Shown: positions 1 to 64,000 of the stretch, in pieces
Position numbering within the stretch: the stretch's first letter is position 1
Layout of the letters: each line of letters begins with the position of its first letter
DNA from: Eledone cirrhosa
Lineage: Eukaryota
DNA: 64,000 nucleotides
Direction: 5' to 3'
Assembly: GCA_964016885.1 (NCBI GenBank)
Contig: OZ024741.1
Span: 384,152,001 to 384,216,000, forward strand
The notes under the pieces: generated by a model
The model's database searches: none
Told to the model about the DNA's origin: nothing
What the model saw: the letters and a program-made list of their open reading frames with translations, nothing else
Made by a program: the position numbers and the translations under genes

Positions 1-646
1 TGTTCAACACTGAAGTCAATGTTCTCGTCCGTGTTGTTGAACGTCTCATAGATTCTGTTCGCCATGTCTTGGGAAGATGTGAGGATGAGGATATCGTCCA
101 CGTACCTTGAGAAAAAGGCTACGGCGTTGGGGTGGCAGGCGTTGAGTGCCTTGCGTTCGAGGTTGTCCATGTAAGAGATTGCTAGCACACCTGATAGGCT
201 TGATCCCATGGGCAATCCCGAGGTTTGTTGGTATGTTTGGTCAAGGAATCCGAAGTAGGTGTTGTCGACGACGATGGATAGGAGTTGGTAGATGTCAGTG
301 GTGGTGAACCCGAAGCAGTGTAGGTCGGTGGATTGGACGCGTTCCATCAGTATATTGACGGCCGGGAGTGCCGGGACCGAGGTGTAGAGAGCGACTACAT
401 CAAGGCTGAAGGCATATCTGTTATTCCTTCTGGTGTCGGGATCCATTTGATGCAGGCGCTTCAACACCTCCTCGGAGCTGTTAACGTGTCCCGGTAAGGT
501 GTCTAAGATGGGTTTGAGTATTCTGGCTAGGAGCCATGAAATTTTGTAGAGTGGTCCCTCCACGCTCGATACGATGGGCCTGATCTTCAGGTCGGGTCCT
601 TGTTTGTGTGTTTTCACGAGGTGGTAGAAGGCGGGTAGTCGGGTAG
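1..646 (-). mobile_element. Penelope-like element reverse transcriptase fragment (runs off the window start)
   Basis: Manual minus-strand translation gives LPAFYHLVKTHKQGPDLKIRPIVSS...FSLDVVALYTSVP...QTSGLPMGSSLSGVLA...FSRYVDDI, which are PLE RT motifs. The 5' side ends at a short (TA)n near 647. Confidence 0.9.
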
Positions 647-669
647 ATATATATATCGATCGATTTTCG

Positions 670-905
670 TCAAATCGGACCGAGTAAACAATGTTTTTTG
701 GTTAGCTGTCCGCGTAGAGAAGGTCCTGAGTGGGCAAGTTGGATATCTAGTCCCTCTCGTCTGATAGCTCTGCGGATGGCTGTTGTTGTCTCGTCACTGA
801 AGTGTGGGAGCTTCAGGAAGCAGGTGTTAGTGCCTCGGGTGTGGTGTCCTCTGTTCTTTCTTGCACGGTTCGTGGTGGACGTCGGGTATCCGTTCAGTTT
901 GAACA
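670..905 (-). pseudogene. PLE thumb/linker fragment, out of order relative to the RT fragment
   Basis: ORF 670..912 reads LNGYP...CFLKLPHFSDETTTAIRRAIRREG. It is homologous to CFLKLPYFSEGITTAIRRAIFREG at 18665-18913. Confidence 0.75.
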
Positions 906-945
906 GATACAAGCTAATTAGAACACTGGATTAACCACTTTATTC

Positions 946-980
946 CCTCCGAAGAAGAGATAATATCTCGAAAATTAAGG
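946..980 (+). ncRNA. Minimal type I hammerhead-like motif in pLTR (variant core CCGAAGA)
   Basis: cct-CCGAAGA-a-gagat/aat/atctc-GAAA-at-TA-agg, with a palindromic AATT stem III. The core is non-canonical at U4. Confidence 0.55.
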
Positions 981-1691
981 TTATTTAAATAAATTTAAGG
1001 TAAAAGACTAATTACCAACAATATTTTTTGCATTTGCATTTATATTCTATATCCATACCTGCATTGTCTTGGCCTTACAACTACAAACGTTTATACCTCA
1101 TTACACAATGCTTCAAGTGAACTACAACTTCCTCCTTTCCTTACGCCTGAGCCAGGCCCAGTTCACAACTGTAAAGAAACTCTTCCAGCTATCTGAAAAG
1201 CGCGCCAAAGCCGGCTGCCAAATAAACTTCCTCAAACGATGCCTGAATAACAACATCATCCCCAAAGACACTCCACCAGACATGAGAGCCGCTGCAGGCT
1301 AGCCAACTGCCCCACTAACGACACAGCCCTATGCCACCAGGCTTACGTCGTATACAGATTAGAGTGCGCAAATGCAGCAATTTCTACGTAGGTAGCACCA
1401 CCAGACCACTTCACATAAGAATAAAAGAACACCTCAATACTAACGCTTCCTCATTTAAGAAACACCTAGTGAAATGCAAAAACACCGACAAAAACATAAC
1501 AGTTAGGATAGAATCTAAGGAAAGAATCCTCGGCAATCTTAGAATTAAGGAACCACTAATTATAGACAAAACACAACCACCAATCAATAACAGACTAGAA
1601 CTCAACACCCAATTTATAACATGATAGAGCACCTAACCCCACACTTACACCCCCTCTCACACACACGCACACGCATACACACACGCACACG

Positions 1692-1722
<31 letters not shown>

Positions 1723-2053
1723 ACACACACATGCTTACACCTCTACTTATTCTCTCTCATACACACACATACACACACATAGACCAGTTTTAACATGATA
1801 GAGCATCTAGCCCCCACATTTACGTATAGATATATCTTCTCACACTCACACACACACACACGCATACGTACGCCTTCACGTATTCTCCCACTCACTTAAA
1901 CATACATGTACAAAACCCCTTTTAAAGGAAGACTACGCTTTATCCACTTAACCTTCACTCTTTGACATTAGAGATAGAATGGAATCTCTATACCATTTCC
2001 TGTCAGCATGACTTGGCAAGCTAATTAGAACACTGGATTAACCCCTTTACTTC

Positions 2054-2088
2054 CCTCCGAAGAAGAGATATTATCTCGAAAATTAAGG
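2054..2088 (+). ncRNA. Second pLTR copy of the minimal hammerhead-like motif
   Basis: Same motif as 946-980. Confidence 0.55.
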
Positions 2089-2220
2089 ATATTTAAATAA
2101 ATTTAAGGTAAAAGACTAATTGTCAATAATATATTTTGCATTTGCATTTATATTCTATATCCATACCTGCATTGTCTTGGCCTTACAACTACAAACGTTT
2201 ATATATATATATATATATAT

Positions 2221-2418
2221 ATAACAAAGGAATTGTGGTAAGGAACCAGATGGACCATAACGCACCAGAGTACTCAATACTTAGGGTAGTAGAGTGGGAA
2301 ATAGGAAAAAGTATGACCCCGACGGCAGAGCTCAAGCTGTTTCGACGGCTATTTCAGTCCAGAAATAGCCGTCGAAACGGCTTGAGCTCTGCTGCCGGGG
2401 TCATAATTTTTCCCATAT
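2221..2418 (-). mobile_element. Solo fold-back pLTR of the PLE at 3075-5990, in (TA)n
   Basis: The long arm is the reverse complement of about 5855-5990. The region 2301-2418 is a near-perfect palindrome. (TA)n lies on both sides. Confidence 0.8.
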
Positions 2419-3224
2419 ATATATATATATATATATTCTCTTCCCTTCTCCTCCATACTCTCGTTTTTTTTCTCTCTTCCTCCCTCTCTCTATCCATCCG
2501 TCCATCCGTTCGGTTTTGATTGTTGACATGTTTACACGTGCCGTAGGAGCTTCTCTGTTCGCAATCTTTTACGACACATTTTTACCACCGTCGTTAAAAA
2601 AACCTTCTGGATTATCTCCCCTTCCCTTCTCCCTCTCATTTCCGGTTGTTCGTGTCTCTCTCTCAGTCTCTCTCGTATATAAGATAGTCAACACGACTAA
2701 TACCGGCTCTGAGTCGTAGCTGACCACCAGGTTTAAGTCTCTTAGGTTGGCCACAACTTACTTTCCCTATTTTACCACGGTTACTCATTTGCATGCTTCT
2801 TTCTCCTGTGTCTTCCCACGATGGGACCTGTTCACCTTTCATTTCTTCTATTATTTCTCCCTTTTCTCCTTTTTCCCCCCTCTCCTTTTTTTCTCTCCTT
2901 TTTTTCACTCTTTTTTTTTTCTCCGTTTTTTCGCACCTTTCTCTCTCCTTTTCCTCCTGGCTTTTGATTAATAAAAGGCCTTGGGCGCTCCCGATCTCTA
3001 TCGATGTCCTGTAATTCAGCGCCAAAACATCGGGTCGGGATATTTACAGCTGACGAAGGGTTTACGCTTGCCGTAAACCCTCTATCAGGCTTATTAACCC
3101 AACGAAGTCCGACATAGGGAGAATCAGCAAAAAAATCCTAGACCGCGTGATACCAAAAGTCAAGCAACACGCCCGACTTAGCTTATGAATCAACACCCAG
3201 GAAGTAATCTCATGGTTCAGCAAT

Positions 3225-4669
3225 ATGGAGGATAAACGAGACACTAAATTCATACAGTTCGACATAGAGAGCTACTATGCTTCAATCACCTTACCGCTAC
3301 TTACTGCTGCCTTGGACTTCGCCGAAACACTTGTACCCATCACCAACCAGGATAGAAAAATCATCCTCCACGCCAGAAAGACAGTCTTGCTCTTTGACGA
3401 CTCTAAATGGATAAAAAGAGCTTCCGACTCACCCTTCGACGTCAGCATGGGCGCCACGGATTCGGCGGAGGTCACAGATCTTATAGGATTATTCCTAATA
3501 GCCAAACTCACCGATATGTTTCCTGCATTCGGTGGTGGATTGTACCGTGATGATGGGCTCCTTACCCTTAAAAGGTACAACCCCAGTAGTACAGATCGGG
3601 TCCGGAAACAATTAATCAGCTTCTTCCGCGACTGGGGATTTAAAATAACCCTACAAACGTCCCTGACCCGAGTAAACTTCCTGGACGTGACCCTCGACCT
3701 CGAAAACGACCTGTACTACCCATACAGGAAACCTAATGACAACCTGCACTACATCTACCGCCGATCAAACCATCCTAGGAACATACCAACAACCTGGTCA
3801 AAAACATCTCCCTCCGCATATCCCGTTTGTCAGCTAATGAGCGGATATTCGATGAACATGCGCCTTATTACAACCAGGCCCTCAAGCAGAGTGGTTTCCG
3901 GGAGGAAATATCCTACTGTCCAGCTCCCATTAGCGGAACCAGCAGGAGACACCGCCGCTCACGCAATGTAACATGGTTCAATCCTCCCCACAACGGAGAG
4001 GTGACAACTCCCATCGGGAAACTATTCTTTAGGCTCATTGAAAAACACTTCCCACTACAACACCGCTACCACAACATAATTAACAAAAATACCATCAAAC
4101 TCTCTTACAGCACTACACCAAACTTCGCACAAAACATCGTCTCCTCTAACAACAAAAAACTCAACCCCGATAGAAGAAATAACCTAAATAGCAGTGGAGA
4201 GCCGACCAGGAGGTGCAACTGTCCGGATAGATCCATTTGCCCACTCGACAATAGATGCAGAGACCGTAATGTGATCTACCAGTGCAACGTGAGGACGGAC
4301 ACCTCCAACAAAGCTTATATAGGACGAACCGCATGTGACTTCAAGACCCGGCTATACCAACATAGACATACCTTCCGAAACCCGGCCCGGCGTCACGCCA
4401 CTACACTTTCGGGCCACATATGGGACCTCAAGGACAACAACATCACCTATGATCTGACTTGGAGATTACTTTCCAGAGCCATTTCTTACACGGGAGGACG
4501 CCGTCCGTGCAATTTATGCTCGGAGGAAACTTTACAAATGCTGTTTTCGACGGACCAACTCCTAAGCAAGAAAGATGAACTGGTTACTGCATGTAAACAT
4601 AGATTGCGTAGGACTTACCTCGCCCTCAAACCCCATAATGACCCGGGGGTGGGGGGGGGGCTAGACTAG
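3225..4669 (+). pseudogene. PLE RT plus GIY-YIG endonuclease ORF, frameshifted (ORFs 3225..3971 and 3827..4669)
   Basis: Motifs as listed for the element at 3075-5990. Confidence 0.9.
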
Positions 4670-5801
4670 GGCTATAACACCCTACTTGCCGATTTTGCAA
4701 TGGGTAACCCCTGCTTGCCAAGGGAGACGTAAGATGTTCTTTTTATTCTTTTATCGCTTCCTTTATTTCCTTCTTCCCCCATCTCTCCTTAGTCCTTCTA
4801 CCCCAGTTCTTCTTCTTTGTCGGCGTCTTTTCTCGCCCACCCGAGGCTGCCCTTTGGCTCATTGTAGCCTCAGTACCCCCACCCCCTCCCCTAATCTATG
4901 ATAGATTTGGCGGACTCCGCTTTTTATAGCAGTTGTGTTAGACCTCGGATACTTGCCCCCTTTTCCGACCGCTCCCCCTATTTTCCGTGCCTTCTATATT
5001 TCTTAGTGGCACTTATGCCTTATTTTCTCGTTTCAGTATTTTTTTTGTTCTCTTTTCTTTTGGGTGGGGTGGATTCTGAATTTATTTTTCCGTATTCTAC
5101 CTTTACTTCGTACGAACTTTCATGTAGCTTGTATAAGATCTTTTGTAGCGCGGCGGTACCTTTAGAGTTAGCATTAGTATATATTTTTTTCGGGACTCAG
5201 AATTATTATCTCGTACTAGTTTACTTTGCTGCACTGGGTGGTTGCTGGCCTTGTGCCCGGGATAGAAACCTTTATTATTTATTTCGTGGTAGTTTCTTTA
5301 GTATTTTGGCCCCATTTGTTGACCCGTCACCGTATGATTTACGTACTTATACCTCTTAAAAGGGTCCTTGCCTATTCCGTCCCACCTAGCTTATTTACTT
5401 ATTTCGTTATTTCTTTATTTCTTTCTTTATTTCTTTCTTTATTTATTTACTTATTTATCTAGCCTAACAATAGCTAGAGACTTAGGCCGTAGAACTTGCT
5501 TTTATACTCTTTTGTCTTTACACTTATTCGCTTTTCATCACTCTCAGTATTTTTTCTTTCATATATATATTTTTACCCCTCATTGTTCTACCTACCGTTT
5601 CGACTTCCTCCCCCTCCCCCTCCCCAGTATCTTCTTTGACCTCATGCCCAGCTGTAGCTGGCACTACCAACGCATGATTGGGTCTACTCCACCCCTCCCC
5701 TTTTTCTCCTACTGGCAGGTTTAGCCACCATATCCCCTACTAATTTGCAATCACAGAATTACTACTAACTTTTGACAATCACTTTGACCATATATGGAAT
5801 T

Positions 5802-5895
5802 ACCCCTTGAGAAGCTCGGCTATTTAAATACCAGGATAAATTTTCATTTAGTCCAGAATTAGCCGTCGAAACGGCTTGAGCTCAGCCGTCGGGGT
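5802..5895 (+). ncRNA. Type I hammerhead ribozyme, U3-A8 core variant, in pLTR
   Basis: acccc-TTGAGAA-[g..cggct...agccg.tc]-GAAA-cggct/tgagctc/agccg-TC-ggggt. The predicted GUC cleavage is after 5890. Stem I is extendable by ggaat/gttcc. Confidence 0.7.
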
Positions 5896-6007
5896 CTTAC
5901 TGGTTCCTATTACCCACTCTACTACCCTAAGTATTGAGTACTTTGGTGCGTTATGGTCCACCTGGTTCCTTACCACATTTCCTTCGTTATATATATATAT
6001 ATATATG

Positions 6008-6317
<310 letters not shown>

Positions 6318-6329
6318 ATACATATATAT

Positions 6330-6480
6330 GAACAAAGAGGGTATGGTAAGATACCAGGTGGACCATAATACACCAGAGTACTCAATACTTAGGGTAGTAG
6401 AGTGGTTAATATGAAAAGAGGCAAGACCCCGACGGCTGAGCTCCAGCCGTTTCGACAGCTAGATCCGAACTGACGTTTTC
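6330..6480 (-). mobile_element. Diverged solo pLTR fragment, same family as 5855-5990
   Basis: ggtaagataccaggtggaccataatacaccagagtactcaatacttagggtagtagagtgg...gaccccgacggctgagctccagccgtttcgac, between (TA)n tracts. Confidence 0.75.
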
Positions 6481-6579
6481 ATATATATATATATATATAC
6501 CCACACTGCCATTTTATATTTATTCCAAGAATTACCAAATTATTTCTGTTCCACTCTTCGTTTCTCCAATTACCACTTC

Positions 6580-6773
6580 ATGCTTTTCCATCCATCTTCC
6601 GTTATCCTTTCTTCTTTCGCTTTTCTTCTCATTCCTCTCCTTTCTCCCACATCTTTCTCTTTCCTCCTCCCTCTTTCTCTCTCCTTCTCTCTCGCCTTTC
6701 TTTTTCCCCTCTCTTTCTCCACTTTTTCTTTCTTCCTTTCTCTCTTCCTTCCCATCTCTTTCTCTCTCTTTCT

Positions 6774-6820
<47 letters not shown>

Positions 6821-6881
6821 TCTCTCTTCCTCGCCCTTTCTTTCTTCCTGGCTTTCTCTCTCCCTCCATTTCTATAACTAA

Positions 6882-6933
<52 letters not shown>

Positions 6934-7330
6934 GTTCTTCTGTTACCCTCCCCACTTTTCCTTCAATCCCACTCTTTCTCCTTCTCTAACACTCTGCCTG
7001 TGTATTTCTGTATGTTTCTCTCTCTTTCTTTCTCTTCCTCTCTTCATCTCACACACACACACATATACTCTCTTTCTTTCTCTGTCTCTCTTTTACTCTC
7101 TCGCTCATTAACGCTCACACGTACACACCTACTTCCTCACACATTCACATAAACACATACACTCACTCTCTTACTCCCAGACACGTACACAACTACTTCC
7201 TCACAAACATACACATACTCTCTCTCTCCCTTTCTCTCACTCTCTCTTTCACTCTCACTCTCTCTCGCTCTCTCTCTCTCTCTTACTCCCAGACACGTAC
7301 ACACATACTCTCTCTCTTTCTCTGCCCATC
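6580..7330. repeat. CT-rich and CA low-complexity tract
   Basis: (CT)n runs and pyrimidine-rich sequence. Confidence 0.9.
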
Positions 7331-7479
7331 CCAAAGTCATTGACTTCCCTATATCTCGACCACCATATCTGCCATTTCACACACAGACCATTAAGCTAAA
7401 CTATAGCAACAATAAATAACAATTACATGACCGATGTAAAATGTCAGCAAACTGAACTATTAACTGGAAATGTTATTAT

Positions 7480-7663
7480 CTTGGCAGTATCGGTAGAGAG
7501 TCGGACGCCATGCTTTGACGCATAGAGTTACGCCCCTTTATGGTCTGAGTTCAAATGCCGTCGAGGTTAACTTTGCCTTTCATCCTTACAGGGTCGATAA
7601 AATAAAGTACCAGTAATGTACTGGCGAATTGCTGGCCTTGTGCCAAAAGTAGAAACAGTTATT
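7480..7663 (+). mobile_element. tRNA-derived SINE, family 1
   Basis: A box tggcagtatcgg, B box gagttcaaatgcc, body gaggttaactttgcctttcatcc...gtcgataaaataaagtaccag, tail gccttgtgccaaaagtagaaac. Many copies occur in the window. Confidence 0.85.
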
Positions 7664-7733
7664 ATCAGCTGTATTGCGCAAACTCTCATCTTTACTTCCT
7701 GCTCTCTCACCACCAATACCTACACTCTCAAAA

Positions 7734-9530
7734 CACTACCCGCACTCTCACCACCACGACCCACACTCTCGTCACTACCCACGCTCTCATCACTACCCGC
7801 ACTCTGACCACCACGACCCACACTCTCGTCACTACCCACACTCTCATCACTACCCGCACTCTCACCACCACGACCCACACTCTCGTCACTACCCACATTC
7901 TCATCACTACCCTCACTCTCACCACCACGACCCACACTCTCGTCACTACCCACACTCACAGCACTACCCGCACTCTCACCACCACGACCCACACTCTCGT
8001 CACTACCTACACTATCATCACTACCCGCAATCTCACCACCACGACCCACACTCTCATCACTACCCACACTCTCATCACTACCCGCACTCTCACCACCACG
8101 ACCCACACTCTCGTCACTACCCACACTCTCATCACTACCCGCACTCTCACCACCACGACCCACACTCTCGTCACTACCCACACTCTCATCACTACCCGCA
8201 ATCTCACCACCACGACCCACACTCTCGTCACTACCTACACTCTCATCACTACCCGCACTCTCACCACCACGACTCACACTCTCGTCACTACCCACACTCT
8301 CATCACTACCCGCACTCTCACCACCACGACCCACACTCTCGTCACTACCCACACTCTCATCACTACCCGCACTCTCACCACCACGACTCACACTCTCGTC
8401 ACTACCCACGCTCTCATCACTACCCGCACTCTCACCACCACGACCCACACTCTCGTCACTACCCACACTCTCATCACTACCCGCACTCTCACCACCACGA
8501 CCCACACTCTCGTCACTACCCACATTCTCATCACTACCCTCACTCTCACCACCACGACCCACACTCTCGTCACTACCCACACTCACATCACTACCCGCAC
8601 TCTCACAACCACGACCCACACTCTCGTCACTACCTACACTATCATCACTACCCGCAATCTCACCACCACGACCGACACTCTCGTCACTACACACACTCTC
8701 ATCACTACCCGCACTCTCACCACTACGACCCACACTCTCGTCACTACCCACATTCTCATAACTACCCGCACTCTCACCACCACGACCCACACTCTCGTCA
8801 CTACCCACACTCTCATCACTACCCGCAATCTCACCACCACGACCCACACTCTCGTCACTACCTACACTCTCATCACTACCCGCACTCTCACCACCACGAC
8901 TCACACTCTCGTCACTACCCACATTCTCATAACTACCCGCACTCTCACCACCACGACCCACACTCTCGTCACTACCCACACTCTCATCACTACCCTCACT
9001 CTCACCACCACGACCCACACTCTCGTCACTACCCACACTCTCATCACTACCCGCACTCTCACCACCACGACCCACACTCTCGTCACTACCCACACTCTCA
9101 TCACTACCCGCACTCTCACCACCACGACCCACACTCTCGTCACTACCCACACTCTCATCACTACCCGCACTCTCACCACCACGACCCACACTCTCGTCAC
9201 TACCCACACTCTCATCACTACCCGCACTCTCACCACCACGACCCACACTCTCGTCACTACCTACACTCTCATCACTACCCGCACTCTCACCACCACGACC
9301 CACACTCTCGTCACTACCTACACTCTCATCACTACCCATAATCTCATTACTACTACCCACACTCTCGTCACTACCTACACTCTCATCACTACCCGCACTC
9401 TCACCACCACGACCCACACTCTCGTCACTACCTACACTCTCATCACTACCCATATTCTCATTACTACTACCCACACTCTCGTCACTACCTACACTCTCAT
9501 CACTACCCATACTCTCATTAATACTATCCA
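7734..9530. repeat. 57-bp minisatellite (18+21+18 subunits), about 30 units, decaying to about 9720
   Basis: Unit cactacccgcactctcac-caccacgacccacactctcgt-cactacccacactctcat. It produces the His-rich (+) and GSDESV (-) ORFs. Confidence 0.95.
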
Positions 9531-10772
9531 CACTCCCATCACTACTACCCCCACTCTAATCACTACTACCTACACCCTCAACATTACAACCCACACTACC
9601 TCTCTACTACCCACATTTACTACCTCCCACACATTCACTACTATTACCCACACTTTCATCTCTACTACTCACACTCACATTACAACTACCTGCACTCATA
9701 TGTCTACTACCCACATATGTCATCTTTACAGCCCCCTCTTTTTATACTTACTGGTCACTAGACTGGCACTTTGTTTATCGACCCTGAAAGAAGGAACACC
9801 AAAGTTAACCTCGGTGAGATTTTAGCTTAGAGCGTAGGAACCTGAAACAACCAAACTCTGCAAGTATTTATATCTAATGACTCTACCATTTTGTCGGCTA
9901 AAAATATAGCTTAATGAGGTTGTTTGCTTGCAAATGAATCGAATATTATTATTATTCGATATAAAAGTCACAAATATATTTACGTATCCGCTATGTTAGA
10001 GCGCAAAATGAAATTCTAATTTTGTTTTTAACTTTTATTTAATTGACCAAAACACTATGCTGCATCAACAGGAAAAATTGAAGGTTTAAAGTGAAGACCA
10101 TGGACACTGATGCTATCCTCACAGATGACAAGCCTATAATTGGACTAGTCGAGGGAGGATATATCAATACAAGAAATGGTATTGATGATGTAACAAACGA
10201 ATATATGCAATGCAGCAGGAAATTAAATAATTCCAAACCTTTAGTTGAAAGAACCAGAAACGAAATCCGAGCAGCTCACTGCTGATGAAACTATCGTAAT
10301 CTGCAAATTACTGAAGCAACAAGCCTCCAAAACTACAGGACTGTAATATGCTGTTCTACAGCTTACAAAACCTTAACTACAATAATATAACAGAGTATGA
10401 ATAACAACCAAGAAAAATTGATTTCGAATACACATGCAGTGGCAGTATAATCAACCATCTTTTGAATATGAAAGATATTTATTTATACGCTACAGTTGAT
10501 AAGCAACTAGAAACACTGCTCCAGGTAATACACTGATTTACGAGAGAAATTGATATAAAATTCGGGTTACAAATATGCACCAGGGAGAAAATTTATTTTA
10601 AATTATGATGACAATATTAATTAACTAGACAGAGTAAAACACAACATGTGGTTAGAATATCTCGAGAAAGAACCGCTCGACAGATTTTACGAACAAAACA
10701 AACCGGTAGGAGATCCAGAGTAGACCCCGAGCAAGATGGTTGGATAACAAATATGAGCTTGGCTGGTCTCCC

Positions 10773-10862
10773 TCAAGAAGAAGAAGAAGAAGAAGAAGAA
10801 GAAGAAGAAGAAGAAGAAGAAGAAGAAGAAGAAGAAGAAGAAGAAGAAGAAGAAGAAGAAGG
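10773..10862. repeat. (GAA)n microsatellite
   Basis: Direct read of the sequence. Confidence 0.95.
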
Positions 10863-11449
10863 AATACAGCACACACAATATCCCAGTGACAGATTATATT
10901 TGCAACAATTAATATATCCATTGAAGTACAATATAAATACGTACTATAAAAATAATGAGAAATAGCTACAAAACACAAATAAAACAAAAAAAAATCATTT
11001 TTGTCGTCAGAGAAGCCAAACTTTATAAAACAGAAACTGAATTTGACAGACAGTTGTAGTGAGAGAAACAACAGATATTATCATGAAAATATAAGCTGAA
11101 CATACCTATAACAATGTCAATAAATGTGATTATATAGTCAATATCCGAGACAATCGAACAAGAAGAAAACTGATACAGAAAAATCTCAGCAATTGCTGAG
11201 AGGCGTAGGATTCAATGCTAAGACTGAAAAGTATTTTTTTTTTTTTTTTTTTTATTATTACGGTACATGAGCAAAGCCTTCCCATTAGAAACTACCAAAT
11301 GTTCGTAACAGTGGAATATATGGAGGTTGAGAAGAAAGAATTAATCCCTTTTCCCTCTGGCTGTCCAGTCTCACAAATATATTTACAAGCATAACACAGT
11401 TGAGACTTTCATACACTGAAAATTATGCCAGTATTATAACGTAGTTTTT

Positions 11450-11632
11450 TTACTTTGGCACAAGACCTGCAATTTAAAATGGTGCCAGTACTTGATTAGA
11501 AGTTTATTTTATCGATCCCGGAAGGATGGAAGGCAAGATTAACCTCGACAAAGTTTGAACTCAGACTGTAAACAGCCGGGCCAATGCCGCAAAACATTTT
11601 TCTCGAATATTTAATGATTCTGCCAATCCACC
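11450..11632 (-). mobile_element. tRNA-derived SINE, family 1, diverged
   Basis: ttggcacaagacc...ttatcgatcccggaaggatggaaggcaag..aacctcg...tttgaactcag. Confidence 0.7.
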
Positions 11633-11959
11633 AGTATTATAAAATACGAATAGAAAAAGATAGTGTATGAACATACACAAGAAAATAACAATGCTACCAT
11701 ATTCGGAGATATATCTAATGTATGCAGAAAGTAGGATCAAGGATAAGCTGTCAGAATATTATCAAAGACCACCAGAAAAAGAAGTGCTTCCTAGTCAATG
11801 TATAATTGAAACATGATATCTCAGTAATGGAAATTGATCCGGTCATTGTGAACCCGTAACTCCATAAGTAATTGTAAAGCTACCGTCGTGACTTACAGCG
11901 TGACTTATACATTTTAAATCTGATGAATCTTATCTCTCTCCTGATGGCAACATAGCCGT

Positions 11960-12412
11960 TTTTATTTTCCAGAAAAGGAGACAATGCGCGATAAAGTGAT
12001 AAAGAGAGATAGAGGAAGAATTGGTCCCCATTCCAATCTAATTCAATCCAATCAAGGGTCATCTCACTCCTGTTAGACTACATCTCCTTGGTTAATCTCT
12101 ACCACTGTTTGATTTTGGTCATGTCAGGAGTGTAGCCGCACTCCCCACGCTTGGCCAATTGTGAGTTGTTGAGGCTATTTAACCCATATTTGGTCTGGAC
12201 GGACTTTAACTCTGAGGAGTTCCCCCGCCCTTTTAACAGCTCTTTGTTTGTTTGGGGGTTCTTTTGTGTGTGTGCTACTAGAATTTCACATACCTTCTTC
12301 ACCAGACAAGAGTCTGGCGAGTGAGCCGGTTTAATCACCGACCACATGGCCATGAAACAGGTTGTACTGGGTTATACGGTACCAGTAACAGGCAGATGTC
12401 TCACCTGACCCC
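11960..12412 (-). mobile_element. 5' region of an RTE-type LINE
   Basis: Homologous to 51986-52250 and 63568-64000. Confidence 0.55.
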
Positions 12413-12672
12413 CATTACTGATAATTTATTTATCGATCTTGAAAGGGTAAAAGGCAAAATTGACCTCAGGGTGCAATGAGCCGGTACACATATATATGTA
12501 TTTTTAGTCCGACGCCCTAACGTCGCTGCCAATTCTTCCCCTTCATATAGAGATATGGAAATAGAAATAACCAGAATGTAGGATATGAAAACAGAAACAA
12601 CCCATAGATATCATTTTTTTAAATATGCAAACAAATACATAACCCCAACTCCAGGACTTTATACATCTAAAT

Positions 12673-12969
12673 CAGTCGTGGGCAACCTGCGGCCCGAGAA
12701 GTTTTCTGAATGGCTCGCCTAAGTCACTAAGTCACCAAAGTTAAATTTTCCTGACTTTTTCACCCAAACTTTTCAGTCATGATTTATCTTTCTACCATTT
12801 TTTTGATCGAGGAAAGCAACCTGTATGAATTCTGAAGAAACACATCGAAACAACCTGAGTTACCGCTCTTTTTTTATGTGGGCACGAATGTAAATTAGCG
12901 CTTACGGCCCGCCTGATAATGAGCTATATCTCATGCGGCTCGATTCTCGAAAAAGGTTGCCTATGCCTG
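12673..12969. mobile_element. hAT-type MITE
   Basis: TIRs cagtcgtgggcaacct / aggttgcctatgcctg. The 8-bp TSD is atctaaat / atctagat (nTCTAGAn-type target). Confidence 0.85.
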
Positions 12970-13571
12970 ATCTAGATGAATACTGAAAATAGCACCACTA
13001 GACACTGCACACATAATACATACAGACATCGAGTACATTTAATAGAAAACCAAACTAGAAAAAATCTGCACATACACATCCTATGGAGCTACACTCGATA
13101 GTGCAGTGAAAGCACGGAATAGAAATATGAAACTGAAAAATAATAAACATCACTACATATAAACATGTTAAAAATTACTAGCAGAAAAACCACCCTTGGT
13201 TTTCTGCTAGCATGTGCAGTGTGTATATTGATATTATATGCAGATATATATACATGTAGATACGATACATCAAATAAAATCGTAATTGACAATGTATAAT
13301 ACATAGAAATTGAACGAAGACTGTGTTACACTCTCTTATTTAATCAGTAACGTAATCCGTGATACATTAAAAAAGACGATATCATATATAAACTGCATTA
13401 GGAGAAAAGTAGTGACAGAAAATTAGTGTTTATTTACGCGATGGCCAACCGGAAGTGTTGAGATTTCAGAAATGTTAAAGAAGTGAATCTTTAAATAAAC
13501 AAAATATATTTAATCAACAGCCACGAAATTTAGTAGATAAATTATGTAATATTCATTCATTATTTATTCAA

Positions 13572-13972
13572 AGGGCGTGGATTGGCAGTATCGGTAGAGG
13601 GTCGGACGCCATGCTTTGCAGCAACGAGTTACGGCCCTTTATAGTCTGAGTTCAAATCCCGCCGAGGTTAACTTTGCCTTTCATCCTTACGAGGTCGATA
13701 AAATAAAGTACCAGTAATACACTGGTAATTTTGCTGGCCTTGTGCCAAAAGTAGAAACAATTATTTATTCAAAGGGCGGTGGATTGGCAGTATTGGTAGA
13801 GGGTCGGACGCCATGCTTTGAAGCATAGAGTTACGTCCCTTTACGATCTGTGTTCAAATCCCGCCGAGGTTGACTTTGCTTTTCATCCTTACGGGGTCGA
13901 TGAAATAAAGTACCAGTAATGTACTGGGTAATTGCTGGCCTTGTGCCTAAAGTAGAAACAATTATTTATTCA
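13572..13972 (+). mobile_element. Tandem dimer of SINE family 1
   Basis: Two full copies start at about 13572 and 13773. The sequence attatttattcaaag lies before, between and after them. Confidence 0.9.
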
Positions 13973-14169
13973 AAGTAATCCAACTTATTTTACTAATGGG
14001 ATAAAAAGTGATAAAGCGTACGCAGTCCCGCAGCCCTTCCTGTGTTATACTTTAGATCGGGGAAGAAGAACTCTATAAACAAAGGTATTCTATTCGGAAA
14101 TATGATTCCAAAACCAAGTCAAGATTCATAAAATAAATTCCATTCAAGTAACAACACGTGACTATGTAT

Positions 14170-14682
14170 AATAATGACGATAAGAGCGGTGGTGGAGATG
14201 GCGATGACGATGTTGACCATCATCACCATCGTGCTCGTTATGGTGGCAATGGTGATGATGATGATAATGATGATGAGGAGGAAGCGAGGGAGGGAGAAGC
14301 TGGGCGACGATGATTAAGATGATGGTGACGATGTTGATGATGATGATGATGGTGATGATGATAATGATGATAATGGCGGTGAGGAGGAAGTGAGAGAGGG
14401 GGAAGCTGGGTGACGATGATTATGATGATGATGTTAATGATAATAATAATGTTTCTACTTTTGGCACAAGGCCAGCAATTACCCAGTACATTACTGGTAC
14501 TTTATTTTATCGACCCCGTGAGGATGAAAGGCAAAGTTAACCTCGGCGGGATTTGAACTCAGACCGTAAAGGGCCGTAACTCTGTGCTGCAAAACATGGC
14601 GTCAATACAATAATAATAATGATAATGATAATAACAATGATGACGATAGTGATGGTGAAGGTAATGATGATAATGATGATAA

Positions 14683-14713
<31 letters not shown>

Positions 14714-14930
14714 GATGATGATCATGGCGATGATGATGATGAAAACGTTGATAATGACGATGACCACGCCGACGATGATCATCATCATGACGATTATCAA
14801 GATGATTATTACGATGATGATGATGACTACGTTTTTGAAGATGATGATGACGATGATGACAATTATAATGATGATGATGTTAATGATGATTACTATCATC
14901 GCCGTTGTCACCAACAATAATATCAAGTGA
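14170..14930. repeat. (GAT)n-rich low-complexity tract
   Basis: Direct read. A SINE interrupts it. Confidence 0.9.
14450..14604 (-). mobile_element. SINE family 1, 5'-truncated
   Basis: gtttctacttttggcacaaggccagc...ggatttgaactcag. Confidence 0.85.
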
Positions 14931-15304
14931 TACATTAGAAAGCACTTCTTAATGTATTCTCAGCATGTACTACCAGATTGTTTTCCTTTTCGTTTTTCTA
15001 TTTGCACGAGTTCTAAATTACGGTATTTCCCATTATAAAACACACCTTACCGCACCAAACGTCAACAACTATTATCTATATCGCATGTTGATTTATTTCT
15101 CTTTTTTCTAAAATATAATTTTCAATTGTTCTTTCGACGTGTAAATCTTATATAATTTTTCAGCCGGAATATATTTATATTTCAAAATGTCAAATATAAT
15201 GAATCTCTTTTTCTAAGTGGGATTTTGATTCTGATCTTACAAATAAAACACACAAAAATAAATCTGATTCACAATATACAATATATTTGAAATATTACAT
15301 ATTT

Positions 15305-15402
15305 ATTTATTCTTTTACTTGTTTCAGTCATTTGAATGCAGTCAGGCTAGGGCACCGCCTTGGTTGAGTCGGTTATAGGGCATACGCACTGACACAGAGG
15401 TA

Positions 15403-15472
<70 letters not shown>

Positions 15473-15635
15473 CAAGTATGCATACTTGCGTGTGTGGCAG
15501 TGGAGTGCGACGGGCTTCTGTACAATTTCCGTCTAGAAAAGTCCACACGTAAGGTATAGGTCAACCCGTGGCTCTAATAGATGGTAACTACCCAAGGCGG
15601 TGCCGAGCGCGATCGAATTTGGAACCAGTTCGACA
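15305..15635 (-). mobile_element. Diverged SINE-like repeat with internal (CA)n
   Basis: cttttacttgtttcagtcatt...ggcaccgcctt and gggcttct..tttccgtcta..aagtccac..cccaagg. From memory it resembles a common octopus SINE. Confidence 0.55.
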
Positions 15636-17107
15636 TTTAAATGCAAATTACTGTTTTTAGTGTTTTTAATTAGACTTAAATTACTACTTTTGTGAAATAT
15701 TTGAGAATTGAAACCGTTTGTCAAATTTTGCTGGTCAAGAAATCGTATTTATATGAGGCAGCACTTTTTTAGGAGGATCTTCTTTTCCGAATTTCATGAT
15801 TTTATTTCCATATTTTGAATTCAAACGTAAAATAAAAAGTAAAATAAAATGATTTTGTTTTGTGCTCTTTTTTCTGGTGGTTTTGCAGTTATTTTCTCGG
15901 TCAAATCTAATTGGTCCATTCAATAACGACAGAGAAGAAACTTTTCTTTAAAAATGTGTTGAAATCATTGATGGAACAAATAGCTAACGGTTAGTTACAT
16001 GCTGAAATGATTAAAGAACGATCAACATTAAAAATGATTACAAGATAATAAATGTCATAGAATTAAAAGAAAATCTTGAAGAATAAAAATAGATGAAAAT
16101 TTACGGAAATGAAAATTTCACCAGAATTTCATCCATTCATAGTCATTTTGGTCCTGCGTGCAGAATTTTATTTGACACACGGCACTAGTATAAGGTAGAA
16201 ATTTCCACAAGTAAGAATGTAGTCCAATTATACTAACATATAGAAAATATAATGCATAGCTGGCTATGTCATTAAGTCTCTTCTCTGGTTGAAAGTAGTT
16301 TCTGAATTTTATTTAAACTTTATATAAATCCATTCTAATAAATCATCCATTCATAGCCATTTTGGTCCTCTGTATACTTGACATATACTAACACAACACT
16401 ATTATCTTTTCTTCTTCACCCAATTCCAAATTATCAGGTTATATCCACAGAGTATACAAACCGAGTTGGTGGATATTATCCAACCATTTTGAAGTGGTCT
16501 ACACCTGGGTCTCCTGTTGGCTGGTTTTGCCCGGAAAATCTGCCCAGCGATTCCTTCCATAGATATTCTAGCCACATATTCGTATTGAGGGATCTGTGAT
16601 CTCTCGATTTAAAGAAGTAGCGGTTCTACCCAGAGCAAATTCCTGGTCTCTGAGCTACGCACCCTATCGTGTAACGTTACTCCAAAGACCCTTCGGGAGG
16701 TACCTCATTTCCACCGCTTGTGTTCACAGTTACATCGTTTCGGTCATCACCTTTAAGCAAGGATAGGCATGAACACCGGTTTTGAAGATTGCTAGTTTGA
16801 CTTTTAGACCTACCTCTCTTATTCTGACGACCGAGTGTTGAATGTGATGACGTGGAAATTTACACAAACAATCATCAAAAATATAATTTGTTCTACTTTT
16901 GGCACGAGGCCAGCAATTACCCAGTACATTATTGGTACTTTATTGTACTTGGTTACGTCGTTATATCTCTTCTCTGATTGAAGTAATTTTTGTTCAAACT
17001 CAACTTTTTTCCATTCACTTCTCTCAAAATTGGTTCAAATGAAACTCCTATCATCAGAGCCTCGTAAAATGTCTCCTCCTTGGTTTTGGATCTACTTAAA
17101 AGCTAAT

Positions 17108-17309
<202 letters not shown>

Positions 17310-17329
17310 AAGGTACTCAACACATAGCA

Positions 17330-17378
17330 GCTTCTTGATGATTTCTCCCGAATGAAACAGTTCTCGTCCTGTAGAAGC
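17330..17378 (+). ncRNA. Type I hammerhead, C3U-mutated copy
   Basis: gcttc-TTGATGA-tttctcccgaat-GAAA-cag/ttctcgtc/ctg-TA-gaagc. Confidence 0.65.
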
Positions 17379-17393
17379 CATTTCTCTATTAAA

Positions 17394-17452
<59 letters not shown>

Positions 17453-17494
17453 AGATATATATATATATACATACATATATTTAATATAGAAATG

Positions 17495-17543
17495 GCTTCT
17501 ACAGCACTACAACTGTTTTATTCTGGAGAAATCATCAGGAAGT
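17495..17543 (-). ncRNA. Type I hammerhead, G12A-mutated copy, inverted partner of 17330-17378
   Basis: Reverse complement: acttc-CTGATGA-tttctccagaat-AAAA-cag/ttgtagtg/ctg-TA-gaagc. Confidence 0.65.
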
Positions 17544-17602
17544 TGCTATGTGTTGAGTACCTTACTTACTGTGGCTACCACCGATTGAACCCGGGATAAA
17601 CT

Positions 17603-17642
<40 letters not shown>

Positions 17643-17706
17643 AGAGAGAGATGGAGCGATGTGTGGCTATGCTGTCGTGTAATATATATATATATGTATG
17701 TGTGTG

Positions 17707-17738
<32 letters not shown>

Positions 17739-17740
17739 GT

Positions 17741-17850
<110 letters not shown>

Positions 17851-17924
17851 GTGTGTGTGTATGAGAGTTGTAGTTTGCTTGAAGCATTGTGCGTTACGTA
17901 TAAGAAGGTATGTAATCCTCAAGC

Positions 17925-19960
17925 CTTTAGTGTCAACCGGCATGTCAGCAGTTCTGTTGACGTCATTAAAAGACTCCATCAACTCCAACCCACCCAACTC
18001 AGACTAAATAGATACACATTTAGCTTTGACGTTGTCTCCCTCAACGCCACAATCCTCGCACACCCAGCAGTCAACCTAGTAGTTGACTGCTTAATTTCTT
18101 CCGACATATATTGCTTTGGCCTATAGATATCTACCAACTACTAACAGTTACAGCCGAGGATGCCTATTTCCCTTTCCACCAACATACATACAGGTAGAAG
18201 ACAGACCTGCCCATGGGATCCAGCCTCTCGGGCCTCCTCGCCATCACATACGTGAAACAGCTAGAATGTCGAGCGCTCAACAGCTGCCGCTCCTGTGCCT
18301 TCTATACTCGATATGTGTATGATATACTCATCCGCACATCATCCCGTGAGGAAGCCAACAGAATATACACCACATTTGGATGACAACATAAGGTTCAGCA
18401 TTGAACACCTGGATAGCACTGGATTCTTATCTCTGTTCGACTTTTAGCTTTAAATAACAGAAGCTGGCATACACACAAGCTTTTACAGGAAAGCCGCCAG
18501 CAAGGACCTATTAGTGCACCATACCTCTACACTCCCTCTTGGTACTAAAACCGGGTACATAAAGAACGAGCTCACACGTATCCGGAATAAATGCAGCAAG
18601 GCGGAAGACCGAGACACCACACACTTCATGGAAGTGCTGAAGGAAGAACGGCTACCTGGCTTCCTTGAACCATCTTGGGAACATGAAAACCCACAAACAC
18701 AAGATGACGTCCACGAGCACCTGCTTCCTGAAGCTACCATACTTCAGCGAAGGTATAACCACCGCGATTCGCAGAGCCATCTTTAGAGAAGGGCAATATA
18801 TACAAACCACTACATATCCACAGCAAGGAACACTTAGACACACACGCTTCAACCTTCAAGAAACCCATGGACAGATGCAGAAACAACAACAAAAACATAA
18901 CAGTTACGATTGAGGCTAGAGATCGAAATGTAGGAAATTTTAGAATTAAGGAAGCGATTATCATTAACAAATTCACACATACATCAACAGCAGATCAGAA
19001 CTTAACCCACAATTCCTAACTAAGTTAAGCAACCCCACACACCACCGACTAATTAGACCTCACCACACAACACATAAACAATACACTAAACATACAACAC
19101 ATTTAACATGTAAACGCTCTATATAGTAATGACAGGCTACAGTCAGACACAATGTACAGATGAAATAACAATACCCATTGTACAATAATAACACATTTAT
19201 GTATGCTTGGTACAGTGCCTATCAGAACTTATATCAACACACAACACAGACAAAACACTAAGCACGCAACACATTAAAACATGAAAACGCACAGCACACC
19301 AACGACAGGCCGCACCCCGGAACAAGACACCCGTTTGCCTCTCGGCACTTAACGCACAACACCGCCTCCGGCTGATAACAGTGTATGACATATACATATG
19401 TCTGCATGTGTGCAAGTGTCCGCATGCATAGTCATTGACTCGTATAGAGATGCGTTTGTGTGTGCATGTATGTATGCTAGAGCTATAACACACCCAAAAT
19501 ACCCTTGCATAACAACGCAATACCCATCATATGATTATACCTGCATTCTTTATGCCAAACATATATTAAACGATAATAATAAATAAATAAACATATAAAA
19601 TAAAGTAAATAAACTAATAAATACAATATTAAATTCAAAAAGGAAAAACGCATTCCCACGCATGCACACACAAAGACGTAAACACTTATCACATTTCACT
19701 TATCACACTACAACGATTTCCGGCTAGTAATGGCATAAACAGAAAGAAAAGATGGCACATAGAAGCTGAAACGTTTTCTTGATTTTGCAAGATTTTAAAC
19801 TTCTGATGAGAAGATTTGATCTCGAAAATTAAAGTCATATTTGAATAAAGACCAGATAACACAGTGCAGCTTTGTTGCTTTTTTTAAAACTTAAATCGTA
19901 CCACACCTTTCGATTGTGTATCCCTCTCCTGTCGCTCACTAGAACTCTTGAGAATATAAA
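17925..19960 (+). mobile_element. Decayed PLE, same family as 1-2200, with HHR-containing pLTR
   Basis: Remnants include FSFDVVSL, GLPMGSSLSG-like, KTGYIKNELTRI, CFLKLPYFSEG and RIKEAIII. The pLTR lies near 19790-19900. Confidence 0.8.
19799..19835 (+). ncRNA. Minimal type I hammerhead with canonical core
   Basis: actt-CTGATGA-ga(a)gat/ttg/atctc-GAAA-at-TA-aagt, with a palindromic AATT stem III. Confidence 0.75.
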
Positions 19961-20039
19961 GTATTCTCTAAAGTATACATCGGCTGATTAACCTAATTTT
20001 CATACCGAGCATTTTTACGGTTGGCTTTGCCGAAAATTA

Positions 20040-20206
20040 CCGTATTTCCCGGCGCTGAAGACGCTTCGTCCTCGAGGACACACCCTAATTTCGACAACCA
20101 AAAATTTGAAAAAAATAATAAGCAACCTTCGGCCTCCAGGACGCATGGTTGACTTTTTATATTTATTTTAGGAAAAAAGTAGCGTCTTCGACGCCTGGAA
20201 CTACGG
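20040..20206. mobile_element. Tc1/mariner-pogo/Tigger-type MITE
   Basis: ~26-bp TIRs ccgtatttcccggcgctgaagacgct / agcgtcttcgacgcctggaactacgg, flanked by TA on both sides. Confidence 0.85.
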
Positions 20207-20281
20207 TAGATAAACAAAATAAGAATTTGGTTTTTCGCTCTGACATAACAGATACGTAAATGTATTCGTGAGTTTTATATC

Positions 20282-20338
<57 letters not shown>

Positions 20339-20376
20339 TTTCTTTATTAACCACAAGGGTTTACATAAAGTAGACA

Positions 20377-23300
20377 TTAAGGACAGTGCAGGATAATACA
20401 GGACGGTACAAATGGGCATTTCTGCGTGTAAAAAACAAAAACAGAGGATGTAACAAAAAAATAACAATGAAATATTCCCCAATAGGGGGGAGACTTCGGA
20501 GGGACATTTGTGAAGAAAGCCCAGTAAAAGGCCACAGTGACCCTGACCACCAAGGCAAGGACGGTTTCGTCGCCCTGCGCGCATCTCGAACATGCCCGGC
20601 TGACGGCACCTCCATGCCTGTAGAGTTTATCCCGAACTGGCAAGGCTCCTCGGTAGCACTGCCAGGCCAGAGATTTCTGGAAGTTGTCCATAGGCCCTGG
20701 CCCGAAAGTTCTTCCGAAAAGATTGGCTAGTTGATTTTCGTCGACGCCTAGAGTTTCCCCAAGTACGTCGTCGCTCTTCCCCTCGACTAATCCTCTATAG
20801 AACGCCGAGGTGGAGTTTCCACCGATCACATTGCCCGATTGGTCGAGGGCTGTGAGCGCCTGAAGACATTCCAGTCTCCAGGCGCTCCCTCTCGGTCTTC
20901 GCTTGACCCAGGACTGCAGCTCCGTCAAGGAAACGAGCTGGGGAAATACGTGTCTAGCAAACGGCGACCACACCTGATCACCGTCGAGGAAGAGTTGCAG
21001 ATGTCGTAGCCTGAGCGCGTGCCTGCGCATCATCCTCCACGGCATGCCCAGCCTTCTACGTAGCGGGTGTTGACAACAGATGGACCGCCTGACCATCGAA
21101 GCGCGTCCCTTCCACAAAAAGCGAAATAACAAACGCTCCAGCGCAGTCAGGCAAGGCTTAGAACAAGGTACGACGGTCAGGCGGTAGCAGATGACAGACG
21201 CGATGTACGCGTTAGCCACCTCCGCTCGACCTTTCAGGGATAGCTTCCTTTCCGCCCATTTCTGGGTGAGAGAAGCCACCCTGCTCGTCACCTCGTCCCA
21301 GTTTTTGTCCGTCTGGAGGTCCGGACCGAACCAGACCCCTAGCAATTTAACCGGTCCGTCCGTCCAGCGTCCGACGACGCTGTTGGACGGCATGGACCTG
21401 CCTCTCTAGGTGCCGAGCTGCAGGCCCACTGACTTTTCCTGGTTGATCATTGCTCCTGTCACCGCTTCGTATTCTTTTAGTGTAGTGCCGATCGCCTCGA
21501 TGTGTTTGGCGTTCGACACCACTACGGTGACATCGTCCGCATATGCTGACACGGATCTTCCGCATCCTAGTTCGCGCGGGACGCCCCTCAACGTCTCCAG
21601 TTTGTGCAGTAATGGCTTGAGAGTCAATACGTACAAGAGGGACGAGAGGGCACATCCTTGGCGGACCGAGCGCATGATGTTGAACGGTTCCGAAAGGTGA
21701 CCGTTCACTCTCACCACAGAGCAGATGTCGCTGTACATGGCAGCGATCCAGCCTCTGAAGACGGGCCCAAAGCCAGCCGCCCTCAGGACTGCCGCTAGGT
21801 AACGATGGTCGACCCTATCGAAAGCTTTCGACTGATCTAAATTGATCAAGGACCCACCTGTGCCAGGTTCCCTAGCTACCCTCTCTACGATGTATCGCAT
21901 GAGGTGGAGGTTGTCGTGGATGGATCTGTCGGGAATGGCGCATGTCTGCGCGTCTCCCACCAGACCACCAACGACAAGCGCCAACCTCTTTGCTAGCACC
22001 TTGGCCAAAATCTTGAACTCTGTGTTTAGCAGAGTTATGGGCCTGAAATTATCTATGTTATCCCCCTTGTTCGGATCCATTCTCAGCAGTGCCACCGCTC
22101 CTCGGCTCACAGAACTGGGAATTTTCCCGTTCTGTTGCCAGTTGCAGTAGACGTCCGCCAAGAGGCCTCCGAACAAGTCTGGCATCTGTACGTAAAGTTC
22201 ATAGGGCAGACCATCCAAACCAGGCGATTTACCCCTTGTGCAGCCAGTCATTGCCTCCCTTACTTCAGCGGCTGTTATCGGCTTTTCGCAACACTCCGCC
22301 TCAGTGGCCGCGAGCCGCGGCAGTCCGTCGAAGTAGACACTAAAGTCCATCCCTCGACCCGGCCTCCGCTGCCCCCGAACAGCTGAGTGAAGTGTCGTTG
22401 AAAATCTTCACTCATTTGCCCGGGATCCAGTAGCATGCGCCCGTCGTGGTCCACCAAAGACCGGATCGTGGCTTTGTTGCCACGACGCGCCTCCGCCACT
22501 CGGGCCCATTGAACGGCTTTCGTCCCCTCGTGTCTGAAAGCACGCACCTAGCTCTGACAACGCAGCCTTCGTGCTTGCATTGAAGAATTGGTCAAGGGCC
22601 AATTTCGCCGCAAGCACGTCGGTCGCAATGCCTTTGCTAAGCGCCTCGTCTAATTTTCTAACTAGTTCTCCCTCTGCTCTATTTTTCTCTATTGCTAAAG
22701 CCTTACTAAACCTAATGGATTCTATTCTAATCGCTCTTTTCAGAGCAAACCACCACTTGTTGTTGACGATGGCCCCCGTCAACGCCCGCTTAACTAGTTC
22801 GCTAATCCGGTCTCTGTAGGCCTTGCGCGCTGGTAAGGACGCGTTTAGCTTCCAGTAGCCGGGTCCTTGTCTATGAAGCCTATCTAAGTCAAGCACACAG
22901 ATCACGAATTTGTGGTCCGTGTAGCTGACTATCTTGAATTGTGGACAGCCTATGCTAGACCTATCTATTTCCCTACAAAATACTCTATCTAGATATGATC
23001 TGGATGACCCTATGCGATTTGTCCAAGTTCACATTGGCACATTCGGGAAATCCAATCGGTACCTGTCAGACAGTTCAAAACGCCTGAGCAGGTTGGTGAG
23101 ACTCTTGCACCCTCCACCCCTATCCGCTAATCCCACACAGTCCCAGCGTGCATCTAAGATCCCGTTCCAGTCGCCCACTAACACTAAAGAGCGGGACGTT
23201 CCAAGAAAGGTCTCCCGACGCCGGAAGAAATCAGCGCCACCAACTTACCCTCTGGGTCCAGGAAGATGGCCCGTATGGCGAGATCCAAACCTCTCCGAAA

Positions 23301-23519
23301 AAGCACAGCAACTCCTCCCCCCGATCCAGGACGGCTGGGAGATGCGTACACATCGTAGCCGCCGAAGATCGGTGCTAAGGTCCGTGCTTCGGAGATTCTG
23401 GTCTCGCTGATGGCCACTACATCTATGTTTAGTGACCTGAGGTCGTTGAGCAGGTGACCCTGCTTCCATGACGACCCCAAGCCACGCGCATTTAAGCTGC
23501 CTCTTCTGAGTGAGGTCAT
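20377..23519 (-). pseudogene. L1/Tx1 ORF2 (APE-RT) with several frameshifts, a stop and a C-terminal deletion
   Basis: ORFs 23184..23519, 22408..22905, 22275..22547, 21406..22350 and 20377..21393 align piecewise with the intact ORF2 at 44826..48272. Confidence 0.93.
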
Positions 23520-23554
23520 GTTTAAAATAGAGTGGAAAAGATGTGAAAGACCAC

Positions 23555-25698
23555 TTACCGTACTTTTTGTAGTGGAGGGATGGTTTTTCCATCCCTTTTC
23601 ACTTGATCGTCTGGTGAAGGGACCGTTGGATCGTCCCTTCGGCTGGTCGTCGGCTCTTCTATGAGAATGTCCGAATATACTCTTCGATTGAGAGTCCCTC
23701 CTGGGTCTCTGAAATCACCAACTGCGTTGGGGAATTTCGTTTTAATGTTTGTGTATTGTTTCTGTGCTATTTTTAGCAGTCTTATGTTAGTTGGCGTTTT
23801 GATTGGTGCTGGTATTATGTAGTCGTGCTGTGAAATGTCTGTGTGTTCAATTATGTAAGTCATTAGTTTCTTGTTGTGTCTATTTATTGCCGTGCATTTG
23901 TTTTTCTGGGGGTGGGGTGTGGTTCTGCTATTTTCTTGTCGTTGTTGCTGGGTGTGTGTGTTTTGTTGTTGTGTTTGCGATGTTGGTGCTTGTGATGGTG
24001 GTGTTGAAGGTGTTGTTGTTGTTGGCGGTGGGGTTGTCGCTGGTGGTGATGGTGTTGCTAGTGTGGGTGGTGTTGGTGGTGTTGCTGCTGTGAGTCTCTT
24101 TGCAGTAGCCTTTATCCTTTTTTCATTTCTTTTCTCCCTTTTCGAAGGCGACGATGCGCTGCTTCTGCGTTTGTGCCTTCTTACGACCTTTTGCCATCCC
24201 TCTCCCACCTCACACTCCATGTCTGATTCTGTGAGGTCGGGAGGGGTACCAGCTCCACTCTTTCACTTGTTGTTGTTGGTGATGTTTGCAGTGGAGTCTC
24301 TGTTGCAGCTGCATTTGATATTACTGTTGTTGCTGTTAATACTTCCACTGCTGCTGCTGTTCTTGATTTCCGTGGCGTGGGTATGGGTGCCACGGACCTA
24401 TCGTTCCTGGTTGCCGCTTGTCCTGTTGCTGGTAGCCGTGGAGCCGTTTTCGGAAGGAGGGGGGTTTTCTCCTTTCTCAGGGTCTTCTCGTTGCAGAAGG
24501 CCCTGAGGTGAGTCTTCGATCCACAGCGAAAGCATTTCGGGCGTTTGCCCTCAACATTTATGGGCAGTTGAGTGTCGTTATCGAAGTCTATCACATCTGG
24601 GATAGCTTCGATGCACTCCTGGTTGGTTTGGATTAACATCTCAATGGAGGTGCCGACCCAATCTTCTCTTACTTTTTTCTGTACTTGCAGTACAGTTGTT
24701 TTGTCCTCGATTCCGACGAGGACAGACCCGGCCAGCCAAGAAGGGGCCATCCCGGGGGGGACGTGGGTCAGTTTGACCCTCACAATTTTTTGCCCGCAGT
24801 AGGAGGGCACCAACACCATTTCCTCGCTCCTTAGGGTCACTAAGGATTGAGCCTTTGCCTCCTGGGGTGTGGCAAAAAGCACGTCTACGGTGGCATATTT
24901 CTTGCCTCGGGTGATGTGCGTTTTCCGCTGCCACACAGACCCTAAGGCTTTTTGTATTTGAGCCTCTGTGGCTCTTTCAACCCTACGGGATTTTGTGCTT
25001 ACTGTACGGTACGTGGCCGTACAGTGCTGTTGGGTTTCGAAAAAATTTTCGGCTGCCTTGCAGATTGCTCGGTGTCCGGTTTTCGTCACCATCTTCTTCG
25101 CTTCCTCTAATTCCTCATTTGTTATGAGGATGGTTTCCAGGTTCTTTGCGATACCTGCAAACGAGATTGGTTTTTCCTTGCTGCTGTTGTTGTTGTTGTT
25201 GTTGTTGTTGTCGTCAGAGCTGCTGTTACTTTTGTTGTTGCTGCAGGTACTACGACTACTGCCGCCGCCGCTGTTGCTGTGGTTGTTTGTGTTGTTGCTG
25301 CTGCTGCTGTTGTTGTTGCTGTTGCTGCTAATGCTGTTGTTATTTATGCTGCTGCTGAACCTGTTGCGGCTGCTACTGTTGTTTTCCTTGTCACTGTTGC
25401 TGCTGCTGCTGTTATTACGGCTGCTACTGCTATTATTCATGACGTCAGACGAATGAGATGGGTTTTCGTATTTCCCGCACACCAGTTTCGTCGTTGTCGT
25501 CGTCGTCGTGGAGAAATGTTGCACGCTTTCTACGTGATTTTTCTTTACTGGCGTCGCTTGCGAAAGAGAAGGGAAGCAGAGAGACACATTTAGAGAAGGG
25601 AGGGAGAGAGACAATCTTCTCTCTGCTGTAGTGACGATTGAGGAAGAAGAAGACGGAATGAGTGGGAGTGACCTATGAAAATTCTTTTTCGTAGCCAT
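23555..25698 (-). pseudogene. L1/Tx1 ORF1 (gag-like, CCHC zinc knuckle), frameshifted near 24250
   Basis: ORFs 24181..25698 and 23555..24220. It has an Asn/Ser-rich N-terminus and a Pro/Thr linker, and is homologous to ORF 48314..49870. Confidence 0.85.
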
Positions 25699-25932
25699 GT
25701 TTTTTTTTGTTTAAAATAAATATTGGGCACAAAACCCCAATAACCGGTTATTTAACCCCGAAGGGCCAAATAACGGGCAGAAAGACCTTTCTTACGAGGA
25801 GGAGGGTGTTTTTGTCTACAATTTGGTTAAAGTTTTAAACAATTTACAATTGTTATAGCGGTCAAAATGTACAATACCTTACAGAGCCGAGCCTCCGTCA
25901 ACCATAGCATTCAATAATAATAATAATAATAA

Positions 25933-28083
25933 AATATACATATGACCACCTGATAACCAATTACCTATTTCCCATTGAGCAGAAAGGGTGTAAACGAGGC
26001 TCATATGGCTGTAAGGATCAGCTTTTGGTTAACAAAATGATACTGGAAGTTTGTCATAATAAACACAAAAACCTATCAAATGCTTGGATAGATTATAAAA
26101 AAGTATTTGATAGTTTGCCACACATTAGGATTGAAAATGGTTTAGAGATTTTCAAAATATCTCCCGTTGTCAGGAGGTTTTTGTCATTCAGTATGAAGAC
26201 ATGGAAAACGACACTCCTTTTGATTAGTGAAACAAAATCACTGGAAGCTGGAGAAGTTAATATTAATTGTGGAATTTTTCAGGGTGACTCTTTATCACCG
26301 CTTTTATTCTGCATCGCACTTATACCATTAAGTAAAATGCTCAATGAAACAAAACATGGATATAAAGTCTATGACAAAACCATTAATCACTTGTTCTACA
26401 TGGATGACCCAAAACTATTTGCAAAAAATGATGAACAATTGCAAGGGCTATTATCCACTGTGGAGCAGTTCAGTGATGACATTAAAATGGAGTTTGGACT
26501 AGATAAATGCGCCAAAGCAACGTTCACCAGAGGAAAGCTGCTGAAGAGTTCAGACATTAATCTTGATCGGGGGAACGTGATAAGAGAACTTGATCAAGAA
26601 AAAACTTACAAATATCTAGGTGTTTGTGAAGGAGACGGAATCAAGCACTCGACAATGAGGGAAAGGATAAGGAAGGAATGTTACCGCAGAGTAAGAGCAA
26701 TCTTAAGAACGGAATTGAATGCAAGGAATAGGATCGATGCCATAAACACGCTTGCCATACCAGTAGTAACCTACAGTTACAATGTCATCAACTGGTCAAG
26801 CACAGAAATCCGTAGGCTCGATACAAAAATTCGAAAATTCTTAACCATGCACAGAATGCATCACCCTAAGGCAGATACAGATAGAATATATCTCCCTAGG
26901 AAAGAAGGAGGACGTGGGTTAATTCAGTTAGACATTGCGTTGAAAACTGCAACAATTGGATTATCTACATATCTAAGGGAATCACATGATTGGATGATCA
27001 AACTCGTTTTGAAACACGAAAGCATCAAAAGATCATACTCCATTACAAAAGATGCACAAAGATACAGTAATGGACTACAAATTTCAGAAGTCCCATTTAC
27101 TGTTGAAATGGAAAACACAGAAAAAGCAAAGCAGGTAAAAGTAACTGCAAAGAAAGAACTGCTACAGAAACTGGCTAAGAAATCGCAAGAAAAGCCTCTG
27201 TATGGAAAATACCCAGAACGAGCTAACAATCCTGATGTTGACAAAACTTTAACCCATCAGTGGTTGGCCTCCTCTGGACTGAAATCGGAGACTGAAGGAT
27301 TGATTATATCAGCACAAGATAAGTGTCTGCCTACAAAAAATTACCAAGCCAACATAATAAAAAATGGATGCAACCCATTATGCCGTGTATGTAAAAAACA
27401 ACCAGAGACCATTGACCATATAATTTCAATGTGCAGTCCTATAGCTCCAACCGAATACCTAAACAGGCATGACAGAGCTGCACAATACATACATTGGATA
27501 ATGTATAAGCATTTTGACCTGCCCCATCAAAAGAATTGGTGGGAGCATCAACCACCTCCCATACTTGAAAAAGATCACATCTCAATCTTGTGGAACTTTA
27601 GCATCCAAACAGACCGAAACATAGATGCAAATAGACCTGATATAATACTGAAGGACTTTAAAAAGAGGGTATGCCTGCTAATTGATATGTCCGTTCCAAT
27701 AGACAAGAATGTATCTATAAAAACATTGAGCAAGTATAAGGACCTGGAGATAGAAATTGGAAAAATGTGGAAATTGAGAACTAAAACAATACCAGTGGTT
27801 GTAGGCGCTCTGGGAATGATACCTAAGGGGTCTAATAATTACTTATCGCAAATCCCAGGAAACCCGCGTATAGGAGAAATACAAAAGATAGTACTAATGG
27901 TATCTGCCCATATACTAAAGAAGATTCTGTCAATATAAGTACATCACAAGTCAAAACACCTAATGATGCATGTGTGAGTATGTATGTTCTTTCTTGAACA
28001 TGGCGGACCTTGTTGTCTCTTGAGGTCACCGGTTGTGACTTGGTGATAACTCGTATGAACATAAAGCAAGATAAATGCAGCTG
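25933..28083 (+). mobile_element. 5'-truncated R4/Dong-clade LINE in (TAA)n
   Basis: RT plus CCHC plus restriction-like endonuclease. (TAA)n lies at 25913-25932 and 28084-28101. Confidence 0.9.
26025..27938 (+). CDS. R4/Dong RT-CCHC-RLE protein, C-terminal 637 aa (5'-truncated)
   Basis: GIFQGDSLSPLLF, FYMDD, YKYLG, PRKEGGRGL, CRVC..ETIDHIISMC, RHD, RPDI...ID, KYKDL. Upstream in-frame sequence reads EQKGCKRGSYGCKDQL. Confidence 0.85.
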   Translation: MVNKMILEVCHNKHKNLSNAWIDYKKVFDSLPHIRIENGLEIFKISPVVRRFLSFSMKTWKTTLLLISETKSLEAGEVNINCGIFQGDSLSPLLFCIALIPLSKMLNETKHGYKVYDKTINHLFYMDDPKLFAKNDEQLQGLLSTVEQFSDDIKMEFGLDKCAKATFTRGKLLKSSDINLDRGNVIRELDQEKTYKYLGVCEGDGIKHSTMRERIRKECYRRVRAILRTELNARNRIDAINTLAIPVVTYSYNVINWSSTEIRRLDTKIRKFLTMHRMHHPKADTDRIYLPRKEGGRGLIQLDIALKTATIGLSTYLRESHDWMIKLVLKHESIKRSYSITKDAQRYSNGLQISEVPFTVEMENTEKAKQVKVTAKKELLQKLAKKSQEKPLYGKYPERANNPDVDKTLTHQWLASSGLKSETEGLIISAQDKCLPTKNYQANIIKNGCNPLCRVCKKQPETIDHIISMCSPIAPTEYLNRHDRAAQYIHWIMYKHFDLPHQKNWWEHQPPPILEKDHISILWNFSIQTDRNIDANRPDIILKDFKKRVCLLIDMSVPIDKNVSIKTLSKYKDLEIEIGKMWKLRTKTIPVVVGALGMIPKGSNNYLSQIPGNPRIGEIQKIVLMVSAHILKKILSI

Positions 28084-28101
28084 TAATAATAATAATAATA
28101 A

Positions 28102-28540
28102 TGCTTTCTTTATTAACCACAGGGTTTAAACAAAGTAGATATTAAGGACAGTACAGGACAATACAGGACGGTACAAATGGGCATTTCTGCGTGTAAAAAA
28201 AACAAAAACAGAGGATATAACAAAAAAACAAAACAATGAAAAATTCCTCAATAGGGGGGAGACTTCCGAGGGACATTCGTGGAGAAAGCCCATTAAAAAA
28301 GCCACGTTGACCCTGACCACCAGGGCAAGTGCCCTCTCCCAGTTTTCCACCTTCAATTTGCAGGCGCATACTCAGAGTACTTCCCTCTCTACCCTGATTT
28401 TCCTTTTCAAATGAAAGTTAATCAGGACATCACCGAAGAGGTAAGTGCTCGTCTTCAGCCCTTTAAAACGCGTCCACTTCGCTATGGCCACCAGTCAGAT
28501 AAAAACTGCCTGCCCTTCCCGGCTAAAGGATGAGGGCGGG
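28102..28540 (-). mobile_element. 3'-end fragment of the (AAT)n-targeting L1/Tx1 family
   Basis: Close to 20338-20560, and it includes the C-terminal part deleted there. Confidence 0.85.
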
Positions 28541-28714
28541 GAAATAATAATAACAAGCGATTCGTTTGTAAGCAAACCGCCTCATTACGCTATTTTTTAT
28601 AGATGGCCATCGCTATCCATTTCTTCTAGCGGTGACAGAGAAACAATTGAAAATAATATAGTTTCTAGGTTATTGCCATTTGTCAAGATTGTGTGTCCCT
28701 CTCTTGTCGCTCAC

Positions 28715-29397
28715 TAAAATGTTTAAATGTTCATAGACTAGGATCGTCCTGGAAGCAGGGTCACCTGGTCAACGACCTCAGATCGCTAGACATGGATGTG
28801 ATTGCTGTCAGCGAGACCAGGATTTCCGACACACGCGCACTAGCCCCCATTTTCAAGGACTATCAGTTATTCGCATCTCTTAGTCGGCCGGGAATGGGGA
28901 GTGGGGTTACAGTGCTGTTTAAGAAAGGCCTGGATCTCGCGGTCCTCCGGAACCCGGGCGGTAATTTGGTGGTCCTGGACGTGAACAATAGTAAAGGTGG
29001 TGTCTTTTGACTGGTGGCCGTCTACGCCCGTACCGGGGCCGGACGGCCGGACCTTTTTAGGCGCCTGGAAGCCTTTCTGGAAACGTCTCTCCCGTTACTG
29101 TTACGGGGGATTGGAATTGCATCTGAAACACATGGTGGGTGTAAAAGTCTCAAGTACGTGATCAACCAGTTCCAACTCTCTGACAGGTACCGACTAGATT
29201 TCTCTAATGCACTAGTGTGGACCTAGACCAACCGCAGGTCATCTCGATCGTATATAAATAGAATTCTCATTAGGAGAATAGATATGAATAGTGTAGGCTG
29301 TCCCCTTTTTCAAGTGGTTGCCTATTCAGATCACAAGTTTGCGACCTGTATGGTCGACCTAGATGAGATGCATATGTTAGGACTTGGTTACTGGAAG

Positions 29398-29400
<3 letters not shown>
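28715..29400 (+). pseudogene. L1/Tx1 APE endonuclease fragment, opposite orientation
   Basis: LNVHRLGSSWKQGHLVNDLRSLDMDVIAVSETR...AVYA...YSDHK...GYWKL. Confidence 0.85.
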
Positions 29401-29451
<51 letters not shown>

Positions 29452-29457
<6 letters not shown>

Positions 29458-30168
29458 TGAGAAGATGGAGTGCTGCGTGGTTGCACATGGGTTACATATG
29501 AAAAACATTAGTCCTTCATCAGTGATTTGCCAACTATCATCGGTATTTCATCGCTTTGAAAATCATATATCCCCAGTTGGCGCGAGCAATAGCTAAATAA
29601 AGCTATTGGGACAAGTAATATCGCGTGAAGCGAGCGAGACAAGTAAACAAACAAAAATGGTATAGCAACGGCAAGATAGGAAGAAACAAGCACATGATAT
29701 CTATTCAGCTTAATCTGGGTGAATTTCGTGGGCGAGAGAGAAATATACAGACCGTATGACATGGGTGAGAGGTGAGTGAGAAAGGACCCTACACACGCCA
29801 AACGGGAGGAAGTGAGAGGGGGAGAAGCAGAGAGTGAGTGAGTGGAAGTGCGAGGAAGAGGCCAGTCGAGAGAAAGTGTGACTGACAGAGGGGGCGAAAG
29901 AAGGTGAGAGATACAGAGAGAGGGGGAAGTAGTAAGAGAGAAACAGACAAACGCAGCTGGGGAAAAATATATATAAAAATATGAGAATTGAGTGCTGCAT
30001 GGTTGCACATGGGTTACATATGAAAAAGATTAGTCCTTCATCAGTGATTTGCCAACTATCATCGGTATTTCATCGCTTTGAAAATCATATACCTCCAGTT
30101 GGGGCGAGCAATAGCTAAATAAAGCTATTGGGACAAGTAATATCGCGTGAAGCGAGCGAGACAAGTAA
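29452..30168. repeat. Element with ~195-bp terminal direct repeats (about 29452-29648 and 29977-30168) between (TA)n tracts
   Basis: gagtgctgc.tggttgcacatgggttacatatg...gcgagcgagacaagtaaa occurs twice. Confidence 0.85.
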
Positions 30169-30183
30169 ATATATATATATATA

Positions 30184-30366
30184 TAACGAAGGAGTTGTGG
30201 TAAGGAACCAGATGGACCTAAGCACGAGAGTACTCAATACTTAGGGTAGTAGAGTGAGTAATAGGAAAAAGTATAACCCCGACGTCAGAGCTCAAGCCGT
30301 TTCAACGTCCAGAAATAGCCGTCGAAACGGCTTGAGCTCTGCCGTCTGAGCCATACTTTTTTCCTA
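30184..30366 (-). mobile_element. Solo fold-back pLTR, family of 2221-2418
   Basis: Same long arm plus inverted HHR half, in (TA)n. Confidence 0.8.
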
Positions 30367-30387
30367 TATATACATATATGTATATAC

Positions 30388-30420
<33 letters not shown>

Positions 30421-30647
30421 TGTTCTTCTGGTTTTATAATTTCACAAAGTTTTACCAATAGAGAGAGAGTCGGTTTCTAACATAGACACAAGACTCTCTC
30501 ATTGGAATTTACACATCAACTAGGTAGATATGTATGTATGCATGCATGTGTAGATATGGATGTTATTGTATGTGTGGATATGTATGTTTTGAGTTGTATG
30601 TGTGCATGTGTATATGCTTTGTATCTGTACATGTGTATATGCAGTTA

Positions 30648-32920
30648 TTAGATGCAAAATGTTTGGAATGTTTTACATATTTTTACTGTTCCATTAATGG
30701 ATTGTACTTGTAGTTTCCTAACTAGTCGTGTTCTTTCTGTTCCTGTGAAGCCTAGCTTCTCAAGATTTGTATTGAGGCAGTTACTAACATATCCCAGTGC
30801 CCCAATAATCACAGGCATAAATCTGAAGGTATAATCAGGGTGGAGTATCTGCAGATTTCTCATCAGTTCTGCATAAATATTCTCCTTTTCACTAATCTTT
30901 GATATTATATTGGCATCTGCTGGGCAGCTAATGTCCACTACTGTGCATGTTTTCTTCTCCCTGTCCCATATCATAATATCTGGTCTGTTATGCCTGCATT
31001 TTATTGGGGTTTTTACTGAAACATTCCACCAATACTCTTTCATATTATGTACATGGATGTCTTCCACATTGTGTTTATAATGTTTATTATCGGGGCTATC
31101 TTTTTTACGAACTGCATTGTACAGTGTTTTGGCCACTACATCATGCCTCATAGGTAGATAGTACCGCGATGACATCTTTGGGCAGCTGCTGATGACATGG
31201 TGATATCCTCGATGTTAGTTCTCCAGAGTCTGCACTTGTTATCACATCTAGGTGGTTTGCCTGCATCCCTATCTCTTTTGTGAATCAGGTATTTCGTACT
31301 AATCTCCTGTTCTTGGATTGCAAAAGCGTATCCTTCAAAGAGGAATCCAATATAGCGGTTCTTGGTCCAAGATAGATTACTTTCCTTATCTATATTACTC
31401 TCACTCTGGAGCTTCCTGGCAACATATCCATGCATGATTTTTTGCTGATAGGCATGCTGTTTTTCATCCATGGATTCACTGCGATACTGCTGAGCGACAT
31501 CGCTGGGTGTGAGTTTTTGATTATCACACAGGGAATATCTCTCAAGGAGTTCCTTCCCAACTCTCATGATCTTATCTGTTTCATGCAGATAGACTTGCTC
31601 GAGAAGCGGGCTCCTACGCTTCGAGATTCGTAGATGTTGTCGAAGAGATATGATGCGACATTCAAATGTTGTCTGGACTGATGTTAGGCCTCTGCCTCCC
31701 TGCTTACGTTTCAAGTAAAGGCGGTCTATGTCACTGTTGATGTGGAAGTCTCCGGTGTTGTTCAGTATTTTTCGAGTTCCAACATCAACTGCTCGGATTT
31801 CATCTATTGTCCAATTGAGTATTCCAAACGTTGGTGTTAGGACAGGCACAGCAAACACATTGTGAGCCACTGTTTTGATTTGCGCAGAGAGTTCCGATGA
31901 CCAGATCTTTCTTAATCGGGTGGAGTATTCACTGGTTACGCGTTCTTTATTACAGATACCATTATAGGATATGTTCTCTCTATCCCCAGGTATCTGTAGC
32001 AGTCCTCATCAGATATCGGTGAAACAGTTAGACCATTGATGATAATGTTGCTAGATTGGGTTGTTGTTTTTCCCCGCTTTACAGTCATGTATGAGCATTT
32101 ATCTTGGCCAAACTCCATTCCTATATCCTTTGAGAACGTTGTAACCAGGTCAAGATTTTTCTTCATCCCATCCATGTTCTTGGCATAGAGTTTCAGATCG
32201 TCCACAAAGAAGTTATGGGTTAGGTTCGTATTTCTGTCCTCCTGTGAGCCAATGATGTATCCCTCACATTTCTTGAGCAGAAAGGACAAGGGGTTTAATG
32301 ACAAGATGAACAATATCACAGAGAGACTGTCCCGCTGAAATATACCCCTGCAATATTTTATTTTATCAGTGATAATAGAGTCCTCCCTCTCTGTCTTAAA
32401 CCTTAGGATAGTAGCCCAAGAAGAAGACAGCCTCTTTATGGCTCTCACAATAATGTCTGGGACTTTTGCAAGTTGGAGGGCCTCTATCATCCAAGAGTGG
32501 GGAACAGAATCGAAAGCTTTCTCAGACTGTAGTCATATTCCTTCTAAGTTGTCGCACCTCTGACATCGTAGTTTTGTTGATTAGGAGTTGTTCAGCACAT
32601 CCCCAAACCCTTTTCTGTCCAGCTGCTTGTTCATCTGTGATGATGTTATTATTTTCACAGTGATCTTGGAGGAATAGGTTCAGGCAATCTGTATACATCT
32701 TATACATCAGGTTCTGGCATGCAATGGGTCGGTAGTTTTTTGTCAAGTGGGTGTCTTTGTTCTTCGGGACCAGTAACGTTTGTGCTAATGTCAACCATTC
32801 TGGTATAAGTGTATCTCCCTTAAGAACTTGTTGGTAGAGGTCAGTAAGATAACTCCGATAGAATATTAGTTTTTTGTACCAGTAGCCGACAATTATCTCT
32901 CTTCCTGGTGTTTTCTTATC
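30648..32920 (-). pseudogene. R4/Dong-clade LINE, 5'-truncated and frameshifted, in (CATA)n
   Basis: NYRPIAC, EQAAG, GIFQRDSLS, FFVDDLKLY, YRYLGI, GGRGL, RHD, RPDI, VVDISCP, VIIGALG. (TATG)n lies at both flanks. Confidence 0.88.
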
Positions 32921-32983
32921 TTGTATGTATGTATGTATGTATGTATGTATGTATGTATGTATGTATGTATGTATGTATGTATG

Positions 32984-33014
<31 letters not shown>

Positions 33015-33019
33015 GTATG

Positions 33020-33099
<80 letters not shown>

Positions 33100-33246
33100 A
33101 AAGAATAGAGGTGTAACACACAAGTTATTATATATTGGTAAACGGAATAGAAAATGCTGACAAATTGTTCACAGTGAAAAATAGTTTAATTAGGAATAAA
33201 TGAGAATTAGTAATTGTATTGGTTAGTATTCAATTTTGGTTTTAAG

Positions 33247-33283
33247 TTTTACCGGTTGCGCATTTCTAAATGCTTTTCAAAAA
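33247..33283 (-). ncRNA. Hammerhead-like variant in the left inverted pLTR
   Basis: Reverse complement of 36733-36769, identical in sequence. Confidence 0.55.
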
Positions 33284-33550
33284 TAATTTTGAGATAGAGC
33301 GTCCGTGATGTTTGCTCTGATCTGATTAGTTTTGGGAATTCTACCTGTTTTTATGTTAAAAAAGTGGCTCCAGCGCTATTAAAATTGGTTTTTGCGCCAA
33401 TTCGTGTTGCAAAAATACTTGTGGTCAAAACAATTTTGATTGGTCGGTAGAGGTCATGTGAATGTAAAAAATTGATTTTGCGCCAAGACTGAGAAATGAC
33501 TCTTTCACAACAAATTCACACCGACCCCACTACGTCCTAACTACTATGAA

Positions 33551-35687
33551 ATGAAGGAAGACATCACAGACTTCTGTAGAAAGTTACGACTCAGTGAACA
33601 ACTATTCGACCAGTACAATGAGGATGAATCATTAGCTAGAAATAGAAGCAATTACACCCCATCAAAAGGTAGAAATAAAATCCTGGACGAATTCTGTGAA
33701 CACATCACAAACTTCCTTTACCAACACTTGCACAGACAAAAACACAAGCCAAACCTCAACAAGAAAGAATGGGAAGAATTAAATAGATTAAAAACCGACA
33801 GAACCATTACAAGAGGCTGATAAAGGAAGTACAGTAGTCCTAATGGAATTCTATATCAACTTAGCGCTCTCCACTTTGGAAAACGAAACATACTACGAAA
33901 AGGCTGAACACTACAATCAACAGAAAATTATGAGAAACCTAAAAACTCTAATCAACCAATACAAAGACGGACTCACTAACAAGGAATTCAGCTTCATCAC
34001 AGACTTCACAAGTAAATCCAGCCTTTTCTACGGTATCCCTAAAGTACATAAAAGCGAATTAATAAGTAAGGCATGCAAGGAAGCCACAGACATAGTCATC
34101 AATGTCTCCTCACCCAATGATCTCAAATTAAGACCTATAATAGCAGGCCCCGCTTGCGAAACCCACAGCCTTAGCAACTTCATTGATACCTTTCTCAAGC
34201 CCTTTCTCAAACACATCAAAAGCTATATAAGGGACGACCTAGATATGCTCAATCACCTCCCTAATATGCCACTTTCTGAACAAATCCTACTAGTGACGTT
34301 CGATGTAGTCAACCTATACTCCAACATCCCCCTCAACCTAGGAATAGAAGCTATCCAATTCTGGCTGGATAATTACCACAATGAACTCCCACAACGCATC
34401 AAAAAAGAATTCGTGATAGAGTGACTCAAATTTATCTTGGAGAACAATTACTTCGTTTTCAATAACAAACCCTACAGGCAGAAATATGGGACCGCTATGG
34501 GAACGAAAACAACCCCCACTTATGCCAACCTAGTCATGGGATACCTGGAAATCATACTCTACACTAAATTCCTAAACACATTTGGAAACACTCTCCACTT
34601 ACACATAGAAAGGAACTGGAAGCGATATCTAGATGACTGCTTCATCCTTTGGCACGAAAACATCGAAAAACTTAAAGAATTTCACACCCTTATAAATGGG
34701 CTCAACACGAATATTAACTTCACGATGGAATACAGCCATCAACAACTCCCCTTCCTCGACATCCTCATTAAGATCCATAACAAAAAAATAGAAACAGACA
34801 TATACTACAAGCCCACAGACTCCAAGCAATATCTTCCTTTCAACTCTTGCCACGCTAGACACGTTAAAATTAATATTCCCTATAACTTAGCCAAGAGAAT
34901 CTGTACTATAGTCTCCAATAAAAACACCTGCTACCTACGGCTACAAGAACTAAAGGACACACTCATAGGCAGGGACTACCCTGCATCACTAATTGACAAT
35001 GGAATCCAACGTGCCCTAAAACTCAGTACCCAGGACCTTAGACACCCTAAAGTAAATCAACCGAAACTAAAAGCTCTTCCATACATCTCCACACACAACC
35101 CCCTCAACAATGAGGCCTTTGACACCATCCTCCAGAACATCCCTGTGTTGAAAAAGGACCATAGAATGAACCAAATCCTACGAACACACGATATCATAAA
35201 GTGCAAAAGACAATCTAAGTCAATGAAAAACATCCTAACACATGCCAAAGTACTGCCAACCACAACAACGAAACCCACAGTAAAAAAATGCGATAGACCC
35301 AACTGTGGCATTTGCATCAACCTAATAGAGGGTTCGGAATTCTATTTCAAAGAAGGACAACGTTTTATAGTAAAACACAATTTCACATGTGCATCGGAAA
35401 ATCTAATATATGTATTAACTTGCTCAGGTTGTCGAGAACAATACATAGGCCAGACCAAAATCAGCCTGCGCCAACGCATGACTGTCCATAGATCCCAAAT
35501 TAAAATACGGGAATACAGGAAAATACCTCTGAGTGAACACATTGATACCTGTGCCGCCCAACAGCATCCCAACTTCAGAATCTTTCCCCTCTACAAATTT
35601 AAAGATAATGCCACCCACACCCAGCGCATCAGCAAGGAATCTTACTTTATTAACAAATACGGACCCCGTCTAAACACTTCTCCCTAA
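33551..35687 (+). pseudogene. PLE RT plus GIY-YIG ORF with one frameshift (~33810) and one in-frame TGA (34422-34424)
   Basis: ADKGS, FYGIPKVHKS, RPIIAGP, FDVVNLY, GTAMGT, RYLDD, LPFLD, CDRPNCGIC, NLIYVLTCSGC..YIGQT, RMTVH, KE..FI...P.LN. Confidence 0.92.
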
Positions 35688-35983
35688 GACGAACCCACAA
35701 CATACACACGTCAACATACATACCTACATCAGCACACATCTCTACCCACATATAAACACAATGACATACGTAAACACACATGTTCTATGGTGCAACACAA
35801 AAAAAAAAATATATATATATATATAGTGAATATATGTATATATATATATAGTGAATATCATTTCACACCTTTTATTGTTAAGGTTTTTGATGTTCTATTG
35901 AGAGAATCGATTTTACTGAAAATATCGAATAATGTACACCATTTTACCAGGGAAAAAAATACTGGTCTACCCACACACACACA

Positions 35984-36029
<46 letters not shown>

Positions 36030-36084
36030 TACACACGCGTACATTAACATACAAAGAGACTTATACACACACACACACACACAC

Positions 36085-36380
36085 ACTTCTCCGTATAAGA
36101 CAAGAGCTGAAAAATATCTTTTAACATGTTAAAATATCCCCCACTCACTTACAGACACATTCCTACTGACCATCCCTCTACCACGAATTACTCTGCTACA
36201 CACACACACACACACACACACATACACACACACACACAAACACACACACACTTCTCCGTATAAGACAAGAGCTGAAAAATATTTTTTGACATGTTAAAAT
36301 ATCCCCCACTCACTTACAGACACATTCCTACTGACCATCCCTCTACCACGAATTACTCTGCTACACACACACACACACAC
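36085..36380. repeat. Tandem duplication (period about 165 bp) in the PLE 3' UTR
   Basis: acttctccgtataagacaagagctg...ttactctgctacac occurs twice, bounded by (CA)n. Confidence 0.85.
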
Positions 36381-36732
36381 TTGTCTTAATAGGCATTTGA
36401 AATGTCAACAGGCTGCGGTTCGCACACACATCCCTGCTAACCATTATCACAACAACGAACACTTTACTACTACTACACACACACACACACACACACACAT
36501 ATTTGTTGTGAAAGAGTCATTTCTCAGTCTTGGCGCAAAATCAATTTTTTACATTCACATGGCCTCTACCGACCAATCAAAATTGTTTTGACCACAAGAA
36601 TTTTTGCAACACGAATTAGCGCAAAAACCAATTTTAATAGCGCTGGAGCCACTTTTTTAACATAAAAACAGGTAGAATTCCCAAAACTAATCAGATCAGA
36701 GCAAACATCACGGACGCTCTATCTCAAAATTA

Positions 36733-36769
36733 TTTTTGAAAAGCATTTAGAAATGCGCAACCGGTAAAA
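36733..36769 (+). ncRNA. Minimal hammerhead-like variant (U3-A8, A13C) in pLTR
   Basis: ttt-TTGAAAA-gcatt/taga/aatgc-GCAA-ccgg-TA-aaa. Confidence 0.55.
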
Positions 36770-37224
36770 CTTAAAACCAAAACTGAATACTAACCAATAC
36801 AATTACTAAGTCTCATTTATTCCTAATTAAACTATTTTTCACTGTGAACAATTTGTCAGCATTTTCTATTCCGTTTACCAATATATATATATATATATAT
36901 AGGGGGCGGATTAAGGAATTGCAGAAACCCAAGAAGCTAGATTTACCATCTTTCTAGTGGGTCCGGGTAAGTTTTTACATTCATATAAATTATTGATTTA
37001 TTGATATTTTATCTGAGTGACCCGAATCTTCCTGGTCGTTATTTTTCGGCTGCATGGGTGATTTTAGGCATAATCTTTGTGTGTTGATATTTTAACGATA
37101 GTTATAGCTCTGATTTATTTGAATTATTGAGCCCTCTGCCACTCATGTCGGATTTGTTTATCGTAAATTCGTGAGGTGATTTTCCGATACTCGATTATTC
37201 TATTATATATATATATATATATAT

Positions 37225-37433
37225 ATTAGAAAGTGAGGTTTTTTTTACAAATTGAAAAATAACCGAGGTGTCCTACACGAGTGAAAGTATAAAGAAAAAG
37301 AGATGAAATCGAAAATGCAACTGGAGTCTTATTTTTTTTTTTTTTTTTTTTTAATATATATATTTATTTGGTACCTTTACCGGTTTCGCAGTTCTTCTGC
37401 TTTTCAAAAGGTGAGTTGAGATGGAGGGTCTGT

Positions 37434-37440
<7 letters not shown>
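37225..37440 (-). mobile_element. HHR-bearing short element, family of 6008-6198, in (TA)n
   Basis: Homology along the full length. Confidence 0.75.
37373..37412 (-). ncRNA. Minimal type I hammerhead, U3-A8 variant, intact
   Basis: Reverse complement: acctt-TTGAAAA-gcag/aagaa/ctgc-GAAA-ccgg-TA-aaggt, with a palindromic ACCGGT stem III. Confidence 0.8.
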
Positions 37441-37518
<78 letters not shown>

Positions 37519-37521
37519 TAT

Positions 37522-38092
37522 ATATAAAATCAAGGTCTAGCAAATAGAGAAAAAGTTTTAAAATAAAAGTTAAAAAATTCGCTGTACTTATTATATGTGC
37601 CTTTACCGCGGTGTCATGCTCCAGAATAAACGGAAAATCCAAGCGGATTTCAATTGAGAAGGGAGCAATCTTCAGAAGTCTCTTCTCCCACGGAGAATAT
37701 AAAATTCCTGAGTTCAAATCACAAACTGACGCCATACAAAACCATTCCCAAATGAGAGCGGATGATGAAAGATATAATTCTGTCTGGTGCCGTGTCCAAA
37801 GACAAAAGGCAGGGTAGACAGGTCAATGTCCTGCCACTAGAAATAGCAACAGTCTAAACGGCCAAAATTTCATCTCTACCTTAGGGGGAGATCAATAATA
37901 ATAAAGTATGAATTCCTACGTGTAAAAAATACATATAGGGAAACAAGTATTATCCAACCGTATGCCAATGTGGTTCTATGGCGGGTTAATAAATTAACAA
38001 GCCAGAACATATAAAATCAAGGTCTAGCAAATAGAGAAAAAGTATTAAAATAAATTTTTAAAAATTCGCTGTACTTACTATATGTGCCTTTA
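37522..38092. repeat. Element with ~85-bp terminal direct repeats (about 37522-37604 and 38008-38092)
   Basis: ataaaatcaaggtctagcaaatagagaaaaagt...aattcgctgtactta.tatatgtgccttta occurs twice, with (TA)n flanks. Confidence 0.75.
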
Positions 38093-38122
38093 TATATATA
38101 TATATGTGTGTGTGTGTTTGTG

Positions 38123-38390
38123 TGGCAGCACGTGGCCTAGTGGTAAGGGGTGTTGGACTTACGATCATAATGTCGTGGGTTTGATTCCTGAGCTGCGTGT
38201 TGTGTTCTTGAGCAAAATACTTTATTTCACATTGCTCCAGTATACTCAGCTGAAAATGAGTACCAGCAATAACAGGAGGTTTAACCCTGCGATGGACTAG
38301 CGTCCTGTCCAGGGCGGGGGGGGGGAGTCTTGTACTCTCAGTCGCTTCACGCCATGAAACCGGGATAAATACTTGCCAAATGAGACAGAC
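38123..38390 (+). mobile_element. tRNA-derived SINE, family 2
   Basis: A box tggcctagtggt, B box gggtttgattcct, then gtgttcttgagcaaaatacttt...cctgcgatggactagcgtcctgtccagg. Confidence 0.8.
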
Positions 38391-38392
38391 TT

Positions 38393-38463
<71 letters not shown>

Positions 38464-38789
38464 TAAAATAAAATATTAGTGTTTAAGCAAAGAATCGTTG
38501 TTTTCACCCTTAACAGGATCTTCGTAAAGGTTGAAAGCAGCGATTCTTTGCTTAAAATTTAATCTGTTATTTTAATAAATATTTGCTATGTGGTTTTATA
38601 TATTTTATATATATATTATCCTTATCGAGCCCTCTTCGGGTTTTAGTCTTCACCTTCATTATTATTACTATATATATATATATATATATATATCCAAAAT
38701 TAAATTAAGGGTTGTCATGTCTGAGAGACATGTGCCATATCCACTGCAGAATAAGCTCAAAGATTCCAATGAATAGATCCGACCATTTT

Positions 38790-39140
38790 ATATCAACTAG
38801 AAATAGATTGACATATATATATATAAAATAAACATATGAAACAATCACAGGGAATAATTTGTAAAGAATGTAAGCACACATAGCTAGGTAGGTAACTAAT
38901 TAAAATTTAGATACCTTTTAAAATGATTAATCTCCTTTGTATATATTTCTTTAAATAAAAAATATATTTCACCAATTAATCATTTTAAAAGGTATCTATA
39001 TTTGAAGTTCTAGTTAAACTTTAATTAGTTACCTACCTAGTTATGTGTGCTTACATTCTTTACATATTATTCCCTGTGATTGTTTCATATGTTTATTTTA
39101 TATATATATATATATATGTCAATCTATTTCTAGTTGATAT
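38790..39140. repeat. Fold-back (inverted repeat) element
   Basis: About 38790-38905 pairs with 39020-39140, and about 38908-38931 pairs with 38975-38998. Confidence 0.85.
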
Positions 39141-39257
39141 ATATATATATATATATGAATATAGACATAGAATATTCGAAAATATTCTGTATGTTTATAA
39201 TAAACATTTTGAAGACCTAATCGCTATAGAATAGAATACGTCACGTATTACAATTAG

Positions 39258-39346
39258 ATTCTCGATAAAAGCAAGGGAAGTAATCTACGCGTTTCATTCT
39301 TGTTAGAAATCATCAGGACTACATATCCAGTGCTTTTATCGAGAAT
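39258..39346 (-). ncRNA. Type I hammerhead ribozyme, left-arm copy (also at +310 steps up to 40808-40896)
   Basis: Reverse complement of 41148-41236. Confidence 0.88.
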
Positions 39347-41147
39347 GACACAGCTAGAGACTTATAGAATACTTAGCTGTGTACAGGAACTGGTTTGAAA
39401 GAGCGGTTGCCGGTCCGGCAGAAATTAGAAATTGGAATAAATGCTCTGAAATAGCGATATATATGTGAATATAGACATAGAATATTCGAAAATATTCTGT
39501 ATGTTTATAATAAACATTTTGAAGACCTAATCGCTATAGAATAGAATACGTCACGTATTACAATTAGATTCTCGATAAAAGCAAGGGAAGTAATCTACGC
39601 GTTTCATTCTTGTTAGAAATCATCAGGACTACATATCCAGTGCTTTTATCGAGAATGACACAGCTAGAGACTTATAGAATACTTAGCTGTGTACAGGAAC
39701 TGGTTTGAAAGAGCGGTTGCCGGTCCGGCAGAAATTAGAAATTGGAATAAATGCTCTGAAATAGCGATATATATGTGAATATAGACATAGAATATTCGAA
39801 AATATTCTGTATGTTTATAATAAACATTTTGAAGACCTAATCGCTATAGAATAGAATACGTCACGTATTACAATTAGATTCTCGATAAAAGCAAGGGAAG
39901 TAATCTACGCGTTTCATTCTTGTTAGAAATCATCAGGACTACATATCCAGTGCTTTTATCGAGAATGACACAGCTAGAGACTTATAGAATACTTAGCTGT
40001 GTACAGGAACTGGTTTGAAAGAGCGGTTGCCGGTCCGGCAGAAATTAGAAATTGGAATAAATGCTCTGAAATAGCGATATATATGTGAATATAGACATAG
40101 AATATTCGAAAATATTCTGTATGTTTATAATAAACATTTTGAAGACCTAATCGCTATAGAATAGAATACGTCACGTATTACAATTAGATTCTCGATAAAA
40201 GCAAGGGAAGTAATCTACGCGTTTCATTCTTGTTAGAAATCATCAGGACTACATATCCAGTGCTTTTATCGAGAATGACACAGCTAGAGACTTATAGAAT
40301 ACTTAGCTGTGTACAGGAACTGGTTTGAAAGAGCGGTTGCCGGTCCGGCAGAAATTAGAAATTGGAATAAATGCTCTGAAATAGCGATATATATGTGAAT
40401 ATAGACATAGAATATTCGAAAATATTCTGTATGTTTATAATAAACATTTTGAAGACCTAATCGCTATAGAATAGAATACGTCACGTATTACAATTAGATT
40501 CTCGATAAAAGCAAGGGAAGTAATCTACGCGTTTCATTCTTGTTAGAAATCATCAGGACTACATATCCAGTGCTTTTATCGAGAATGACACAGCTAGAGA
40601 CTTATAGAATACTTAGCTGTGTACAGGAACTGGTTTGAAAGAGCGGTTGCCGGTCCGGCAGAAATTAGAAATTGGAATAAATGCTCTGAAATAGCGATAT
40701 ATATGTGAATATAGACATAGAATATTCGAAAATATTCTGTATGTTTATAATAAACATTTTGAAGACCTAATCGCTATAGAATAGAATACGTCACGTATTA
40801 CAATTAGATTCTCGATAAAAGCAAGGGAAGTAATCTACGCGTTTCATTCTTGTTAGAAATCATCAGGACTACATATCCAGTGCTTTTATCGAGAATGACA
40901 CAGCTAGAGACTTATAGAATACTTAGCTGTGTACAGGAACTGGTTTGAAAGAGCGGTTGCCGGTCCGGCAGAAATTAGAAATTGGAATAAATGCTCTGAA
41001 ATAGCGATATATATGTGGTCTATATTCACATATATATCGCTATTTCAGAGCATTTATTCCAATTTCTAATTTCTGCCGGACCGGCAACCGCTCTTTCAAA
41101 CCAGTTCCTGTACACAGCTAAGTATTCTATAAGTCTCTAGCTGTGTC

Positions 41148-41236
41148 ATTCTCGATAAAAGCACTGGATATGTAGTCCTGATGATTTCTAACAAGAATGA
41201 AACGCGTAGATTACTTCCCTTGCTTTTATCGAGAAT
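41148..41236 (+). ncRNA. Type I hammerhead ribozyme, right-arm copy (also at +310 steps up to 43008-43096)
   Basis: attctcgataaaagca-ctggatat-gtagtc-CTGATGA-t-ttct/aaca/agaa-t-GAAA-cgcg-TA-gattac-ttccct-tgcttttatcgagaat. The predicted cleavage is after GUA at 41208. Confidence 0.9.
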
Positions 41237-43227
41237 CTAATTGTAATACGTGACGTATTCTATTCTATAGCGATTAGGTCTTCAAAATGTTTATTATAAA
41301 CATACAGAATATTTTCGAATATTCTATGTCTATATTCACATATATATCGCTATTTCAGAGCATTTATTCCAATTTCTAATTTCTGCCGGACCGGCAACCG
41401 CTCTTTCAAACCAGTTCCTGTACACAGCTAAGTATTCTATAAGTCTCTAGCTGTGTCATTCTCGATAAAAGCACTGGATATGTAGTCCTGATGATTTCTA
41501 ACAAGAATGAAACGCGTAGATTACTTCCCTTGCTTTTATCGAGAATCTAATTGTAATACGTGACGTATTCTATTCTATAGCGATTAGGTCTTCAAAATGT
41601 TTATTATAAACATACAGAATATTTTCGAATATTCTATGTCTATATTCACATATATATCGCTATTTCAGAGCATTTATTCCAATTTCTAATTTCTGCCGGA
41701 CCGGCAACCGCTCTTTCAAACCAGTTCCTGTACACAGCTAAGTATTCTATAAGTCTCTAGCTGTGTCATTCTCGATAAAAGCACTGGATATGTAGTCCTG
41801 ATGATTTCTAACAAGAATGAAACGCGTAGATTACTTCCCTTGCTTTTATCGAGAATCTAATTGTAATACGTGACGTATTCTATTCTATAGCGATTAGGTC
41901 TTCAAAATGTTTATTATAAACATACAGAATATTTTCGAATATTCTATGTCTATATTCACATATATATCGCTATTTCAGAGCATTTATTCCAATTTCTAAT
42001 TTCTGCCGGACCGGCAACCGCTCTTTCAAACCAGTTCCTGTACACAGCTAAGTATTCTATAAGTCTCTAGCTGTGTCATTCTCGATAAAAGCACTGGATA
42101 TGTAGTCCTGATGATTTCTAACAAGAATGAAACGCGTAGATTACTTCCCTTGCTTTTATCGAGAATCTAATTGTAATACGTGACGTATTCTATTCTATAG
42201 CGATTAGGTCTTCAAAATGTTTATTATAAACATACAGAATATTTTCGAATATTCCATGTCTATATTCACATATATATCGCTATTTCAGAGCATTTATTCC
42301 AATTTCTAATTTCTGCCGGACCGGCAACCGCTCTTTCAAACCAGTTCCTGTACACAGCTAAGTATTCTATAAGTCTCTAGCTGTGTCATTCTCGATAAAA
42401 GCACTGGATATGTAGTCCTGATGATTTCTAACAAGAATGAAACGCGTAGATTACTTCCCTTGCTTTTATCGAGAATCTAATTGTAATACGTGACGTATTC
42501 TATTCTATAGCGATTAGGTCTTCAAAATGTTTATTATAAACATACAGAATATTTTCGAATATTCTATGTCTATATTCACATATATATCGCTATTTCAGAG
42601 CATTTATTCCAATTTCTAATTTCTGCCGGACCGGCAACCGCTCTTTCAAACCAGTTCCTGTACACAGCTAAGTATTCTATAAGTCTCTAGCTGTGTCATT
42701 CTCGATAAAAGCACTGGATATGTAGTCCTGATGATTTCTAACAAGAATGAAACGCGTAGATTACTTCCCTTGCTTTTATCGAGAATCTAATTGTAATACG
42801 TGACGTATTCTATTCTATAGCGATTAGGTCTTGAAAATGTTTATTATAAACATACAGAATATTTTCGAATATTCTATGTCTATATTCACATATATATCGC
42901 TATTTCAGAGCATTTATTCCAATTTCTAATTTCTGCCGGACCGGCAACCGCTCTTTCAAACCAGTTCCTGTACACAGCTAAGTATTCTATAAGTCTCTAG
43001 CTGTGTCATTCTCGATAAAAGCACTGGATATGTAGTCCTGATGATTTCTAACAAGAATGAAACGCGTAGATTACTTCCCTTGCTTTTATCGAGAATCTAA
43101 TTGTAATACGTGACGTATTCTATTCTATAGCGATTAGGTCTTCAAAATGTTTATTATAAACATACAGAATATTTTCGAATATTCTATGTCTATATTCACA
43201 TATATATCGCTATTTCAGAGCATTTAT

Positions 43228-43268
<41 letters not shown>

Positions 43269-43482
43269 CGCCTTGAAATTCTTCTCCACCAACTGGAAGA
43301 ATTCTCTTCCCGTTTTCCCATTTGTATACCCCACCTCCTACCTCACCCCTTCCCACGTTTCCACCCTCACCCCCTTTAATCAACTTCATGAGATCTGCTC
43401 CTTAAAGTAGAGTACCCCACCACTATCCCCCCCTCCAACCACAAGAAAACCTATAAGTATCAATAACTCTCTATGTCAATCA

Positions 43483-43532
43483 GCATTCCTGATGATTTCA
43501 TACAAATGAAACAGTCCTAGCCCTGTAGAAGC
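43483..43532 (+). ncRNA. Type I hammerhead in a pLTR-like piece (43266-43622)
   Basis: gc(a)ttc-CTGATGA-tttcatacaaat-GAAA-cag/tcctagcc/ctg-TA-gaagc. Same family as 17330-17543. Confidence 0.7.
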
Positions 43533-43622
43533 CATTTCTATATGAAATAATGATTTCTACCCTCTACTAATATATTGAGTACCTTTTTTAATGTGGTACT
43601 CACGATTTCACTCGTGATCTCC

Positions 43623-43655
<33 letters not shown>

Positions 43656-43747
43656 CGTGTGTGTATACACATATATATCCTAACACAATATATATATTAT
43701 CTGTTATATGTATATAGAGAGAGAGGGGGGAGAGAGGGGGAGAGAGA

Positions 43748-43897
43748 GATAAATGGCTTCTACAGGACTAGAACTGTTTCCTTCGAATATGAATCAGTTC
43801 TAGTCATGAGGAGGCCATTTCTATATTAAATCTTGTATATACTCTATGTATTTAGTACCTTACTTACTGTGGTTACTCCCGATTGAACCCGGGACTC
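43748..43897 (+). mobile_element. Solo fold-back pLTR of the 17330/43483 HHR family
   Basis: aaatggcttctacaggactagaactgtttc...cagttctagtcatgaggaggccattt forms a palindrome, followed by gtaccttacttactgtgg...gattgaacccggga. Confidence 0.65.
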
Positions 43898-43915
43898 ACA
43901 CACACACACGCACAC

Positions 43916-43953
<38 letters not shown>

Positions 43954-44536
43954 TTCAGAGAGCTAATACCGCTGTTAGCCACAAGGGTTTTTTCTCTAAA
44001 AGAGAAAGGCAGATTGTATGATGTTTGTATACGAACGGTGATATTACATAGTAGTGAGACCTGGGCGTTGTGTGCTGAAGACTTGCATAGATTAGAATGA
44101 AATGAAGCTTACATGCTCCGACGAATGTGTAATAGTAATGTGCGCGAACGGCGAAGCATAGACGAATTGAGAGAGAGACTAAGCATAAGAGGTATCAAAT
44201 GTTGTGTTCTGGAGAGTGGGACGACAGCTGTATAAAAAGTGCAGAGCAATGAAAATTGATGGAAGCTACGGAGTGGGTAGACCAAGAAAAACCTGGGACG
44301 GGGTGATAAAAACTGACCTTACTCACTTACTCCTCTCTAAGACAATGTCACTGAATTGAGATCTTTGGCGCTATGCAGTTGTACACTTGCATACAAACCT
44401 ACAGTCAGTAGGCACTTCTTAACCCAATATACACCCCACCCCACACACCGTACCCCAACCTCCCTTTTCCGTCCACTGTGTCGGTGACACACAGATAGAT
44501 AGATAGACAGACAGGCAGACAGACATATAGATAGAG

Positions 44537-44592
<56 letters not shown>

Positions 44593-44825
44593 TTCTTTAT
44601 TAGCCACAAGGGCGCAACAAGAAAGGGGACAATACAAAGACATGCCGGGGATTTTACATACAGTCGTGTAAAAAATATAAAAACAAACAATTTCAACAAT
44701 CGAAATCCCCAATAGGGGGGAGGCGCCACAAATGGGTTGTTTAATACCCCGTCGATAGAACAACCCTCAACTCAAGGAGCGTGTTGTGCAAGTGCTCCTT
44801 TCTTCCTTTTGCTCTCTTCCTCAAC

Positions 44826-47800
44826 CTACAGGCTTATAAACAGAGAAGGCCCAATCACTCGGGCCATTTTCGCTTCATTCACCCACCTTTCAGTAAATTT
44901 ACTGGGGTGCAGTGCCTCTCTCTCCACCCTGATTCTCCTTCTAAAGTGATACTTAAAGAATGGAATCAATTGTTGTCCGGAGAGAAAGGCATCTGTCCTC
45001 AGTCCTCTCAACCTCGTCCACCATATAACTTCTTTCACCATAGCCACCGTACAGAGGAAAACCGCCTCTCTTTCGTTTTTGAAAGAGTCTGGCGGTTTGA
45101 TTCTTACTATGGACTCGGCAGTCAACTGTATTTGTCCCATACGCGACAGCAGTTGTTCTGCATAGTTCCACAGGTCGCTTACGCCCGGGCAGTGTACAAT
45201 TGCGTGCAGAACTGTTTCAATGTCCTGCGCACATCTTGGACACGTCCTCTTGGAAGGATCCCTGCCAGGGCGTCCGTGCCTGTAGATCTTGTCACGAACC
45301 GGTAGAGCTCCTCGGTAGCACTGCCAGGCCAGGGACCTCTGGAAGTTGTCCATAGGTCCCGGGCGGAAAGTCCTACCAAACATACTGGTGAGCTCATCGT
45401 CTTCGACGCCCAGAGTCTCTCCGAGCACGTCGTCGCCCTTGTAACGTACAATCCCTCTATAGAATGTCGAAGTGGAGTCTCCACTGATTGCTGCGCCCGC
45501 TTGCCAGAGGACTGTGAGCGCCTGAGCGCATTCAATGTGCCAGGCGCCCATCGTTTTCGGTCTTTTCTTCACCCAGGACTGCAGCTCCGTTAGCGAGACG
45601 AGCTGTGGGAAAGCCTGTCTCATAAACGGTGCCCACACCGGTTGGGGGTCGGTGAGGAATACCTGGAGATGCCGCAGCCTCAGCGCATGTTTGCGCATCA
45701 TCAGCCACGGCATTCCCAGCCCTCCGTTGGAAGGGTGCTGACAGCAGACGGATCTCCTCACCAGCGGAGCCTGCTTCTTCCACAGAAACTGGAAGAGCAT
45801 GCGTTCCATCTTGGCGAGGTGTTCACGGGGACAAGGCACGACAGTCAAGCGGTAGTAGATGACGGACGCTATGAAAGTGTTCGCCACCTCCGCTCGACCT
45901 TTCAAGGACAGTTTGCACTCTGCCCACTTCTGAGTGAGTGCAAACACCTTGGCCGTGACCTCGTTCCAGTTTTTCTCCACCTGGAGGTCTGGACCGAACC
46001 AGACCCCGAGCAATTTCACCGGTCCGTCCGTCCAGCGTCCAACGACGCTGTCGGATGTCATCGGTTTGCCTCTCCACGTACCGAGTTGCAAACCGACAGA
46101 CTTGTCTGGGTTTAGTTTTGCTCCCGTCAGCGTTTCGTATTCTTTCAGTATGTTGCCGATCACCCCGATTTCCGAGGTGCTCGACACCATGACTGTCACG
46201 TCGTCGGCATAAGCCGACGCCGCTTTGCGCAGTCCCGGTTCTAGGGGGATGCCCTGCAACAGCTCCAATTTCCGCAGTAGTGGCTCTAGAGCCAATACAT
46301 ACAGAATGGAGGAGAGAGGGCATCCCTGTCGAATGGAACGCGTGATTGCGAACGGCTCCGATAGGTAGCCGTTCACCTTAACCCTCGAGCAGATGCTGGT
46401 GTGCATCGCCTCGATCCATCCTCTGAACACGGGACCGAAACCGGCCGCCTTGAGAACCGCTTCCAAGTATCGATGGTCGACCCTATCGAATGCCTTAGAC
46501 TGATCCAAGTTGATCAGAGTCCCACCGAAGCCGGGTTTACTACCCACCCTCTCTATGATGTATCGCATGAGGTGGAGGTTGTCGTGTATGGACCTGGTCG
46601 GGATTGCACACGTTTGCGCTTTCTCTACCAGGTTCTCGACGACAAGCGCCAACCTCGTCGCTAGCACCTTGGCCAAAATCTTTAACTCTGTGTTGAGCAG
46701 AGTTATGGGCCTGAAGTTGTTAATTTCGTCCCCCTTGTTCTCGTCTTTCCTGATCAGCGTTACTACGCCCTTGCCTGCAGAACTGGGAATTCTCCCGTTC
46801 TGCTGCCAATTGCAGTAGACGGCTTCGAGGATGCCAGAGAACAAGTCCGGCATGCCTATGTAAAATTCGTAGGGTAGACCATCTAGACCGGGTGACTTGC
46901 GTTTCCCGCAGCGGCCCAGAGCGTCCCGTATCTCAGTGTCCGTGATCGGTCTTTCGCAGAACTCGGCGTCCGTGTTCGAGAGACGCGGCAGGCCGTCGAG
47001 GTATGAACTAAAGTCCATTGCCCCGTTCGGCTCACCGTCGTTCTGCTCAAACAGTCGCGCAAAGTGCCGCTGAAAGGCCGCGCACATTTGCTTGGGGTCA
47101 AGTAGCATGCGTCCGTTTTGGTCTTTCAAAGACCGAATCGTGGACTTGTTGCCACTTTTTGCCTCCGCCACTCGGGCCCAGCTGACAGCTTTCGCTCCTT
47201 CGTTTCCTAGAGCACGTGTTTTGCTTCTGACCACGCAGCCTTCGTGTTTCGCATCGAAGAACTGGTCCAGTGCCGTTCTCGACGCTAACACTCTAGCCGC
47301 GTTGCCACTTCTAAGTGCCTCCTCTACCTTGGCTACTAGTTCTCTTTCTATTCTGTTTTTCTCTAAGGCTAACTCTCTGCTATACCCTATCGATTCTATT
47401 CTAATTGCTTTCTTGAGAGAGTACCACCATCTATTGTTGACGATGGCTCCCGTTAACTGTTGCTTGACTAGTTTACTTATCCGTTCACTGTAAGCTTTAC
47501 GTGCCGGCAACGACACGTTCAGCTTCCAGTATCCGGGACCCTGTCTATGTATTCTATCACGGTTGACTAAGCAGACGACTAACTTGTGATCTGAATAGGC
47601 AACCATGTGCATTCGTGGACAGCTTAACATATCCTTGTCCCTTTCTCTAATGAAGAACCTATCTAAATACGATCTAGATGTCCCACTGTGGTTTACCCAC
47701 GTCCACTGTGGTGCAGTCGGGAAATCCAGTCGATACCTATCGGCCAGTTGGAATTGGCCGATTAAAGTTTTGAGGCTGTTGCACCCCGCTCTACTGGGAC

Positions 47801-48272
47801 ATGCTCCCACATAGTCCCATCGTGCATCTAGGATACCATTCCAGTCCCCCACTAAAAGTAAGGAGCGAGACGTTCCCAGAAAAGACTCTAGACGCTTAAA
47901 GAAGTCTGGCCGTGATTGCGATTGCCCGGTCGGGGCATAAACGGCCACCAGTCTGAAGGCTCCACCTCCGATACTGTTCACGTCTAGGACTACCAGTCTA
48001 CCCTCCGGGTCCAAGTGTACTTGCTGTACTCCGACGTCCAGGTTCTTCCGAAACATAACAGCCACTCCACCTCCACCTCCTGGCTGACAGAGAGATGCGT
48101 AGATCTCAAAGTCGTCGAAGATGGGGGTTAGTTGCTGCCTGTTGTGGATTCTGGACTCGGTGATGGCTATCACATCCATACTGTGTGACCTAAGGTCGTT
48201 TAAAAGTTGGCCCTGTTTCCAGGGCATCCCTAGCCCACGCACATTCACGGTTCCAACTCGTAAACCAGCCAT
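44826..48272 (-). CDS. LINE ORF2: APE endonuclease, reverse transcriptase, C-terminal CCHC finger (1148 aa, intact)
   Basis: TVNVRGL, ITESR, VYAP, GDWNG, SYLD, YSDHK, YWKLN, KSPGLDGLP, FRPITLLN, LDQSKAFDRV, RQGCPLS, YADD, LLGVWF, CPRC..ETVLHAIVHC. Confidence 0.96.
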   Translation of the reverse strand: MAGLRVGTVNVRGLGMPWKQGQLLNDLRSHSMDVIAITESRIHNRQQLTPIFDDFEIYASLCQPGGGGGVAVMFRKNLDVGVQQVHLDPEGRLVVLDVNSIGGGAFRLVAVYAPTGQSQSRPDFFKRLESFLGTSRSLLLVGDWNGILDARWDYVGACPSRAGCNSLKTLIGQFQLADRYRLDFPTAPQWTWVNHSGTSRSYLDRFFIRERDKDMLSCPRMHMVAYSDHKLVVCLVNRDRIHRQGPGYWKLNVSLPARKAYSERISKLVKQQLTGAIVNNRWWYSLKKAIRIESIGYSRELALEKNRIERELVAKVEEALRSGNAARVLASRTALDQFFDAKHEGCVVRSKTRALGNEGAKAVSWARVAEAKSGNKSTIRSLKDQNGRMLLDPKQMCAAFQRHFARLFEQNDGEPNGAMDFSSYLDGLPRLSNTDAEFCERPITDTEIRDALGRCGKRKSPGLDGLPYEFYIGMPDLFSGILEAVYCNWQQNGRIPSSAGKGVVTLIRKDENKGDEINNFRPITLLNTELKILAKVLATRLALVVENLVEKAQTCAIPTRSIHDNLHLMRYIIERVGSKPGFGGTLINLDQSKAFDRVDHRYLEAVLKAAGFGPVFRGWIEAMHTSICSRVKVNGYLSEPFAITRSIRQGCPLSSILYVLALEPLLRKLELLQGIPLEPGLRKAASAYADDVTVMVSSTSEIGVIGNILKEYETLTGAKLNPDKSVGLQLGTWRGKPMTSDSVVGRWTDGPVKLLGVWFGPDLQVEKNWNEVTAKVFALTQKWAECKLSLKGRAEVANTFIASVIYYRLTVVPCPREHLAKMERMLFQFLWKKQAPLVRRSVCCQHPSNGGLGMPWLMMRKHALRLRHLQVFLTDPQPVWAPFMRQAFPQLVSLTELQSWVKKRPKTMGAWHIECAQALTVLWQAGAAISGDSTSTFYRGIVRYKGDDVLGETLGVEDDELTSMFGRTFRPGPMDNFQRSLAWQCYRGALPVRDKIYRHGRPGRDPSKRTCPRCAQDIETVLHAIVHCPGVSDLWNYAEQLLSRMGQIQLTAESIVRIKPPDSFKNEREAVFLCTVAMVKEVIWWTRLRGLRTDAFLSGQQLIPFFKYHFRRRIRVEREALHPSKFTERWVNEAKMARVIGPSLFISL

Positions 48273-48313
48273 GTTGGTGAAGAAAAGTTGGAGAAAAAGG
48301 ACGAAAGGTGCAC

Positions 48314-50202
48314 TTACCTTTTCGTTTCCTGGAGATCGGGTTGTTCAATCTCCATTTGGGTGCTGGATGGGGTGTTGGGTGGGGTGGGGAAACCTTTCAA
48401 CAGGACGCGGTTGATGGGTTTGTGGCAGGGGTTGCCCACGTCCTGTGAAAATTTAATTTTCAGGTCCTTATAGGTTTCCATAGTAACCCTTATAAGTTTA
48501 AGGTGTGGAGACGATTCTGCCTTGACGAAAGTTTTGCCCTCCGTCTCCACCTTGGGGTTTTGGGAGATGACCTCCATCAAACTCTTGTTGTTTGTGTTGA
48601 TGTATGCGTATTGTTGTTTGTGTTCTTGTTGTATTGTTTTAGTTTGTTGTTCATCTGGGAGTTTTCTTTTTATGGTGGGTGCTTGTGTTTGGGGTGGTGT
48701 TGGTGCTGGTTTTGCTGATAGGGGGGTGTTTGACTGTGGTGTTGTTTGTGTTGTTGTTTGTGTCTGTGGTTGTGTATTGGTGTTGGTGATTGGAGTTTTG
48801 GGGGTTTTGTGGTGTCTCTTTTTTTGTTTTTTGGATTTCCGCGGTTCTCCCTCTTCTTCACTTAAAGAAGGAGAAGCAGCTTCATCCGTCGATGAATAAT
48901 CATCGTCAGGTGTGTGGGGTAAGGGTATGTTGTGTGGTGGTGGTGGTGTTTCGGTATGTGTGTTTGTGGTAGTGTTTGATGGAGTGGGATGGAGTGGGGG
49001 TGTGTTCTTCAGGGGTGTTGTCTCTGTTTTTTCTGTTGTTGTTGGTTGAGTGTCTGTTTGTTTTGGTGTGGTTGCTCGTTTCGTCTGTCGTTGTACTTGT
49101 GGTGGTGGTGGTGGTGGTGGTTGTTTTGGTGTTGGTGTTGGTAATAGCGTTTTTTTTATGATGTTGCTGTTGTGTGTTTGTGGACAAGAGGCTTTTAGGT
49201 GAGATGTGCTACCACAGCGAAAGCAGTGAAATTTTCTTCCTTCTACCGAAATGTTTATTTTGTTGTTATTATCAATAACGACTCTTTCGGGTATTTTGGA
49301 GATTCTCTCCGGTTTCATTTGCAACAGAATCTCCAAATCGGTGCCCGCCCACCTTTGTCGAATGGATTTTCGTATCGAAAGTATTATGTCTGTTTCTGGC
49401 TCTACGAAGCCAGCCAAGATCCACCAGATGTTAATGCTTGGAGGTATGTTTTTTATTTTTATTTTTTGTGTCCTTTTCCCCATGTATGTAGGGAAAAAGG
49501 TGTATGCTTTTGACACTATTGGTGTCACAGAGTTTTTTTGGGCCAGTGTCTCGCTTTTAAACAGTACGGAAACGCTTCCGTACTGTTTTCCTCGCTGGAG
49601 AAAATCGACATTTGCTAGAATCTCCTTGAAAGAATCTTCTATATCTGACTGATTAACAAATGTCGGTTTTCTTGACGAATTTGACACAGTCCTAAAAGTG
49701 ACTGATCGGCGGTTTGTGTCTTCCTTTATTTCAAGGGGTGAGTTAATTCTAAACCCACCTCTTTCTTCGAAAGTTACAAATTTTCTCCCTTGCTGGAGCA
49801 TATCTCTTGCGTTGGAGATATCAAGATTTATAAAATCTTGTTTCTTGTTGACTGTGTCAGCAAAAGACATTTTCTTTTTTTGTGTGATGTTGTTGTTGAT
49901 AATGATGATGTTATCGTTGTTGGAAATTTTATGTGTAGATGTATCCGTAGAGTTGTTGATGTCTTTTTCATGTGTATGTATGTCAATGGGTTTTTTTGCC
50001 GTGTTTTCCCGTGTGTTATTGTCATTTTTCTCCGCTTCGGCGGTAGAAATTGTAACATTTTCAAATGTTGATATATTTTTTTTTCTTTTGTGACAGTATC
50101 TATGGCAACGTCCATAGCAGCAGAAGCAGATATAACGTTAATATCTGCCTCTTTCTCTCTCTTTTCACTATTAACGTTCTCCAGCGTTCTAGTGTTGCTC
50201 AA
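48314..50202 (-). CDS. LINE ORF1, gag-like with zinc knuckle. The main frame is 48314..49870 and there is a probable homopolymer frameshift near 50080
   Basis: CFRCGSTSHLKASC and a Pro/Thr-rich linker. Homologous to ORF1 at 24181..25698. Confidence 0.8.
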
Positions 50203-50413
50203 GTTTTTTTTTACTTTGTAAAATTTGATATTTTAAGACAAACTTTTAAATAAAATGTTCGCCCCTACAGGGGCGAAAAATGGGATTACCACCCAGCTGA
50301 CAATTCAGCTTGGGGGTTAATCTACAAAGTGTTGTATTTTTTTCAAACAATTATATCGGTTTTTTGCATAGAAATTAACAAAAAACTTACCGGCGATATT
50401 CCACACGTTAGAC

Positions 50414-50495
<82 letters not shown>

Positions 50496-50990
50496 GCAGA
50501 CAGACAGAAAGACATACAGAGAGACAGAAGAAGGGGGGGGGGGGTAAAGTAGGAGAAGGAGAGCAACGGTTGATGTTGCCGGGAAAATGTTTCGTATTAT
50601 GAAAGACAAGGAAAGAGAATGAAGTAAGTAGATAATAATCATCTTATAGTATCTTATGGGATAATAATCATCTTATAAGTACTTATTTGGTGATTTAGTC
50701 GATATAGTAGCGATACAATCTACAGACATGGTCTCTATATTTATCTGCGGAATATCGTCTCCGCCATGTTAATCCACACCTACAAAGTGACGTCCAACAG
50801 TCTAACACTATCGATTTCCTTCAAAACCCGCCATAATTTTCTCACGTCCATCATTATCATCATCATCATCACTACCACTGAAACCACAAACATCATCATC
50901 AACATCATTATCATCATCATCACCATGATTATTATTATTGGCATCATTATTTTATCTCGAAGCTTTGAAAATTATTGAAGATATAGTTCC

Positions 50991-51034
<44 letters not shown>

Positions 51035-51244
51035 ATCTCTCTCGATATATATATATGTATATATGTGTGTATGTATGTTTGTATGTATATATATATAGGT
51101 GTGAGTATATATATATATTTTATATATATATATATATGATTTGACTCATTTTCCTCCACATCTCTTTCTTTCTCTCTCTCTTTCTTTCTTTCTCTCTCTC
51201 TCTTTCTTTCTCTCTCCCTCACTCTCTCTATCTCTCTCTCACAG

Positions 51245-51275
<31 letters not shown>

Positions 51276-51379
51276 TTCAACTACTAAATAACTAAGAAGA
51301 TTACAGTGAAGAGAAAATCCAACGTTTTACCAGTATTTGCTATTAAAGATACGATAGGACCGATACCAAACTTGTTTAT

Positions 51380-51464
51380 TAGAGGTGTTAATATACCCAA
51401 AGTGTCGTTAAGCCTTGAGCAGCCATTACTAGTTGAAAACTAAAGACACATACACACAAGTGCC

Positions 51465-51555
<91 letters not shown>

Positions 51556-52582
51556 TTGTGTGTATGTGTCTTTATATATATGTGTCTTTATATATATATG
51601 GCATTTGTGTGTATGTGTCTTTATATATATGTGTCTTTATATATATATATGACATTTGTGTGTATGTGTCTTTATATATATATGTCTTTATATATATATA
51701 TATATATATGGCATTTGTGCGTATGTGTCTTTATATATATATATGGCATTTGTGTGTATGTGTCTTTATATATATATGTGTCTTTATATATATATATATA
51801 TATATAGTATTTGTGTGTATGTGTCTTTATATAAATGTCTATATATATATATGACATTTGTGTGTATGTGTCTTTCTATATAAATGTCTTTATATATATA
51901 TATGGCATATGTGTGTATATGTCTTTATATATATATATATATATATATATAAAGACACATATATATACATGTTATATATATATTTCAGGTCACCAGTTGG
52001 TGCTACTGGTAACATGTATCCCAGTACAACCTGTCTCATGGTCGGGTCGTTGGCGACTAAACTGGCAACCCCGCCAAGGTTTCTTGGTGAGGAGGGTGAC
52101 TTTGGACATGCTGCAGGACTAAAAACAAAACCTGTCAAAGGGCAAAGGAGCTCTTAAGAGTCAATGGCCATCCAAAATCACCGGGAGAGATGACCCCTTA
52201 GCCTTTGTCAAGGCAGAATTCTAGGAGAAGGAAAACTCTGATATAACACCTGCAACTCTAATGGTATCCAATGATGTTGACTTGTTCTTCTTTTTGGTAA
52301 ATATCATCTTGGTTAAGAGAGTGGGACTGGCTTTGTACAGTGCCTTTGCTCACTATACAGGCATTGCTTTATATCTGGAGATCTCTCTGCACTTGTCGTC
52401 ACATGGTACCATGGCCCAGCACTATGTGTCAATAATTGTCACTCACAAGTGTAGTGTTTGTACCAGAGTTTTCAAGTCGCTGGCTGGACTAAAAAGTCAC
52501 ACTCGTTCAGCGCATCGATATGGATATAAAGTAGTACATGGATATAAAGTAGTGGCCGTACTCGAAAACGAGTTGACAGCCA

Positions 52583-52661
<79 letters not shown>

Positions 52662-52745
52662 TTGTGTGTATGTGTATTTAGTTTTCAACTAGTAATGGTT
52701 GCTCAAAGCATAACGACACTTTGGGCATATTAACACCTATATAAA
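51380..52745. repeat. Inverted repeats (about 51380-51466 and 52657-52745) enclosing a ggcatttgtgtgtatgtgtctt(ta)n minisatellite and an RTE insert
   Basis: aggtgttaatatacccaaagtgtcgtt...tagttgaaaactaaagacacatacacacaagtgcca and its reverse complement. Confidence 0.8.
51986..52585 (+). mobile_element. Internally deleted (bipartite) RTE-type element: 5' UTR joined to the 3' end
   Basis: The 5' motif is shared with 12292-12412 and 63568-63684. There is a C2H2 remnant CSVCTRVFKSLAGLKSHTRSAH and a 3' hairpin gtggc.gtactcgaaaacgagt..acagccac, followed by (TA)n. Confidence 0.65.
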
Positions 52746-53526
52746 TATATAACAATTTCACAGTTAAAGGACTAACATTTATAACATAATTGACACGTTT
52801 TTCGCCAATGAACAGGTGAGCAAAATCCAGAATTGCTAGTCCGATGGGATCTATCGGAAAACTCAATTTCCAATATCTTTGCGACAGCACCATGGTAAAT
52901 CAGAATCTAATAACGTTTACATCTGTAATAGAGGTTAGTCCTTTAACTGAAATTGTTATATTAATGTTACTTATTATGTTACATGATATATATATATATA
53001 TCATGTAACAATTTTGTTTTTATTTAAATAAACCGATATTTGTATACTTAAACATAATACACGATTACTAAACGCAAAAAAGTGTGTGAATACTCTTAGC
53101 TGGACTAACGTTTATACAAATACGATTAAATCCAAACTAAAAGTATAGGGTATATAATATTATGTTGAAGAATATTGAAGACAGAGGTATATAGCAAAAA
53201 GTGTTTTTTATGCTGATATGTTAACTAGTGCACCAGTTCTCAGAACGGTCATTTATCATTACATAATCTAATAACGTTCCCGATGTACACACGTCCACAT
53301 ACAAGAATTAAATGCAACTAAACTCACTATATAGGCCAATATACATGAACACATACATTAATAGGGAAACACATTTCTTTATACAAGCACACATGTATAA
53401 ACGCACAGATAGTTCTATAAAATTACTTACATACTTAGATATAGACAACGACATCCTGTCATATTCCTACACACACACATGTATATATATATGTGTGTGT
53501 GTGTGCGTGTGTGTGTCTACATTTAT

Positions 53527-53731
<205 letters not shown>

Positions 53732-53924
53732 TAAAAAATCGGAGGCCACAATCAGTTGATTCAGTTTATTTAAAACTCCGTTATAGATAATTCACTAAGG
53801 ACTATCGTTACGGTAGCCTGAACTCTTCAGACGGCAAAAAAACCTATGAAAGCTTGAAAACATTGAAAGTTCCTAAAAACAAATCATGATTATTCCATTC
53901 TTTTTCTCAATCATGTTGTACCTC

Positions 53925-55258
53925 AAACTTGTAGATAGTAGAGATCTGGAGATGATTTGGCTGCTAATTCTGAAGACACAACGAAGTAGCTCTTTTTTTC
54001 AGGAGTATGTTTTTTCCAGCGAATTCCATATCTGCAGGTTGTTGTGATGGATATTTCGTGCTTCTATGGTTTTGGAGAGTAAAGCCATCAAAATCATCAA
54101 TAGCAACACGTGGAGCACAATCAATGACATTGCCTTGTGTTGAAATTCACTAAGTAAGGTAGAGAATCTCTTACACAAGCTAGAAGTTTTACTCAAACTA
54201 TGAGACTTCCTAAATGTCAACAAAACTACATACATCACCATCAACTCAGATCAAGCAACAAATATCAAATGTTAAAGCAATAATGTTCTCGAAAACGTAG
54301 ACGATTTCAAATACCTTGGTGCATCCACCAACTCGTCACATGGTGTAAATAACAGGATAGCTAAATAAGGTGTGGAAATCTAACATAACCACAGAAACAA
54401 ATGTTAGATTATTCAAAACTACAATGGAATCAATCTTATAGTTTTCCTGTGATCATGGTCGGTGACAATACCTATCACCAAAGTTTTAGATGGTTGCGAT
54501 ACATGAATGCTAAGAAGTATAAAAAAACATCAAACCTCTCGACCGTGTTGCAAACAAAGTTCTCTACGACAACCTCTCGCCCATTAGCCACACCATCCGT
54601 ATCAAGTGTCATCAACTTGCAGGTCATGCCATGAAAGACAAAGAACCTGCAATAAAACTTTTACTATGGGAGCCCACGAATGTGAAACGGTAATGCGGAA
54701 GACCTTTCAAGACATTAAAGAGAGTCATTGAAGAAAATACAGAAATTATCCAGTGAAGTACTGAGGCAGTTAATGTTGGATCGTGTGGGATGGAAATGTT
54801 TTAGCAGTAGATGAATTTAGTAGTTAGTTTTTCCATCCCTCTGGCGTTTGGATTTTTAGATTCGGAAGGTTGAAACCAAAATAAAGAAAAACTTGTTTTG
54901 GTTTCATCCTTCCGAATCTAAAAACCCAAACGCCAGTAGGCGTTGACATTTAGGAAGTCTCATAGTTTGAGTAAAAACTTCTAGCTTGTGTAAGGGATCC
55001 TCTGCCTTACTTAGTGAATTTCCACACAAGACAATGTCATCAGCGAGGTCATTGATTGTGCTCCACGTGTTGCTATTGATGATTTTGATGGCTTTACCCT
55101 CCAAAACCATAGAATCACAAAATATCCGTCTCAACCACTTGCAGATATAGAATTCACTGGAAAAACATACTCCTAAAAGAAAAGAGCTCCTGCGTTGTGT
55201 CTTCAGAATTAGCAGCCAAATCACCTCCAGATCTCAACTATCTACAGGTTTGAGATAC
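53925..55258 (+). pseudogene. Decayed RTE-like RT fragment (53925-54800) with an inverted partial copy (54940-55258)
   Basis: Remnants ADDI(A/V)L, VDDFKYLGA and LAGH. 53925-54220 is mirrored at 54940-55258. Confidence 0.65.
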
Positions 55259-56254
55259 AAATAGAGAAAGACTTATATATTTTTCAAAAAATTAAATTTT
55301 TTTTTTAAATATTATTATAAGACGTTTATCTTGCTGAACAACTGATCCTTTCCATGCTACTCTGGCGTTCATCGAAACACTGAACTAATTAAATCCAAAG
55401 ATAGAAATATCTATTCTAAAAATAAATTTATATTAGACATCATTATATTCAAACTATCTATTGCTGAAATTGAAATGTTACCCTTGCCTATCTTGGCACG
55501 TTTATTTACAATCTTACGACATTTATATCAACATTAGCTTAGTTATTTGGACATTTAAAACCCCCCCAGTGTGGCTCAAAATATCATAAGACAACAAATA
55601 TTTAGCTTTATAAAGAAAATGCAAGCAGTTAATGTATCGTTCTGGAATGAAATAAGCCTTCAAATATATAGAAAGATTATAAGAAACGTTACGATTCATT
55701 ATTCTTAGATAATAGAATACTTAAAGTTGATAAATATAGCATGGATTTATGGAAATCGATATTAAGAAATAGAAAATAAAACCAGAATTATGCTTTCTGG
55801 TAAATTCCATCTCAAACGACTTGATATTAAAGCAAAGAAGCCATTTACTAATCCATAAGTGAGCACAGAAGAGCTTTAGTTGAAGATAAACGGGTTAAGC
55901 GGAAGTTAGCTACAAAACCACAGCTACGCTGACTTCATAGCAAGAGTGTATAATCCTATAAATATTTTGTATGCATATGACGACATTAAACATTTTACAA
56001 TATAATGTAAACCAAAATCCACGACCATAGGTGTGTGTTCAGTTTAAAGTATCTCACTTCATGTATATTACTGATACTGTGTGACTGGCATGAGTATAGA
56101 CACATACAGACATACACACACATAGACACATACAGACATACACACAAACGTATAGATTTCTAAAAACATACACACATACGTACACGTATAAAGTATATAT
56201 GTATGAGTGTGCTTGTGTGTTCCGTATTCATAAATACATATACATTCATATATA

Positions 56255-56337
<83 letters not shown>

Positions 56338-56339
56338 CC

Positions 56340-56840
56340 ATATAATGAAAATACCTGTAACATTAAAGCCCACATCACCCGCAACAACAAAAGCTCTCCA
56401 CCTTACGCATGCAGAAGGCCAGAGACATGCCTTAGATCCACCGGTGATATATCAAGGAGAGGTGACATCCATCAGCCTTAACCACCAAACTGAAGGTTTG
56501 ACTTTTGTCGGAAAGCCTTAGAGCCGGTTCAAAAGCCGGTACCTGAACTACGAAACAATATTCAGTCATCCTGTCAAAACCCCATGCCAACCAGCTCGCG
56601 AACCATGTGCGGAACCTCAAAAAAACGGCACACCAGTTTCCATTGAATGAAGTATATTAGAAAAATCCACCCCCTATGTTAATGGGACGGAATTTTGCCG
56701 ACTATATAACTCGGAAAAGTGGTATGTACTCTCTCAACTGGCCTCAGGAAAACACTGCTTAAATAGACGCCTCGACTGCTTTAGTTGCTGTCCACACAAG
56801 GCGAAATTCATTCTAAGAAAATGGTATAGACCAGACTAAC
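56340..56840 (+). pseudogene. PLE GIY-YIG relic, same type as 3827..4669
   Basis: NIKAHITRNNK, VIYQGEV, FKSRY, LANHVRNLK, CRLYNSEK, LNRR, CPHK. Confidence 0.7.
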
Positions 56841-57131
56841 TGATTTTAATGTCAAGGAATCTAATTTCTTTGAATTACTAACTTTGCACAAGCCCCCCCC
56901 CCCCCCATCCTGCAGTTATTTTTTATAATTACCTCCCTTTACATTATCTAATAGATCTGTTTATTTATAGCGAAATTAAAAATTACCTGCCTTTGAAGAA
57001 TTCTCGCTTATTTTCGAAAACGTCAAATGAACCTGTGGAGGTAGCCATTTTTATTTTATATATCAGGCTGAATGAGTTGTGGTGTATAACCCAGCGAATG
57101 TTAAGTACCTGTATATGCCACTGTTTATAAC

Positions 57132-57227
<96 letters not shown>

Positions 57228-57364
57228 TGTATGTATATTTATATATACATCCCCACTTTCTTTATGTGAGAAATTGTGCGTAAGAAGGTTACTGAATAGG
57301 TGTAGAGATGCTGTTGTCTCTTCGACTTATGTAATTGTTTTTCTGTGTGTATTTTTGCTGATGC

Positions 57365-57493
<129 letters not shown>

Positions 57494-59188
57494 TAGCGTT
57501 CCTCGAAGGGCTTTTTGAGTAACGTTACTCGATGGTGTGCGTAGCTCGGAGATCAGGAAGTCTCTCCAGGTAAAGCCGCTACTTCTCCGAATCGAGAGAT
57601 CACAGCTCCTCTATTAAGGGTATGAGGTTAAATTGTCTAAGAAAGAATCGCTGGACAGATTTTACGAGCAAAGCTAATTGACAGGAGACCAGTTGTAGAC
57701 CACAATCGGATAACATTCATAATCTTAGTTGGTCCCGCTTGGAGATCCACCCGCATCATTTGGAGATGTTTGCTTCTTATAGAACCCTCTGGAAGGCGAG
57801 GGTCTGATGAAATGTTCATAGGCTGACGAAGATTCTCTCATGAAATGACCAAATGTGGTTTATTTTTCAAGATAGTCCCCGGAAAGAAACAATGTAGTTA
57901 TTAATAAAAAGAGTTAAAATAAAAGCATGCAAGATTTCACATTAGTATCAATCCTTCATAGTCAGCCTATGTCCTTTTCAACGGACCTTCTTATGTGAGT
58001 GAAGAAGAAAATCTTTGTCAGATCTGTATTATATCTACGAAGGAGTTGTTGTCTCTCTTCGGTGGAAATGCAGCTGCATTCAACTATTATAATATAATTA
58101 TCATTTAGATGCGATTGCATAGGAAATAAGAATTATTCCGGAAACTTCATAGTGTAAATGTTAGCATATGTGTGTGAGTGTGTATGTTGGCGTGATTACT
58201 TGTGTGTGTGTATGTGTGATGTCCTCATGCATACATTCATACACACACACATACATACAAACATTCATACATACATACCTACATACACACATACATACAA
58301 ACATTCATACATACAAACATACAAACATTCATACACACATACATACATACATACACACACGCACACACACGCACACACACGCACACACACGCACATACAT
58401 ACATACACATCGTATCTATGTTACTGTTCATATTTTGTTCGTCCCTACAACACTGACTATTTTTCAATGAGATGTTCTCAAATGTTTACTGGTGAAAGAT
58501 TGGTGCCATTCAATGTGAGAAAGCTAAAGAAAATACAATTACAATGGGAGATGATTGGAAAGTCAATAGAGAAAACACTGACAATATAGCACGTCAATAT
58601 ATAATAGATTAAGTGAAAGTATTTCAAAGAAGTGATCCATTTTTTGTCATAGAAATAAATTAGTGGCCAATAACACTCAGTAGTCCACAAGAGGTGGTCA
58701 TCTGATCCATTTTTCGCAATGAAATTATTTAGTAGTCACCAGCATCCGGCAAGAAAATTATACATATGGAGGGCTCCAGGTGACATAGCAAGTAATCATA
58801 TACACTGATAAACAACTCGGAAATTGTTTTATCAGTATATAGTCTATATGATTACTTGCTAAATCATAGCTTAGAGCAGATATCAATTCAGACAATAATC
58901 CAGTGACAATTAAATTGCAAATAGAATTCAAGAAAATGAAAGTTTCTAACATACGAGACTATTTAAAATTTCACTCGTTAAGCTACACAAAATACAAGCA
59001 TAATACGCTATGGAAATAGGAAACCATTATGGAAAAGTACATAATGGAGACGAAATACAAGGACCATATAATAAGGAATAAACAGAAGAATGCTGGAACA
59101 CAATTAACACTTACATGCAAGCAACACTATAGAAAACACTGTCTGATATAGAAAAGACAAATATGAAAAACTGAAGAAAATTCTAGAT

Positions 59189-59406
<218 letters not shown>

Positions 59407-60297
59407 GAATTACAAGGATAACGTTCAAGATAGGTACAGCCCCCCGGAATAGAGAGAATAATTCTGAATGTAGAAAAGCAAACTTGAAACAGCTTAATGA
59501 ATGAGCTAAACAAACATCTTGAAAAATAAAATAAATGAGATCACATACAGCAAATGCATGAATAAACAATGTGGGAACATTCATGACAAAAATGGTTACA
59601 TACTGTTTGATTATGGGCAGGTTGTATCTAGATGGAGTAATAATAAAAAACAATCTATACGAACATGAGAACAAACTACCAATAAGAATCCATCTGCTAT
59701 AACCCTCGGCAGAAGCGAAGGAGTAAGTAGTCTTGATAACCGCAAGCGAGCGAGAAACAGGACTGTCGATTATTCCTCTTTGTTTTTGCCTAGAATAAGT
59801 AAGTAACATAGCCACTACTTTAAAATTCATAGCAAATGGTCTTCAAATTTTTTTTAATTAAACATACAGTATATTATCAAATATACTATACATACATTTA
59901 TATACATATATCGTTATTTCAGAGCACCAATACAAATACCTATAGCCAATTTCGAAGAAGCTAATAGTCAAATTTCTTCTTTTTTTATTTTTAATCTATT
60001 TTTCGGAGAAAAGAGAAGTAAATAAAATATAGTAAAGGAGCTAGCGCAAATGAAATACCAACAGAAGTATTAAAAGCATTAGGTATCTACAACTTAGATC
60101 TAGTAAGAGATAGTGGACGTTGTTTTGTTGTGTTAAACGTTATGTAGGTGAGTGGTTGTACGTTGTATTGGTTAATTTAAGTTTGTTGTATTCGTTTACC
60201 CCCCGATTGACCCCCTGCATTTTCGATTTCATTTTTTTTCTTTATACTTTCACTCGTGTAGGACACCGGTTATTTTTCATTTTGTGAAAAACCTCAC

Positions 60298-60621
<324 letters not shown>

Positions 60622-60771
60622 GATATTAACAAATGGAAACTATATTTATAAAACCATATTTATAGTTTACATTTGTTAATATCGTATGTTTACTCCAAAT
60701 ATTTGCTGAGTGCTTTATATCAGTTATAAAAATATTTGCTTGTTGTATCCCATCAATTTAAATAGAACTTT

Positions 60772-60819
<48 letters not shown>

Positions 60820-61151
60820 ATATATATATATTATAACAAAGTGTTGTAGCTTACTTGAAGCATTGTGGAATAAGAAATACAAATATTTAAGTGAGTTTAA
60901 ATATTTGGAAGCCCTACAATACGTGCAAGATCAAAAGTGCGAAGGTAATAGGACTTATAGAGAATAAAAGACGGAGTAAAGAGTGAGGACGATAGAATTT
61001 AACATTAGTAATTTATTAATTTCATGAATATATATAAATTGATATATATATATATATACACACGCACAAAATAAATATTTATATATATGTATGTATACGT
61101 ACATATATATATATATATATACGTATATATATGTGTGTGTAAGTGTGTGTG

Positions 61152-61244
<93 letters not shown>

Positions 61245-61764
61245 AACATATATGTACGTGTGTGAGTGTGTGTTTAATGTAATATATGAGAGTGAACATA
61301 TACCAACCGATATGAAACAATCGTTGTTCAATTACAAAGAGCAAAATGTCACGATTTCTCAGAATCTAGAGCCATAAATCTCAGGAATTATGTCACTAAT
61401 CTTCTACTAAACATCGTGCAACAAAGAACTATAGCAAGAATAAAGGAAGGGACAAGTCAACTGCAAAGTGGCTTTTAGACCAAGAATGGAACTTTTAAAA
61501 GAATACTTTACCCAAGAACACTGTATGACAAAGCTCTTGAAATGTTTTCATGTGCTTTATAGGCTACACCAAGTCACTTGACAAAGTAAAGCATGCAAAG
61601 GTCATTCATTGACTTTCATAACTTGAAATATGTGATATATATATATATATACGATCTACAATATCTCAGACCTCACTCGCTTACCGAGTGGGATGGACCA
61701 AGGAAGCAAAGTTTCCATTGATCTTTCCAATGCTGATACTATCTACCGGTCACAACACCTGGCA

Positions 61765-61890
61765 GAAAGAGCAGCGTGAAATAAAATGTCTTGCTCAAGA
61801 ACATAACGTATCCCAATGTCCGGGAATCGAACTCGCAACTTCACGATTTCCAACCCAATTCTCTAACCACTAAGCCACGTAACTTCACGG
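61765..61890 (-). mobile_element. tRNA-derived SINE head, family 2
   Basis: Reverse complement: tggcttagtggttag...gagttcgattccc...gttcttgagcaagacatttt. Confidence 0.75.
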
Positions 61891-62691
61891 AAGTATGTGA
61901 TAAAGCCATTCAAATACTATCAAAAATGTGTTGGGTGGGAAAATAGCAAAGGCAGGAACTAAACGGGGAAAATTCTCAAATTTAAAATTAAGGAAGTAGT
62001 TGGATATGTACTACCTTCTAGTCCATACAATCTATACGCTCAGATCTTCTACTGAGAAATAGAAGACATGCCAGAAGTGCCAATAGGAGATTTGAACATC
62101 AACAATTTTAGTTATACAATCGATACTACCGTCATACCTTTCAACAGAGATGGTGTATAGAATCGTGTAACTATTGTAAATTGTAAAGGAATTCTCTACG
62201 GAAGGACAATAAATGCAAAAAACAGACAAAATCAATGATACTCAGTCAGAAACAGCAGCCATCTAAAATAAATTTAACAATCGAAAGAAGCTGTAATGGG
62301 GGAAAGGCAGGTGAACAAACAACAACGATAATATACCTGTGATATATGCAATAAGAAAACTGTCAAGCATACTAATTTCAAAAAACATTAATAAATGTTA
62401 AGCATGATTCTCTCTACTTTACGGAGCTGAAACATGGACATTACCCGATATAATGTAAACTGGGACATTTTAGAATTATCTGTATTGACCATGGACAAAA
62501 TATAGCACAGATGACTGAATACAAACTAAAGAGGCTTTGTAGGCGTCCGATCCTATATCAATTCAGGTGTTGTAAAATCAAAAAAAAATTCTAAATTATC
62601 AACATTTATTCCTTACTATTAACGCGCTGTGAATATAACTTCTGTTACGAAACCTAATGCAGAGTTAGCAATATACGTTATTAAGGTCAAA

Positions 62692-62873
62692 AGCGGTGGA
62701 TTGGCAGGGTCGGACGCCATGCTTTGCCACATAGAGTTACGCCCCTTTACGTTCTGAGTTTAAATCCCGCTGAGGTTAACTTTGCCTTTCATGCTTACGG
62801 GGTCAATAAAATAAAGTACCAGTAATACACTGTGATAATTGCTGGCCTTGTGCCAACAGTAGAAACAGTTATT
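62692..62873 (+). mobile_element. SINE family 1
   Basis: As for 13572-13972. Confidence 0.85.
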
Positions 62874-63177
62874 AAGGTAAACTTTATCTTTCATCTTTCT
62901 TAGGTCGATAAAATAAAGTATCAACATCAAGTACTGGAATCGATTTAATCAACTCTCCCCTCTTGCCAGCCAAATAAAATTGCTGAACATGCAGTTAAGT
63001 AGGTCAACAATAATGTAGACTTCTAACATAGACACATGTTCATAACGCTATCCAACGATTGACAAACATTGTTCATAAATGAGAGTCGTACAAGTTGAAC
63101 ACCTTCTTGTCCGTCTTAATCCTTACAACACATACGACACGCAACAAAATTATGACATGAACAATTTGTGTACAATA

Positions 63178-63360
63178 TGGTGAATTGGCAGTATCGGTAG
63201 AGGGTCGGACGGCATGTTTTGACGCATAGAGTTACGGCCCTTGCCATTCTGAGTTCAAATCCCATCGAGGTTAACTTTGCATTTCATCCTAATGGGGGTC
63301 GATAAAATAAAATACACTGGGATAATTTCTAGCCTTGTGCCTATTGTAGAAACAAATATT
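63178..63360 (+). mobile_element. SINE family 1
   Basis: As for 13572-13972. Confidence 0.85.
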
Positions 63361-63567
63361 ATAAATATTTTTTTTTAGAAATGTTTTAATTGTAAAAAGG
63401 TCAAACCGATGGAAATGTGTAGATAAGATAGCTTAAATCTGATAAATTCTGTATTTCGTATACCGGTTTTAATGCAGATTTTTGACTATTTTAGGGAAAG
63501 AGTATTGCCGATCAAATCAACCTCACCTGACATTACATAATTGATAATTATTTTATGAAACTTAAGT

Positions 63568-64000
63568 GGCCAGGCCGAGATTCTGCTTGCTACTGATACC
63601 ATGTAACCCAGTACAACCTACTTGATAGTCGAGTAGTCGGTGATTACACCTCCCCCCTCCAGACCCTTGTCTGATGAAGAGGGTAAGTGGAACCCCAGCA
63701 GGTCAAAAAATAACAAGAGCTGTTAAAATGGTGGATGAACTCCTCAGAGCCAACGACTTTTCACCCCAACTATGGGTTAAATAGCCTCACCAACCCACAA
63801 TTGGCCAGGCATGGTGTGTACGGTTAAACCCCTGACATGACCAAAGCCAAACAGGAAGTGATGGAAGTCAACCAGAGAGGAGTTCCTCCAGCAGGAGTTG
63901 AAAGGCTCTGGATTGGATTGGAAGTGGACAAAAAATAATTCTGGCCTTAATACTGAGGATAATCAGGAAGGTAACAAGTTTAGTTCAGAACCACATGGTC
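63568..64000 (+). mobile_element. 5' region of an RTE-type LINE (runs off the window)
   Basis: Homologous to 11960-12412 (minus strand), including aagagctgttaaaa and gaactcctcagag. Confidence 0.55.

Follow-up and report, generated by a model that had tools for sequence, protein, structure and literature searches.

The locus described here is most plausibly a single retrozyme insertion with two mirror-image tandem arms, which an enzyme of a Penelope-like element (PLE) probably copied from a 310-nt RNA circle. We hold the involvement of a PLE in mobilising the retrozyme to be well founded, and the circle as the main template to be a likely but less secure part of this interpretation. In the window, i.e. 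the entire 64,000-nt stretch of Eledone cirrhosa DNA that was analysed, the locus consists of two back-to-back arrays of 310-nt units, six on the minus strand and seven on the plus strand, which meet head-to-head and whose 3' ends both abut (TA)n (Table 1). The original prediction had described an exact tandem of 13 units: the 310-bp period, the 13 hammerhead motifs and the near identity of the units stand, but the exactness and the single array do not, and that reading omitted the inverted two-arm layout, which we regard as the most informative feature. Among the 11 complete cut-to-cut units nine are identical and two carry one substitution each, and the locus, with two differences in total over six plus seven units, is very young. 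No ORF of at least 120 aa is present in 39157-43233, in agreement with the units having been called non-coding.

Table 1. Features of the 310-mer locus in window coordinates (monomer positions are counted from the predicted cut)
Feature	Position	Strand	Description
Arm B	39156..41017	-	6.0 tandem units, 6 hammerheads; tail-less end
Arm B 3' end	monomer position 130; 139 if one mismatch is allowed, reaching 39147	-	
Arm A	41018..43233	+	7.15 tandem units with 7 hammerheads; tailed 3' end, at monomer position 165
Head-to-head junction	41017..41018	.	blunt meeting of the 5'-truncated arms (monomer positions 129 and 120)
Reference monomer between successive predicted cuts	41209..41518	+	310 nt, 34% G+C
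"Tail"	43199..43233	+	26-35 nt ending arm A, absent from the arm B end
Left (TA)n target tract	39137..39155	.	sequence
Right (TA)n target tract	43234..43265	.	sequence
Type I hammerhead, first plus unit	41172..41214	+	sequence; cleavage predicted
Stem I, first plus unit	41172-41177/41209-41214	+	GUAGUC/GAUUAC
CUGAUGA core	41178-41184	+	
Stem II	41185-41198	+	basal U-U, loop AACA
GAAA	41199-41202	+	
Palindromic CGCG	41203-41206	+	
UA	41207-41208	+	predicted cut after 41208
16-bp distal helix	41148..41236	+	41148-41163 pairs with 41221-41236; stem I extension beyond the 8x6 internal loop

A type I hammerhead motif is found in each of the 13 units (13/13). Stem I GUAGUC/GAUUAC, the 8x6 internal loop and the 16-bp distal helix were recovered as originally described, together with the putative cleavage sites, for which cuts are predicted after 41208, 41518 and so on to 43068. 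The core had been called canonical, which is correct for CUGAUGA, GAAA and UA, but not for the ribozyme as a whole: stem III consists of a single A-U pair with the palindromic CGCG as its loop, and the first position of stem II is a U-U mismatch, which a fixed U-to-A change closes in 14 sampled loci. The monomer folds better than 100 of 100 shuffles (z -4.4), into a branched rather than rod-like structure, and the computed cost of the 1-bp stem III is ~5 kcal/mol. Judging from these models the monomeric ribozyme is weak, and given its weak stem III we predict that it is cleaved in the dimer form. The Rfam search to which the original prediction appealed did not confirm the hammerhead, since nothing in the window matched at the gathering threshold and the best hammerhead match, Hammerhead_HH9 (19.2 bits, E 0.25), fell short of the cut-off of 52. 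At the level of sequence the motif is confirmed by covariation across three families of the genome, in which 93% of cells are paired and 10 of 14 pairs are compensatory, against at most 51% in slid controls. A simple motif match for the octamer and the B-box found neither in the 310-mer.

The substitution pattern indicates that the ribozyme fold is under selection, as inherited variants retain pairing while later ones disrupt it. In 80 loci chosen independently of the ribozyme, fixed changes at structured positions kept pairing 8:1 and never altered the invariant core, whereas single-unit changes, after those clustered three or more within 15 nt had been discarded as junction artefacts (31/111), broke pairing 18:2 (Fisher p 9e-5).

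According to the pattern search, the genome contains 19,077 ribozyme-end matches, and 1,301 and 1,408 stereotyped ends of the two kinds described below; from these similar counts the family occupies about 1,300-1,400 or more loci. All loci sampled apart from the window lie on one contig (C1), and their single-unit divergence is ~0.04%. These numbers, along with the selection on the ribozyme, bear out the claim of a recently active non-LTR retrozyme rather than a satellite. The 310-bp period of each arm falls within the ~150-450 bp of non-LTR retrozyme units (PMC7229834), and the units are non-coding, have a G+C content below 50% (34%) and form a dispersed, mobile, multicopy element. We are highly confident that the 310-mer family is a young non-LTR retrozyme and that a PLE enzyme mobilised it. 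The ORF with reverse transcriptase and GIY-YIG domains that defines an autonomous PLE is absent, there being no ORF, and the family is non-autonomous and protein-free. The class is already known, and the locus in the window is a mechanism-informative variant of it rather than a new system.

The family had also been called viroid-like. That it is an RNA replicating from RNA to RNA, which was occasionally reverse-transcribed into the genome, we regard as very improbable. The unit is indeed small, structured, non-coding and ribozyme-bearing, and RNA-RNA replication has been raised as a possibility for mussel retrozymes (PMC7229834). However, the hammerhead motif is restricted to the sense strand of each arm and absent from the antisense strand, the fold lacks the rod-like shape, diversity across the sampled loci is low, with few haplotypes, and more than a thousand DNA loci are able to supply the RNA. 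An avsunviroid-like replicon carries hammerheads in both polarities and has no DNA phase (cf. PMC7761336), whereas the copies considered here are genomic DNA insertions; in the sense of replication from RNA to RNA, the term is not supported.

The evidence for PLE mobilisation comes from the ends of the arrays. Hallmarks of PLE insertions are an inverted 5'-truncated copy, a tail of 30-40 bp and a bias to (TA)n (PMC8557442), and purified protein of one such element was shown to nick AT-rich DNA and to extend both strands, with starts at two internal sites of the RNA, one on either side of the tail (PMC11167929). An inverted second arm was found in 53 of 60 loci selected by the tail (four were one-armed and three undecidable); 51 of these 53 arms end at monomer position 138/139 by alignment (125-139 by exact match), two are cut off, and none ends at 165. 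Conversely, 20 short-end loci without a strict match to the tail yielded 11 inverted arms ending at 166-172 and none ending at 139, with nine loci lacking a detected arm, and in the two-armed loci picked by the ribozyme, the window included, one end of each kind is present in 10/10. Thus, one arm stops at 165-172 and the other at ~130-139, never both alike, and the two fixed 3' ends lie ~26-40 nt apart, while the 5' ends are scattered and joined at the array centre. The one-ended tail fits the 30-40-bp range, or is slightly short of it if counted from 139, and probably represents the stretch between two reverse-transcription start sites. Loci picked by the ribozyme only also end in (TA)n, the target of Hydra, Neptune and Naiad elements, so that these ends do not merely reflect the selection pattern; one locus (L085) lies within a normal-length (TA)n tract, and any target-site duplication, which in non-LTR retrozymes exceeds 4 bp when present, is hidden because both ends lie in (TA)n. 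The locus cut by a gap (L033), the one-armed L037 and the cut-off L041 were left out. By analogy with the published insertions, the inverted copy together with the tail is a PLE footprint, which directly supports the dependence on a PLE enzyme that the original prediction had assumed.

Palindromes are a known artefact of long-read sequencing, and an inverted layout could in principle be a fold-back of sequencing or assembly. Six sequencing runs contain the stretch, none of them listed as RNA, and the listed short-read contigs of three of these leave the junction unbridged, although this test is uninformative either way. We nevertheless find such an origin hardly credible, as the arms differ in fixed ends, length and unique flanks across 74 two-armed loci, and the same layout, with end pairs of their own, recurs in PLEs and in two other retrozyme families. 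Aligned body to body with the 466-nt and 484-nt families, the 310-mer shows no significant match (p 0.12 and 0.08). The other three of the six runs each contain one closed-loop contig of 340 nt (310 + 30) at a depth of 10-15, which tandem DNA and an RNA circle would yield alike.

As for the enzyme, one PLE of Hydra type in the genome has an ORF of 713 aa that is intact and a layout matching that of the 310-mer loci; it is a candidate for the enzyme that serves the 310-mer. The two elements have the ribozyme core plus stem II in common (25/28 aligned columns), and the likeness found between them lies in the ribozyme: outside it, similarity between the 310-mer and the pLTR of the Hydra-type PLE is not significant (shuffle p 0.42; two PLE families examined). 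The tail of the Hydra-type PLE is ~67 nt long versus ~30 in the 310-mer family. Assignment of the 713-aa PLE as Poseidon-like was rejected, since its motifs, matched by eye and without a tree, fit the Hydra clade. A PLE family of 784 aa, one copy of which lies at 33792-35687, was likewise considered as bearing a related ribozyme and rejected, because its 4,734-bp period contains none; the ribozymes beside it are part of another element, which has inserted adjacent to the ends of this PLE.

The arrays also preserve information about the template. In 75 loci with at least four units we counted 100 fixed substitutions, 125 confined to a single unit and 14 of intermediate frequency, i.e. variants are mostly shared by all units or confined to one, which is the pattern expected if one monomer was copied repeatedly for each insertion. 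Both arms share the haplotype in 64 of 66 loci (chance ~0.24), and 15 variants are fixed in all units of both arms, each in one sampled locus only. The principal alternative, which we consider unlikely, is that an uncut linear multimeric transcript of an existing array served as the template of a two-ended PLE insertion, both primers starting in one unit, and that the arrays are uniform because a few young master loci dominate. In its favour, a minority variant occupies the matching unit of both arms in L071, L092 and L188, which points to a multimeric template, and arm lengths correlate between arms (rho 0.32, p 0.005, 74 loci). The weakness of the ribozyme, the failure of 8/9 frog retrozyme dimers to cleave in vitro (bioRxiv 10.64898/2026.07.22.740005) and the preference of the anole PLE for unprocessed RNA, which it mainly uses, cleavage by the ribozyme being unnecessary (PMC11167929), all count against a circle, and multimeric RNAs are present in axolotl (PMC7229834). 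On the other hand, a multimer offers no route to the 15 locus-private variants, its 5' truncation would shorten the arrays in every generation, and selection on the ribozyme is left unexplained. Moreover, shared sites number only 6, in 3/74 two-armed loci, against ~26 expected (77 are unshared), and the 15 locus-private variants compare with ~8 new ones expected under a monomer template, both expectations presuming that the source loci were as mutated as the present ones, so that a few very young masters would lower both.

It is rather improbable that a short PLE-type insertion was only the seed and that unequal exchange or slippage then lengthened the arms locally, as in a minisatellite, a route of growth proposed in bioRxiv 10.64898/2026.07.22.740005. 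In the long arrays of L035, L036, L052 and L077 variants do occur in irregular subsets of units, which implies that exchange at the DNA level occurs, and one array spans ~15 kb between its two ends. Yet intermediate frequencies account for just 14/239 substitutions, very young loci such as that in the window already have six plus seven units with two differences in total, arms begin at scattered phases, many of them comprising fewer than two units, and independent growth of both arms would have been needed at over a thousand loci. More doubtful still is a cleaved linear monomer as the template, with the reverse transcriptase, on reaching the 5' end in each round, jumping to the 3' end of that monomer or of a different one. 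This would account for the single haplotype of each locus no less well than a circle, and L065, the arms of which differ, suggests template switching between haplotypes. However, 756 crossings of the cut site revealed 0 single-unit indels, as opposed to 42 elsewhere, and 5' ends are not in excess at the cut site (2/164 versus 5.3 expected); both observations argue for a seamless circle rather than jumps.

Under the circle-based reading that we favour, the tandem arrays would be transcribed, the hammerheads would cleave, probably pairwise via the ACGCGU palindrome, and the monomers would be ligated into circles. At a (TA)n tract, the PLE reverse transcriptase/endonuclease would cut the two strands, and each cut end would prime repeated rounds of copying on the 310-nt RNA circle. 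A dimeric PLE protein may prime at position 139, aided by pairing of the target with AUAUAUAU of the RNA, and a second time at 165-172, with an AT match of 1-3 nt only. The two antisense cDNAs would fall off at random, join by short microhomology and then be filled in. A minority of insertions probably came from uncut multimers, and long arrays may later have been reshuffled at the DNA level. Whether each of the more than 1,300 loci is the frozen product of such two-ended rolling-circle reverse transcription, with a ribozyme-made circle primed twice ~30 nt apart, we judge to be evenly balanced.

The 310-mer resembles the metazoan non-LTR retrozymes described by Cervera and de la Pena 2020 (PMC7229834) and by Li, Clavereau and Pollet 2026 (bioRxiv 10.64898/2026.07.22.740005) in its low G+C and its tandem units, which are non-coding and a few hundred bases long, with one type I hammerhead per unit and thousands of dispersed copies, for which PLE enzymes have been proposed. 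The published families are described as head-to-tail tandems, whereas nearly all 310-mer loci pair two arrays head-to-head, and their two fixed ends lie in (TA)n. The word "inverted" does not occur in the former paper and occurs once in the latter, in the title of a reference, and "tail" is absent from the latter; the main text of neither treats a cephalopod. Expression and circles have been demonstrated for coral, mussel and axolotl retrozymes, whereas those of the 310-mer are putative. Axolotl HHR_Amex1 likewise has a 1-bp stem III with a palindromic tetraloop, and in HHR_Amex2 stem II also starts with a U-U mismatch; as monomers both cleave poorly, and dimers do better (PMC7229834). The 310-mer joins the two weak features in one ribozyme. 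Newt satellite 2, grouped with the axolotl ribozymes (PMC7229834), is likewise a near system. Like the 310-mer, the insertion units of endonuclease-bearing PLEs, above all those of the Hydra clade (Craig et al. 2021, PMC8557442) and of the anole PAc (Frangieh et al. 2024, PMC11167929), have an adjacent inverted 5'-truncated copy, a one-ended tail, (TA)n as the target and a ribozyme that lies upstream of both end positions; unlike them, the 310-mer lacks a reverse transcriptase or endonuclease, and both of its arms are multi-unit arrays. The non-autonomous Chlamys elements of an algal host, e.g. MRC1, also depend on PLEs and often form multicopy head-to-tail insertions, but most of them lack canonical hammerheads and their 3' ends resemble those of autonomous partners (PMC8557442).

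It has been hypothesised that circles are reverse-transcribed into tandem cDNA (PMC7229834), while the later work proposes local amplification after PLE insertion, by a mechanism still to be worked out there. For the young 310-mer family, sequence is enough to discriminate between these proposals, and its insertion footprint, beyond mere co-occurrence, links retrozymes to the reaction by which PLEs insert. By our own arithmetic its ~19,000 units amount to roughly 6 Mb, or 0.2% of the genome, and its kilobase palindromes would give rise to long double-stranded RNA or unstable DNA. The loci also bear on the origin of PLE inverted ends: if the two-ended rolling-circle scenario is true, these ends and tails arise from double priming, the family is the first population-scale record of arrays written from circles in one step, and a defined 310-nt substrate and its intact candidate enzyme share one genome.

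The original prediction took the 310-nt unit for one tandem array. The tandem unit stands, but the single-array layout does not: Tandem Repeats Finder reports two arrays, and exact extension yields two opposed arms (Table), whose 5' ends abut at 41017/41018 and whose 3' ends are both followed by (TA)n. The monomers are near-identical: 9 of the 11 complete units are the same and the other two carry one base difference each. Each unit has one hammerhead, whose stem I, 8x6 internal loop and distal helix of 16 bp are all as first described; the array contains no ORF of at least 120 aa, and the fold of the monomer beats 100/100 shuffles. Directly to the left lie two small fold-back elements with (TA)n bounds (38770-39140 and 38470-38600), probably stubs of other PLE-type (Penelope-like element) insertions; (TA)n tracts are hot spots for nested insertion. 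In the neighboring LINE, the domains of ORF2 are an endonuclease, a reverse transcriptase and a zinc-binding one, and the fragmented non-LTR retrotransposon likely has a C-terminal restriction-like endonuclease.

Table. Elements of the window and of other loci (L-numbers, fetched genomic stretches)
Feature	Position	Strand	Details
57-bp tandem array	7717-9566		32 copies, 94% matches; one strand strongly C-rich
Fragmented non-LTR retrotransposon	30648-33124	-	reverse transcriptase
PLE family 1 copy	33792-35687, 3' region to ~36880	+	broken by one stop
310-mer array 1	39147-41017		6.0 copies (Tandem Repeats Finder)
Minus-strand 310-mer arm	39156-41017	-	6 hammerhead motifs (exact extension)
310-mer array 2	41018-43233		7.1 copies (Tandem Repeats Finder)
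Plus-strand 310-mer arm	41018-43233	+	7 hammerhead motifs (exact extension)
Different type I hammerhead	43266-43625	+	CUGAUGA at 43489, 4-bp stem III
Inverted piece related to the 43266-43625 fragment, just downstream	~43746-43900	-	
Two-ORF LINE, apparently intact	44826-50137	-	607-aa ORF1; 1,172-aa ORF2
Second retrozyme family, ~466 nt	L144:5332-9568, L147, L088, L091, L159		stem III ACUAGU
Third retrozyme family, ~485-500 nt	L047:1427-5049, L053, L168, L057, L142		
Hydra-type PLE, 713-aa intact ORF	L153:4465-6738, G000 C1 near 14.21 Mb	-	

The ribozyme core of the 310-mer is CUGAUGA/GAAA/UA. Stem II has a U-U mismatch carrying four pairs, and stem III is a single A-U pair enclosing CGCG, so that ACGCGU is self-complementary; its duplex amounts to -7.5 kcal/mol, while the hairpin within a monomer costs ~5. 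Both features are also described, in the main text of PMC7229834, for axolotl retrozyme ribozymes, whose weak cleavage as monomers improves in dimers. In the Rfam check proposed with the original prediction the motif scores below the thresholds. For covariation we combined it with the 466-nt and ~485-500-nt tandem families from the fetched loci (15 distinct rows). The ribozymes of the three families align without internal gaps, 93% of cells are paired (at most 51% in slid controls) and 10 of 14 pairs have changed on both sides, although shuffle counts are not probabilities here, because the families are related. The stem III palindrome itself differs between families (ACGCGU to ACUAGU). Among 80 loci picked without reference to the ribozyme, substitutions fixed in every unit kept ribozyme pairing in eight cases and broke it in one, with none in the invariant core, whereas those confined to a single unit damaged pairs or core 18 times and kept them twice (p 9e-5); overall, the damaging share is 1/29 for fixed and 18/80 for single-unit changes (p 0.02). 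Core changes among fixed variants occur solely at the free position 7. Fixed variants thus preserve the pairing that single-unit ones break, and therefore the transposing copies retain the ribozyme fold. The hammerhead is predicted to self-cleave.

The insertion footprint was studied in three sets of loci: 12 stretches selected through their ribozyme, 60 tail ends (the first on contig C1 not already fetched), and 20 short ends chosen for having no strict tail match nearby. All ten ribozyme-picked two-armed loci, including that of the window, have one end at monomer position 130/139 and one at 165/167. An inverted arm accompanies 53 of the 60 tail-picked ends (51 finishing at 138/139, two cut off); the rest comprise four one-armed and three undecidable loci. 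Among the 20 short-end loci, the inverted arm stops at 166-172 in 11 and at 139 in none, and in nine no inverted arm was detected. Two like ends were seen at none of the examined loci, and in the sampled loci the 5' ends of arms are scattered along the monomer. The 63 junctions include 32 with overlaps of 1-8 nt, seven blunt, 17 with extra bases, and seven whose overlaps are longer, in part because the internal helix misleads the alignment. At position 139 the RNA reads AUAUAUAU and could pair with the target; at 165-172 the match is only 1-3 nt. This footprint closely matches two published accounts of PLEs. Craig et al. (PMC8557442) name as hallmarks a neighboring inverted copy that is truncated at its 5' end, a tail of 30-40 bp on one end and (TA)n bias. 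In Frangieh et al. (PMC11167929), a purified PLE nicks AT-rich DNA, extends both strands and starts at two internal RNA sites bracketing the tail. From this comparison, it is very probable that a PLE mobilises the 310-mer family.

The genome contains two PLE families whose frames are intact. The first is abundant, with a 784-aa frame, a GIY-YIG domain, a CxxC-type linker and a 4,734-bp tandem period in which no hammerhead was found; it also occurs at L133-L134. Upstream of its main frame there is a long, apparently coding stretch. The second has RWR, DKT, CxCX5C and CxxC/CxH motifs which, judged by eye, fit the (TA)n-targeting Hydra clade. It carries a hammerhead in its terminal repeat (14,713 genomic matches of the ribozyme end), forms inverted pairs like those of the 310-mer, mostly short and in (TA)n, and ends 22 and 89 nt past its cut site. 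The 43266-43625 fragment looks like a related terminal repeat, with (TA)n at its end. In core and stem II this PLE agrees with the 310-mer at 25 of 28 aligned columns, and alignment finds nothing significant beyond them. Its tail (~67 nt) is nearer to those of the 466-nt (~70) and 490-nt (~60) families than to that of the 310-mer. Because the likeness is limited and the tails differ, neither PLE family is assigned as the partner.

As to the template, both arms carry the same haplotype at 64 of 66 loci (chance expectation ~0.24). In 75 loci with at least four units, 100 substitutions are fixed, 125 are single-unit and 14, confined to nine loci, are intermediate; 15 variants are fixed on both arms, each in one sampled locus only. 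A one-monomer template predicts ~8 newly fixed variants, if the source was as mutated as present loci, and a multimer predicts ~26 same-register shared variants, both values depending on the age of the source loci; such shared variants were found at six sites in three loci. A multimeric template is unlikely. The cut site bears no scar (0 single-unit indels over 756 crossings), and 2 of 164 5' ends lie within 5 nt of it. One haplotype per locus, the split between fixed and single-unit changes, private fixed variants, few shared sites and the scarless cut site fit a covalent 310-nt RNA circle that would be read many times, and we tend to favor the circle as template. Counting against it are L092 (two units of one haplotype and then another, on both arms), L071 and L188, all three of which look like multimer copies; L065, whose arms differ; later DNA-level exchange in long arrays; and the dependence of both expected values on source age. 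Local growth of the arrays in place appears quite improbable; local amplification has been proposed in a 2026 preprint that links frog retrozymes to pLTRs (PLE terminal repeats) by phylogeny, found that one of nine dimers cleaved, and has no molluscs in its sample (bioRxiv 10.64898/2026.07.22.740005). Across 90 sampled loci, sense-strand A-to-G changes make up 10/29 fixed variants vs 6/95 singles (p 0.0004; against T-to-C, p 0.06). The excess, suggestive only, may stem from G-U tolerance in helices (six of the ten) or from editing of the template RNA.

The 3.0-Gb genome contains 4,177 exact matches to the 43-nt ribozyme of the window haplotype, and a 16-nt segment that the main haplotypes have in common matches 19,077 times (backwards-read controls, 0), with at least 1,301 matches to the 165/167 end followed by TA and at least 1,408 to the 130/139 end. 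Single-unit changes give a divergence of 0.04%, and the family is therefore very young, which supports the recent activity proposed in the original prediction. One locus, L077 (G000 C1 97461504-97476483), spans ~15 kb between its ends, with ~48 units and linked variants scattered over irregular units. The 466-nt family also has inverted arms in (TA)n, ending at 228 and ~299, and the octamer ATGCAAAT, an snRNA-type promoter element; its long end aligns with that of the 310-mer, non-significantly. The ~485-500-nt family shares this layout and octamer, and its internal (TA)n serves as a target, with a 310-mer array inside it at L085.

The 310-mer element is a non-LTR retrozyme. PMC7229834 puts forward the hypothesis that PLEs copy retrozyme circles into tandem cDNA. 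Inverted arms or tails of retrozymes are absent from the main texts of that paper, whose supplements include a life-cycle figure that could bear on this point, and of the 2026 preprint, as well as from the accessible text of PMC7761336; in the literature, mainly open-access main texts, we found no description of this family or of its inverted layout in retrozymes. The locus is real and its class known; we found no account of this insertion layout for retrozymes, and the present data set renders an open mechanistic question testable.
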